Positions 1-64,000 of a DNA stretch of 64,000 nucleotides are shown piece after piece. The DNA lies in contig CP075496.1 in NCBI GenBank assembly GCA_021613535.1, positions 1,116,001 through 1,180,000 of the forward strand, given 5' to 3'. The first letter of the stretch is position 1. Every line of letters starts with the position of its first letter. The DNA is from Adineta vaga. Lineage: Eukaryota > Animalia > Rotifera. Both the position numbers and the translations under genes were made by a program. The notes under the pieces were generated by a model. The model searched no databases. It was not told where the DNA came from and saw only the letters and a program-made list of their open reading frames with translations.

Positions 1-2709
1 GTAACACAAATTTGTCGTACATTACTTGTATCATTATTGTACTCAGGTTGAGTATGCATTTTCGTAACAATAACATTACTTGGTACCAATTTAATCATCA
101 CTGATGGATTTGTATTTGGAAATGTTATACCTTTTGTATTCTCATAGAATTTACTAAAATCTGATCTCATACCCTTCGAAGTGATTGATTCAACATTGTA
201 ATATGTAAGAATATTTTTTTCTTCACACAGTGCTAAATAAATCGATAATAGTTAGAATTATATAGATAATTCAATAGAAAACTTACGTCGATTGGCAATT
301 TTAGTAACAGCTAAATAAACAAAAGATTTATTTTATAAGAATGAATTTCGTTCGATGATTGTTTATTTACCTGAAGGAGTTGTTGAATCATCTTCAATTT
401 GAGCTTTTGTTCGTAATTGTTCTTCGTTAAAACAACCATTAAGAACAAGTTTAACATTTCTTGGTGGTTGACCATCAATCGTTCCTTGACTGGTTGTAAT
501 AAGAATGTGTTCAATCGATTCAACATTAACAGAAACAATTTGTCCAACATAACTACCATAGAATGTCGATTCACCGTCATAAGTATCATATAATATATAA
601 GTGATTGGTCCAATTATATTTGGCGAATTAGTTAAACCAATACTTGTTACACCCTTAATATTTTTTGTTACAATTGACCATTGAAGTTTATTACCAGTTT
701 TCGCTGTTAAACCAGAAGATGTTAGTGCAAGTGCAGCATAATCAGTTGAACGTTGTCCATTAAGTTCCATTGAAAGGATTTTATTGGTTGGAATTGCCAT
801 TAAATCAGTTGGATTTGGACATGATTTTACTAGAAAATATAATTGGTCATCTTAAAGAAATCTTTCATTCAAACATACATGAAGTAGGTACAGTTGTACT
901 TGGAGCAACAGTTGGTACAATATATGTGACTAAATTTGCTAAAGAAGAAAGAAAAAATTGAGAAATGAAAAAGAGAATAGTTTGATTTATCTAACCTTTT
1001 GTATGACATCCAGTAACTTTAAGCCGAAGTCTTTGAACATTATCGTTATTATCAGTTTTTAAAACTTTGACTAAAATTCCTCGAACATCTTGAAAATCTC
1101 CCCAAATAATCGGTTCATTCTCAGGTGAAATCCATGTTAATGGTTGACCGGTCACTTCATTCTGGATAATTTTATCATTCGAATCATAAAATTGTGCTTG
1201 AATTTGTCGAACATTTCCTGGATAGTTTTTATAATCACGCTGAACTTCAACTTTGGAAACATATGCATGTCCATATTCTTTAAATTTGATTAAAACTTCG
1301 GGATCGTTCAATTTACAATTTTCACCATTTCGATCTTCATATGCTTGTGTCATATCCGATTTGCATTTACGAGAGTGAAATTCAAATTTGTCAACGTTGT
1401 CTCTTGTTAAAATATTACTTTCATGGCATAATGCTAAAAGATACACATACAAAATTAATTCGTTTATTCTTTTCATAACTTACGTCTTCTACCACCTTGT
1501 CCCTCACAGATTCGAACGAAGACTTGTAATGTTACATTCGATGCTACAGTTGATGAAGAATCTGTTTGTAAGATTTCCACACGAATACCATAGAATGGAA
1601 TATTTGGACAGATTTTATCTAAAGCATTATTTTCTCGTCCGAAGTCACTAATATGATTGATTTGCCAATTTTGTAATGCGGGATTTTCAATTGTATGATT
1701 GTTTTCATCAAGATATGATAAACGTATTTGCTTGACATTACTTCGTGGTGTTACAACTTGTACAAGTCCAATATTAATTGGTCGTTTAAAATAAACACGA
1801 AAATATCGTGATCTTGTTGATGGATTGAATTGAAAACCGGTTTTATTATTTCGAATAATCATTTCACGTAATGTGCCAAGTTGTTCACTTGCTTCACTAA
1901 TTTCAATGCGTTGTACATATGTGGAATCTTGCATAACATCATAAATTGGTGAACAATTACATGCTGAAATATTTTAAATGATTTTTTGTTGAAAAAAACA
2001 AAAGAAAAACGATTCTTCTCAACAACTTACGTAATGTTTTTTCACATGTTGATAAATTAATTTGAAACGTTTGTTTCGATGTTGTAACGGGTAAATTACT
2101 TAATTCTAATTTAACTGCATTAACACGTGATAAACATTGAGATATAACACCTTGATTTGATTGCATTGGTTCAAGTGTAATTGAACCATCATTAGTTGGT
2201 TTTTGTAAAGACACATATGCGGAAAATTCATTTGTTAAACCATCAATTCGAATTGATGAGAGATCAATCGGACCTTTGGTCATTGTCAATGTTAATGTCG
2301 GAATTAATGAATTACTTCGAATTAATACTAACGAATGGGGTGATGTAAATAAATTCGAAAGAATCAATTGATCATCAGCAATATTTGTTGTTAATTGAAA
2401 ATATTCCGAACGAGCAAGAAGATTCAATGATTGATTGCATTGACATACTAAAAAAAACATGAGAAGATGATTTCAATTAGAAAAGTTTTTTTTTTGTTTC
2501 CATCTGAATTACTTGGTGTTGATGATGATTGAGCACTGAAAATAATGATAAAATTAATTGTTTTTTTTTTAAAGAAACGTATTCAATTAAACTTACGTAG
2601 TTTGTGGAATTGAAATAAATAAAATGGAAAGAAGAATGAACATAATACACGGAGAAGAAATCGTCGATAATGCACGTTTTGAAAGCGTACACTCAACAAC
2701 GGAGATCAT
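1..2709 (-). CDS. Large secreted protein with tandem ~150-aa beta-sandwich (discoidin/F5-8-type-C-like) repeats; multi-exon, 3' part runs off the window start
   Basis: ORFs 1957-2460, 1473-1934, 991-1476 and 363-800 are linked by short GT-AG introns. First exon (ATG 2709 or 2643) encodes hydrophobic MFILLSILFISIPQT. Repeats end in V-x-x-C-like motifs (INLSTC, VRIC, VTGC, LNGC) and are joined by Thr/Pro/Cys linkers. The fold is inferred. Confidence 0.6.
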
Positions 2710-3700
2710 ATTGAGACAAATTATTTCGATTACTCTGTCCCACTTGATCAAATAAATTCAAATAATAATCGAAATGATTTCTGAAGCTTTTTTTATATAA
2801 TCACTGATCGTTTGGCTCGATTGTTCTTCTATCTTCTAAATGTTTTTCCATAGAAAGGCACCGGTCGTCTTAATGGCCTATTAGCAACAATCTTTTATTC
2901 TCCAATATTCGTTTTTTCTCATTAAATTTATAACTTCTGGTGCCCATTTTTTCTTTCCAAGAAAAAAACATCAAAGCATATTAGATGAATAGAGTAACTA
3001 CTAGAAAGAGAAAATAAAATAATTTAGATCTATACAGAATCATATTAAATTGTGCTTTTCTAATATGCTCTTTAATGATCATATTTTCTTTCACTGCCCA
3101 CACACAAAAATATGTGATCGTATTATATAATATAGTTTTGAAAATTTCTGACAATACGAGTTGAATTTATCGTCAATGAAAGTTGTCGGGACGTCTGAAT
3201 ATTCGACAAATGGTGAGATGAGATTGTTCATCTTGAGAAAAATTCAAGTAGAAGTCGTGCTGCTTTGATAATTATTCGATAACATTTGTCTTAATTTCTC
3301 TTTTTTATCTTTCCGATGAGATTTTATTGCATCGTTTAATGATACAAGAATTATTCATAATAACGTCAGCTGCTTGCCGATCTTTAATATGAAAGAAATG
3401 TTTTCGCCCTGTATAATTTCAAAAATGATTCTTTCATGCAAAGAAAAAAGCAATAACTATCTTCCCTTTTCTTTACTTTTAACTTCTATTCACTAGTGAC
3501 AGATGGAAATATAATTATTTGATCGTTACGAAAGACATTTTTGCTTTTCTCCGGTCATTCAGTGTAATTGATTACATGTTTTAATTACAAATAGATTTGT
3601 TTTGTTTGGAAAGAACAAAAAAGATGAGTGTTATTCAATGATGATAGTTTTATCCGAAGAAAAAATAATAATATATGTATAAGAAATAAAAGTGAAAATA

Positions 3701-5253
3701 TTACGAAGTTGAATAATAAAAATGAGGTTCAGCATAAGTTGTTTCTAGTTTATCAAATTCGGGAATGCCATGAACTAATGATCGAAAACCCTGAAAATAA
3801 AAAACACGAGAAAATGTTTTATTTTTGAAAAAAAAGTATTGAAACAAACTTGTTGTGATAACCATTGTTGTTTATTTGCTTGTCTTAATGCTAATTGTTC
3901 AAGTTTCTTTGGTTCTTCATAAGGTTCTTCTCCAACTAATGTACGTGCATAAGATTTTTTACGAAATAGACCTGCTCGAAATCTGAAAAATTCAATGAAT
4001 TCAAAAAGATTTCAACGAAAAGTTTGGATTTCATACGTATCATCATGAACTCGATCAGCCCATTCGTTAAGTTTGATTTCCTCACGCATTTTTTCTGTCG
4101 CAAAATAATCTGTTTCACATCGTAATGATGGTTTCAATGATCGATAACGTTGATATCGAACATCTTCCGATGCTCGAAAAGGACCCTACAATTATTCATG
4201 ATTTTGTTTGAAAAAAAATAACTAAAAGGTTTGATTCAATACTTGTGGTTTGGGTTTTAATGGTGGTAAAAGCTTTGTTAATGTTGCCATTTCTTCATCT
4301 TTCGTACTTTTTATTGGTTTCGATCGAGATGGAATTTCAAATTTTGTCGATCGTAAAATAATTTCCATTTCTTTTGGTGCTCTAAAAGAATGTTCTCTCA
4401 TATTCAATAAGAACAATCTATAAATTTTGATATTACTCTAAATATTTTGAATTATAAATTCCAGGTACAGCTTTTGTACTGACTAAATAATGTGTTCGTT
4501 TTGCTTCATCTTCTAATTTTGTTAAATTTCCTTGTCGTTGTTGTTCAACTTCTCTTTGTTCTAAATATTCTCGATATTCCATTAATTGAATTCTAGAAAA
4601 AAAACGACAAAAATTTCATTGTAAAACTTTCGTTTGATCCAAAGATGAATACCGAATTTGTTCATTTTTAGCTTCAAGTCCAGCAAGATACCGTTTTCGA
4701 CTATAATAATCCAATATATATTTACGCGTATAATAACCACGCCAAATTTTTTGAATCTAAAAACAAAAGACGAATTTACTTCGATATAAAAGATAACGTT
4801 GTTCGTACTTTGACAGCTTTGTCATCATAATATTTCAATCGAAGATGAAGAACTTGTGTCTAAAGAAATTTGTTTTTTTAATTTTCAAGAGAAAAATTAA
4901 ATTTGTTTTTTTACTTTAAGTTCTTCACGGTAGAGTTGTTTGGCTTTATAACCTCGCCACCATTTTTGAATGATCAATGCACATCGATGCAGAAATCTAT
5001 TGAGAGAAAATGAATTCTTGATGAAATTCAAATAAAAATAACAAACTTCAGATGAGCTCGAACACGAAAACCTCGCCATGATGATTGAATGGTTACAGCA
5101 GATTGTTTTTCATATTCTCGAGCAATTTCCGCTTCTCTATAATGATAAAATCGATTGAAATTGAATTATATTTATTTGAATTTACTTGGCTAAATGTTCA
5201 AGTTCTACAAGGATTTTTTCCGAATTACGACGTAGTTCCAAAAAACCTGCCAT
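3701..5253 (-). CDS. SPATA17: Spermatogenesis-associated protein 17-like (IQ-motif ciliary protein), multi-exon
   Basis: Manual splice gives MAGFLELRRNSEK..., IQ motifs IQSSWRGF, IQKWWRGY and IQKIWRGY, HHYLVST-K-AVPGIY and QGPFR segments, and C-term FRSLVHGIPEFDKL. Stop TAA at 3701-3703. Confidence 0.8.
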
Positions 5254-5275
5254 TCAAATGAATGGATATGAAACA

Positions 5276-5288
5276 GTTGCTAAGTTAT
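5276..5288. promoter_or_regulatory. Possible RFX X-box upstream of SPATA17, in the divergent SPATA17/AGL promoter
   Basis: GTTGCTAAGTTAT has one good GTTGC half-site and lies ~23 nt upstream of the ATG of a ciliary gene. The second half-site is degenerate. Confidence 0.35.
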
Positions 5289-5588
5289 TTGATGTGATAC
5301 TGTTTAATAATACAATTACTTAATTTATCAATATCAAAAAGATTTTTTTCGAAACAATGATTTGAAGGAAGAAAAGAAACCTTTTAACAGTTCGTTGTCA
5401 AGTTATTAACGTGAAAAATGAACTTCATAATCGAGTTTCCATTATAGATGTCGCATTGATTCATTATTCTTCCTATTGGTTTTTATTTGGAATACGTATA
5501 CTGATAATGCGATATTATTTATTTTCGAGTTTGTTTTCAACTGATTAAACCTATTAAAGAGAAAGATAATATCTATTTTTGTATAATC

Positions 5589-8500
5589 ATGTCTCGCAGA
5601 CGAACATCGTCTGTTTCTGCATATTTTCATTCATTTATACTTGAAACGAATGTTTCATTAACATCACCTGGAATTTATTATATACCAAGTGATTCACATC
5701 TTCATTTTACATTATCATCATCATTAATTCCCTATAATGTTCAGCTTTTCTGTGATTATCATTCGACAAATTTTCAGCGAGGAGTTTATCATCAATTAAC
5801 ATGGTCATCCAAAGATGATGATCGATTTGCTCAATTATTCTGTACACGAGCTGGTCCAATTCATTTTTATTATACAGCAAAGGATAAAAAAGGTGAAGGT
5901 TATATTATTGTTGAACCACGTCTTTCAAATTTAACAAGTGGAGATCCAGAAGAAATAACTTGTTTAACTGTTCTATCGAAATCATTAGGTAAAATTGATG
6001 ATTGGGAATCTCGTTTATCAATTGCATATCATAGTAATTATAATATGATTCATTTTACACCAATTCAACAATTATACAAAGTCTCAAATTCTTCGTATTC
6101 AGTTACACATCATCATCAATTAAATCCATTATTTGGCAAAGATAAAACTCATGATGATATTAAAAAAGTTGTTGATAAAATGGCCAATGAATGGAATATT
6201 GTCTCCATAACAGATCTTGTTTATAATCATGCAGCAAATGATTGTTCTATTTTAGAAAATCATCCTGAAGCTTCATACAATCTCGTTAATTCTCCTCATT
6301 TAAAACCGGCGTTTTTACTCGATGCAATTCTAATGCAATTTACTTGTGATGTTAATCAAGGAAGACTCGATAGAATTCCTGCGGAAATTTCTAAAGAACA
6401 TTTACCAATCATTAAAGAATATCTTCTTAATGATATCATTCCACGTTATGCACTTCATGAATTCTATATGATTGATATAAAGAAAACTGTTGAAGAATTC
6501 GCTCAATTAATTCAAAATGAACTTCCAACAAGTTCTTCACATAATTATGAAGATGAGTACACATTTCGAATTAATTACGGTTCTTATATTCCTTATGGTG
6601 GAAGAATCGATTTCGAAAAAGCTCGAGATATTTTTTATTGCGCTGGTCGAACACCAATTCAGGCATGTGAACTTCTAACCGATCGATTAATGTATTTAAA
6701 TCATTTGAAATATTCACAAGTACAATCGGATCTTAATCGTGCAGTTGAAAATTGTCTCGATGGATGTGAATATCATTTTTTCGGTTCATATGGTCCACAT
6801 TTTAAAAGTATTTCACCTAAAACACCATTTGTTGGTAATTATTTTGCTTATCCACATGAGAAAACATTTCAAACAAGTCCAGAAGAAGTTCTACAAGCAT
6901 ATAAAGAGAATAATAAAACATTTCTCGAACGTGTTATGGCACATAATGGTTGGGTTATGAATGATAATCCATTAAGAAACTTTGCTGAAGATACTCAAGG
7001 ACCAAATGTGTATTTTCGACGAGAATTAAATCAATGGTCGGATATTGTTAAATTAAATTTCGGAAGTTGTGAAGCGGATTCACCACATCTTTGGGCGTAT
7101 ATGAAAGAATATACAAGATTAATTGCAACGACATTTCATGGTGCAAGATTAGATAATTGTCACTCAACACCATTACATGTCGCTCAAGTAAATAAAGAAC
7201 AGATTGTTTTTTAAATCTCTTCATTCTATTTAAGTATTTAATGGATTATGCTCGAGAATTAAATCCACAATTTTATATTCTGGGAGAATTATTTACAAAT
7301 AGTGAAACACTTGATAATACATTTATCAATAAACTTGGTATCAATGCACTCGTACGCGGTAAGAAAATTTCCATTCATTTCTTACAAGGTCTAAATATAG
7401 ACTCAGAAAATATGTCAATACTAGGATATTCTACAGTCTAACTATAAATAGAAATCGTTTTCTTTATCAAGGAAAACAAAATGTCTTGTCACATCGATAG
7501 AATAGTGTCAACACTTGTAAATGAGTTTCCTATCTTATATTAGTTTACTTAGAATATAGTAGCTCTATATTCATCATCAGATGATATCATTATGTTTTTT
7601 AATTAGAATCATTACATGCTCGATTACCATCTGATTTGGGTCATATGATATGTAGTCATGGCCGTTTATCCGTTGGTTCATTATTTCGTTTACAAACCGT
7701 ATTGAAACCACGTCGTGCTCAAGCATTTCTCTATGATCAAACTCATGACAATCCATGTCCAATTGAACGTCGTTCCTTAGCTGATGTTTTACCTCGTTCT
7801 GCATATGTTGCAATGTCATGTACACCTACAGGATCCAATCGTGGTTATGATGAACTTGTTCCACATCATATAGATGTTGTTCATGAACGACGACTTTATG
7901 ATAAATGGACAGATGATAAAAAACGAAGTCTTATTCAAGCCAAATCGATATTCAATCGTCTCCATGTTCGTTTATCATCCGACGGATATACACGAATAAT
8001 TGCCGATCAATTATCTTCCAATACGTTAATGATAACACGTCAACATCCGCTAACAAATTCGATAATAATTTTAATTGGTTATACCGATACAATTGAAGGA
8101 GAAAACGAAAAGATTGAACCATTGATGATACAAGGTACAATTGAAGAGATTTTATTCGAAATGAATTTATCTTGGTTAAATAATGATAATAAATTAGATT
8201 CATTTGTTCGTAATGTTGATTTTATTAATGGTTTACGTGAAAAAGATTTGAATATTTATATTAATGAACATTTAAAAAGAGATGAATCAAAATTCGTTGA
8301 AATTATTCAAGAAAATGAAAATAAATTAACAAAAGTTACATTTAATAAGGAAACATTTCTACCCGGATCGGTTCTTGCCTTTCAAATTAATCTCTTATCC
8401 AATGCAAAACAAGCATCAACTGAATTACGAAAAGAAATTTTTGAAAATGAATTATTATCATTTCGTTCACTTCTTTCTCAATGTTCACTTATTGATTTAA

Positions 8501-10360
8501 ATTTTCTTCTCTATCGTTGTAAAAACGAAGAAAACAATGAAATTTATCTCATACCTGAATATGGTTCACCTGTCTATGCTGGTTTACAAGGTGTTGAATC
8601 TTTATTAATTCAAATGAGATCATTATCAAATGAACAAATGCTCAAACATCCTTTATGTCTTCATTTAAAACAAGGAAATTGGTTTATGTCATATATATTT
8701 CAACGTTTACTAGAAAAGAAACAAACACGATTGATTGGTCAATGGTTTGAAAAATATTTTCAATTTATTGAACAATTACCGAAATATTTAATATCTGTTT
8801 ATTTTGATTTATTAATTCATCGAACATATAATATTTGTATTGAACGAGGAATTGAATTAATGTCAACACCATTTATTCAACAAGGTTCATCATTTGTTAA
8901 AAGTTTAGCAATGACAAGTGTACAAATGATGGGTATCGTTTCAAATGCACATTTACCGACTTATGAAGAAAGTAATAACGATAAACAATATCCATCAATG
9001 GCAGCTGGTTTACCTAATTTTTCGTAATTTTATATATTAATAGTTTGATTTTAATTGAATTTAATTTGTTTAGTGAAGGTATATGGCGTAATTGGGGTCG
9101 TGATACATTTATTTCACTTCGTGGTCTTCTTCTCTTAACGGGTCGATTTGATGAAGCTCGTCATTTATTATTGACATATGGTTCATGTCTTCGTCATGGT
9201 TTAATTCCTAATCTTCTTGCCGGTCCACGTTATAATGCACGAGATGCGATATGGTTTTGGTTATATTCTTTATCTCAATATACACAATTAGCACCAAATG
9301 GTACTTCAATTTTATCGGAAAATATACAAGGCAAACCTTTACATTCGATCATAAAAACAGCTATTAATACTCATTTGAATGGTTTAACGTTTCGTGAATA
9401 TAATGCTGGTTATCAATTAGATCGTGTGATGTCAGACGAAGGTTTTAATAATCGAATAGGTGTAGATTCGAAAACAGGATTTGTTTATGGTGGAAATCGT
9501 TGGAATTCTGGTACATGGATGGATAAAATGGGTTCATCCGAAGAAGCAGGAAATAAAGGTCATCCAGGTTCACCACGAGATGGAAGTGCGGTAGAATTAA
9601 TTGGATTGTCTCGTGCAACAATTCATTGGTTAATTCAAATGATCAAAGAAGGTTTCTATCCATATGAAGATCAAAAAACTATTCTTGCAACTTGGTTAAA
9701 AAAAATTGATGAGAATTTCGAAAAAGAATTTTGGATTGATGAAACAAGTAATCAAAGTCATTTCATCAATCGACGAAATATTTATAAAGATACAGTTAAT
9801 TCATCCCTTCAATATACAGATTATCAATTGAGACCGAATTTTCTTATTGCAGCAGTCGTGGTAAGAAATCATTAAAAATCATGAAAATAAACGTAGTTCA
9901 TTTGTGTGTGTTTTTCTAGGCACCTGAAATGTTTAATAAAGATCATATTTGGTTAGCTTTATCTCAAGTCGAATCAATATTACTCGGACCATTAGGTATT
10001 AAAACACTTGATCCATCCGATGAACAATATGTTGCCGATTATGATAATAAAAATGAATCATCTGATTTTAAACGTGCTCATGGTTATAATTATCATAATG
10101 GACCTGAATGGGTTTGGCTAACAGGTTATTATTTACGAGCGAAATTATTGTTTTCACCAAAAGAAAAACGTCATGAAACACGCGAACATGTTCAAGAAGT
10201 TCTCACTAGACATCGTCAAACTTTATTTGCCAGTGATTGGAAATCTTTGCCGGAATTAACATCAGATAATGGTTCATTCTGTCGAGATTCATGTCCCGCA
10301 CAAGCTTGGTCATGTGCAACAATTTTAGAAGCTGTTTATGATGTGCAACAATACAATTAA
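5589..10360 (+). CDS. AGL: Glycogen debranching enzyme (4-alpha-glucanotransferase/amylo-1,6-glucosidase), 5 exons
   Basis: Motifs MIHFTP, DLVYNH, RLDNCHSTPLHVA, ELFT, YDQTHDN, AAGLP, WGRDTFISLRGL, WMDKMG, YHNGPEW and QAWS occur across ORFs 5589-7214, 7241-7441, 7636-9027, 9045-9875 and 9929-10360. Confidence 0.96.
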
Positions 10361-10509
10361 CTTTTCTTTCAATTTCTTTTCCGTTTTTTTTTCTTTCTTT
10401 TTTTTATTAATCGAGCACCGGCTTTCTTTTTTATTGGGTTAATAAGCAAGCATTTTCAATTAGAATATATTTTTCGTTATTTTTTTAAAGATTTAACAGA
10501 AGAAAAAAT

Positions 10510-11468
10510 ATGGTCGCTTCACTTCTTGCACGAAAAGGAATGGGTCGCATTCTTGATGGAATTATTAAATATCGTCAAACATTACGACCATCACTTTTAG
10601 AAGAATTTCAAAAAGTTGCAACAGGACCAAGCGTAAGAAATCATTTTCTTTTGTTCTCATTTAGAAGGGGAAAAGAACAATTTTCATTTAGCCTGAAGGT
10701 CTTTTATTAACTTGCGTAGACAGTCGAGTCGTTGCTTCACGTATAACTCAAGCTGTACCCGGTCAATTATTTATAGTTCGAAATCCTGGTACTGTACGTT
10801 TTTTTCTTGATTATTCTCAAAATAAATTTCTGGATTTTTTCATTCCTTTTTCAAGGTAATTTAGTTCCTCATCATAATTGTTTTCGAAATAATGTTACTG
10901 TTGGTGGAGAATGTGGAGCTCTTGAATTAGCTTGTTCAATAAATAAAGTTCAAGTTATTGTTGTCATTGGTCATTCGGATTGTAAAGCAATGAATTTACT
11001 TTATTCAATTCGTGATGATTTGAAATCACCATCTAAAGGTCCATTAGAAGATTGGTTAAGATTTCATGGACGAGGAACACTTGAACAATTTAAAAAACTT
11101 GAATCAGCAACTGGTTTCGATCGTAAACTTATCTTCCATGGTGCCCAACATTCAGAAGATGATTTTGAAGCTTACATCGATCCACGAAATGAATTTAGAC
11201 CATCCGATAAATTTTCTCAAGTAAAATCTTTAGAAAAAGACGTCTCTTTTTCTTATTCAATTTCTTTTAGATCAATACATTGGAACAATTGAAGAATTTT
11301 CTCACGTATCCATTTCTAAAAGAACGATTAAATCGAAATGAATTGGAAGTTCATGCACTTTGGACAGATATATCCAAAGGAGAAGTGTATATGTTCTCTT
11401 TTCAAGAAAAAACTTTCGTGAAAATTGATGAATCTACTTATAAGACACTTTCTCTTCAATGTATTTAA
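10510..11468 (+). CDS. Beta-class carbonic anhydrase (invertebrate type), 4 exons
   Basis: Spliced product contains TCVDSRV (CxDxR), FIVRNPGNLVP, GALELA and GHSDCKAM (HxxC zinc ligands). Confidence 0.92.
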
Positions 11469-11996
11469 TTACTTTACATCTATTATGTTAGTTGCAATAT
11501 TTTCTATATCAGTGTTGTTGTTTGTTTTTCAACGATGAAAAAACAAATTTGACAAGAGAGTTTGTGTTTTCTTGAACAAAAAAATCGAATAAAATAGATT
11601 AGAAGTTGATCGAGGGAAAATGAAATTATATAAGATTTAATATGATTGGTTCGAGAGATCAAGTTACGTCTTATCGAAACATATATTTCACGCTTTGTGA
11701 AAAGAAAAGAAATGTCGATTTTCTTATCATAAATTAATGTGCCAAACTTTTAGTCGTCCAGTTTTATTTTATTTAACGAATTGCACTAAAAAACAAGTAA
11801 ATATTTTCTTAATTTATCGTTAAATCATTCTGTAAATTTTATAAACTCATATTTAATTTTGTAGAAAACTGTTTCTTAAGTAAATATAAAATCATTGATT
11901 AAAAGCTGAAATCATTCTTACCAAAGGTCACTAAGTTCATATCCTATTGATGTCTTTCTTCTTCTTCTTCTTTAGTTTCTACGTTCATTTCGTACA

Positions 11997-14900
11997 ATGC
12001 GATTTTCATCATTGTTACAAATGAATTGTCTAATTATCGTTCTTCTAACGATAACTTTAACGATTGCTACTCATTCGAAATTAAAAACAAAACCTCAACT
12101 ATTTACATCAAATCAACGTATTGATTGTTATCCAGAAGCTGAATCACCTTTTTCAAATTATTCCAAAGAATCTTGTTTAGCACGAAATTGTGTCTATGAT
12201 GATCAAGCGAATACATCAACAATTCAATGTTATCTATCATCAAATTATGGATATATTTTACAATCATCGATCAATCAAACAAATAATATTCAATTGAAAT
12301 TAAAACGAAATCAAGCAATTGGTAGTATGTTTCCCGATCCAATTGAAAATATCATTTTAGAAGTTCAATACTATACAAATGAGATTATTAGATTCAAATT
12401 ATATGATGCCGATCAACAAAGATATGAAGTAAATCGAAATATTTCATCAAATCATAGGCACGTGCATAGTCACGTGACCGAAAACTTTCTTCTATTGTAG
12501 TTTTATATATTGAATGATGCATTTTAGGTACCAATTCCATTAACACCATCTTCTAATCGAATTGATTCACCTAAATATGAATTTGATTATACATCTGATG
12601 CGGCACATGATAATATTTTTTCATTTAAAATCAAACGTCGAAAAGACAAATCAATTTTATTTGATACATCACTTGGTGGTTTGGTCTTAAATAATCAATT
12701 TCTTCAGATCATAACTCGTCTGCAATCAACCCATGTTTATGGTTTTGGTGAAAATAATCATGATACACTTAAACATAATGTTTCAGGTAAATTATCTTGG
12801 GGAATTTTTGCTCGTGATCAAGGAACGAATTGGGATACGAATTCGAATCATTATGGTCATCATCCATTTTATCTTGTTATGGAAGAAACATCGTCTCAAA
12901 AACCATCGGGATCAATGCATGGTGTACTTTTATTAAATTCTAATGCAATGGATTATTCATTGAATTCCATTCCATCATTAACAATCCGTACAATTGGTGG
13001 AATTTTCGACTTTTTTCTTTTTCTTGGTCCAAAACCTGAACAAGTTATTCAACAATATACATGGCTTGTTGGACGAACATTTCTTCCACCTTATTGGTCA
13101 CTTGGTTTTCAGTTATCACGTTGGGATTATTCTAATTTAACACATATGCAAATGGTTAATCAACGAAATCGTGATGCTGGTATTCCACTTGATGTTCAAT
13201 ATGCTGATATTGATTATATGGATTCAGCAAAAGTTTTTACAATTGATTCGAAAAATTATCAAGGTTTAAAAGAATATTTTGAAAGTTTGAATCGAGATGG
13301 AATTCGAACGATCATTATTTTGGATCCGGGAATGTTTGATGATGAAAAATCTTATTCGCCGACAATTGAAGGAATTAAAGAAGATGTTTTTATTAAATGG
13401 GAAAATGGAAGTTTAATGAAAGGAGCTGTTTGGCCTGGTCCTGTTTACTTTCCAGGTAAGTTTTCCTGGATTAGTTTTTTAAAAATTCCATTGGAAATTC
13501 GTAGATTATTTTACAAAACGAGCACAAACTTGGTGGCAAAGATGGATAACAAATTTTCGATCAACAAATTTAACATTTGATGGACTTTGGATTGATATGA
13601 ATGAACCTGGTAACGATTCCATTTCATTGTTTTGATTCAATCAACATTTTTCATTTAGCTTTATTTGAAACGAATGATCCAATTCCATGGAATTGGGTTG
13701 AAACAGGTAGTAATTATACATTGAAATGTCCATCTAATCAATGGGAAGATCCACCTTATCGTACAAAATCAGCTTATCGTTGGGATAGAAAAATCAATCG
13801 AACAAGTCGTCTTTCTGATCGAACTGCATGTATGTCTGTTCTACAAGGTGAAGTTAATCCGACAACGGGTAAACCATCCTATCGTCATTACGATGTTCAT
13901 AGGTAAATTGATCAATAAAATGAATTTGTTCAATAAGAAATTGAATTTATTTAGTCTTTATGGATGGAGTCAAACAAAACCAACATTGGATGTTCTTCGA
14001 AAGATTACTGGTAAACGAAGTCTTGTTTTACCTCGATCAACATTTATTGGTTCTGGTCAATGGGCTGGTCATTGGCTTGGTGATAATGAAGCAACATGGC
14101 ATGAAATGAAACGATCAATTATTGGAATGATTGAATTTAATTGGTTTGGTATTCCATATAATGGGGCGGATATTTGTGGATTTGATAAAACACCAACAGA
14201 AGAAATGTGTATTCGGTAAATAGAATTCGTTTTTTGTTTAAGAATCCAATTTGGAATAATATTTCGTAGATGGATGCAAGTGGGAGCTTTTTATCCATTT
14301 TCACGAAATGTAAGACATAATCTATAAAATTTATTATTTTTGAAGATAATCAATTCATTTTAGCATAATATTTGGAAAACTGAAGATCAAGATCCTGGTG
14401 CGTGGTCATCATCTGCTACTTCAATCATGGTTCAAGCACTTCGTATTCGTTACAATCTTCTACCCTATTATTATACTTTGTTCTATAAATCTCATATCAA
14501 TGGTTCGACTGTTATTCGACCATTATTTCATGAATATCCAACTGATCGTAAAACTTTTGATATCTTTCTTCAATTTCTAATTGGATCAAACATAATGATA
14601 ATTCCTGTAACTGATCCCAATGTTCAACACGTTCAAGCATATATTCCATCATCTGAATGGTTTGATTATTATACTGGTCATCAATATCTTTATTCTAAAC
14701 AATGGATTCCTATAACAGCACCATTAGATCGAATTCCAATCTTGTTACGAAGTGGATCAATTATACCAACACAACAATATGCCAATAATACAAAATATTC
14801 TCGGTAAATAGACTTGAAAATCTTCTATAAAATTGTATTGATTGAACGTAGAATGAATCCATTTGGTTTGACAATTGTTCTTAATTCAAATGGAAATGCA

Positions 14901-17900
14901 CAAGGTGATTTATTTTATGATGATGGAGACTCAATTGATACAATTGGAAGTAAATCATATTATTATTCAACATTTCAATGGTCATCAATGAAGAAACAAT
15001 TAACAATTGATATTATTGTGAATAATTATTCTCAAATGTCAAATTTAGTTTTAGATACAATTACAATTTATGGATTAAAACATATTCCAACAATAATTAA
15101 TGTTAATAATCAACAATTTATAGTTAAAATTCGACCATTTACTGAAATTGTCGATATAATCGGTTTAAGATTACCAATGAATCAAAACTATTCATTTACG
15201 TGGTCAAATACAACAAAGATTAATACCGAATTACCAGAATATATTCTTAAAGATCCCAAATATCGTGTCGATTGTTATCCTGATCCAGGTCGAATGTTTT
15301 TTTATTTCATTCGTAACAAGAAAACAAACTTGAACTTTCATTTTTTATTTTAGATGTAACAAGTAATGCATGTTTTGCTCGTGGGTGTGTTTATGATTCC
15401 ATAACACAATCAAACTATCCATCTTGTTATGTACCGATTGAAAAAGGTGGTTATAAAAGTTCAACAATTGAAAATCTATCAAATGCAATTACACAATATA
15501 ATCTTACACGTCTTTCACAAAAACCAATACTAGTTCCAAACTCAAAATTAAATATAAACTATCGTCGTGATCCACGAAAACCACCATCAAATCTCAAAGA
15601 AATTGTTACAACTGATCCAAATGAATTTTCTATGTATGGTCATGATGTCGATCATTTAAATCTTAAAGTTAGTGTATCAGGTACAGATATGATACGTTTA
15701 ACAATTCGTGATGCAGAAAAAGATCGATATGAAGTTCCAGTACCAATTCAATGGCAATCGATGTCTGTCCCGAAAATGACAACACCAAAAATTCAATTTG
15801 AAATGATTAAAACATCCTATGGACAAGCAGGATTTCGTATCAAACGTACAGATACGAATTCTATTATATTTGATACTTCTCTGTTTGCTCATGGGTTCGT
15901 TTACGATAATCAATTCATTCAATTTATTACAACTGTTCCTTCAACGAATGTTTATGGTAAATTCTTTCTCATTGATATATTCACTTTGAATTTACTTTTT
16001 TTTATAAAGGTTTCGGTGAAAATACTCATCCAACATTTCGTCATATCTTACAAAATTCTTCTCGTTATGGAATGTTTGCTCGTGATCAACCACCATTAGG
16101 ACAAAACGAAAATCTATATAGTACACATCCATTTTACATGTCAATTGAACGTGATGGACAAGCATTTGGTGTACTGATATTTAATTCTAATGCACAAGAT
16201 TATAAAATCGATGAATATGAACATGATCAATCTCGAATAACCTATCGAACAATTGGTGGAATATTAGATTTGTTCTTTTTTGCTGGACCAAGACCAGAAG
16301 ATGTTATTCGACAATATCAGTTAGTTATTGGAACTCCATTTATGCCTCCGTATTGGGCACTTGGATTTCAACTTTGTCGTTATGGTTATGATACACTTGA
16401 TAATATGAAAGCAGCGATGCAAAGAACTTTAGATGCAAAAATTCCCATTGATATTCAGTAAGAGAAAGAAGATTGCATTGCATTATTAATGAATTTGTAT
16501 TTAGATATGGTGATATTGATTATTTTCGTCAACAACTTGATTTCACTTGGGATCCAATACGTTTTAAAGGTTTACCAGAATATATTGATTGGTTACATAA
16601 ACAAGGAATGAAATTTATAACAATTCTTGATCCAGCAATTGACTCTGAAGAATCGAATTATAAAGTTTTTACTACAGGAGAAAAAGATAATATTTGGATA
16701 AAATGGCCGGAGAGACGAAATATTCAAGTTAATGAAACAAAAAATCGAAATATGCTTGGTTATGTTTGGCCTTATGGTTTGTTTAAGATTTCAATTTTGA
16801 AAAAAGATAAAAGAAAAACGGTTCGTATTACATTTAGGTAAAGCTGTATTTCCGGATTATTTTTATCCTCCAGCGAAAACTTGGTGGAAAAATCAAATAT
16901 TAGATTATCATAAAAGCATTCGATTCGATGGACTTTGGATTGATATGAAGTAAATTTGACGTGTTTCTCTTGTCATAATAATTCGATTTGAATAATTCTA
17001 GTGAACCAGCTAATTTTGATACAAATAAATTACAACCATGGAATTGGCCACATCCCGAACCATGGAATCTTCATTGTCCGATTGATGAAAAATTAGAAAA
17101 TCCTCGATATAAAACTGCAATTTTTGGTGATTATTTATCTGATAAAACACTTTGTATGATTGCTGAACAAACTGATGGCCAAGGAAAGATTTATAGTCAT
17201 TATGACGTTCATAATCTCTATGGTTGGTCAGAAACACTAGCAACATTACCAGCTGCTCAAGCAACAGAAAATAAACGATCAGTTGTTATTAGTCGATCAA
17301 CATTTCCCACATCGGGTAGTTATGCTGGTCATTGGTTAGGTGATAATACATCTGGTTGGCCACATTTAAAATATAATATTATTGGAATGCTTGAATTTAA
17401 TTTATTTGGTATTCCGTATATTGGTGCAGATATTTGTGGATTTTTAGAAAATCGAACAGAACAAATGTGTCAACGATGGATGCAATTAGGTGCATTTAAT
17501 CCTTTCTTTCGTAATCATAATGGTCTTCGATTTGCCGATCAAGATCCAGGAAGTTTCTCATCATCTGTTGTTGACTCAAATCGTCGTGTTGTCGAAACAC
17601 GTTATACTTTACTTCCATATTTATATACACTTTTTCATCGTGTTCATGTTTCCGGTGGAACTATTGTTCGTTCAATGGCACATGAATTTCCAACTGATTC
17701 AATTTGTTTGTCACTTGATGAACAATTTCTTTGGGGTTCACATTTATTAATTGCACCAGTTATTTATGAAAATCATACAATGAAAAATCTTTATTTACCA
17801 TCAAATAATGAACGATGGTTTAATTACTATACTGGTGAAGAACAATTGATACTTGGAAATCTAACTGTATCAGCTGATTATGATTATTTACCATTATTCT

Positions 17901-18322
17901 TACGAGGTGGAATTATTTTACCTCGACAAGCATCAGCTATGAATACAGTTAAATCACGATTAAATCCAATGAATTTAATTATTGCATTGAATAAAGACGA
18001 AAAAGCGGAAGGAACTTTATTTTGGGATGATGGAGAATCAATAGATACTTATGAGAAATCAATTTATAATTATTTCTATTTTAGTTATCATGTTCAAACT
18101 CTAACAATTCTTCCGTGGACTTTTACGTATGCAAAAATGTTTGAAGAAACGCAATTTGATGAAATTACTATCTATGGTTTAACTAATCCACCAAAAAAGA
18201 TTTACTTTAATTTAAAGAGAATATCAAGCAGTAAATGGATTTATGATTCAACGATGAAAGTTCTTAAAATGAAAAATTTAGCTTTAAAAATTGCTTCAAC
18301 ACATACCTTTCGATTTTCTTAA
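11997..18322 (+). CDS. Secreted double-GH31 alpha-glucosidase (maltase-glucoamylase/sucrase-isomaltase-like), each half preceded by a trefoil (P-type) domain
   Basis: Signal peptide, two RIDCYP/RVDCYP trefoil starts, two PYW[SA]LGFQL[SC]R, two WIDMNE catalytic motifs (~13590, ~16940), two HWLGDN acid/base motifs and two GADICGF. Confidence 0.95.
12459..12478. promoter_or_regulatory. Tandem E-boxes including a perfect CLEAR-type palindrome GTCACGTGAC in intron 1 of the GH31 gene
   Basis: CACGTG at 12459-12464 and GTCACGTGAC at 12469-12478, within a ~99-nt intron about twice the local typical length. Confidence 0.45.
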
Positions 18323-18735
18323 AATATTTATTCAGAAAACATATTTTGTGATTTCTAGACTTTGAATATAAAACTTACTGATGCTTTGTTTAGTATTAGG
18401 TACTGAAAAATATTCGAATATTTATCATTCATCTACTCGTTCAAGTTTATTTAATGATCTACCTCATAAAACTAATATTTTCGTTTCTTCTAACAACCAA
18501 CTCACGTCATTACACAGTGACCATGATCCCCTAAAGAAAGAAAGGAAGTAATAATACATATACATTCGATCAAAAAAAGTAAACAACAACTCATAACATA
18601 TCGATATAAAAACTATATTCACGATCATCACATTCATACACTGATTTTAGCGTCATAAACCATTTCTGGGGACTCATCATTTTCCAGTATACACTATCCA
18701 ACTCTCTTAGCCATTTATCGGAATCTCTTCTTCAG

Positions 18736-18819
18736 GCATTGATCACATTAAATCTCTCAAACAAGCTAATTCGATACGAAAGAGCACAGCATTTAGCTAA
18801 TGCATTATAGCTCAAAACG
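18736..18819 (+). pseudogene. Orphan 84-nt LRR exon (RNI/NLRC3-like 28-aa repeat) with an in-frame stop
   Basis: cag|GCATTG...AAAACG|gtag is exactly 28 codons: ALITLNLSNKLIRYERAQHLANAL*LKT. Confidence 0.7.
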
Positions 18820-20248
18820 GTAGTTTTCATTTAGAGCTTTTAAATTATTTGGTGATTGCTTGATAGTGGAATATTTTAGAATGAAGAATGGATTCGAAGA
18901 TTTTATTAGATAAAGTTTTGTTTAAAGATTCGTAAAATAGAACATTATGTTGTTTTTGTTTGTTCCGGTCAGTTCATTGATGTTGGAAAGTTTACAGTAT
19001 TTCTTGTTATGAAAGGATTAAAAAATTCAGAGACGTCCACTCTTATTCTAATTTAATAAAGTAATATAGTGCATTTGATATAATTATGAATGATTTTATC
19101 TTAATTTTGCTTCATCGGAGCAAAATCATGAGAGTGAAGTGATACGTAATATATATTGGATTCCAATAAACGTCCGATTATCTTACGAATTATTCATCTT
19201 AAATTCTCATAATGTGGTTATGATGATTTATTCCTATTTAATTAACTCTGGGCAAGTGCAGATATTAGTGAAAGACGGCATCTATTCCACATTCGCATTC
19301 AATTCTGTTTTTTCATCAATAATTAAGATTCTCATTAGCATGGAAGGTCATGTTTAGAACCGATTTTATTTTACTCATTAATATTCTGGATGAAAGTTGA
19401 ATAAAATATCAAAAATATATTTTGATTTGAACTGTTGTTAAAATAATGAAAGCAATTAGCTATTCTAAATTTCAAACCAATTTATGAGAAGAGAGAAAAA
19501 CTGATTTTTATACTGATCGAGTTGTGTAAAGATATTCATTCAAAGAAACAATTTGTGTTCATTTTGATAAAACAAAATGAGGTAATAAATGCAGGTAACT
19601 CTTTTTTTCTGTTATCAAAACTAGCTTTACAATATGTATGGCAAAATGTAAAGAGCTACGGATAACTCTGATTATCAAGGAAATCTAATCGGTCTAATGG
19701 AATTCAATAATTTTGGTCCAATTCTGAATACGATAAAACTATCTAAAGGTTTTTATTACATCATCAACTCATTTTGATATTATAATAACAAAAAATAAAT
19801 ATAGTAAATCGTAACAATGTTTACATAATGAAATTGAATATTATATTTAAATCCATTAACAAATACAAAAAAATTGTGCTGTATTTTATTTTCAGTAGAG
19901 CAGTGGATAAAAACCTTGATTGGCGGAAAAAATGACGGTCATAAGCGAGAAATAGAAACGCTCGAATCAAAAATGCTTTTCAATATAAACTATTTCTATG
20001 TATCATATATATATGTCCGAGTTCACTTTAAAATACGTGACTCTAACCTTGTTTACGGAATACCGGAGATCTAATAATAGAGTTAAATCCGTCGACGGTT
20101 AAGCGAGTCGTCTCGACGAACTTTGTTTGTTTATTTTCTCTTTGATAACTTATTTAGAATGAGAATCACAATAAATGACATTGATAAAAGACGAAAAAAC
20201 ATCGATAAATTGTATCACAAGACAAGAATAAACACAAAGAAAAAGAAA

Positions 20249-22889
20249 CTAAAAAGTTGAAAAATTCGAATTTACAGTTGATGAACAATTCGATATAGTT
20301 GGAACATAAATACGATAAAAAAATGAAGGTAAATTTCGAATATATGGCCAAGGAAGATTCATTAAACATTCACCTAAACGACGATTTAATGTTCGAAGTT
20401 GAGAAACAAGAAAAGCAATATCATAGAATTCAAATGGAAATTCATTACTATTATTCGATCGACGAGCTTAAAAAGAAGAGAAATTTACTAATCAAATGTC
20501 AATGAATTATTTACCTTGAGTATATTCTGAAAATGCTTGAACACATTCATATTGACATTTTGGCCAAGATTTTGTTTCTTCATTCATAATATTTAAATCT
20601 AAATGAAAAAAGAACATCATAAAATCATTCTTTTTCGTCTAAATTCGTTTTTCTGACTTGTTCGAGTGATAATCATCAATAAAAGAAGAGAAAATTCTTT
20701 TTCATCTAAATGTAATTCACGAATTTTTGATTCAAATGAACGAAAACCATTTTCAGCTTCTGTTAATTGTGGAACATGTGCATTGATTTCCATTGATAAT
20801 GTTGTTTCTGCTTGCCAATAATTCCAAATTAATTGATTATCACCATATGAAGATTTCATTGATAAAATTCGTGGTAACAATGTTACCATGATAACAGAAT
20901 GAATACATGATGAAATTACTTCATATTTCTCATACATATTATCAAAACCTAAATATAAAATAAAGAATCGACTATTTAGTTATTCATTCTCATTATAGAA
21001 GACAAGAGTTTATTTACCCGGAATGGTTTTTTGACAGAAATTCATTACTGCTTGAGCATAGAATATCATTTGAGAAGCCATTGTCCACCAAACTGTTTCA
21101 TGTGGAATGCATTGAGGTAGATCCTGTGTGAAAATAATGCAAAAATAAAACGAGAACGATCATCTTAAAACTTACCTTCAAATGCATTACATATGCATTA
21201 TGAACTTTTTCTATAAATGATTTTGTTGCAGGTGATAATTCAATATCAAGATCATTGTTCGAAGTACATACTAAAGTTGAACGAATCGAAAAGACAATTA
21301 GTTATATAATTCGATCAATTACCTCTAGTAGGTTTAGATTTTGTTTTTCGTCGTTTTGCCATCGATGCAATTCGTGCTGAATCAGTCACTGTTGCCATTG
21401 ATGTTGAACCATTTTGTAATTGTCGAATACTATTGTATTTATTTTTCAAATTTAAATCAATTTTTTAAGAAAAAAAAACTTTACCTTTCTTTGAAAAGAT
21501 TTGATTGTCGACCAATACGAGAAGCTAAAAATCAAAGAAATATATTATTGAGGTAGATACAAATCTTAACAAACCATCCATAGACATTCCAGCTTGAATA
21601 CATTTTCGAAATCGACATGCTCGACAAGTAATCTTTGATGTTGAACGTATTTCACAATTATTATTTTCAGCACATCGATATCTTTCAGGAGCATTTTCTT
21701 TAATTGATCGACGAAAAAAACCCTAAATAATTTATTTCTGATTACAGCCAATTTCTTCTTTTCAATCTTACTTTACAAGCTTCACATGTTACAGCACCAA
21801 AATGAATTCCTGATGCTGATCCACTACATACCAAACATGGTAATTTCTTATATAAATCTTCTGTTTTTGGTCCAATTGATTCTACAAATTCATAATCAAA
21901 ATTCGAAATTATTCACAAAAACAAAAGTTACCATGAGGTTTCATTCCAACAGTTAAACATTTCTGAAATCGACAATATTGACATTGAGTTCTTGATCGTT
22001 TTGTAATTGAACATGAAAAATCTCGTTGACATTTGTATTTTTTATTTCCATCACCTGTAGAAATTGAACGAAGAAAAAACTTCTAGAAAAAAAAAAGATC
22101 ATAACAAATTTCTAATCTTTGATCTCATTGATCAATATTCACTTTGCATGCTTCACATGTTATTGCTCTAAAACAAATATTCATAGTAAAATAAAAGAAA
22201 ATAAAATATCTAAATCTACCCGCAATGCCAACCCGATGCTAAATCACCACAAATTTGACAATGTTCATCTTCATTTAAATTTTGTGAAATCAAATGAGAT
22301 GAACAACTTGTTGTTTCTCGATGTTTCATATTTGGAAGAATCATTTGTTGATGTTGATTAAATGAATGTAAATATTGAAAAGAATGATCATTAAAATGAT
22401 TCGATGAACAAAAAGAATTTCGAACTGTTAACATCGGCATTTGAGAACAATCTAAATGATAAGAATCAGTAGGGATTTATTTGAATATCCTCCATGATGA
22501 ATCTGTACATAATTATATAAAAATCATGAAAGTTTTAATGACACTATTTAAAAGACAAAGACATTTTTTAATATTTAGTCTGACTTAAAATGCATTCTAT
22601 TCGTTGAAGCGAATTTTTGGATAAGAAATTTATGATTAAACATTAAGATAAACACTGGAAGTATGAAAAATGATATCTTACGATGGTAGTCTTCATCTTC
22701 ATCAAGATGTGATCTTTCATCTTGTTGATCATTTGTCATTATCATTGATGAATAAGGATTATTGTCTAAAATCGTTGATGAAGATGTTGCTATGATGCTA
22801 TTTGTACTTTCTTCATTCAGGCCTGGAGTATTTCGATTGTATTCAAATGAAGACGATGAAGGAAACATTGGTAGGAAATGATTCGACAT
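20249..22889 (-). CDS. Nuclear receptor with two tandem DNA-binding domains (2DBD-NR) and a divergent ligand-binding domain
   Basis: DBD1: [28 protein letters not shown]...[14 protein letters not shown], including a 25-nt micro-exon at ~22143-22167. DBD2: [28 protein letters not shown]...[17 protein letters not shown] segments FCQKTIPGF and [13 protein letters not shown]. Stop at 20249-20251. Confidence 0.92.
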
Positions 22890-23350
22890 GTTCAGAAGAA
22901 AATGTGTGACTTATTCAGAGATGCTATGACGATCAATAAAAAGATATTTATTCAAAGCAGAAGGTAACTTAGAAGAAAACTCTTTTCTTTTTTTTCTCTC
23001 TCTCTCTTTTGTTTGAACTTTTTTATGTGAAAGATATTTGTTATTATTTCTATTGGTGTTTGAACTTGTTAGAAAAGTCAATAGAAAAAGAAAGAAAAGT
23101 AAATAGAACAAATCGATTACAAACAATGTTTATATTAGACATTAAGAAAGACACTTTGAATTATTACGCAGATGTATTTTCATGGAATTAATTGACTGAA
23201 GACTTCTGTCTTACGTTTCATCAATTATTATCGAAATGATAGTTGAACGTATGTATTTATATTCAAATAAGGTAGCACTGTAACATGATGAAATTTTTCA
23301 AATGAATAATATTGTTTATTATCAACAATAACAAAACAAAAAAACGGTGA

Positions 23351-24755
23351 TTAAAGATGACCTTTTTTCTTCTTTTTTTTTGGTGGTTTTCTCATCTCTT
23401 CATCACTATCATCATCATCATCATCATCATTATCACTTGAATCTTCTGATAATTGTTCGTTGATTTCTTCTTGTTCTTGATTATTGGTTTCTAAATCTGC
23501 AAAAAACGAATTATTATCTCGTTTTTTTCCTTTCTTTTTCTTTTCATTTGAAGTAATTTTCAATTGTTTCGAATCAATTAATTGTAAAGTTTCCGGTGAG
23601 ATCGATGAACCAATCAAATAATTCGTATCACAAGATGTAGATAATGTTTGAATTGGCATCGTGCTTGTTCGACCGACAGTTGCCAAAATTCGATGAGGAT
23701 AAATACTAAGTGCACTAGAATAAAAGAAAACGAAATCAAAGAAGAAAAATCTCCAATCTACTAACCGTATTTTTCCATCTTCACATCCAGTAACAATCAA
23801 AGATTGATCAAGTACTCTTAAACATTCAATTCCACTTGAATGACAAGGAAATCGATCAGACATATTACCAAATTCTTTCCAATTAAAAAAGTAAAGAACA
23901 CCTTCTATTGTACTACAAACAACTTTTGTTCCATCCTAAAATATAAAACCCTTCAAATTTCTTTCTTCAATTATTTTCATATTTACTTTAACAATTTGAC
24001 AAGCAGTTAAATCACTATCCATTAATTCGGATTGAATTTGTAATTTCTTATTTCGAACATTATAAACCGTTAATGTTCCTTCTCCACTTGTTGTTAATAA
24101 TGTTCGTCGATCATTTGCACATGTTAACTCACTGATATAATCGTCACAATCATGAAATTCAGCTAATGGTTTCTTTTGTCTATAATCCCATAACTTTCGG
24201 AGTTTTTTTTTATAAATTTAAATTTATTCTAAATTGATGTTTTTCTCTTTACCTTAACATAACCATCATCATCACCAGTTGCTAAGACACAATTATCAAC
24301 GATACATAAACAATTTATTGGTGAACTAAATAAGAAATGATTTGTAAATTTCGTAAAAATCGATTAAAACAATCAATACTCATGTGCTCGAGTATATTTT
24401 GTAATCATTTTTCCCGTTTCAGTTGATCTTAGTTTGATAGATTTATCTTGTGATACGGTAATAATTGATTCACCATCTGGTGTCAATCCAATTGCTCGAA
24501 CTGATTTCTTATGAACTTTCATTGATCGTTCATTCGACATGGATTGTTCAGTTTCACCATCATTGATTTTGATCCTATTCAAAAACAGAATAACGAAAAG
24601 ATATTGAAAGAATTTTCTATTTCAAACCAATGAAGATGTCCTGATATTGCACCAGCAACGAATAGATTCGGAACAGTTGGATGAAATCGAGAAGACATAA
24701 TTTCCGATGGAAATTCAATTTCTGGTCCATCGTCAAATAATGATGCAGAAATCAT
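23351..24755 (-). CDS. WDR55: WD repeat-containing protein 55 (JIP5-like), multi-exon
   Basis: SRFHPTVPNLFVAG, LATGDDDGYVK, SGEGTLTVYNVR, QSELMDSDLTA, FNWKEFGNMSDRFP, and an acidic/basic C-terminal tail with FFADL. Confidence 0.85.
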
Positions 24756-25503
24756 GATGAGAATAATTTCAAAATCGAAATAAAATATGTGAATGAATGA
24801 AGGAAGAGAGTATGTGGATAGTTGTACATCGATTTATAATGCAATGAAAATTCTTCATAGATGTCCTTCTTAGTCGTATCAAATAGAAGAAGAACGATTA
24901 AACGTTGATCTGATAAATGTGTTAAATTATAAATCGACAAAAACACTTGTTCGTGATCAACTAATATTATAGATTTGATGTTTTCTTGCGGTAACTGAAC
25001 TTGAAGATTTTTCAGTTGTTGTACCTAAAAGTCAATATTTTCATAAAGAGTTGAATTATTTATTTATCAAGTCTGTTCATTAAATCAGCCAGTTTGTCTT
25101 TCTATGTATTTGAACTACTCACCAAAAAAAAGATAATGTATCAGAAATAATTTTCTATTAACCAATTTAAATCTTATATTCAGAAAAAGATTCATCTCAC
25201 TAACAATTATATTATGAATTTTTCTTATTTGTTTACTATTATCATGCCACTTTGAGAAAATTTATTGGTTTATGAGCATTGTCAAGTATTTTAATAAAGA
25301 ATTAACTTATATTCACACCTTATAGTATTAAGTCACAAAATATATTGACAAAAAAGAGCAAAAAAATCGAAGAGTTCTTTCATTATAACCCAACATGTGA
25401 AAGTAATCATCAATAACTATGTTCACCGTTGATCATTGAGTCATCTCTTCATCACATAACTATAATACAGCTCTAATTCTTCGTTAACAAATGTTTCTTT
25501 TAA

Positions 25504-26268
25504 ACCTCCGTGGATGTTCTCATTTTTTAACTCCGTAGTTGTTTAAGGGTCCGTCTGGACCCGCTTATGAAATTTCAGAAAAAACGAACATTTTAGCGTC
25601 ACTAGGGCTTTGCAACTGTGTCAGAAAGACATAGACGGTTCGATTTTTCGAAGGATATCATCGAATTTCTTGCTAGACACTGTAAGAGTGATTTGTACTA
25701 TAAATAAGGATTGAGTAACATCCTTTTCAAATGATGCCGACAAAAACTGACAGTTTTATAGATTGCGAACTGTTGTCGATGGGATGCTATACACTGTATA
25801 TTCATCACTAAATGAGTCGTCTGAGCTTGAAACAATAGGTTCATAATCATTATTATCGTGAATCAGATTCTAAATCTTCATTGACAGAATAATCACTTCT
25901 ATTATTATCTTTTAGTAAAATATATCCAATTGATTTTAATTCTAGTTTCAAAATTGGATTCATGCTATGTAAATAGAAAAATGTAAACATGAATGTTATT
26001 TTATCGTCTTACATTCAGCAACCAGAATAACTCTTCACAGAAAATCAAATATTTCACTAGCAATCAATGAAATGTGATCCTGACCGATAAAATGACTGAT
26101 TTCATGCACTTTTTACTAAGTATGAGTCTTTATTATAGGTAGCAAAGATGAAAATCAATCGCAAGAGATTAGATGTAAAAACTGATTGGAAACATAACCT
26201 CCTAAAATAGTATTTAGAAAAAAAGCTGTGAAGTGGGTCCTCTTGAACCCCACAACGTCAAGCGAGGG
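25504..26268 (-). mobile_element. Non-autonomous piggyBac-like element (~765 bp) flanked by TTAA
   Basis: TTAA at 25500-25503 and 26269-26272. Degenerate terminal IRs (ACCTCCGTGGATGTT vs CCCTCGCTTGACGTT) and internal GGGT..GGACCC palindromes sit 28 nt (left) and 3 nt (right) from the TIR, the asymmetric piggyBac layout. An acidic ORF remnant lies on the minus strand. Confidence 0.7.
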
Positions 26269-26456
26269 TTAACAATACCAATTGCAGTTGTTGGTGCAAT
26301 TACAGTTTTAGCTGTTGGAACAACAATTGTTGTACCAAGTTATGGAACATATCGTTTAATTAAACATATTCGATCAAAAAGATATGAACGTCAGCAAAGA
26401 CAACGAATAGAAGCAATATCAAAACAATGGACAACTAGTGATAGTCTTATTTCGAC

Positions 26457-29400
26457 CAGAGGTGAGCACAGGACAACATTTTTCATCCTGTCCTGCCTGC
26501 CGCTCCGCCACCACCCGTCCTGTGGTGCGGGCAGGACAGGACGAAAATTGGTCCCTCGCCTGCAGGACAGGACAGGCGCAGGACAGGACAGGACAGGTTT
26601 TTGGCAGGACACTCATGAATATTTTTAGTTAAAGAAGACATTGAATTTATCATGCATTCTTTTTACAACTCATCCCTGGATTATGAATATTACATCTATT
26701 TTTTTAATACGATGAGTTAAATAAATAAACACAAAAAAAAGAATGAACAACTATTGGAATAAACACGTATTATGAAAAAAAAGATATTATAGAAGACTCG
26801 AAGTGAAAATGACGTAACATTACGTATAAATAACTATTAGTATCAATGATATAAAATACAGGAGATATTAAGCCTATGTCTTTTAAGAACATATAAATAC
26901 AAATAATGAAAGCTCTTGTTCACAAATAAGACAATCATTGTTCAAATAAATGTTCGTATTTTCTCATTGATCTAATTAGTAAAATGTTGTCCAATTGTTC
27001 AGGATTCAAACTCGTTCTTCTTTCTTGTATAATTAAACCTGCTCCTGAAAATTGTCTTTCTACACTTGTAGAAGTAGCTGGTATTGAAAAAATACGACGA
27101 GCTAAACGAGCTAAACGAGGAAACTTCTCGTATTGATCAGTCCAGAACTTTAATGGATTGGATGATAATTTGAGTTTTTCTAACTCGAAATTCAAATAAC
27201 GATCAAGTTCATCCGATTTTTTTGATGAGATTGGATATTCTTCACTTTCATTGCCAGATTCACCTCCATCTTCTCGTCGAACATCAGATCCATCGGATTC
27301 AAATCGACGAAACAAATCACCTTTAAACTTCTTTGTTGTAGGTTCTTGTGCTTCTATATGATTTGATTCAGTTGATTCAATATGGATTAGCTGCATTTGT
27401 TGACGCACATATCTGTAACATTCAGCACGTTCAGTATAAGAGCAGGCTTTTAATGAACGATATTTGGGATTTAATAACGTAGCAGCATAATGTCTGATAT
27501 CAAGTTCAAACATTTCGTCCAATAAACCTCTCATTCGATTAAGAAAAAATTTTATACCTAGAGCACAAAAAATATTTATTGATATAATAGTTCGTCCCTT
27601 ACATACCTTCTAATTCTTCGAATAACTCGTCGTCTATCTCATTTGGTTCTTGTTCGGATTCATGTTCACCATTATTTTCGTGATAATTCACTAATGAATC
27701 GAATGATTTTAATACATCTCCTAATGTTTGTGTACATAGCAAGACTAAATGTAAAGATGGTGAATTACCAGTTTGAATTATTTTCATTACATCCTGAAAT
27801 GGTTGTAACAATAGCATAATTTGTTTGATTTTCTTCTCATCGACGTTGATGAATAGCTTCTGTTGCTGTTTATTGATCAAAATTTTCTTCATAATCTTAT
27901 ACGATTTCAATATTGATTTCAATGAATTCATGATTGATAACCAACGGACATCAATTGCTTGATGTACTGTTGATCCACCATTATTTTCGATCTCATTGTT
28001 CAAACCAGACTAAAAAGATTAAAAAATTCTTTTTTTTATTCGAGTAAACATTAGAAAATCATTATATCAACTTTTTTAATATATTTAACAATTTTTTTAC
28101 ATTGTTCCAATGTAGAAAGCACATATTTTGCTTCAACTGGAATATCATTAATTGACACACTTCGTAATGATTGTTTATTGATCGCTACTAATGTTGACGT
28201 ATTTGTTTTTCTCTTTTTTATAACCGGAATTGATGATAATGGTAAAATATATTCTTCATCATCATCGGATGATTCTTCACTTGAAAAAATACTTTTTTGT
28301 TCTTTAGAATTGAATCATTATTTGATGTTGTTGTTACTATTGTTGTTGTTACTGTCGTTGATGCTGATAAATCAGATTGATTTTTCTTCTTCTTTTGGTG
28401 ATGAAAGAATGTTGTTTTTAATACGTTGTTCAAACGATGACCGAAACAGAAAATAGGACTATATGGTTCAAAAGCTTTGACAAAATTTGAACCTCGATCA
28501 GATATTATGTTCACCATAGCTAAATTATTAATACCAAATTCACTTAAATGAGATTCAAGGGCCTATAAAGTCAAAATCGAAAATACGATGTATTGAAAGA
28601 GTAATCTTACTTTTACAACTAAATCAGCTGATTTAATACCAAGAAAAGGTCGACAGAATAAATCTATTGAATAAAATCGATATTGAGCATCAACAAAACA
28701 TATATTCAGTCCTAAATAGGCAATATTTTTGTACGGATCTGTCCAAAAATCTGGACATATAGTCACGGAACGATGTTGAAGTGGTTCACGTAGTTTATGT
28801 TTTATACATTCTCTAAGACAATCTGCAAGATGATACACATTTCGAGATAAAGTGTGACGGCTTCGTAAAACATTATCGATATCAATTACACCATATTTGT
28901 GTCCTGAAAATCAATTCAAAACACTATTGATTTTGGTTCAATAAAAATAAGATAAAGTAACATACCAATTCGAATTAGTTCTTGAGCTATACTACGAAAT
29001 CCTGAATCTTCTATGATTGAAAATGGACGAAGATCTGTGCTGATCCACTGAGTACATAATAGCTTCATATGTTCAGCATCCTTTTCACTTAATTTTTTCG
29101 ACTTTAGGAATCCATGTTGAGTAAGAATACTTTGTGCCGACGATGATGAAGAAGAATGATCAATTTCAATGGAAGAAGCTAATGGTAATGATGACAATCC
29201 ACCAACTGATCTACATTTCATTTCATGAGCTTTTAAACGAGTTGTTCCACTTTTTGAAGAATAATTGAACGTTTGATAACACTTGAAACAACTAACATGT
29301 CCGACAATTCGTTGATATTCATTATTTTCATCTAATTTAGCAGGAAATCCAAATGTATTCCACCAGGTTGCTCCAGATGATGATTCGTTTTTTACTACTT

Positions 29401-29961
29401 TGTAAAGTTTATCATCCGATCGAAGTAATTGTTTAACTTTTTCCGAATTCAACAGAAAGTCACTTGATGAAGAAATATCTGTTATATCCATAATTCACTA
29501 TTATGAATTTTGTATAAATCTGAAGAAAAAACATTCGAAATACTACAAAGAAACACTTGTATAGACGGAGAGAAATAGTCGACATTGACTCTTATCTGTA
29601 CATATTCAATATTTAACATATAAGAAGTTTGTTCGTTTCTGTACATGATGCAACACTCGTGTGTATCGACGAATCGTACCTACACAATAATTGACTGTCT
29701 TTTAGTGACCTCTGGGGTAGAAATAGAAAGACTGGTCGTCATGAATTACCAGAACTTATGTAAAAGCGTTAAAGTTAAATTTATAAAAATTTATCATACC
29801 GCACGGCAGGACGAGGTGATTCATCCTGTCCTGCCTGCCGCTCCGCTACATCCGTCCTGCAGAGCGGACAGGACAGGACAAAAATTGAGCTCCTCGCCTG
29901 CAGGACAGGACAGGACAGGAGGGCAGGATTCGCCGCACATCCTGTCCTGTGCTCAGCTCTG
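26457..29961 (-). mobile_element. Full-length hAT DNA transposon (3505 bp)
   Basis: 8-bp TSD ATTTCGAC at 26449-26456 and 29962-29969. 19-bp TIR CAGAG[G/C]TGAGCACAGGACA with 1 mismatch. GC-rich subterminal CAGGA pentamer arrays at both ends. Confidence 0.95.
26935..29491 (-). CDS. hAT transposase (Hermes/hobo-like), 5 exons, one apparent frameshift near 28290-28320
   Basis: BED finger CFKC...HEMKC, DLRPFSIIEDSGF, catalytic CPDFWTD, SDRGSN, CFGH (CxxH), RW motif, and PATSTSVERQFS in the dimerisation domain. Confidence 0.9.
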
Positions 29962-31116
29962 ATTTCGACACATGTTAACAATACTGATAAACGAAATATA
30001 GAAGTTGATGATGTTGAAAAAGCTATTCAAGCAAGTTTAATTACATTTCGAGAAGAAATAATTCGAAGAGAAGAACAACATGAAATGAATCCTTATTCAA
30101 TCAGACATTTTCATCATTATCCGATCAGAGTGATTTAGATGATGATGATTGTTTCGATGAATAATTATTCTTTTTTATATAAAAAATATCTCATGTCTGT
30201 TCTTTTCTTTTAGCATTAATTTTATGCCCTATCTTGTTTGTCTTTGAATCTGAAATCTAAATAATCAGACGAATTTATGTTTATTTTATGTATATAAAAT
30301 TCTTTTTTATTCATTGATAAATGATATTCTCAAATAATCATAAACTCAACTTTTAATAAATAAAAAAACAGACGTATGAAGTGCAATAGTTTATCTTTCT
30401 TAGATAAAATTCTCTATTTTGATATTTATATCTTAATATATGAACGAAAATTAGATTTTTATAAAAGATTCAAAGATTTATTCTAATTAATAAAAAATTA
30501 TATTTAATCTTGAAAGTTAACATATAATAACAATGTAGATCCAAATTTATAATCTCATCGGTTCGAGAATTATTATTCTATACAATATAATAATTCCTAT
30601 TAATTTATTATCTATCATATTTATTTTATTCGATTTGCCTTTCAGTTGTCTTTGTTTTCATTATAACTATAAGTATGTTGATCAGAGAGCTTTTCTTACA
30701 ACAATAAAATTTGATTTTCTTCTTCTTCATAAGAATACTCTCTATCATACTTTATTCTTCAACTTCTATTTGTATTTCTCGCAGTATGACTAAATTGCGT
30801 CAGTACATGATATAAACCATAGACTATTGAGAACATTCTTAATATAAATTTAAAAATAGTATCAAATATTCGTGTGAATAAAAGAATGAAAATATTGATG
30901 AAGATTCAAACCTTCCTTGTATCATATTTATTCAATAGAATGAGAATATAAATCTTATACTTTGTTTATTAAATACTGAACAAATTCCAGATTTGAGAAA
31001 AGAAAGAATTTCTTCATTGATCAATTTTGTCTATAGAAAAACAACATATCATTATTTATATTGACGGATGATGTATCGGTCAAAGCAAATATATAAACAA
31101 ATCGATCATATTGTCA

Positions 31117-32846
31117 ATGAATGAAATTAGAATGAATATGGAGTATTCACGTATTGAATTAAATGATTTACCTGATGAAATTCTTCTCATCATATTGAAA
31201 AACTTAAACAATTTTTATATACATTATTCTTTACAAGGTGTTAACCAACGACTAAATCAAATTATTCGAGATTCAATTTTTATAAAACATTTAAGTTTTA
31301 TTAAACGATCTTCAAATAATCTCATTGATCGACTTTCTGATAAAACAATACTTCGTCGATTTTGTTCACAAATTTTACCTGAAATTCATGATAAAATCCA
31401 ATATTTGGCTCTTGAATCAACATCAATGAAAAGTGTTTTACAAGCTGCTTATTATCCTAATTTATATTCTCTTGCATTATTTAATGTTGATAAAAAGTCA
31501 TTTCGAAGTCTTTTAAAAAGTAAAAATAATCTAATTAATTTGCTCTTGAAATATTTTGATATTCTTGTATGTTTAGATAAAATTCTTTCAGCTAGTATAT
31601 TCAGAACTCAAATTACAATACTTAATCTTTCATGTACTAAATATGAATCTTTTTATGACATGTTATCATCAGTAGCAAACATATTTCAACGTATTTTTCC
31701 TGTTTTTATGAAACTAAAAAGTTTAATATTAGCTGATCGATGGTATCACAATTGTGTTCGATTAAATTTCGATGATTTACTAATTGACAATTTTCGTTCA
31801 TCAACACTTTTATATTTCGATATTAAAGTACAATCTTATAATGATTGTCTTTATATTCTTGATGGTCGTTTCGATCAACTTCATACATTGATTATTGATG
31901 TAGTTAACCCTTTTGATACAGGCGATGTTAAAAATCGAGTTTGTTTCATTATGAGAAATCTTTATTGATTGAAAAGAGTTTTTCTTTCTAGGATCATTTG
32001 CCAAATTTAAAATATTTCTCTTTAACATGCAATTTGGAGACATCTTTTGATAATGGAACAATTCTTTCACTTCTCCATCGAATGTCGAATCTTGAACGAC
32101 TTGGCTTATATATTGCCATTGCAGTCGACAGTAACAGAACATTTATTGATGGAAATTATCTGAAGAAACACATTCTTAATTCTCTGATAAAATTAGATGA
32201 ATTTCAATTTTCTATTACTTCACAAATGGCTAGTCTGATGCAAATCAATTTATCATCTACAAAAGAGATTGAACAAACATTCATTGATTTTAAAACTAAT
32301 AATATTATTTCTTCTATTAATTATTTTCCAGAAAGTAACATAAGTCAATGTCATATTTATTCATATCCATTTCAAATGATATATTACAATAATATTACAA
32401 ATAAATTTTCAGGTGGATTATTTCAACATGTTCGCACAGTATCATTATTTGATGAAAAACCATTTGAACATGAATTTTTCCTTCGAATTCAAAAATCATT
32501 TCCATTCATGGAAGACTTATGTATCGAAAACAATAAACCACAAAATCGTGAACAATCAAATGAAAGTTTATCTCTTATTCAATATTCTTTTCTTCGTGTA
32601 CTTCGCATTTGCAATGTTCATGATGATTATATAGAACAATTTCTCTCTGATACGAAGACGCATCTATCAAACAGTATCAATCTTTATATCAAACATGAAT
32701 CTTTAGAACGAGTGACATACAGTTTTACCCGTGAAAGTACACGAATTAATTCTAGAAACGTTGATCAATTATATTTACGAGATGAAGCAAAACGTTCAGA
32801 TCCTTTAGAAAACTATTTTCCTAAGGCGAAAATATTTTTTAAATAA
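31117..32846 (+). CDS. F-box domain protein of the type expanded in bdelloid rotifers, 3 exons
   Basis: N-terminal LNDLPDEILLIILKNL F-box, followed by LRR-like segments DCLYILDGRFDQLHTL, HIYSYPF and LFDEKPFEHEFFLRI. Confidence 0.85.
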
Positions 32847-33255
32847 ATATCTTTTAAAGATACAAAGGAAAATCATGCAACTTTGTTTTTGTTGTTGAAA
32901 CAGAATTTTGATAACAAATTCTTAAAGTTCCGTTTTTTCTTGACTTTAACTAAGATTGTTGCAACATGCACATACAGAGATAGAACGCCACTTTCTATTT
33001 TACTTGTGTTTTCAAACTTAGACTTCATAGTTTATAGGAAAAAGAAACTGAAAGACGAAAAGAGACATCTAAAGAGAAAAGTTAAATACGGAATTGACAA
33101 ACGAAAGAATGGAATTTGACGAAGAGATAGATGATCGTTCGAACAGAAAAAGAAAATCTTACTAGTACGAATAGTGAATGATTCATATTAATATCCGTTG
33201 TTATTTTCTCAAGAATAATTTCTATTGCATAACCTTTTTATTTTTAGATTAATTA

Positions 33256-34180
33256 ATGATGAGTAAAGGAAGTGGCAAAGAAAAATTAGAATATTTTTGT
33301 CGTCATTTCCATGAATGTATGGAAAAAAAAGGTTTTCATTCAACATTCGAAGGAGTACGAATAGAGATTATTTATATAATACTAATTGATGATTTTTAGG
33401 AAATTGATAAGCTTCTTGCACTCGGTAAAGGATCCAACAGACAAACTGTTTTTAATTATGAGTATGGTACTACGGAATTTATATTAACAGTAAAGCAACT
33501 AAAAGGAAAAATTAGTTTCACTCTTCAAGTAAGTTAAATATTTTTGCATAATAAAAGTATTATAATATGAATATTTGATTTAGAGGGATAAAACTTCATT
33601 TGACATCGATCGAGAAGTTGAAACAGACTTGTTGATGAAATTCGACAACCCAGGACAATCATCCCGGTAGTCGGAAACGGCGCCTTAAGCGACCGAAAAC
33701 GGTTAGAAAACGGCAATTTACTGCCTTAATTTTGATCGTATTTTTATACATTTCTGGGTTAACGGATCACGGTAGCGTATTAGTGCCGGTTTTCGCCGTT
33801 TTCCCATTGTTTAAGGTAGTTTACGACGCCGTTTTCTTAGACCTGGGATAAACTCTCGCACAATTATCAGTAAGATTTTTTTTTTGAAAAGGTGAAACTG
33901 ACTTTTCTTTGTAGAATAATCAATCATGAGCAATTCAACAATAAAGTTGAATCAATTCTTCATGAAATTCTGGATAAATTATCAAAAATAGATCCAGCAA
34001 TAGGTTTTGTACGTGAGCAAGAACGACGACTTGATCAATCGAACGATAAAAGTAAAGAACAAGATCGTGTTTGTGATGATCGATTGGGAATCTTACTAGA
34101 GGTTATCAACGAAGACAAGAATCGAAATCGAGTCGTATCAACAGACAATGATGAATTTAAAATCATAAGACATCATCTTA
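33256..34180 (+). pseudogene. Decayed multi-exon gene of unknown family, with a MITE in exon 3
   Basis: Exon-like blocks with GT/AG ends (MMSKGSGKEKLEYFCRHF; EIDKLLALGKG...ISFTLQ; RDKTSFDIDREVE; NKVESILHEILDKL) but inconsistent phases and a MITE insertion. Confidence 0.4.
33649..33847. mobile_element. MITE with CCCAGG...CCTGGG termini
   Basis: Terminal inverted repeats CCCAGGAC / GACCTGGG, an ACGG/CCGT-rich interior, and GC content above the flanks. Confidence 0.7.
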
Positions 34181-34689
34181 TCAGATATGGGAAAATAGAT
34201 AAAAGAATTTCAATGAGAAAATCACCATACAATTGTTTTTCTTTTGATTCTATTTGTTATAGTCTTAAATGTTTTTTAATGAAAAAAAACTTTGTCAAAT
34301 ACTCATATTGCTGAATACTTATATCCCATTTTAATAGCTCAAGTTTTTTATCATTCAAACAAAAATATCCAATGTTTGACATTGTTTAGTCTTCTTATAT
34401 TGTCGACAATATCGATAAACAAAGACGTATTTTTTTCACTTTAGTATCAAAGAATCAAATATAATTATAATAAGCAAAAGAACATAGGAAAGTCAACATT
34501 TTGAGTATGGAAATAAAGAGATAAATATGATTGGAGTTTGTTTTTGTTTATTCGATTCTATTTGACAATGTAGAAATTATTTTTGATACAAAACAGACCA
34601 TTTATATAAAATAAAAGATAATTATATAAGTAGAAATGTTTTGATTGCGATATGTTCTTTGTAATATAAGAATAAAGAGGTCGAACTTA

Positions 34690-35236
34690 TATCGAAGTTC
34701 ACTATTTATAAAGTTCATCTTTTATTTCTTTTCGAAACTGTTCATCATCAGTCATTGAATTTTCTTCTGATGGATTTTTCATTGGTTTCTTATTTCTGAA
34801 TACCATTTGATTTTCGGTTCAGTTCCACTTGCACATATTGTGATTTCACAACCATTATCAAAATAAAATGTGATCATTTATGTTGATGATGAATAAGAAA
34901 AAGTTGGTTTTTAATCTTTTACTTCACCACGAAAATCAGCTTCAATTCTAACAGTTAAATCACAAATACCAGTTATGTCATATGTTTCACATGATTTTGA
35001 ATATAGACGTTTTCTTCGTCTTTATTTTGTCCATCTTTTGATTCTTTTTCATTTTTACCAAGATGTGATTTAATTTTATTTGAATATTGAACGAGAACTT
35101 CCGGTTCTTTCTTTTCACCTTTGACGTCCTTTCAAGGGAAAACAAGAAGTCTTTATAAAAATGAAAGAAAATCTTTCTTTACTTGTGTTATATTTTGATC
35201 TTTTCTTTGATCACAATGTCTCAAACGATCAAACAT
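34690..35236 (-). pseudogene. Phosphoglucomutase-2-like C-terminal fragment, with stops and frameshifts
   Basis: MFDRLRH...SCETYDITGICDLT...MITFYFDNGCEITICASGTEPKIKWYSE matches the PGM2 domain-IV motif (MITFxFxNG...RxSGTEPKIKxYxE). Internal stops are present and no 5' part is visible. Confidence 0.75.
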
Positions 35237-35389
35237 TTTCAAGACAAATTATTGACTTGATATATTATTCTGTATCAGTCGTAATACTTAACATATAATT
35301 TCTGCATTTCTCTAAAATTGAGAAAAAAGGTCATGTCTCTTATGAATCTGTTTTCAAAGCATCAAAGACATTTTCTAGCATCCATTTAT

Positions 35390-35529
35390 ATTAACGGTTA
35401 ACGGATTGAATAGAAATAGAAACCGTTAACCGTTATTTTTAACGTTAACGGGTTTGAATTAATTTAATAATAACGATTAACGGATTGAGTTAACGTTTAT
35501 TTTAAATAAACGTAAATGTCTCACCCCTA
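35390..35529. mobile_element. One end of a hAT-type MITE with TTAACGG subterminal repeats
   Basis: Cluster of TTAACG(G)/CCGTTAA motifs ending in ...TCTCACCCCTA (reverse complement TAGGGGTGAG, a typical hAT terminus). The partner end was not found. Confidence 0.5.
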
Positions 35530-35731
35530 AATCTAATAGCGTTTATTTCAGAAACACTTTCATATTCGGTACATTAAACAGATTTTAATGATCGTTTCGA
35601 CGTTTTCACTCAGATGCTTTTACTAAATTAATTTCTCCATTAGACTAACAATATTCTATCTCATTAAACTTATCTACAAAAGCTAAAATATATGTGACTT
35701 TCATATTTCATTTGAAAAATTGCACATAAAG

Positions 35732-36668
35732 ATGGATTTAACCAACGTTATTGCTATTATACAGATGTTCATTTACTTGATTATAGCTTTATTATTCCTT
35801 ATTTGTCTTCTACCGATCATTTTCATCAAGCGTTTTCACACTATACATAGTATTTTGATAGGAAATTTTTGTATGATATATGTTGTATACGGCTTTCACT
35901 GGTTTATCACAAGAATCATCAATGTGTTTCATCCGCAGATACTCGCACAAAATCCTGCTTTATGTACGCTACTAGCTTATACTAGTTTTCTGGTGAACTG
36001 TCTGTCACCTTATTCTTTAGTAATAATTACTATCAACAGATGCTTCGTCACACTTTATCCATTGAAAAGATTTTTCAAAAGACAAATTTGGGCTTATATA
36101 TCAATAATTACACAATGGATATTCACCCTACTCTCGACAACACCATATCTAGTTGTTTGTTACCAGGTAAAATCAACAGAACAGAGATAAAAATACGTTT
36201 TCTTTTTATTTGTAGGCCTGTTACTTCTATATTTTTCCGCATTATTGGGTTGTAATGTATATTTTATTCATGGTGATAGTAATTCCTTTGATTTTTCAAA
36301 TAATTTTTAATTTGATTACCTTCATCACTGTTCGATCATCCACTCGACGTATCCATGACACAACAACAATAACTGGCATGTCTGAAAGTAATACTTCACG
36401 ACAACAGTATACTCGAGATATGCGACTACTCAAACATATACTTTTCATGTTTGTGGTATTTATCTTTGGATGGGCACCTTATTATATTATTATAGCTCTT
36501 CCAGATGATATCTTTGCAAGAATACCATCATGGATAATCATTAGTTTACAAATTCCACCTGTGATCAGTTCTGTAATCCAAGCAGTGGATTTGTTCATTT
36601 ATAGTCGTGAAATTCGCCAGTATTTGAAAAAACAACTCTATCACTGTTGGCAATTAGTTTGCACTTGA
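35732..36668 (+). CDS. Rhodopsin-like 7TM GPCR (lineage-expanded chemoreceptor type), 2 exons
   Basis: Seven hydrophobic segments, ITINRC at the DRY position, TM6 VFIFGWAPYY, and intron ~36167-36215. Confidence 0.85.
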
Positions 36669-37385
36669 CGAAAGAAAAAGTTATGAAGCCGAAAGTCTGA
36701 TGGCATCGAACTAGACGAAGTTTTATGTTTGTCATTCGTATAGTTTTCCATGTGAAACAGCTTCTAATAATCAATCATAGTGTTAAATGTTGAACATGTT
36801 GATGTTGTGAATTCAAATGAAATATTCCTTTTAATTTTGCCTATTTTCTTCTGCGCCATGTCTCTATATAATAAAAAATTAATTTATAAAACTGAATGCA
36901 ACTCATTCCAGTATATGAACATAATAGATTAGATCCCTAAAATGCAATAAAAATTAAAAAAAAGCTTTTTCATCTTCAGGAAGATGAATAAGTCAAGTAT
37001 GGAAAAGTAATTTGATGAGCATTCAATCGACTAATTTTGTAATGTCAAAAGACTCGATTGAAAGTAATCTTTTGCCAGGAGGGTATTGCTATTATTTTAA
37101 ATAGGACAGCTAATGAATTTTATACCAAAGGAGAATCCGGCAAAAACAGGTTTTATTCGTACTAAACGATAAAGATTATGCAATTTAGTTGTATGGTAAA
37201 AACCACAAAGTTTGAGAAACTTTGCATAATGTGACCATTATTATTCATTGTTGACGACATTTAGCACAAAGAAACAACGAAATCTGTAGAAAAATTAAAA
37301 GAAAATTGTCATAATGGTCATGATCAATAATCATGATTCAGTAAACGTTAGGTTCTTTTGCGTTGTGTTGTCTACACCTCGTAGC

Positions 37386-39852
37386 TACCGGGGAGAAAAA
37401 AGATTTTTTACTTTTCTCATGTTAGAACGCAGTAGAATAGGAAGTGCAAGCATTTATTAGACAACACATAAGATCATTTTCTGATCAAGATATTTTATAA
37501 AAATTCTATCCTCCGTATAAAGCTAACAAGCTAGTTACTGTAAATGGTTGGCATTTACTATACTGAAGAGCAGAATTATTGACAGAATTAAATTTATCGT
37601 TTTTCCTGAAGCTCGATATGCTGGTGCAACACCCAGGACGAGTAATCCAGTGTCCGGATTCCGTCAATCCGACAATTACAGACACTCGGATCTGATAGTC
37701 GAAAAACCACGGAACCGACAGAATCCAGCAAATTTTTTACACACTTTCATAAAAAACAATTCAAATTGCTGTTATTAAAATGACACATTCATTTATTTTC
37801 AACTTTTTATATAAATCACAATAAAAAAAAATATTATAATAACAAAATATAGGTGCATGAAAGACAATTTTACATTAACATTTTGTTTCACTAAAACAAA
37901 AACAATAAAAGTTAAAATTCTTACTTGGACAACTCTTCAAGTTAGATTTTATTTAATATATCACCAGGAAATGAAAGACTATGTCGGTGTGCTTTATAAT
38001 TACGTTTACGTTTATCAGCCAGGAAATATGCTAATTTTAGTAGAATTAATTTACTGTAAAAATACACGACTTTATCCGTAGCAATATGATATTTATTGTG
38101 CATAGAATCTAAAAAGAAGTACAGATTCGACAAATGAAAAGTATGTTTACCAAAATTATGTCATCTTGCTTAATATCAATAAAAGTAAAAAGCGCACACC
38201 ATGAAAAAATGAAAAAATAGGAAAAAACTGTTAATAAAAAAATTTACCAGTCAAACTGGAATAAAACGAAAATAAAAATGAATATATACTATCAAAAAAC
38301 GGAACCTTCATTCATGTAGACCGTCATATAATTTACCGACTATTTATCTATCGTGTTAATAGATCTCACTTAACTCTACATATAATCCTTTCTAAATACT
38401 AAACATCTACTTTTTGAAAAATACTGATAGCTTTTAGTAATGACAAGTCTATCATTGCTTACAGATCATTAAAAACATATCAGAAATAAAAATTAACTGG
38501 AGTAGCTCATATAGTGCCTGATGGTATAATACGCGGCTACATCCAATAGATTCCGATAGTCGGATGATGTCGGAGTTTTTAGGGAGCCGACAGGATCCGA
38601 TGGAGTATTTTTGACCTGAGGGCATTTCTCAATCAACAATGAGTCGTGGAGACAGTTCACCGGTTGCTCCGTTTCGTTACTGATTCGTGAGGAAAATCGT
38701 ATGACCCGTGCTTTGCTAATTATTCAAAAGTTGGTTTCAAACTTAAATTATCTCAAGCTAGTCAAGACATCATTCGTAAAGCAAGTGGCCGGCAAGGAAA
38801 AGTCTGTGCTGTTATGACAATGGAAATTGCACAAAAGCAAAAAGAATTTGTCACTCGACGAACAGTTAATAGTTACCGACATAGAGAAGATTTCAAAGCT
38901 TGCCATGGTATTCTAAAACCGTTAAACGCTGAAACTCATATATCAGATCGAGTATGGTTGTGTCACTGGTTGAAAGATCAGACTGAAGAAGGCTTTCTTC
39001 ATTTCACATCGTCTGATGAGTTTTGTGTGTGGATTGTTTGTCGACCAAATTATCAAATCGATCGAATTTGGACAAAAAGTGTCTGTGATATCGAAGAAGA
39101 TGAACGTTCTCGTGAAATGACTGGAGATAAAGCATGTATCGAGATTTTTTTATCTTTACCGCAAAAAGGTGAATCTTAGACAAGTCAATATTTTCGTGAT
39201 GTAATTTTGATTGAACATGTAGTTCCGCTCTTAATAGATGAAGAAGATGTTATTGATGTCGATGAAGTTGCATTACTTCGTGGTAAAGCATCATGTATGC
39301 GAGTATATCAAATCCAACATTTGCTTTAAGACAATGATGTTAAATTTTGGGGCAATAATATCTGGTCTGGAAATTTATCCGATTTGAACATGACCGAACA
39401 TATTGGAACAATAATTAAGAATGAAGTTGAAGAAAGGTGCTACTCGAAACCAAAGAATCTCAATATCTTGACGAAACGCTCAAAATGCACATTTCAGATG
39501 TCCTGCCAAATGTGGAAACCGATACCAATCTATTTGAAACTGTGCTATGTTCGCATCCATCTCGACCTCGTGTCACACTGACTATTGATTGTATTCATAA
39601 GACAGTGGGAAAATAAAGAGTTTATATTACTTTCAGTTCTAATTTTATCTCATCGATAGATTTCTTCATACTTATAACTTTTACAACTTCATTCATCAAG
39701 ACATTTCAATACAGTAAAGTTATCATAACTTCATCATTTAGTACAAAAATGGCCCCATTTTTGACGGGCTTTCTTTTGGTATAAAATTCATTAGCTATCC
39801 TATTTAAAATAATAGCGATACTTCTTGATAAAATATTATTTCCAACCCGGTA
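37386..39852 (+). mobile_element. Decayed Tc1/mariner (ITm) element with DD37E-spaced transposase relic
   Basis: Imperfect TIRs TACCGGGGAGAAAAAAGATTTTT vs TACCGGGTTGGAAATAATATTTT, bounded by TA. Relic motifs FTSSDEF, (H/D)KASC and WSGNLSDLNMTE, with 37 codons between the second D position and E. Many stops. Confidence 0.75.
37632..38620. mobile_element. Non-autonomous element (CCCAGG...CCTGAG ends) nested in the Tc1-like transposase
   Basis: Termini resemble the 33649 and 60037 MITEs, with CCGA/TCGG subterminal repeats. Removing it rejoins host codons GCT GGT GCA ACA TTT (AGATF). Confidence 0.65.
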
Positions 39853-40107
39853 TATCCAAATCATCTTGCTCATCATAAATTAATATTTTTATTGAAAAAA
39901 AGAAATTAAAGTTTTCGAATTGTTATTGAGATTACTGTGAACAAAAGCGAAATATAAGAAAATGGAAAAAACATCTTAGAATGTTCATAGAGGTCGAAGA
40001 TACTTTGAGGCTGCACCGCTGTCACCTAGATCACTAAACAGAAAATATCACATGAAAATGATTTCTTTCCATATAATCATAAACACTCACTAGTACCTGT
40101 TTGTGTC

Positions 40108-40308
40108 CTAACAAATAGGAAGGAAAGGAGGCCACGGACAAGGATTGCCGCGCTTTTCGGTCAGTACCTCGAGGAAATCTCGCACACTGAAGCGCTTTTC
40201 ATCCATAAAGTCTTCTTCGACGTTGCGGTGAGGGTAACTGTTGGCCGCCATGATGATGAAGAAAAGTAAAACTGCAACTAGAACCAGGTGAATTTGTTTG
40301 CAGCGCAT
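40108..40308 (-). CDS. 66-aa secreted prepropeptide releasing a C-terminal disulfide-looped peptide GNPCPWPPFLPIC
   Basis: Single exon: signal peptide MRCKQIHLVLVAVLLFFIIMAANS, acidic pro-region, two KR dibasic sites, and 2 Cys in the last 13 aa. GC is higher than the flanks and a TATA box lies upstream. Confidence 0.8.
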   Translation of the reverse strand: MRCKQIHLVLVAVLLFFIIMAANSYPHRNVEEDFMDEKRFSVRDFLEVLTEKRGNPCPWPPFLPIC

Positions 40309-40378
40309 GTCGAATGTCGGATTGAAAATGATCAACTGTATTGAAAGTTGTTTCAATTCGTGTAAATATCGATGAGGT

Positions 40379-40385
40379 ATTTATA
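40379..40385 (-). promoter_or_regulatory. TATA box of the peptide precursor gene
   Basis: CTATAAATA on the minus strand ~70 nt upstream of ATG 40308. Confidence 0.55.
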
Positions 40386-41229
40386 GTGTTGATTGGGAAA
40401 AGGGAGAAAAAAGTTAATTGTAGTTTGTTTTTTATTTGATTGACGGTAATCGAAGCGTATCAGGTTGTTTTTGTGAAGAAAAGATTGTATACTCAGTTGA
40501 AGACGAAAAAAAAGAGAATGACTCTCGCCGTCGATGTTAGATGGTTACGAAGGATGAGAAGAATAACTCGGGACTACGTTGAGGGATAAAAATTAAGAAA
40601 TATAGAAGAGATAAAATAACGACGAAGTAGAAGTACGGTCTAGGAAAGAAATAACCCAGGAATTATGATAAAGGAAAAATTAAAAAATACTTCATCACTT
40701 TGTTCTTGAAAAACAGTTTATTCTTTGTCGAAAATATTCATTGAATTGTAATGAAAGCGATTTTGATTATATCACATAGAAGGCCGTGTTTCAACAGAAT
40801 GTTTTTTTATTTTCCTTCTCTTAGATTAGATGAAACTTTCAAAGGAGAAAGCGTCTTGCAACAGTTATGCTGAACGAAAACTATATAGAATTTACAGACA
40901 GCACTTTTAAGTATCTTCATAGAATCTATTATCATCAAGAGAAACTTTGGTGTATATGTTGTTGAAAAGAAAGTTTGTTTTAAAACGCAATAATTGGATT
41001 TTAAAATTTGGATTTCTTTTTGTAACAAATTGCACAAGATTAGATACTTATTTAGTGTTCAATTCAAAGACGTTCATATGATAAGAGAAACTTCTTTCGA
41101 TCATTATTGAAAGAGATAAACAAACAGAAAACGTCAGCATGTGACAGAGATTAAGTGAGGCATTGTATTTTTGTTTTCATACAATAGTAAATATACATAT
41201 TCAGATGCAGAATAAACCGTCAAAACATA

Positions 41230-41543
41230 ATAATAATAATAATAACGTCCCATAGGCTTAACGCCCGTAGGGGCCGACCACGGTTATTATTTATTTTTTC
41301 CACATGCAGCCGGGTTCTACCATCTTTTTCTTTTTACGGACGGCGGCATCTGCACTCTCTTCCGTCCAACATACTGACTAAGCGTGTAGTCAATACGAAT
41401 GACTCATGTAGTACGAGTCATTTTAGACAGCTTAGCCGTTAATGACTTGTCCAGGGTCATTCCATAGATGATATTACTGATGTTTGAACACAGTAACTTG
41501 TACTTACGCGTCGAACAGCGTAACCACTCAACCGTGGCGGCAT
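41230..41543 (-). mobile_element. tRNA-derived SINE (~314 bp) with (TTA)n tail and 11-bp TSD
   Basis: TSD GTCAAAACATA at 41219-41229 and 41544-41554. The 5' head GCCGCCACGGTTGAGTGGTTA is A-box-like, followed by a GTTCAAAC B-box. The 3' end is GC-rich, then TTA repeats. Confidence 0.8.
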
Positions 41544-43431
41544 GTCAAAACATATTAAAGTATTATTCAGATTGATAAACAATATGTATATCAAGTTGGA
41601 AAAATTTCTCATCAATTAAAGAAATAATATCATAATAAAAGAAAAAACAAAGAGCGGCCATATTCAAGCCGGTACAAATGAAAAAAAAGAAAAACAGATG
41701 CGCAATAAAAGAAACATTACTATCAAAAAAATTTAAGGACACCAGAATCAATAATATTTCTTATAGGGCATGTATTTTTTTATAATTTGGATTAATTTTC
41801 ATTTTATGTTATCTATTCTGATTATACATTAATCAATCGTTTTAACAAAATCCTTAACGATAGCGCATCATAAGCATCGAAAGCTCGTAAAATATAGGAA
41901 ATTTCTTTTTTACTTTCTGCTTCATTTTTCGTAATTGTTGCTTGTATCTCGACTATTTTAAATGACGTTCTTCTTTAATCATTTACGATAAATGATTGGT
42001 TTACATATTAATCTAAGTACATTTTATGAATCAACGTGTAAGATTTTTGTTAATTTCTAATTGGTATGCAATATGAAACATTTTGTACATTGAGTCTTGA
42101 ACAGATTATGTTCTAACAATTGAATTGCAGATTATTTTCTCAAATTTTCAGAACTAGAAATATTGTCTATAAATTCAAGGAAAATTCTGACAAATTTATT
42201 TGAATTGTTGTCAAAGTACGTTTTCTGTCTGACACACCGAAAAACACGATATATTTCTTGTCAACAATATTGACGTAAAAAACGATTTGAAAAAATCTTT
42301 TATTTCTTTTTCAACTAAAGTTTTGAACAGTAAATGAATTGATCTTTTATCACTTATGAATAAATCATTAGGCAGAATATAGAAAGTAAAATGGAATTGA
42401 AATTTATTAGTTGCACATATTAGGAATGTCGAGGAGAATATTCATCATTTTAAACTGAACAATCTTTCAATTTTATAGAAATGAAAAGTATAGTACATGA
42501 AATAAATGCAGGACAAAGGTATATAACTAGTTGAAAATGTCCGTTAATTGTAAATAGTATGAAATTTCTTTTATATTATCCATAATCACTAGTTAATGTT
42601 TTGGAAAGATATCTTAGTCAGATAACTCGTGATGAGAGTGTGTCTTTTATCAATTCTTAGTGAGAGTTAGAACGACGATGAGAGCGAATTTAGCATAATC
42701 AACATGGTCACAGCCGGGACAGTTGAAAACATAAGAATAAATTTAAATATAAAATTAGAAAAAAAATAAAGATTATTCTTTTTATATTTACAATTTTGAA
42801 AATATTCGAAAACGAAAGTTTCATTGCTCTTGTTTCAAAAAGCTCTCATTTAGAAGTAATAATTTTATAATGAAATTCGAAAATAACAATTGAATATTAA
42901 TTGACCATGGAAAAAAAGAATTATTTCGTGCATCTGTTATTTATTTGAAGAGATACTTTCTTTTTTTTATCAAGTTCAGCAAAAAAAAGGGGTTACTGAT
43001 GTGCATTTCTACTTTTTATATCATTTAGTTAGAAATATTCTTATTGCATTCATCAACCTAAATATTTGAACTTTTTTATATAAAAATTTTTATTTAAAGA
43101 GAAATGTCATCGTCATCATCGTTAAAATGTATTAAATAGAATATGAGAGATTTTTATTATCAATAGATTTATATGAGTCATAATGGAGAAATATATACTC
43201 GTCCGAAGAAAAAAGTTAGATTTATGCTATAAAACTAATTTTTTGTCATTTTCGAATATTTACAAGATTCTATATAAATACTTACACTATCAGTATCTTT
43301 GTCTAAATAATATGCATTTAAAATGATATCGATAGCGGAACCATCAGAGTTCGTTTATTTAAATAGATGACAAATATTCTCTTTCAAGAAATATGCAACA
43401 ACACCAACAACAACTAATGAATAAAATAAAT

Positions 43432-43935
43432 TTATGAATATAGATTAATCTTTTTCGTGATAGGTTTTCGACAAATATGACATGTTCTTAATGGATGAGC
43501 ACAATTTGAACACGCTGTATGTCCACATAAAAAAGGAACATTTCGTGATCTTTCAATACAAATAGAACAAGATTGTCCGTCTTCTAATTCTTGTACTTTT
43601 GTTTCCAGATCTCGCACAACTTTATCTATTATTTCTCCATCTGAATTATTAGTTCTAGTTGTTGTTGTTGATGATGATAATCGATGAGTATAACGAGTTA
43701 CACTAACAGATGGACTACTTACTAATTGACCATCTAAATAAATTGAATATTTAGAAAAATCGATTTCTCAAAAATGAATATTTCTTACCATGTGTATATT
43801 TTGCATAAATATTAAGTTGATATATAACACATCGTTTCATTTTGATACAACAATCTTTAAAAGCTATTTTATGTTTACATGGTTCAAATATAAATGGAGA
43901 TTTCAAAAATATGTCTAAGCATAAAATTGGCACTG
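43432..43935 (-). pseudogene. Mind bomb (MIB2)-like C-terminal double-RING fragment
   Basis: The last RING is intact (CSICIERSRNVPFLCGHTACSNCAHPLRTCHICRKPI). The preceding RING has lost zinc ligands (FEPCKHKIAFKDCCIKMKRCVIYQ). No upstream ankyrin/MIB exons were seen. Confidence 0.65.
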
Positions 43936-44473
43936 GAGGAAGACATAGTTTTACTTATTCATACCTACACTTCATATTTAAACATAGATGCCTCCGTATA
44001 TGTGAGTTATAATTAAGTAAGACAAAAAAAAATCTATTCCTATTTTTACAGGAAAGCATATAAATGAACTAAAAATATATCAAATCAAAATTACAGCTAG
44101 TTCTACTATAAACAAAAGTTTTAGTTTTCGTTCTGTTCATTTATTTTCGAAGTTTCAGCAAGCAACTGAATCTTCGTTTATATTCTAACTCGAATTAGGC
44201 AGCTCATGTATTAGTCGTAGCATTTTTAAAGAAGAACAAAATCATATACTAATATTTAATGCTTTATCATCCTCTTGGATATTTTCTATTTGAAATATCC
44301 CAATAAAAGAGATTCTTAAATATATTATCTCGATAAAATATTCTCAATTAATTCTTTAATTTCTACAACAAACAACAAACAACGAACAATAGATAACAAA
44401 AGAAACATGCTGGATTAATAAATGCAGAACTAACATGAAGTGTTTATATATAGGAATGAAATATTTGTTAACT

Positions 44474-45318
44474 TTAATGTTTGCTTGCAGTAACTGAACT
44501 TGATGAGTGAGAACTTGAAGATTTTTCAGTTGTTGTTGCTGTTGTTCCAACAACAGCAGCGATACCAGCAACGTGTGTTTCACCTTGAGCTGTAGCTTCA
44601 GTTCGAATTACCGTTGTTGATGTTGATGTTAATAAGCGATTAGCATCTTCAGCTCCCAAACTAAAATTTCATCAATAAAATTCATTTCAATAAATAAAAT
44701 AACTTACGCAGCAACTTGTTGAGTAATTGCATCAACTTTAGCATTGGCTTGAGCTTGTGCTTCACGTAAAACACCCATTTTCAATCGATTTGCTTCTTCA
44801 TTCAAATCATCAATACGTTTTCGTGCTTCTTCAAGAATTAATTCTTGACGTAAATTTAAATCTTTTTCTAAAACAGCTAAATTTTGTGCTTTAACTGTAT
44901 CAAGTTCTTCAACATATTTTTGTAATTTATGTTTATATTCTTCTTCAATAGCAGCTGAACGTGCATTAGCATCAGATAAAAGATTTCCTTGTTGAGCTTG
45001 AGTTTCAACAACAATTTTAGCAATAGCTGCAGTAACTTCTTCAGAGATTTGTTCTGTTCGGCGACGAGAATATTCATCAACTTGTTGATGAGTTGTACCT
45101 ACACGTAGAAAAGAAATTTTTCAATAAATAATAATTCAATTATCGATTGATTTACCAAGTCTGCTCATTAAATCAGCCATTTTTTGTGTATTTGCCATGC
45201 TAACCTTCGATTGAGTTTCAGTACTAACAATTGATTTAACTGCAATATTTTCTGAAACAGCTGTATGAGCTACTGCTGAACCTGTAGTTGAAGTTGCTTC
45301 ACGTGTAGTAGATGACAT
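44474..45318 (-). CDS. 246-aa hydrophilic protein: Ser/Thr/Val-rich termini flanking a ~130-aa charged amphipathic helix; CAHS/LEA-like candidate
   Basis: Exons 45318-45156, 45098-44708 and 44660-44474 (741 nt, in frame, canonical GT-AG). No C, W, F or P. TATA (CTATAAATA) at ~45456-45464. Confidence 0.8.
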
Positions 45319-46736
45319 ATTTGACAATCTTTTTATGAATTGAAATTGAAAATTTGAATAATCTAAGAAAAAACAAGAATGTTCCAGAGATAAATTTTAT
45401 CTTTCGTCTTGAAAAGAATCAATGAAAAATGAATGTTTATGGACGAATGTTCGACTATTTATAGATGATTCCTTTCACTGTTATCTATCGTACAATGGAA
45501 GCTTATTTCTCTTCTTGTTACACATCAAACACATCTTATCACACATATTTGCTATGGCAATCTTTCACTCTCTCTCTTTCTTTCCTACTGGCTTTTTTTT
45601 ACAATGTACATTGTCGGAATAACATTGTTGAGAAATGAATAACAGACATATCTTATCTTATTATTGGTTCGTTGTGAAATTTTTTTTCTAATGAATGAAT
45701 CAAATCTTAACAAGCATGTGAACAATAACAATCGATGTTCTTCGAGAAAATTCGTTACGAATAAGTCACGAGGTCAAACAATACATCTGTCTTCTCAGAG
45801 GAAATGTTCTGCTTTTGTTTTTTCTATAGATGAATAATACAATAACTTACTCACGATCTCTGTAAAATGGTTCTCGTATCCGTTTCTACCGGTCTCTTTA
45901 AATGGGTAACAAGAGTAAAAAGTATTTCTTCGTTTGATGATAAGAGAAGTAACTGAGTACAAGGAAAGAAAACTTTATCTTAAGTATATAACTATCGAAG
46001 AGCAATCTATTACATGAATTGGTGATTCAGTGTCCAAATTCCAAAAGGAAAATAAAAACAGTATTTTCGATGGTATGGAGAAAAAAACAAGATATTAAAC
46101 ATAGAACTACTCGAATGTGCTTCAATTCCTCTACTACATAGAATGAATCATTTGGCTGATTCTTGTTTTTAGTTGCGTCGTTTGATTATTTATTAGAAAC
46201 ATCTATACTCATTCTGTTTCTTTTCTTTTTTTTACAATGATGTTGTCGGTTAAAAACAACCAATACCAAGTTCAGATATCCCTCCTAACTCTTTGTTATG
46301 AGTCCTGCTTTTTCTTTTTTTCTCTCCTTCCATAGACTAGTCATTCATTCATTCATTCATCACCACGCAGAAGAAAATAGAACGACGTGGCGTGTTTTTT
46401 TCGTTCTGTATCGAGAAAGAGAAATAGTCGAGTGGGTATAGTCAACATTCTTGTTCATACGACATGTGAATTTTGAAAATAACAGAAGTTCTATCCCAAT
46501 GATGTTCATTGATAAACCCAGCTCTCTGTGGCAATAGTCGTTGATGATAATTGCACGTAGCAGTGCATTGGCTGAGGGATAAAAAAATTTTACAAGAAAA
46601 TAATTCATCTTGTTCGTTTTCTATTTCATCGTATGTTTTTAAAGTGTACTTATGAATAGATACAAGCACATCATAGACAAAGAAAAAAAAAGAAGAAAAT
46701 TCGAAGAGACAAAAAAAAAAGATCGTATTCGAGTTT

Positions 46737-46759
46737 CACACACACACACACATACACAC
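46737..46759. repeat. (CA)n microsatellite downstream of UBC9
   Basis: cacacacacacacacatacacac. Confidence 0.8.
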
Positions 46760-46863
46760 TCGAACAACATCGAGACAGAAGGAAAAAGAAGAAGACTTGC
46801 GCTCATCGTGCATTTTGTCTGTCCGTTTGTACACATTATAGATAGTCTTTCCTAATAATTTTT

Positions 46864-47635
46864 TTAAATATCCGTTGCTCGAAAACGTGCTGCTTGTTCT
46901 CGAACTCCTATTGAAAAGAAAACAAAAGTTAAGTGAAAGATTCAATATATAAAAGAAATATAATTTACGTTTTTCATATTCAACTTTATCTTGCATATAA
47001 ATTGCATAAGCTTCAGCTTGAGCAGGATCTTTTGGATTGGGCTCATTTAATAATTCTTGAATACCAAGTAGAATTTGTTTAATAGTTATAGCTGGACGCC
47101 AATCTTTTTCTTCATCAAGTAAAGATAAACATACTGTTCCACTCTAAATTATTAAAAGAAAAGAAAAACACGATCATTTGTTTTCGAAGTACAAAAATAT
47201 CTTTACGGGATAAATATTTGGATGAAATAATGGTGGTTCAAATTTACATTTAGGTGGCGTTGATGGATAATCATCTTTGAAAACCATTCCTAAATATAAA
47301 TTCAAATATTTTTATATATTTCTTCAATAAATAGGACGTACGTAGTTTAAATAAACCACCTTCCCATGGTGTACCGGCTTTTCCTAAAAATAGAAATTAT
47401 TTTTCGAAATCAGAACAATTCTTTTAATTATCTACCAGGAATACCACATTCCCAATTGAGAAGATTCAACGTTCCATCAGGATTCTTTGCTGGTCTCTTT
47501 AAAAATAAAAATAAAATTATTGAAATCAAATAGAAAGACAATTCTTTTTCTTCTTACAGCAATAAAACCAAATGGATGATCTCGTCTCCAGGCTTTTCGC
47601 TCTTCTGTTAAACGTGCAGCTGAGATTCCAGCCAT
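46864..47635 (-). CDS. UBE2I: SUMO-conjugating enzyme UBC9, 6 exons
   Basis: [24 protein letters not shown]...[17 protein letters not shown]...[50 protein letters not shown]...VREQA. Confidence 0.97.
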
Positions 47636-48188
47636 TTTCGACAGATAAGAAAATTCTTTTTTTCTCTAAAATAATCTATTGGATTAGAAAATTGAAGAAA
47701 AAAGAAAGAAATCTTTAATCAAGACGAATATTTAACAAAAAAAATGATAACAAAGAAGGATTTTCATACGTAAGCTCATTGGCAATTAGATAGTGTCCAT
47801 TCTCCTCTCTTTAAATTTGCTTTTTCAATTTCATTATTATTTGAATAGGAAATGTTACTTAACTCACGTGAAATTGAATTTGTCAAATCTAAACAAAATG
47901 GAATCTTTAAATATAGATGACGCTAGAAGATATTTTTAGTCTATATTTTTTTTCAAAGTTAAACCTTATGTATCCTAGATGAACTCTAATTTATTTCAAT
48001 ATATGTTTTAATTTTAGTTTTCATCCGAATCAGAACATATTCTTGAAAAATTCTGTATTAAAAGTATCAATGATGAGTCATCGAATTTCAACACATAATT
48101 GTTGTCCTTAAAGATTGGTTGATAATACAACTAAAATAATGTTTAAAATTTGATTAAAAACAACATTTTTCATCGAATTTAAGATCTC

Positions 48189-48779
48189 ATGGCAACTTCG
48201 TGTAATACTCATGCCTATGATGGTAAATTACGTGCTAAATGGTTTGAAATTCGTCCCATGTTACTCGAAAAATATCTTCCGAATTGTCTTTCATTCGATG
48301 ATACACTTAAAGAAATCGAACAATGGCTCGATAAAAAATATTTTAATGTTAAACGAATCGGGCGTGCACGTCGTTCATTAAGAATATTAGCAACTCATCG
48401 AAAAAGTAATTTCGATTCAAGAAATGAAATTGATGTCGAAGAACTTTTACCAATTCTTTGGAATCAAGTGAAAAATCAAGAAGATATTCATGATACATTT
48501 TATGAACAATTCTGTGATATTACCGGAGGAAGTTGTTCACAGGGAAGATCAACAAGACTCTTTCAATTTCTATTTCTTTTCGATTTACCAATTGAAGCAC
48601 CGAAAATAGATGAACAACAAGAAGAAACAACAAAACCATCAACTGAACAAGAAAATGTATCTGAAACAACAAATGAGAATGGATCAGTTGCAGATGAATC
48701 GAAACTTCTAGAAGTGACTAATTTAGAATCAAGTGATTTGTCTTCCGATAAAATCGAATCCATAGATGTTTTAACTTGA
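48189..48779 (+). CDS. Intronless 196-aa protein with CSQGRSTRL motif and acidic tail; function unknown
   Basis: Clean ATG-to-stop ORF with host codon style. Helical domain ends in FCDITGGSCSQGRSTRLFQ. Confidence 0.75.
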   Translation: MATSCNTHAYDGKLRAKWFEIRPMLLEKYLPNCLSFDDTLKEIEQWLDKKYFNVKRIGRARRSLRILATHRKSNFDSRNEIDVEELLPILWNQVKNQEDIHDTFYEQFCDITGGSCSQGRSTRLFQFLFLFDLPIEAPKIDEQQEETTKPSTEQENVSETTNENGSVADESKLLEVTNLESSDLSSDKIESIDVLT

Positions 48780-49561
48780 ATATATTCGATTCTTTCAATA
48801 AGAACCCAAATAATAATATTGTTTTGTGTTTTGGTTTATCTGATGTATAGTTTATGAAATAAATCATGAATATAAAAAAATGTTTCTAAAATATGATCTA
48901 TATTTATCAAGGTAAATGTGTGCGTGTATCATCAATACATAGTTTGTTATAATTTAATTAAAAAGTAATCAAATACGTAACAATAATCTTTGAATTCTCT
49001 AAAGAATACTTTCTAACGTACAAAATCTTTGTTTTATTTCTCTTATTATAATTTCAAATACTTAATTCATCATATTGTTCTGTTGCGTTTATATGATGTA
49101 ACCTTGTCTCATTTTGTATCTAATCAACTAAACAATGAATCTACCTTGACATGCATTTCCGTTGCAAATGTTCTCTGCTCCTAATCTTTATCAAACCTCT
49201 CTTACAGTAAACTACAATCTCTACCGAAAAACTAGTTTGATTGTCTTCATATTGTTAACTAAAAGAGAAAATCGAGGATGTTTCTTTTTCTTCATTTCTT
49301 TACTCATTGTGTATTACGTCAAGAGTCTAGAGAGAGAGAGAAAGAAAGTAATCACAATTTATATGTATTAGAGACAAGTAGAAATGGCATTGTAATTGTA
49401 AAACATTTTCCTTCGTTCTTTTGTTTCATACATTATCAAACAAAAAAAAGGAAGGAAGAGAAAAAAAGTGATAGTAATCATCAAAAAAAGAGAAATCTTT
49501 TTTCAGTCATGTCAAACAAAATTGTAATTGTATTGGTAAGAAATTATCGAAATAATAAACA

Positions 49562-52500
49562 ATGATATTTAAATCTCAGATTTTCATCTGGAATTATCAG
49601 ATTTTATTGATCTATTCTCGATTATATGGTACATTGAATAATGAAGAAAACTCGACTTTTATTTCAATATTATCTTCCAAAGAAACAGATGGTTTTAATT
49701 ATGAATATTTCACTTCAACAGAAACAACAATATTTTCAACGATTGAAGGTAAACGATTTATTTTTCTTCACTGATAAAATGGTTTCATCTTTCCGAAACA
49801 CTTAACACTGCAAAAAGAAACCCCTATGACTAGACTTTTTCTCTCTGAGTTTTACTTTGACTAATGTAATGAAAATGGTGTTAGTCGGTAAGAGATGAAC
49901 TTTGACTTTTTAATTAACCTTAATGTTTTTCTTTTAGTTCCTTTATTCTTCTCAATTATTTCATTAACTATTCGAACATCACGAATCGATCAACAAGACA
50001 GTTTTTATTCAGTAGATATTCTTCTTAATAGTACATGTTCAGCCAAACGAGAATCAAATTTAACATTAACTTTTCAATCAATATCTTCAAATGAAACAAA
50101 ATTTTGTTTATTTTATTCCAAATATCAAACTATAATCACATGTAACAATTTCATCTATGGTAAGAAGAATTTAATTATCAAAAAACTGACTATGATTTTA
50201 ATTGAATAGGTGTTCGTTATACAATCGATGGGCACCTTTTATGTGGAACAAAAAATTTAACTTTATCGCCAAAGAAACAACTCTATGGTAAGATTTATAT
50301 CACTCAACTATCTTTTTTCTTCTTCATAGATGTTATTGTAGAAATTGCTAAACCAAAATATTTAAATTCAACGACTAGTTCAACATCAATTGATACTCTA
50401 TTTTATCTTCCAGGTTTATTTAATCGATTAATAATTGAAATAAATATTGTTAATCGAACATGTTCATTAGAATATTCTTCAATAACTTCTCCTTTTTATC
50501 ATTGTATATTTCCAAGTCTTCCATCAGCTCAATGGTTTGTTTTAACATATTATGTTTTAACAGAAAATCATCAAAAATCATCAGCTGATGTTACGATTGT
50601 CTATACTGGTAGAAATCAAGAGATTTTTTTATAGAAAAAAAAGAAAATAAATATCAAACTTTTATTCTTTTAAGAATTAGAAGATTTATATTTTGGATGT
50701 GAATTAAATAAAAATAATGAACAAATTGATTTTTATTGGACAAATCTTACTGCAATTGGTTATTCGAATATAACAATAACGATTTTAACAGAAGAAAATA
50801 AACAATTTGGAAGTATTTTATGTGATCCATATGCATCTAGAAAGATTTGTTCGACAAAATCTTATCGATTAGAAGCAGGAAGAGAATATCATATTCAAGC
50901 AAAGTTAACAAAACTCCAACCGAATTATAACGGACAAAAAATTGGATCATGTTTGATAAAAACAAGTAAGAAAATGAAATCGAAGAATGATATCCTCTCC
51001 CACAGATAGTCTATCGTCGTAAATAGAGTTCTATTGAAAAGTGTTTTTGTTTTGTATAGATCTTAGTCAAATTCCAATAAATTCAATTGAACATAAAATT
51101 TTCAATAAGACAAATCTTTGGTTATTTTGGATGGAACATCCATTTCATGTTCAAGTTCGATTAAAAAATCTCGAAACGAAATCATTTCATAACCCAATTG
51201 AAACCAAACAAAAAATGGCACTTTTTCTTAATCTAACTGAAGCAAGTGTTTATCAAGTAGAGTTTCATATCTCAAAACCGAATTGGTTAACATTATTTCA
51301 AAGTACCAATTATTATATTCAAACAGGTATTTATTCAATTCTTCAAATGATTTTCAATTAGTTTAAGATATGTTAAGATTTTAAACATTTAATTATTGAA
51401 AATGTTCTTCGACCATCAGATAAAAGTTTAATTATCCATCTAAATTCACATGACTCATCAAAAGTGAAATTAATTTATTGTCTTAAGCAAATCATTGATG
51501 ATGATCTTCAAATTTGTTCATTATCGAATATATTTACTCAACTTCTTTCCGGAATGATTTATAATCTTTCAATAACAATTCATCGAGATTCATTTCAAAA
51601 TAAATTTCATTGGCAAGAACAAACAACCTTCAAATTAGTTAATACAAGTAAATATTTCGTTATTTTACTTTGATTTGATCTTTTAAAGACTATAATAGAT
51701 CCATCAACATTACAAATTCATACCTGGAAAACTGATGAGCATTGTGTTGCAGAACTTGTCAATTCATTTTCGATTTCTTATTCATCGGAATGTTATTCAA
51801 ATGAGAAAATTTTCAATTGTCAAGAACTTCTATGCGGTTGTCGATATCATTATCGAATTCAATTCAATCAAACATATCTAGATTCTCTATGTACGAATAT
51901 CTCATGTGATATTCAACTCAATCATCCAAATACAACAATAACAAAATTTCAAACACGTAAAAAAACAAATGAAAAACCATTGAAAAAAACTTTAAGTTTG
52001 ATGTTTAGCGTTAGAATCAATTCGAAATCTACGAATTACATCTGTTTCACCGATATCACGTGAAATTCATATTGATTTTGATCAACCATCGGGATGTTTC
52101 GATCAATTTGTATTAATATGTGAATTAACATCAATGAAACAACGTAAACTGTTTATTAATTCAACGATTTGTACAGATCTGATTCCCGATGCATTTTATC
52201 GAATATTTGTGGAAACAAAACGAACTGGATGGGAAACAATCACATCGCAAATCATTGAAACACAATTAATTTCTATTCCAAATAATTCACAGAAAAGTAA
52301 AAGATTCCATTTTTCGTAGTCAAAGATATATTATCTTTTATTTCAAAGGTTCTTTTGTTCAATCGATTCTTATTCCTGGAATGATTGGAATTCTAATAAT
52401 TCTTATTTTAATTATTTCTCTTGCTTTTACTCTCGCATATCGACAACGTCGTCGGTAAAAGAAATTGATTTTTTCTTTTATTGATAACATCGAAGATTTC

Positions 52501-54915
52501 TTAGAAAACGTTCAACAAATCAAAATCAGCCACAAATAACAACGATTAGTCATCGAAGAATATCCACGAAATTAAATAATATCGTCAATCAAGTGAACAT
52601 GTAAGTCATTAATTTCTATTCATCATTCAAGGTTAATCAAGATTTCTATTTCAAAATAGATATTCGAAAAATCCGTCTGATGCAAAAAGGTAATAATTAA
52701 AATCATGAAAAATGAATTCGACTTTTCTTTCTTTCTTTTCCTAGAAATGTTTATACATCGAGGTATATGGAATTACAAAATAAAACGAATATAATTCTCT
52801 GTTTTAGACCAATTCGAATAAAAGAACTTCCAGATGAATATGAAGAATTAATCGCGAATAATTATTATAACATTTCCGATGAATTTCATGTTTGTTTCAA
52901 TTGAAATCCTGACAAAAAATGAATTTTTTTCGATTTAGAAACTTCGTCATAGTCTTGAAGAAACATTCGAATTAACACAATGTGATCAATTATTCAAAAA
53001 TCGATATAAAGATATTCTACCTTGTAAATATTTATATTTCTTCAAAATTCTTTCATTTAATTTTCTCCTTTAGATGAACATTCTCGCGTAAAATTAATTC
53101 CTATTGATGATTGTGATTCTGGATATATCAATGCAAACTTTATTACGGTAAATTTGAGAAATTTCAAAAAAAACAAAGAATCAAATGATTGACAACGAAT
53201 TAGGGTTTACATAATCCTCGAGAATATATCGCATGTCAAGGTCCTTTGAAAACAACAATCAATGATCATTGGAGAATGATATGGGAACAAAATGTAATGA
53301 TTATTGTTATGTTGACTGATCTTATTGAACGAGGAATAGTAAGTAAAATGAGAAAGAATAATGATTCTATTTAGTTTTATTACATAAAGTTACAGATTTG
53401 ATCAAAAAAATAACAAAAATATTTCAAATGTTATAAGATAAGAATAAAGCAAAAATAATGATTAGAATAAGAATGATAATCATTGGAGCAGTTTTCTTAA
53501 AAGAAGAGAAACTTGATTTAATCAAGTTTTGATTATTTTTCGATGTTTCTTTTTGATTTAAATGAATAGTTTTATCTTTAATTCGATTGAAATCTTCGTT
53601 TGTTATTATCGTTGGTTTGATAAATGGTTTCGTTAAAGGACTCATGATTAATAAACGTTGAACAAACCAAAATAATTTCGCGTAAGCAGCTGGATTCAAT
53701 GAACAATTGATGCAAGATTCATAACAGTTTATTCGTCGACAAAAAGATCCACTGATTGTTTGTTGAATTTTTGTTAAGATTTCTTCAGATGTTTCACCAA
53801 TTAGAAATGAGATTGAAGTATCAAATTCTAAAGAAATCAAAATGTTTGCAAGATTATTACCCAATTGATCATCAAGAAGATTATGAAATTCTAAACGATC
53901 CATATAAAACCAATTGTTCATTGTAGATTTTGTTAGGAATAGATAGATGAGCTATCGATAAATGATATATATATATATTGAGCGAAACAATGAACGTCAG
54001 ATAACTGTAGGTTAATTAATTGCATCTAGAAAAGAATGCTAATTTGTCAATAGTCGACGGTTGGTTGTAGTTTAGCATTGATTTGAATAGCTTTTGAGAT
54101 TAGATTAGAGAATATAACGTTTTTCGTAACAACATGTATTAAATGAAACTAGTTTTCCTAAATATACTATTAGAATTATAATCTCTCTATTTCGATATTT
54201 TCCATGATTTAAACCGAATAAACATTGTTTTTTTTTGTAGACTAAATGTGACCGATACTGGCCATCAAATTTAGATGAAACGGAAATGTATGGTAATATA
54301 TCTGTATGTGTTACTGATTGTGTACATATGGATTCTTATGATTTACGTTATATTCAACTAAACAAGGTGAAGATTTCATTATAAAGTGTCAACGATAGTA
54401 TTGATAATTTGTTTTAGAAAGATGAAATTCGTTCAATAAAACATTATGCCTTTAAAATGTGGGATGATCACACAGTTCCAACAAATTGTGAACTTTTGAT
54501 TGATTTTATTCGTTTAATTCGTTCGGAATATCGTCCAGAATGTCATGGACCTATTCTAGTTCATTGTAGTGCTGGCGTTGGTCGTAGTGGAACATTTATT
54601 GCTTTAGATCGTTTATTACAACAATTCGATAAAGTTTCATTTTATGGATATTTAGATATTTATGGAACTGTACTTGATATGAGACGATGTCGAGATCGAA
54701 TGGTACAAAATGAAGTAAGTTATTCTTAAGATGAAAGTTTATTAAGAAAAATACATTTAATTAAATAGCATCAATATTTATTTATCTATCGATGTTTAAA
54801 AGAAGAATATGAAAAACGATCAGGTAAATAATATGGATAATTGCATGCAATTAATGTTTTTATATGATTTTCAGGCAATTCTAATCATGCGATTATTGCT
54901 GATGATGCTGTATGA
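49562..54915 (+). CDS. Receptor-type protein tyrosine phosphatase (R3-like: FN3-like ectodomain, TM, single PTP domain), many exons
   Basis: [51 protein letters not shown] and MVQNE-HQY. TM helix at ~52360-52440. Micro-exons at ~52660-52689 and ~52745-52762. Confidence 0.9.
53424..53921 (-). CDS. Nested intronless gene (165 aa, C-terminal TM anchor) antisense within a PTP intron
   Basis: Complete ORF with a C-x4-C-x3-C-x2-C cluster and a hydrophobic tail, inside intron 53339-54240. A TA-repeat/TATA lies ~45 nt upstream. Confidence 0.7.
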   Translation of the reverse strand: MNNWFYMDRLEFHNLLDDQLGNNLANILISLEFDTSISFLIGETSEEILTKIQQTISGSFCRRINCYESCINCSLNPAAYAKLFWFVQRLLIMSPLTKPFIKPTIITNEDFNRIKDKTIHLNQKETSKNNQNLIKSSFSSFKKTAPMIIILILIIIFALFLSYNI

Positions 54916-55119
54916 TTTTAATTTACTTTTAAATAAAAATGTTGTTTTTAAGAAGAAAAAAAATCAATAGAACCGATCGGCAAAAAAAGTGAAAGTGTCA
55001 GTTACAGTTGTATGTCTTGTTTCAATGAGCAATGTATTAAGAAGGAAACAAAAGGGATTTTCAACGTCTAAAAGAAATCTTGTCTAGAAAAGAAATGTCA
55101 GAAGTTTTTCAAGAACAGT

Positions 55120-57523
55120 TCACTCCTTCTCTTTCAATCGTTGCTGAATGCACTCATTTCTTAACTTCCTAATTTTACCAAGAATTTTGTTTCTGTCTTC
55201 TTCATTTTCAATGCCATATTTCACAAGACCTTCGGTGCTAACAAAATTGAGAAGCCAAAATCCATCAACAATGTGTTTTTCGAAGTTAGGAATATATTTG
55301 TTATATGGCTCGCCCAAACTTTTAAGCCATTCACATACACCTTCACAATTTACCAAGCTTTCGATCGAGAGAGCCACTAGAAAGTATAATTTAAAAATTT
55401 AAATAATCTTCAAATACTTTCAAAACTTTAGTTAGAAAAGGTATGCATTATAGATATGGTCAATGACAGATTCGCTCTTTCAGATGACTATTCAAGAAAA
55501 ACTAGATTTCTTACCTTCTGAAGAAGATGCTTCATTTGAAGAATGAATTGACTTTGATGAAGTTGAAGCACAGCTGTTGTCTACAGAACTGTCATCAGTC
55601 ATGTGTGCCTTGCTCTTCGATAGGTTATCTGATGATGGAGGTTGTGAAGCCGATTCGGTATGTTTCTGATAGTTTGCTGGAGACGTTGTCTGATTTATGT
55701 TTGAAGACGAGGATTGACTTTTATCTGTACGTGCATTCCTTGAAGAATTATCCAAAGATTTGTTTGGCTCGGGTTGTAAACGCTCTTGGGTTCTACTAGT
55801 CTTTTCACTTTGCGTAATCGATAAGGTTGTACCACTTGCAGCGTGCGATGAGGAAGTAGAATGTTCGATTATGAAAGCTCGTGATTTTTGCGGGTCCCAT
55901 CTTTCCCCATTATAGACAATCCATTTGCTCAAACATAAAATGTATTCTCGACCATATATTTCATCACGCCATTGTCTAGGTAATCGTTCATAACCAAAAA
56001 GAGCGCCTGCTAATTGACCATAAATCGCTGCTGTTGTATCCGTATCATCACCGAGATTGACGGCGTCGAGCACACCCTTGTCAAATGATTTCACATTTTT
56101 CCACAATGCCCACAGAGCAGCTTCCAAAGCACTGATAATGAATCCTTTACCCCGAATTCCTTCTTTATATCCACCTGGTTTTTTATATGATCCTTCGATA
56201 ACCTCCATAACACGTTTATGAAGTGGTTTATTATTAAACCAGGGTCTATGGATTTTATAAAACTCAGGATCGAGAATATCATCTATGGTCTCCCCACGAA
56301 GTGCAGCTACGATAAGAGCACCATAATAACGACAAGCATCATATGCAATCTTATCACCATGAGTAGTTCTTCCACTAACGCCTGAAAATTCGACGGCACA
56401 TTCAGGATAACGATAAAAGAAAAGTGGTACAGGACACAGTCGCATTAGAGCTCCATTACCAGCAGCATCTGATTCGCTGCAATCGACATTAAATTCAAGC
56501 AGCAGTGTAGGATTGTGAAGAGAATCGATATCTTTCTCCGAAATACTCTTTTTTTTCATAAATTCTTGTTGCCGATGTTCAAACTCAATCAACGATCGTT
56601 TCGTCGCAGCACCAATATCAAAACATTTTCCAGTAGAGGACATATAACCATTTCTAAACCACCATTTATAGCGCACAAGTTGATCATAAGGGATAAAATC
56701 ACAACATGCTACCAATGAATTTGCCAGACACAAAGCCATAGATGTATCATCGGTGAACTATAATCCAAGAAGAAAAATCTACTACAATATTTAATCTTTA
56801 TGTAGAAAAAAAACAACATATCTGTGCCTATATTAATTGAGACAACACTTTCTTATTCAGACCGAGCAGAGTGACACAAAACTCTAAGCGAAACTCTTTT
56901 CTTTCTTCACTATTACAAATGTAAATCTTTCTTTAAACTCTCATAGCAAATAGTTTGAAGAAAAAATAAATACCTCTCCTTTGTTAAGTCCCCAAGTGCC
57001 ACCACCCTGAAGATCTGTAACTGGATTTTGAGCTAAAAATTCATGTGGTCGAAACTCAACAGAAGCACCAAGAGCGTCACCGATAGCCAAACCTAATAAG
57101 GATCCATAAACACGATTGAGAGTTTCTCTATTTACGCTTTCTGATGGTTCCTTTAGTTCGAGTTCATGAATTCTCTTGAATGTACCATCCGAATGGTATG
57201 GGCGATAGAGCCATGCGTTCTCTAAAAAGCCAATACTTATTACGATTATCTGTTAGTTGTATTCAAAGAAATTATCTCGATCTTCTTTTCTCAACAAGAT
57301 TTTAAAAGTTAATAAGAGTGGAAAACTTTCTCTTCAAATAAATCAATTAAAACCCAATCAATATTTTTGTTTCTGTTTTACAATGCAAATGTATATGATC
57401 AGCCTGTTCTTCTTACTTTACCTTTGCAGATTCAATCTTAATAATTGCTCAAGATATTCGGAAAGAAAAACATAACTTACTTTCGAAATGAGATCTTTTT
57501 GGCTGCTTTGATGGATCACTCAT
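55120..57523 (-). CDS. ADP-ribosylglycohydrolase (DraG/Tri1-like) fused via a Ser-rich linker to a C-terminal SAM domain, 4 exons
   Basis: GLAIGDALGASVEF, GGGTWGL.KGEFTDDTSMALCLA, GYMSSTGKCFDIG, AGNGALMR, TTH, and AVNLGDDTDTTAAIYGQLAGA. Last exon VCEWLKSLGEPYNKYIPNFEKHIVDGFWLL...KYGI...DRNKIL is a SAM domain. Confidence 0.9.
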
Positions 57524-57953
57524 TTTTCTTGTAAATATGTGTATAATAATAGAACTATTTTTATATATTGTTTAACCTTTAAAATATTTGAATATTCTGC
57601 AATAGAAATCTCTGACTATACCAGTTTAGTTGAAAAAAACGAGTGACAAAGAATTTTTCTTTTGCAAACTTATTTTTTTCTTCCTTTTTTTTACCGACGA
57701 TAGAAGAGCAACTAAACAGATATAACAACAACCGTCTGGTTTCAAACGAAGTAATATTATTCTTTTTACTCCACCTATTCGACGAAAATAAAGCGTATTA
57801 AGACAAAACCAACGTTGTGCAATTCTTTCATTCGATAAGAATTAAATAAAAAAGGAACATAAAATCATAAAATTTCATAGACTTTTATTTATCTTCTGAG
57901 TATATTCTTGTGGCAAATGTTTATCTCGATTTATTGCCTAAATAATCAAATGT

Positions 57954-58336
57954 ATTAGTGTGTTACGAATCTTCTTTCATAAAGAAGAATTAATGGTCAA
58001 ATATATTTTTGATTCTAGATCACAACGCTTACTGTCTCTAAACTTATTCATCCATTCATATATAATACTCGATATCGTACCAGTATCTCAATCAATTTCG
58101 TATTGTACAAATATGAATCAAAATGAATATGAAAATTCATTCCATTCCAACAAAACTAGATCAATCCGTAACTTGATCTTCTCATATCGAATATTTTGAT
58201 GAAACAAAAAGAAAACTCGATGAATTGGAAATTTTAAATTCATATCGAATAATTCCATTTCCGGAAATATCAATTTCTTGTAACATTTCATCCACTTCAT
58301 GATCGGAAAATTGTTCACCCAAATTAATCATCGCAT
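57954..58336. repeat. Partial direct duplicate of the calmodulin-like gene 3' region with an internal ~540-bp deletion
   Basis: 57954-58186 equals 61365-61597 (233 bp, no mismatch seen). 58187-58336 matches 62141-62290 with about 6 mismatches, including the splice donor. Confidence 0.92.
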
Positions 58337-58464
58337 AATTGTCCTATTCAAATCACCTAGCTTCAATTGAGGAATATTACCTTGATCAAAATTTATAACA
58401 ATTTAACTATTTTTTGATGAACCAAAAACCAAACGTGCAGATCGATATCCTTGTGAATGTATTG

Positions 58465-58625
58465 AATCCAACATCAATACCAATTGCAATCATTGTACCT
58501 GTTAAATTAACCGATATATATTTCACAATTCGATGATTATCATGATCTGTAGTATATATTGCATTTGTGTTGGAATCTGACGCTATACCATAGGAAATAT
58601 TAAATTAATTTAAATCTGAACCTTG
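58465..58625 (-). pseudogene. NHL-repeat relic
   Basis: QGSDLN*FNISYGIASDSNTNAIYTTDHDNHRIVKY...GTMIAIG fits the NHL repeat pattern and contains a stop. Confidence 0.65.
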
Positions 58626-58988
58626 TGCGAGCTTCATGTTGAAATAAGTTATAAATCAAATGAATACTAACGATAATATTTAAGTTGATAGTATTAAGGT
58701 GATATTAGTTTCAGATTTTATCTTTTTCAAACTAGATTAACTCAAAAGGAATTCAAAAAACAAAACAAAGCGTTCTTTTGTGTATTCACTCGTTTTTCGT
58801 ATGTATAATAAACTGAAAATTGGCGTTAGAAACATAGAATATAATGAATAGATCTTTTTATTTTTATACAAGTTGATAAAAAAAGATAGATAAATAGCAC
58901 TGATGCACAACTAATATAACATTTTGTTTCTTATCTGTCAATGAATGATCCTGTTAAATGGTTCTTTGGTTGCATTTAATTCTTTGTT

Positions 58989-60438
58989 TCAATTTTTTGT
59001 TGTTGTTTTAGAATCAGGTTCATCTGATTCTCCAGAATCAATCTTTTCAATTGTTTCAGATTCTAATTTATCCAATAATTGTTGAACATGAACAACTGTA
59101 TGATTAATTAAAAGCATCTCATACCCTTCAATATCCATTATGTCCGTATGACCTAAAATAAATTGAACTCATTTATAATAATGGAAAGCGAAAAATCTAC
59201 CGGCTGCCCATTGGTATGATGGCTTAAATATTTTTTGGATGTTTTCAGGAAATTTAATGTAATGTGAAGATGACATTGTTATCAAAGGATTCAAAGCCAT
59301 AATATAAAATGAATTCTGCTTAGTTATATTAAATTGATTTTGAAGAAAACCTATTTCATCTGGTGATTCAAGATCATAGGTAATAGTTGTACGATATGAT
59401 TCATCGTTTTGTAATAGATATCGACCATGTCCAATAATATTATCAGTTTTAATTATAAAGTTGCCATCATGTTCTTTTTGAATGTTTTTAATGTTATTCT
59501 TGCAGCTTTTCGCTAACATCCAACAAAATTTATAATTGACATCAGGTAATCGTTTCTGGATAATTTTCATAAGACGTTTTTTAGCATCATCACTATCATT
59601 TTTAACTGATTCATTTCCGTTTCGAATAAAAAGAATATAAAATGAGTTAATATCAGCATCATTGTATGGTGTTGCTGCTGCATCACTACCTGATGTTCGT
59701 TCATCTATTTACATATTTTCTATTTATTTTTCATACATAAAAAACAACTTACAAATAAACATAGTACTACCAATTTCAATATTTTCTTCCAAAAATAAGT
59801 GCTTATATCGATTTGGACCTAACAAAAGATACAGATTGATCAAAATAAATCATAAACTAACCTTCTAATGATTTTTTTATTTGAATTTCCTTCATGTTGA
59901 TTGTATTAATGAATAAACCTGTTACATGTTGTAATAATAATCGCCGTGTCAATCGATCTTCATAACTTTTAATGACAGTTTGTGGTACATAAGACTGATT
60001 CTGAACAACTGTAAATAAATCATCTTCAGCTTGATACTCAGGTCAATGAAAACGGAGTCGTTTACAATGCGTTTTCAGAATGTAAACCGTGACAAAACGG
60101 TGACCTTACGGCCGAAAATGAACAGTTTTGTTCCGTAATCACGGGCACAGATTTACGGCATCGTTAAGGCCGTATACGGATCGCATCGTTCGACCTGAGT
60201 ATAGCTATAATCTTCTTGATGATTTTCAAATGACATCATATTTGACGCCTAAATAATGAAAAAAATGGTTAGGAATAGTAAATAGATGTCTAATTTACAT
60301 CGTGTGTCACAGTTGTAATTTCTTCTGAAAACACAAAAGAATTATCGTCCATCTTTTGGTAAACGTCAATATATCGACTAAAACATTAATTTATTACCAA
60401 GACGCGAGGATTACCGTAATAGAAGAAGAAGAAGACAT
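58989..60438 (-). CDS. Uncharacterised protein resembling a bacterial/fungal/plant hypothetical family; MITE inserted in an early exon
   Basis: Spliced frame MDDNSFVF...DINSFYILF...KKRLMKIIQKRLPD...GHGRYLL...TYDLESPDEIGFLQNQFNI...FYIMALNP...FPENIQKIF...W...MDIEGYEMLLI. The start is uncertain (ATG 60352 or 60438). The family call is from memory of the motif. Confidence 0.55.
60037..60199. mobile_element. 163-bp MITE with CTCAGGTC...GACCTGAG TIRs inserted in an exon
   Basis: Perfect 8-bp TIRs flanked by TA on both sides, with an ACGG/CCGT-rich interior like the 33649 element. Confidence 0.85.
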
Positions 60439-60629
60439 GTTCAATTTTTCTCTCTCTTTCCTCCCATGTCACTTGTTTGTTTACATTTTCCTTTCTAACG
60501 TTAGAAGATCTCTTTTCGTTACCGAATATATTATTCATAAGCTAAAACAATTTTTGCACATTTATCATCAATAAGAACTCGATCTGACGGTAAGTAAGAT
60601 ACTTATTTATTGTAAAATAAATTCTTTTT

Positions 60630-61364
60630 TCATAAATCAGTGTTATTATTCGATGTTAAATATACATCTTGAATAATTTGATTAACTTGTGAAGAATGTT
60701 TATCATCAGCTTCTAATGATGCACAGTTATTACACCTATTGATTGTAGGGTGTGGGTGAGGGTGTCTTTTATTCACGCTTACGCACCCACACTTCTTTTT
60801 ATCGGAAATCATCATGTAATAGTGTTGATAAAGGGCTAAAAAATCATGTAACATTTGGGCAAATATGCATCTTTTGTAAAGTTGGTTCAAAATCTCAGCC
60901 ATTTCAAAATTGCTGAGGTCCATAATTTGTGGGATTGTAGAGTAAGTAAGATCTATCCATCATACTAAGGCACCATGCTGAGAAATTCGGCTTTCAGTAG
61001 ATTTAACTAATTCAAGTTAGTTGTGTAGTAATTGATAGTATGAATTATTTTTTTAAAACCTCTATAAGTTTTACCGCAGTTCGATGCGCCTGATCAGGAG
61101 GAATCGAAGGACTATATTAAATTGAAGTTTTGACTTCATTTTCGAGGAGAAAATCGAAAAAACCTTCGGAGAGTGACTATAAAAATTCTTATTTTGCAAT
61201 TGTGTACTAGGAGTATTTTAGGGTTTTCTCCATGAAAAAGAAAGGGATTGTAGAATATTTTTTTATCAAAGAGATCAGAATTAAAGGCTCTATCAACCCT
61301 GGAAGTTTCACGGAAATCTGAGAAAACTTTTGTACAACTTGGTTGAGATCCCATGGAAATACCC
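60630..61364 (-). mobile_element. Probable DNA-transposon fragment (terminus GGGTATTTCCATGG plus ORF remnant)
   Basis: A TIR-like end at 61364 abuts the duplicated block. An open frame LELVKSTESRISQHGALVW...CGC...HPHPHP...CNNC follows. No partner end was found. Confidence 0.35.
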
Positions 61365-62100
61365 ATTAGTGTGTTACGAATCTTCTTTCATAAAGAAGAA
61401 TTAATGGTCAAATATATTTTTGATTCTAGATCACAACGCTTACTGTCTCTAAACTTATTCATCCATTCATATATAATACTCGATATCGTACCAGTATCTC
61501 AATCAATTTCGTATTGTACAAATATGAATCAAAATGAATATGAAAATTCATTCCATTCCAACAAAACTAGATCAATCCGTAACTTGATCTTCTCATACGC
61601 AATAAATCTAATCAATAAATTTCTTACTAAATAATTCTCTTTTATCTCTCGATAAAAATAGATCGATAAATGTTTCATAAGTCAACACATTCCATTTCTA
61701 GGCAATAAACAAATATATTTCACTACAAAGCCTCATTTATCGTCTACTAGATATTTATTTATATCTCTAAAATATAACAAACGAATTGTTCATAATCAAT
61801 CAATTATGTTTTTATTTCAATTTCATTAAACGAAACAAGAATAAAAGCATATACAAAGAAGAAAGAAAAAACCCCATCAATTCTAAACGGCATAATTTCA
61901 ATTGATATATATACGCAAGATTTGTTCGTATTATTTCGACGTATGTGAATGTATAAAGCTGAGCCAAATACACTGATTAAATCAATCTTATGAAAAGAAA
62001 ATTTAATCTTGATAAGAGAATAAAAGAGAAAAGAAAAAAAATAGATTCTATTTTATATCACAGATCATCGATGTTCTTCGATTGAGATTTGTTTTTATTT

Positions 62101-62881
62101 TTATTTTCCAATAACAACTTTCACAAGTTCTAGAAAAGAATCGAATATTTCGATGAAACAAAAAGAAAACTCGATGAATTGCAAGTTTTACCTTCATATC
62201 GAATAATTCCATTTCCGGAAATATCAATTTCTTGTAACATTTCATCCACTTCATGATCGGAAAATTGTTCACCCAAATTAATCATCACATGTCTAATAAG
62301 AGAAAAAAAGTATTTCTTCGCATTTTCTTTGTTTTCTCTTTACCTTAATTCAGCTACTTTAATAAAACCATTTCCATTTTTATCAAAAACACGAAAAGCT
62401 TCACGTAATTCATCTTCTTCATTATGTTCATCAGCTCGTTTCGCCATCATATGAAGAAATTCATTAAAATCAATCAAACCTTTGCCTATAAAATCCAGTT
62501 TTTCAAATAGAAAAAAAAACTATTCGAATAAAACAAACCTTCACAATCAAATTCATTAATTAAAGCTTTAAGTTCATCTTCTGTTGGATTTTGTCCGAGT
62601 GTTCTCATTGCACTTCCGAGCACTTTCGGACTAATAGCGCCGTCAGAATCTTTATCGTACAGAAGAAATGCCTGTCGAAATTCTAAAATAAACTTTCATG
62701 ATCTTTTCTTTTCCTCTCCTCTCCATTTGTCTTACCTTGAATTTGTTCTTCGGTAAAATGTTCAAGCTAAAAATAAAATGGGGAAAGTTGAAATTGATTT
62801 CGAAGTCAAATTTTCTTTGTTCTTTACTTGATCAATCTTATAAATAAGCAAATGTTCTGTGCTTATCACAGACGATGGCAT
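62101..62881 (-). CDS. Calmodulin-like EF-hand protein with N-terminal extension (further upstream exons possible)
   Basis: [24 protein letters not shown]...[13 protein letters not shown]...[13 protein letters not shown]...[31 protein letters not shown]. Confidence 0.9.
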
Positions 62882-64000
62882 ATTAAACTCGGTTGGATTA
62901 ATCTCTGATAGAAAATCAATGTTGCCTTTTCTATTTCAAGATGAGATGTTAATGACCAAACGAGCGAAAAAGAAATACTTGTCATCAGATTTCGAAGAGG
63001 TAACCAGATAGAAAGAAGAAGAAGAAGGAGAAAATGGAGAAAATCTCTGTTGTCTAATGATTAAATTCAACCTTGTCTACAGATGGAATATCGACTTAAG
63101 AGATGTGACAGACAAAACACATGCAATGACGTCATACAAACAAACTAACTGATTTAAGAGATAGTTTTTGTCAAAGCCAAGGTCTTATTTGATCATTTCA
63201 ACATATATCAAGGTAAAAGAAAAGTATCAAGAGATTATCATAACAATAGACTTGAAATTGATAGATACATTAATCAGATAATAGAGAAAACCATTTCTTA
63301 CCCCTACTTGAAATGGATCATAGACATAGAGTAAATCCGTTGTGAGACGTTGTTTGAAACGTTTTGTTTCAGAATTTTCATGTGGATCTCTACTAATAGT
63401 AGTTAATTCTCTATCAGTTGAGATCTTTTCCCGAGTAGTTGAATAACACGGACCTATTTTGATAGTTAATATCCCACTAACATTCTTTGACTGACGTCTT
63501 TTTTTTCTCTTAATGATCGATGAAATAAAAAAAACTAGGTGAACCTTTTGTTCAATTGTATTGTGCTTTGCCTTTCTTCATTTATTTACATTCGTATCTC
63601 GATTAGCATCATTATTCTTTTTGTTTTCTCTTCAAAGAACTATGCATGCAAGTGTCACATATTTTTTCTTCGTCTTCTTCTTCTTCTGACATCAATGCTG
63701 TTTTACGGGTATCACTAGCGGAATTACCGAACAAAAGAATATAATGGTAACAGATGCCGAAGATCAATAGAATGAAAAAAAGAAACTTACTTTCATTATT
63801 TTTCTTAAAGAAAAAAAATATATTTCATATCCTTCGGTTCATTTACACAACAATCTACTTATGATCTCTGACATTATCATGGCAATTCGTTGAGTTATAA
63901 ATTAACATTCTTCTCATAGAAGAAATAATCTATAATCATTAACTATTCTTCTATCTTTCATCTCTAAGCATATTAATAAAGATATCGTTCTATTCTCATC

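Follow-up and report, generated by a model that had tools for sequence, protein, structure and literature searches.

The gene on the minus strand at 45318..44474 of the window, the 64,000-nucleotide stretch of Adineta vaga DNA analysed here, encodes a member of an unnamed long-helix protein family that dates back at least to the ancestor of bdelloids. In the conserved unit of the family, two strand-prone flanks enclose a helix of approximately 155 residues. The reading we favour, at a probability of about 0.45, is that these bdelloid proteins form antiparallel dimers whose unlike sticky ends would network when the cell contents are crowded or dried, and that they are convergent analogues, not homologues, of the CAHS proteins of tardigrades. 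An earlier note on this DNA had singled out the gene as a candidate for a CAHS-like desiccation protein and had left homology and convergence side by side. To our knowledge, CAHS proteins are regarded as an invention of tardigrades only.

Gene structure and transcript support

Direct reading of the window gave a three-exon gene with a product of 246 aa. All of its parts lie on the minus strand. The start codon, read from the sequence, is the ATG at 45318-45316, and exon 1 (45156..45318) encodes residues 1-54 together with the first base of codon 55. Intron 1 (45099..45155, 57 nt) is followed by exon 2 (44708..45098), which encodes residues 55-185 with split codons at both ends and is equivalent to the indel-free helical core of the family. 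Intron 2 (44661..44707, 47 nt) then separates it from exon 3 (44474..44660), which holds residues 185-246 and the stop codon TAA at 44476-44474. Both introns have GT..AG boundaries, and the codons split at the two junctions are GGT (Gly) and GCT (Ala).

The exons were compared with two relatives, P0214 and P0211. Exon 1 is colinear with residues 1-54 of both, exon 2 matches residues 56-184, and exon 3 matches from residue 186 onwards, as far as residue 246 in P0214. The latter is a 246-aa orthologue encoded by an uninterrupted reading frame on an environmental contig of 980 nt (L017), which is approximately 88% identical in nucleotide sequence to the window gene, confirms the end of exon 1 and lacks exactly the two predicted introns. 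Because this transcript of a close relative lacks precisely both introns, the splice model is confirmed, and the contig shows that an orthologue of the window gene is transcribed. The 246-aa, three-exon gene of the earlier note is therefore borne out by the GT..AG introns, the colinear relatives and the intron-free contig. Many full-length contigs of approximately 1 kb that encode members of the family were found in environmental assemblies. One of these is proven to be spliced and the rest are taken as transcripts from their length; as an indirect sign, they suggest that family mRNA is abundant.

A TATA-like box, TATAAATA, was read directly on the minus strand at 45455..45462, approximately 140 nt 5' of the ATG. 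A motif scan placed TATAAAT at -145 from the ATG, and such strings are frequent in AT-rich A. vaga DNA. In the paralogues the TATA-like strings lie at varying distances from their ATGs, and comparison of the paralogue upstream regions gave no alignment between them; there is thus no evidence of a conserved promoter. No related or informative gene was found in the neighbourhood from 40.5 to 50 kb of the window.

Family and composition

The three exons were searched separately, and P0214 (approximately 78-88% identical per exon) was used as the full-length proxy. In an exhaustive HMMER search, exon 2 matched the representatives of 168 clusters at E<=1e-3; for 82 of them the E-value was 1e-10 or lower, and exons 1 and 3 were colinear with the same relatives. 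The earlier note had proposed that paralogues be counted across rotifers. The A. vaga genome (a 100.8-Mb assembly of six contigs) contains at least 13 family loci, among which two on C1 are closest to the window gene, at 82-85% identity. In this assembly the window is C4:1116001-1180000, and the gene lies at C4:1,160,474-1,161,318. The named matches are all bdelloid, and come from A. vaga, A. ricciae, A. steineri, several Rotaria species and Didymodactylos carnosus.

A core of 125-129 residues (approximately 127 aa) is nearly gap-free in alignments down to 28% identity. The window protein has this core almost without indels, preceded by the N-flank signature (V.V.S..) and followed by that of the C-flank (S.TTT.I.T). 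The N-flank comprises residues 18-41 (45196..45267, minus strand), in which Val, Ser and Thr alternate at approximately 1-4 bits per column and V27 and S29 are conserved in at least 90% of sequences. The C-flank comprises residues 197-207 (44594..44626, minus strand) and is rich in Ser and Thr around a central Val/Ile pair; here S197, T201 and I203 reach the same level of at least 90%. Variable, Ser/Thr-rich low complexity is confined to the extreme tails of the family proteins.

Ala (14%) is the most common residue of the window protein, followed by Thr (12%) and by Ser and Glu (10% each). Its termini are rich in Thr, Ser, Val and Ala, much as the earlier note had described them (Thr/Val/Ser-rich), and it has no N-terminal hydrophobic signal, which makes it a protein of cytosolic type. 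The same note had stressed the lack of Cys, Trp, Phe and Pro. None of the four occurs in the 246 residues of the window protein, but the claim does not extend to the family, in which just 3 of 58 close relatives lack all four and the median content is 1.2%. The total lack is a quirk of the window copy, and depletion is the family trait.

A confident match to a structural coiled-coil or lipid-binding family had been named beforehand as an outcome that would speak against a protectant, and was looked for. Neither the three exons nor ten relatives had a match that reached the cut-off of any Pfam family. Searches of the PDB gave weak similarities alone, to apolipoprotein A-I, keratin and ATP-synthase stalks, of which apolipoprotein A-I was the best at E 0.014. 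Our literature searches found no paper describing the family.

Members are also present in Rotaria magnacalcarata and R. socialis, two species which, according to what Nowell and colleagues are said to have found in 2018 and 2021, do not survive drying. The retention of the family in these species counts against the explanation favoured here, as does the low confidence of the strands predicted in the flanks.

Predicted helix and its pairing

Fold and dimer predictions were run on P0214, standing in for the window protein. From 81 aligned relatives, AlphaFold2 predicted one continuous amphipathic helix at residues 42-196 with a pLDDT above 90, a beta hairpin at residues 8-39 at low confidence (pLDDT approximately 52) and a disordered C-terminal tail; the C-flank is likewise of low confidence in the model. 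In the window, the predicted helix corresponds to 44627..45195 on the minus strand and spans both introns. An uninterrupted helix of approximately 130 aa had been proposed from the sequence; the helix itself holds at the level of prediction, the length does not, the modelled one being longer. When averaged over the family, hydrophobicity and conservation alike have their maximum at 98 degrees per residue along the whole helix, equivalent to a period of 3.67 residues (11/3). The periodicity peak of the single sequence lies above the 99th percentile of 1000 shuffles, and autocorrelation at lags of 11, 15 and 22 residues is in agreement with the 11/3 period. The resulting hydrophobic stripe is narrow, and self-comparison detected no significant tandem sequence repeat.

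A homodimer model of residues 40-200 obtained a median-run score of 0.58, compared with 0.00 for the best of three controls. Of the solved structures used for calibration, mainly microbial proteins, 21 of 30 homodimers and none of 23 single chains attained the mark set for this score. At least 96% of the contacts were common to the runs, the partner pLDDT was 88, and the contacts (116-116, 90-142 and 72-157) are antiparallel. Long amphipathic helices are easily laid side by side in such models. A scan of the sequence alone for a palindromic pattern of hydrophobicity or charge around the dyad did not single out residue 116.

In the models, then, two helices would pair antiparallel along their whole length about a dyad near residue 116. 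Full-length antiparallel pairing of this kind would explain why indels are not tolerated in the core, and it would also bring the N-flank of each chain next to its partner's C-flank. Dimers with such unlike sticky ends could join end to end by strand-strand contacts, and filaments or a reversible network might form on crowding or drying, as has been published for CAHS D (PMC10949331).

The predicted pairing would also suit a constitutive structural coiled coil that serves bdelloid cells as a subunit of filaments or of a scaffold and is not specially connected with drying. We consider this possible, on the unlikely side. The nearly fixed length of the core and its conserved hydrophobic stripe resemble a molecular ruler, the antiparallel dimer is predicted confidently over the full length, and the weak PDB similarities to keratin and ATP-synthase stalks, together with retention of the family by the non-desiccating Rotaria species, point the same way. 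So does composition: the helix of the rotifer protein is 32% charged and 26% hydrophobic, whereas that of CAHS is 51% charged and 19% hydrophobic, and a less charged, more hydrophobic helix is at least as compatible with a stably folded coiled coil as with a protectant that passes from disorder to helix. However, neither intermediate filaments nor any other structural family were matched at cut-off, this is a small, hydrophilic protein that has Ser/Thr tails and lacks Cys for cross-links, and the many paralogues and environmental contigs recall stress-protein families.

Comparison with LEA proteins and apolipoproteins

The 11/3 hydrophobic period, which extends across 155 residues, is a hallmark of helices that coat surfaces. 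A further explanation is that the protein lies as an amphipathic helix on membranes or lipid droplets, in the manner of group 3 LEA proteins, apolipoproteins and perilipins, and does not pair with itself. Group 3 LEA proteins are tied to drying, in bdelloids as elsewhere (PMC10809525), and share with the rotifer family a hydrophilic composition and an amphipathic helix with a period of 11 residues. The earlier note had suggested a comparison with LEA_4 and apolipophorin/perilipin profiles. LEA_4 (PF02987) had no match at E<=10 among the three exons and ten relatives, and the rotifer family differs from LEA proteins in that tandem 11-mers are absent, the flanks are conserved and non-repetitive and the helix is of nearly fixed length. 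Apolipoproteins A-I, A-IV and E and apolipophorin-III likewise have long amphipathic helices of 11/3 periodicity, and they provided the top, though non-significant, similarities in the PDB and Pfam. The scores for Pfam Apolipoprotein (PF01442) were 10.3 to 13.4 bits, far under the gathering cut-off of 90. Unlike the apolipoproteins, the rotifer protein has no signal peptide, no 22-mers punctuated by Pro and, indeed, no Pro at all.

The period and these weak matches, with apolipoprotein A-I heading the PDB profiles, are what recommend a surface-coating helix. Against it, the matches fall far short of threshold, an 11-mer repeated in tandem is missing from the sequence, and the hydrophobic stripe is a narrow one that is buried in the dimer model; the conserved strand-prone flanks and fixed length would also be left unexplained. 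On balance we regard this explanation as unlikely.

Comparison with CAHS proteins

CAHS sequences were retrieved by scanning metagenome contigs with a degenerate DNA pattern of the motif quoted in the earlier note. The scan gave 110 stretches, nearly all of them chance matches in unrelated contigs, from which three contigs of approximately 1 kb (L032, L047 and L107) were used. One of the three retrieved 106 relatives, including Ramazzottius CAHS1, 2, 10 and 12 and CAHS 86272, 94205 and 77611. The names returned were tardigrade only, and no rotifer protein was among the 106. From the rotifer side, HMMER and profile searches gave no CAHS match, the named matches being bdelloid only.

Alignment of profiles by hhalign, with 81 rotifer family members (A2) on one side and 35 CAHS proteins (A4) on the other, gave a probability of 0.17% (E 0.34); a second alignment of the family (A1) against the same CAHS set gave 0.06% (E 0.75). 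The best segment aligned the C-flank of the rotifer family with the C-flank of CAHS. The residues invariant in CAHS, the D, F and R of RDxEFRK and the QK pair of the QK..LEAK block, have no conserved counterparts in the rotifer family, and the rotifer column that faces the invariant Phe in the alignment given earlier is variable, at 0.9 bits. That alignment set KDLNLRQELI of the window protein beside RDVEFRKDLI of CAHS as a sign of homology. Four of the ten residues are identical, a real likeness between two strings which carries no statistical weight. In view of the low hhalign probabilities and the unmatched invariants, homology with CAHS is not supported, and the ten-residue resemblance is, as far as sequence comparison goes, chance.

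A language-model feature search of the Atlas placed third, at 0.88, a cluster of 224 aa in which the most common phylum is Tardigrada, a result treated as a lead only. The lead was pursued through the profile comparison with CAHS proteins described above, which was negative. Apart from the rotifer cluster to which the protein itself belongs, the Atlas fold search gave only unspecific matches to long helices. Genuine, though very remote, homology with CAHS is thus very improbable: the similar overall length and layout, the Tardigrada-dominated cluster, the C-flanks paired by hhalign and the 10-mer have to be set against profile probabilities well below 1%, searches that failed to cross in either direction, invariants without counterparts and helices that differ by 50 residues.

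Convergence on a CAHS-like mode of working is, by contrast with homology, plausible from the models. In the same fold pipeline, CAHS1 was predicted to have a helix at residues 97-201 and a low-confidence hairpin at 206-217, so that in both proteins a single long amphipathic helix would lie between strand-prone termini of low confidence, in a dumbbell layout. Both are proteins of approximately 240 aa (medians 251 and 237), hydrophilic, devoid of a signal peptide and encoded by a multigene family, both have a helix with a hydrophobic period of 98 degrees or 3.67 aa, and each family has a good number of contigs of approximately 1 kb in environmental assemblies. The published model of CAHS D has antiparallel dimers of the linker with heterotypic ends, which polymerise via strand-strand contacts (PMC10949331); antiparallel pairing of helices with unlike ends is the counterpart predicted for the rotifer protein. 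The differences are in the length of the helix (155 residues, compared with approximately 105 in CAHS), in the composition described above, and in Pro and Phe: the rotifer family has almost none of either, but in CAHS there is a conserved N-terminal motif rich in Pro, and one Phe is invariant. The two families moreover belong to different phyla and have no sequence relationship detectable by profile comparison. Of the earlier note's convergent protectant, the architecture is accordingly supported at the level of prediction, by layout, period and antiparallel pairing; a putative protection in drying is the least supported step of our explanation.

There is a precedent for analogues of CAHS that are unrelated to it in sequence. 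EtAHS A and B of heterotardigrades are abundant, heat-soluble helical proteins described as such (PMC8582207). The printed EtAHS sequences (supplement to PMC8582207) have hydrophobic N-terminal leaders and Cys, in which they differ from the rotifer family.

Significance

For the protection of the bdelloid cytoplasm, which is achieved without trehalose, the literature invokes mostly LEA and heat-shock proteins (PMC10809525). If the reading favoured here is true, a conserved, multi-copy and transcribed family would offer a concrete target for this question. Matching CAHS D in its three working parts while having no kinship to CAHS in sequence, it would be a candidate that can be tested directly in rotifers. 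It would also be a second natural example to show on which features of CAHS gelation and protection really depend, such as the length of the helix, its amphipathicity or the unlike sticky ends. Even as an ordinary coiled coil with a structural role, the protein would define a new, well-delimited family, fit to receive a name and an entry in family databases.

Family members outside rotifers

The family is shared with non-rotifer eukaryotes. A well-supported, long-branched clade (P0148 and P0250-P0275) has the whole flank-helix-flank unit, and its DNA has 63% GC and a GC3 of 76%, compared with a GC3 of 9% in rotifer mRNA; with such a base composition, the clade cannot be bdelloid. The idea that this GC-rich branch represents EtAHS was considered and rejected, as its conserved motifs are missing from the printed EtAHS sequences, which have the look of unrelated proteins. 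The family tree is unrooted, so that the direction of any transfer is not readable from it. A more far-reaching proposal is that bdelloids have a dumbbell family of their own, unrelated in sequence to CAHS, whose antiparallel pairs would gel reversibly on loss of water, as an independent invention of the CAHS solution; being shared with GC-rich soil eukaryotes, it might have been passed between kingdoms by horizontal transfer. Taken as a whole, we hold this proposal to be doubtful.

A further member, P0039, is encoded on a contig of 120 kb from a eukaryote with few introns, the IMPDH of which is approximately 42-67% identical to the IMPDH exons of A. vaga. The IMPDH of contig L019 has its nearest named relatives at 65-68% identity, and these come from mixed groups.

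Relatives of the long-helix gene

The closest paralogues of the long-helix gene were two loci in the same A. vaga genome, L002 (C1:10652288-10652674) and L003 (C1:10704469-10704855), with core identities of 85% and 82%, respectively. They lie on a different chromosome from the gene in the window, on opposite strands and 52 kb apart, and its three-exon structure is repeated in its closest paralogues, at least in L002. The sole sizeable ORF close to the gene itself is on the plus strand (48189-48779) and encodes 196 aa with an acidic, Ser/Thr/Glu-rich tail.

A divergent, GC-rich branch of the family comprises P0148, encoded at L018:98-1807, and proteins P0250-P0275. In the tree it forms a single long-branched clade (support 100) which sits among the rotifer subfamilies. 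Judged from base composition, this branch cannot be bdelloid: its source DNA (63% GC) has a GC3 of 76%, compared to 9% in the bdelloid orthologue mRNA. Its proteins carry long C-terminal extensions, rich in Gly, Ala and Thr, and their C-terminal end is conserved.

Possible fusions and environmental contigs

P0002 and P0003, predicted proteins matched in the HMMER search with exon 2, combine the family domain with an unrelated N-terminal part, which in P0002 is Cys/His-rich and resembles a B-box zinc finger. They may be merged gene models or genuine fusions.

A further member, P0039 (589 aa, L019:8001-9770), begins with a long low-complexity extension and is encoded on a 120-kb JGI contig. Its neighbours there are long uninterrupted ORFs, including a 1217-aa choline-transporter-like protein and an IMPDH, and the host is a eukaryote with 37-44% GC. 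Compared with the A. vaga IMPDH exons, this IMPDH reached an identity of no more than about 42-67%, and identity did not exceed 68% for any named species.

Full-length tardigrade CAHS ORFs were present on three metagenome contigs of about 1 kb (L047, L107 and L032); environmental assemblies of this kind also contain the rotifer long-helix family.
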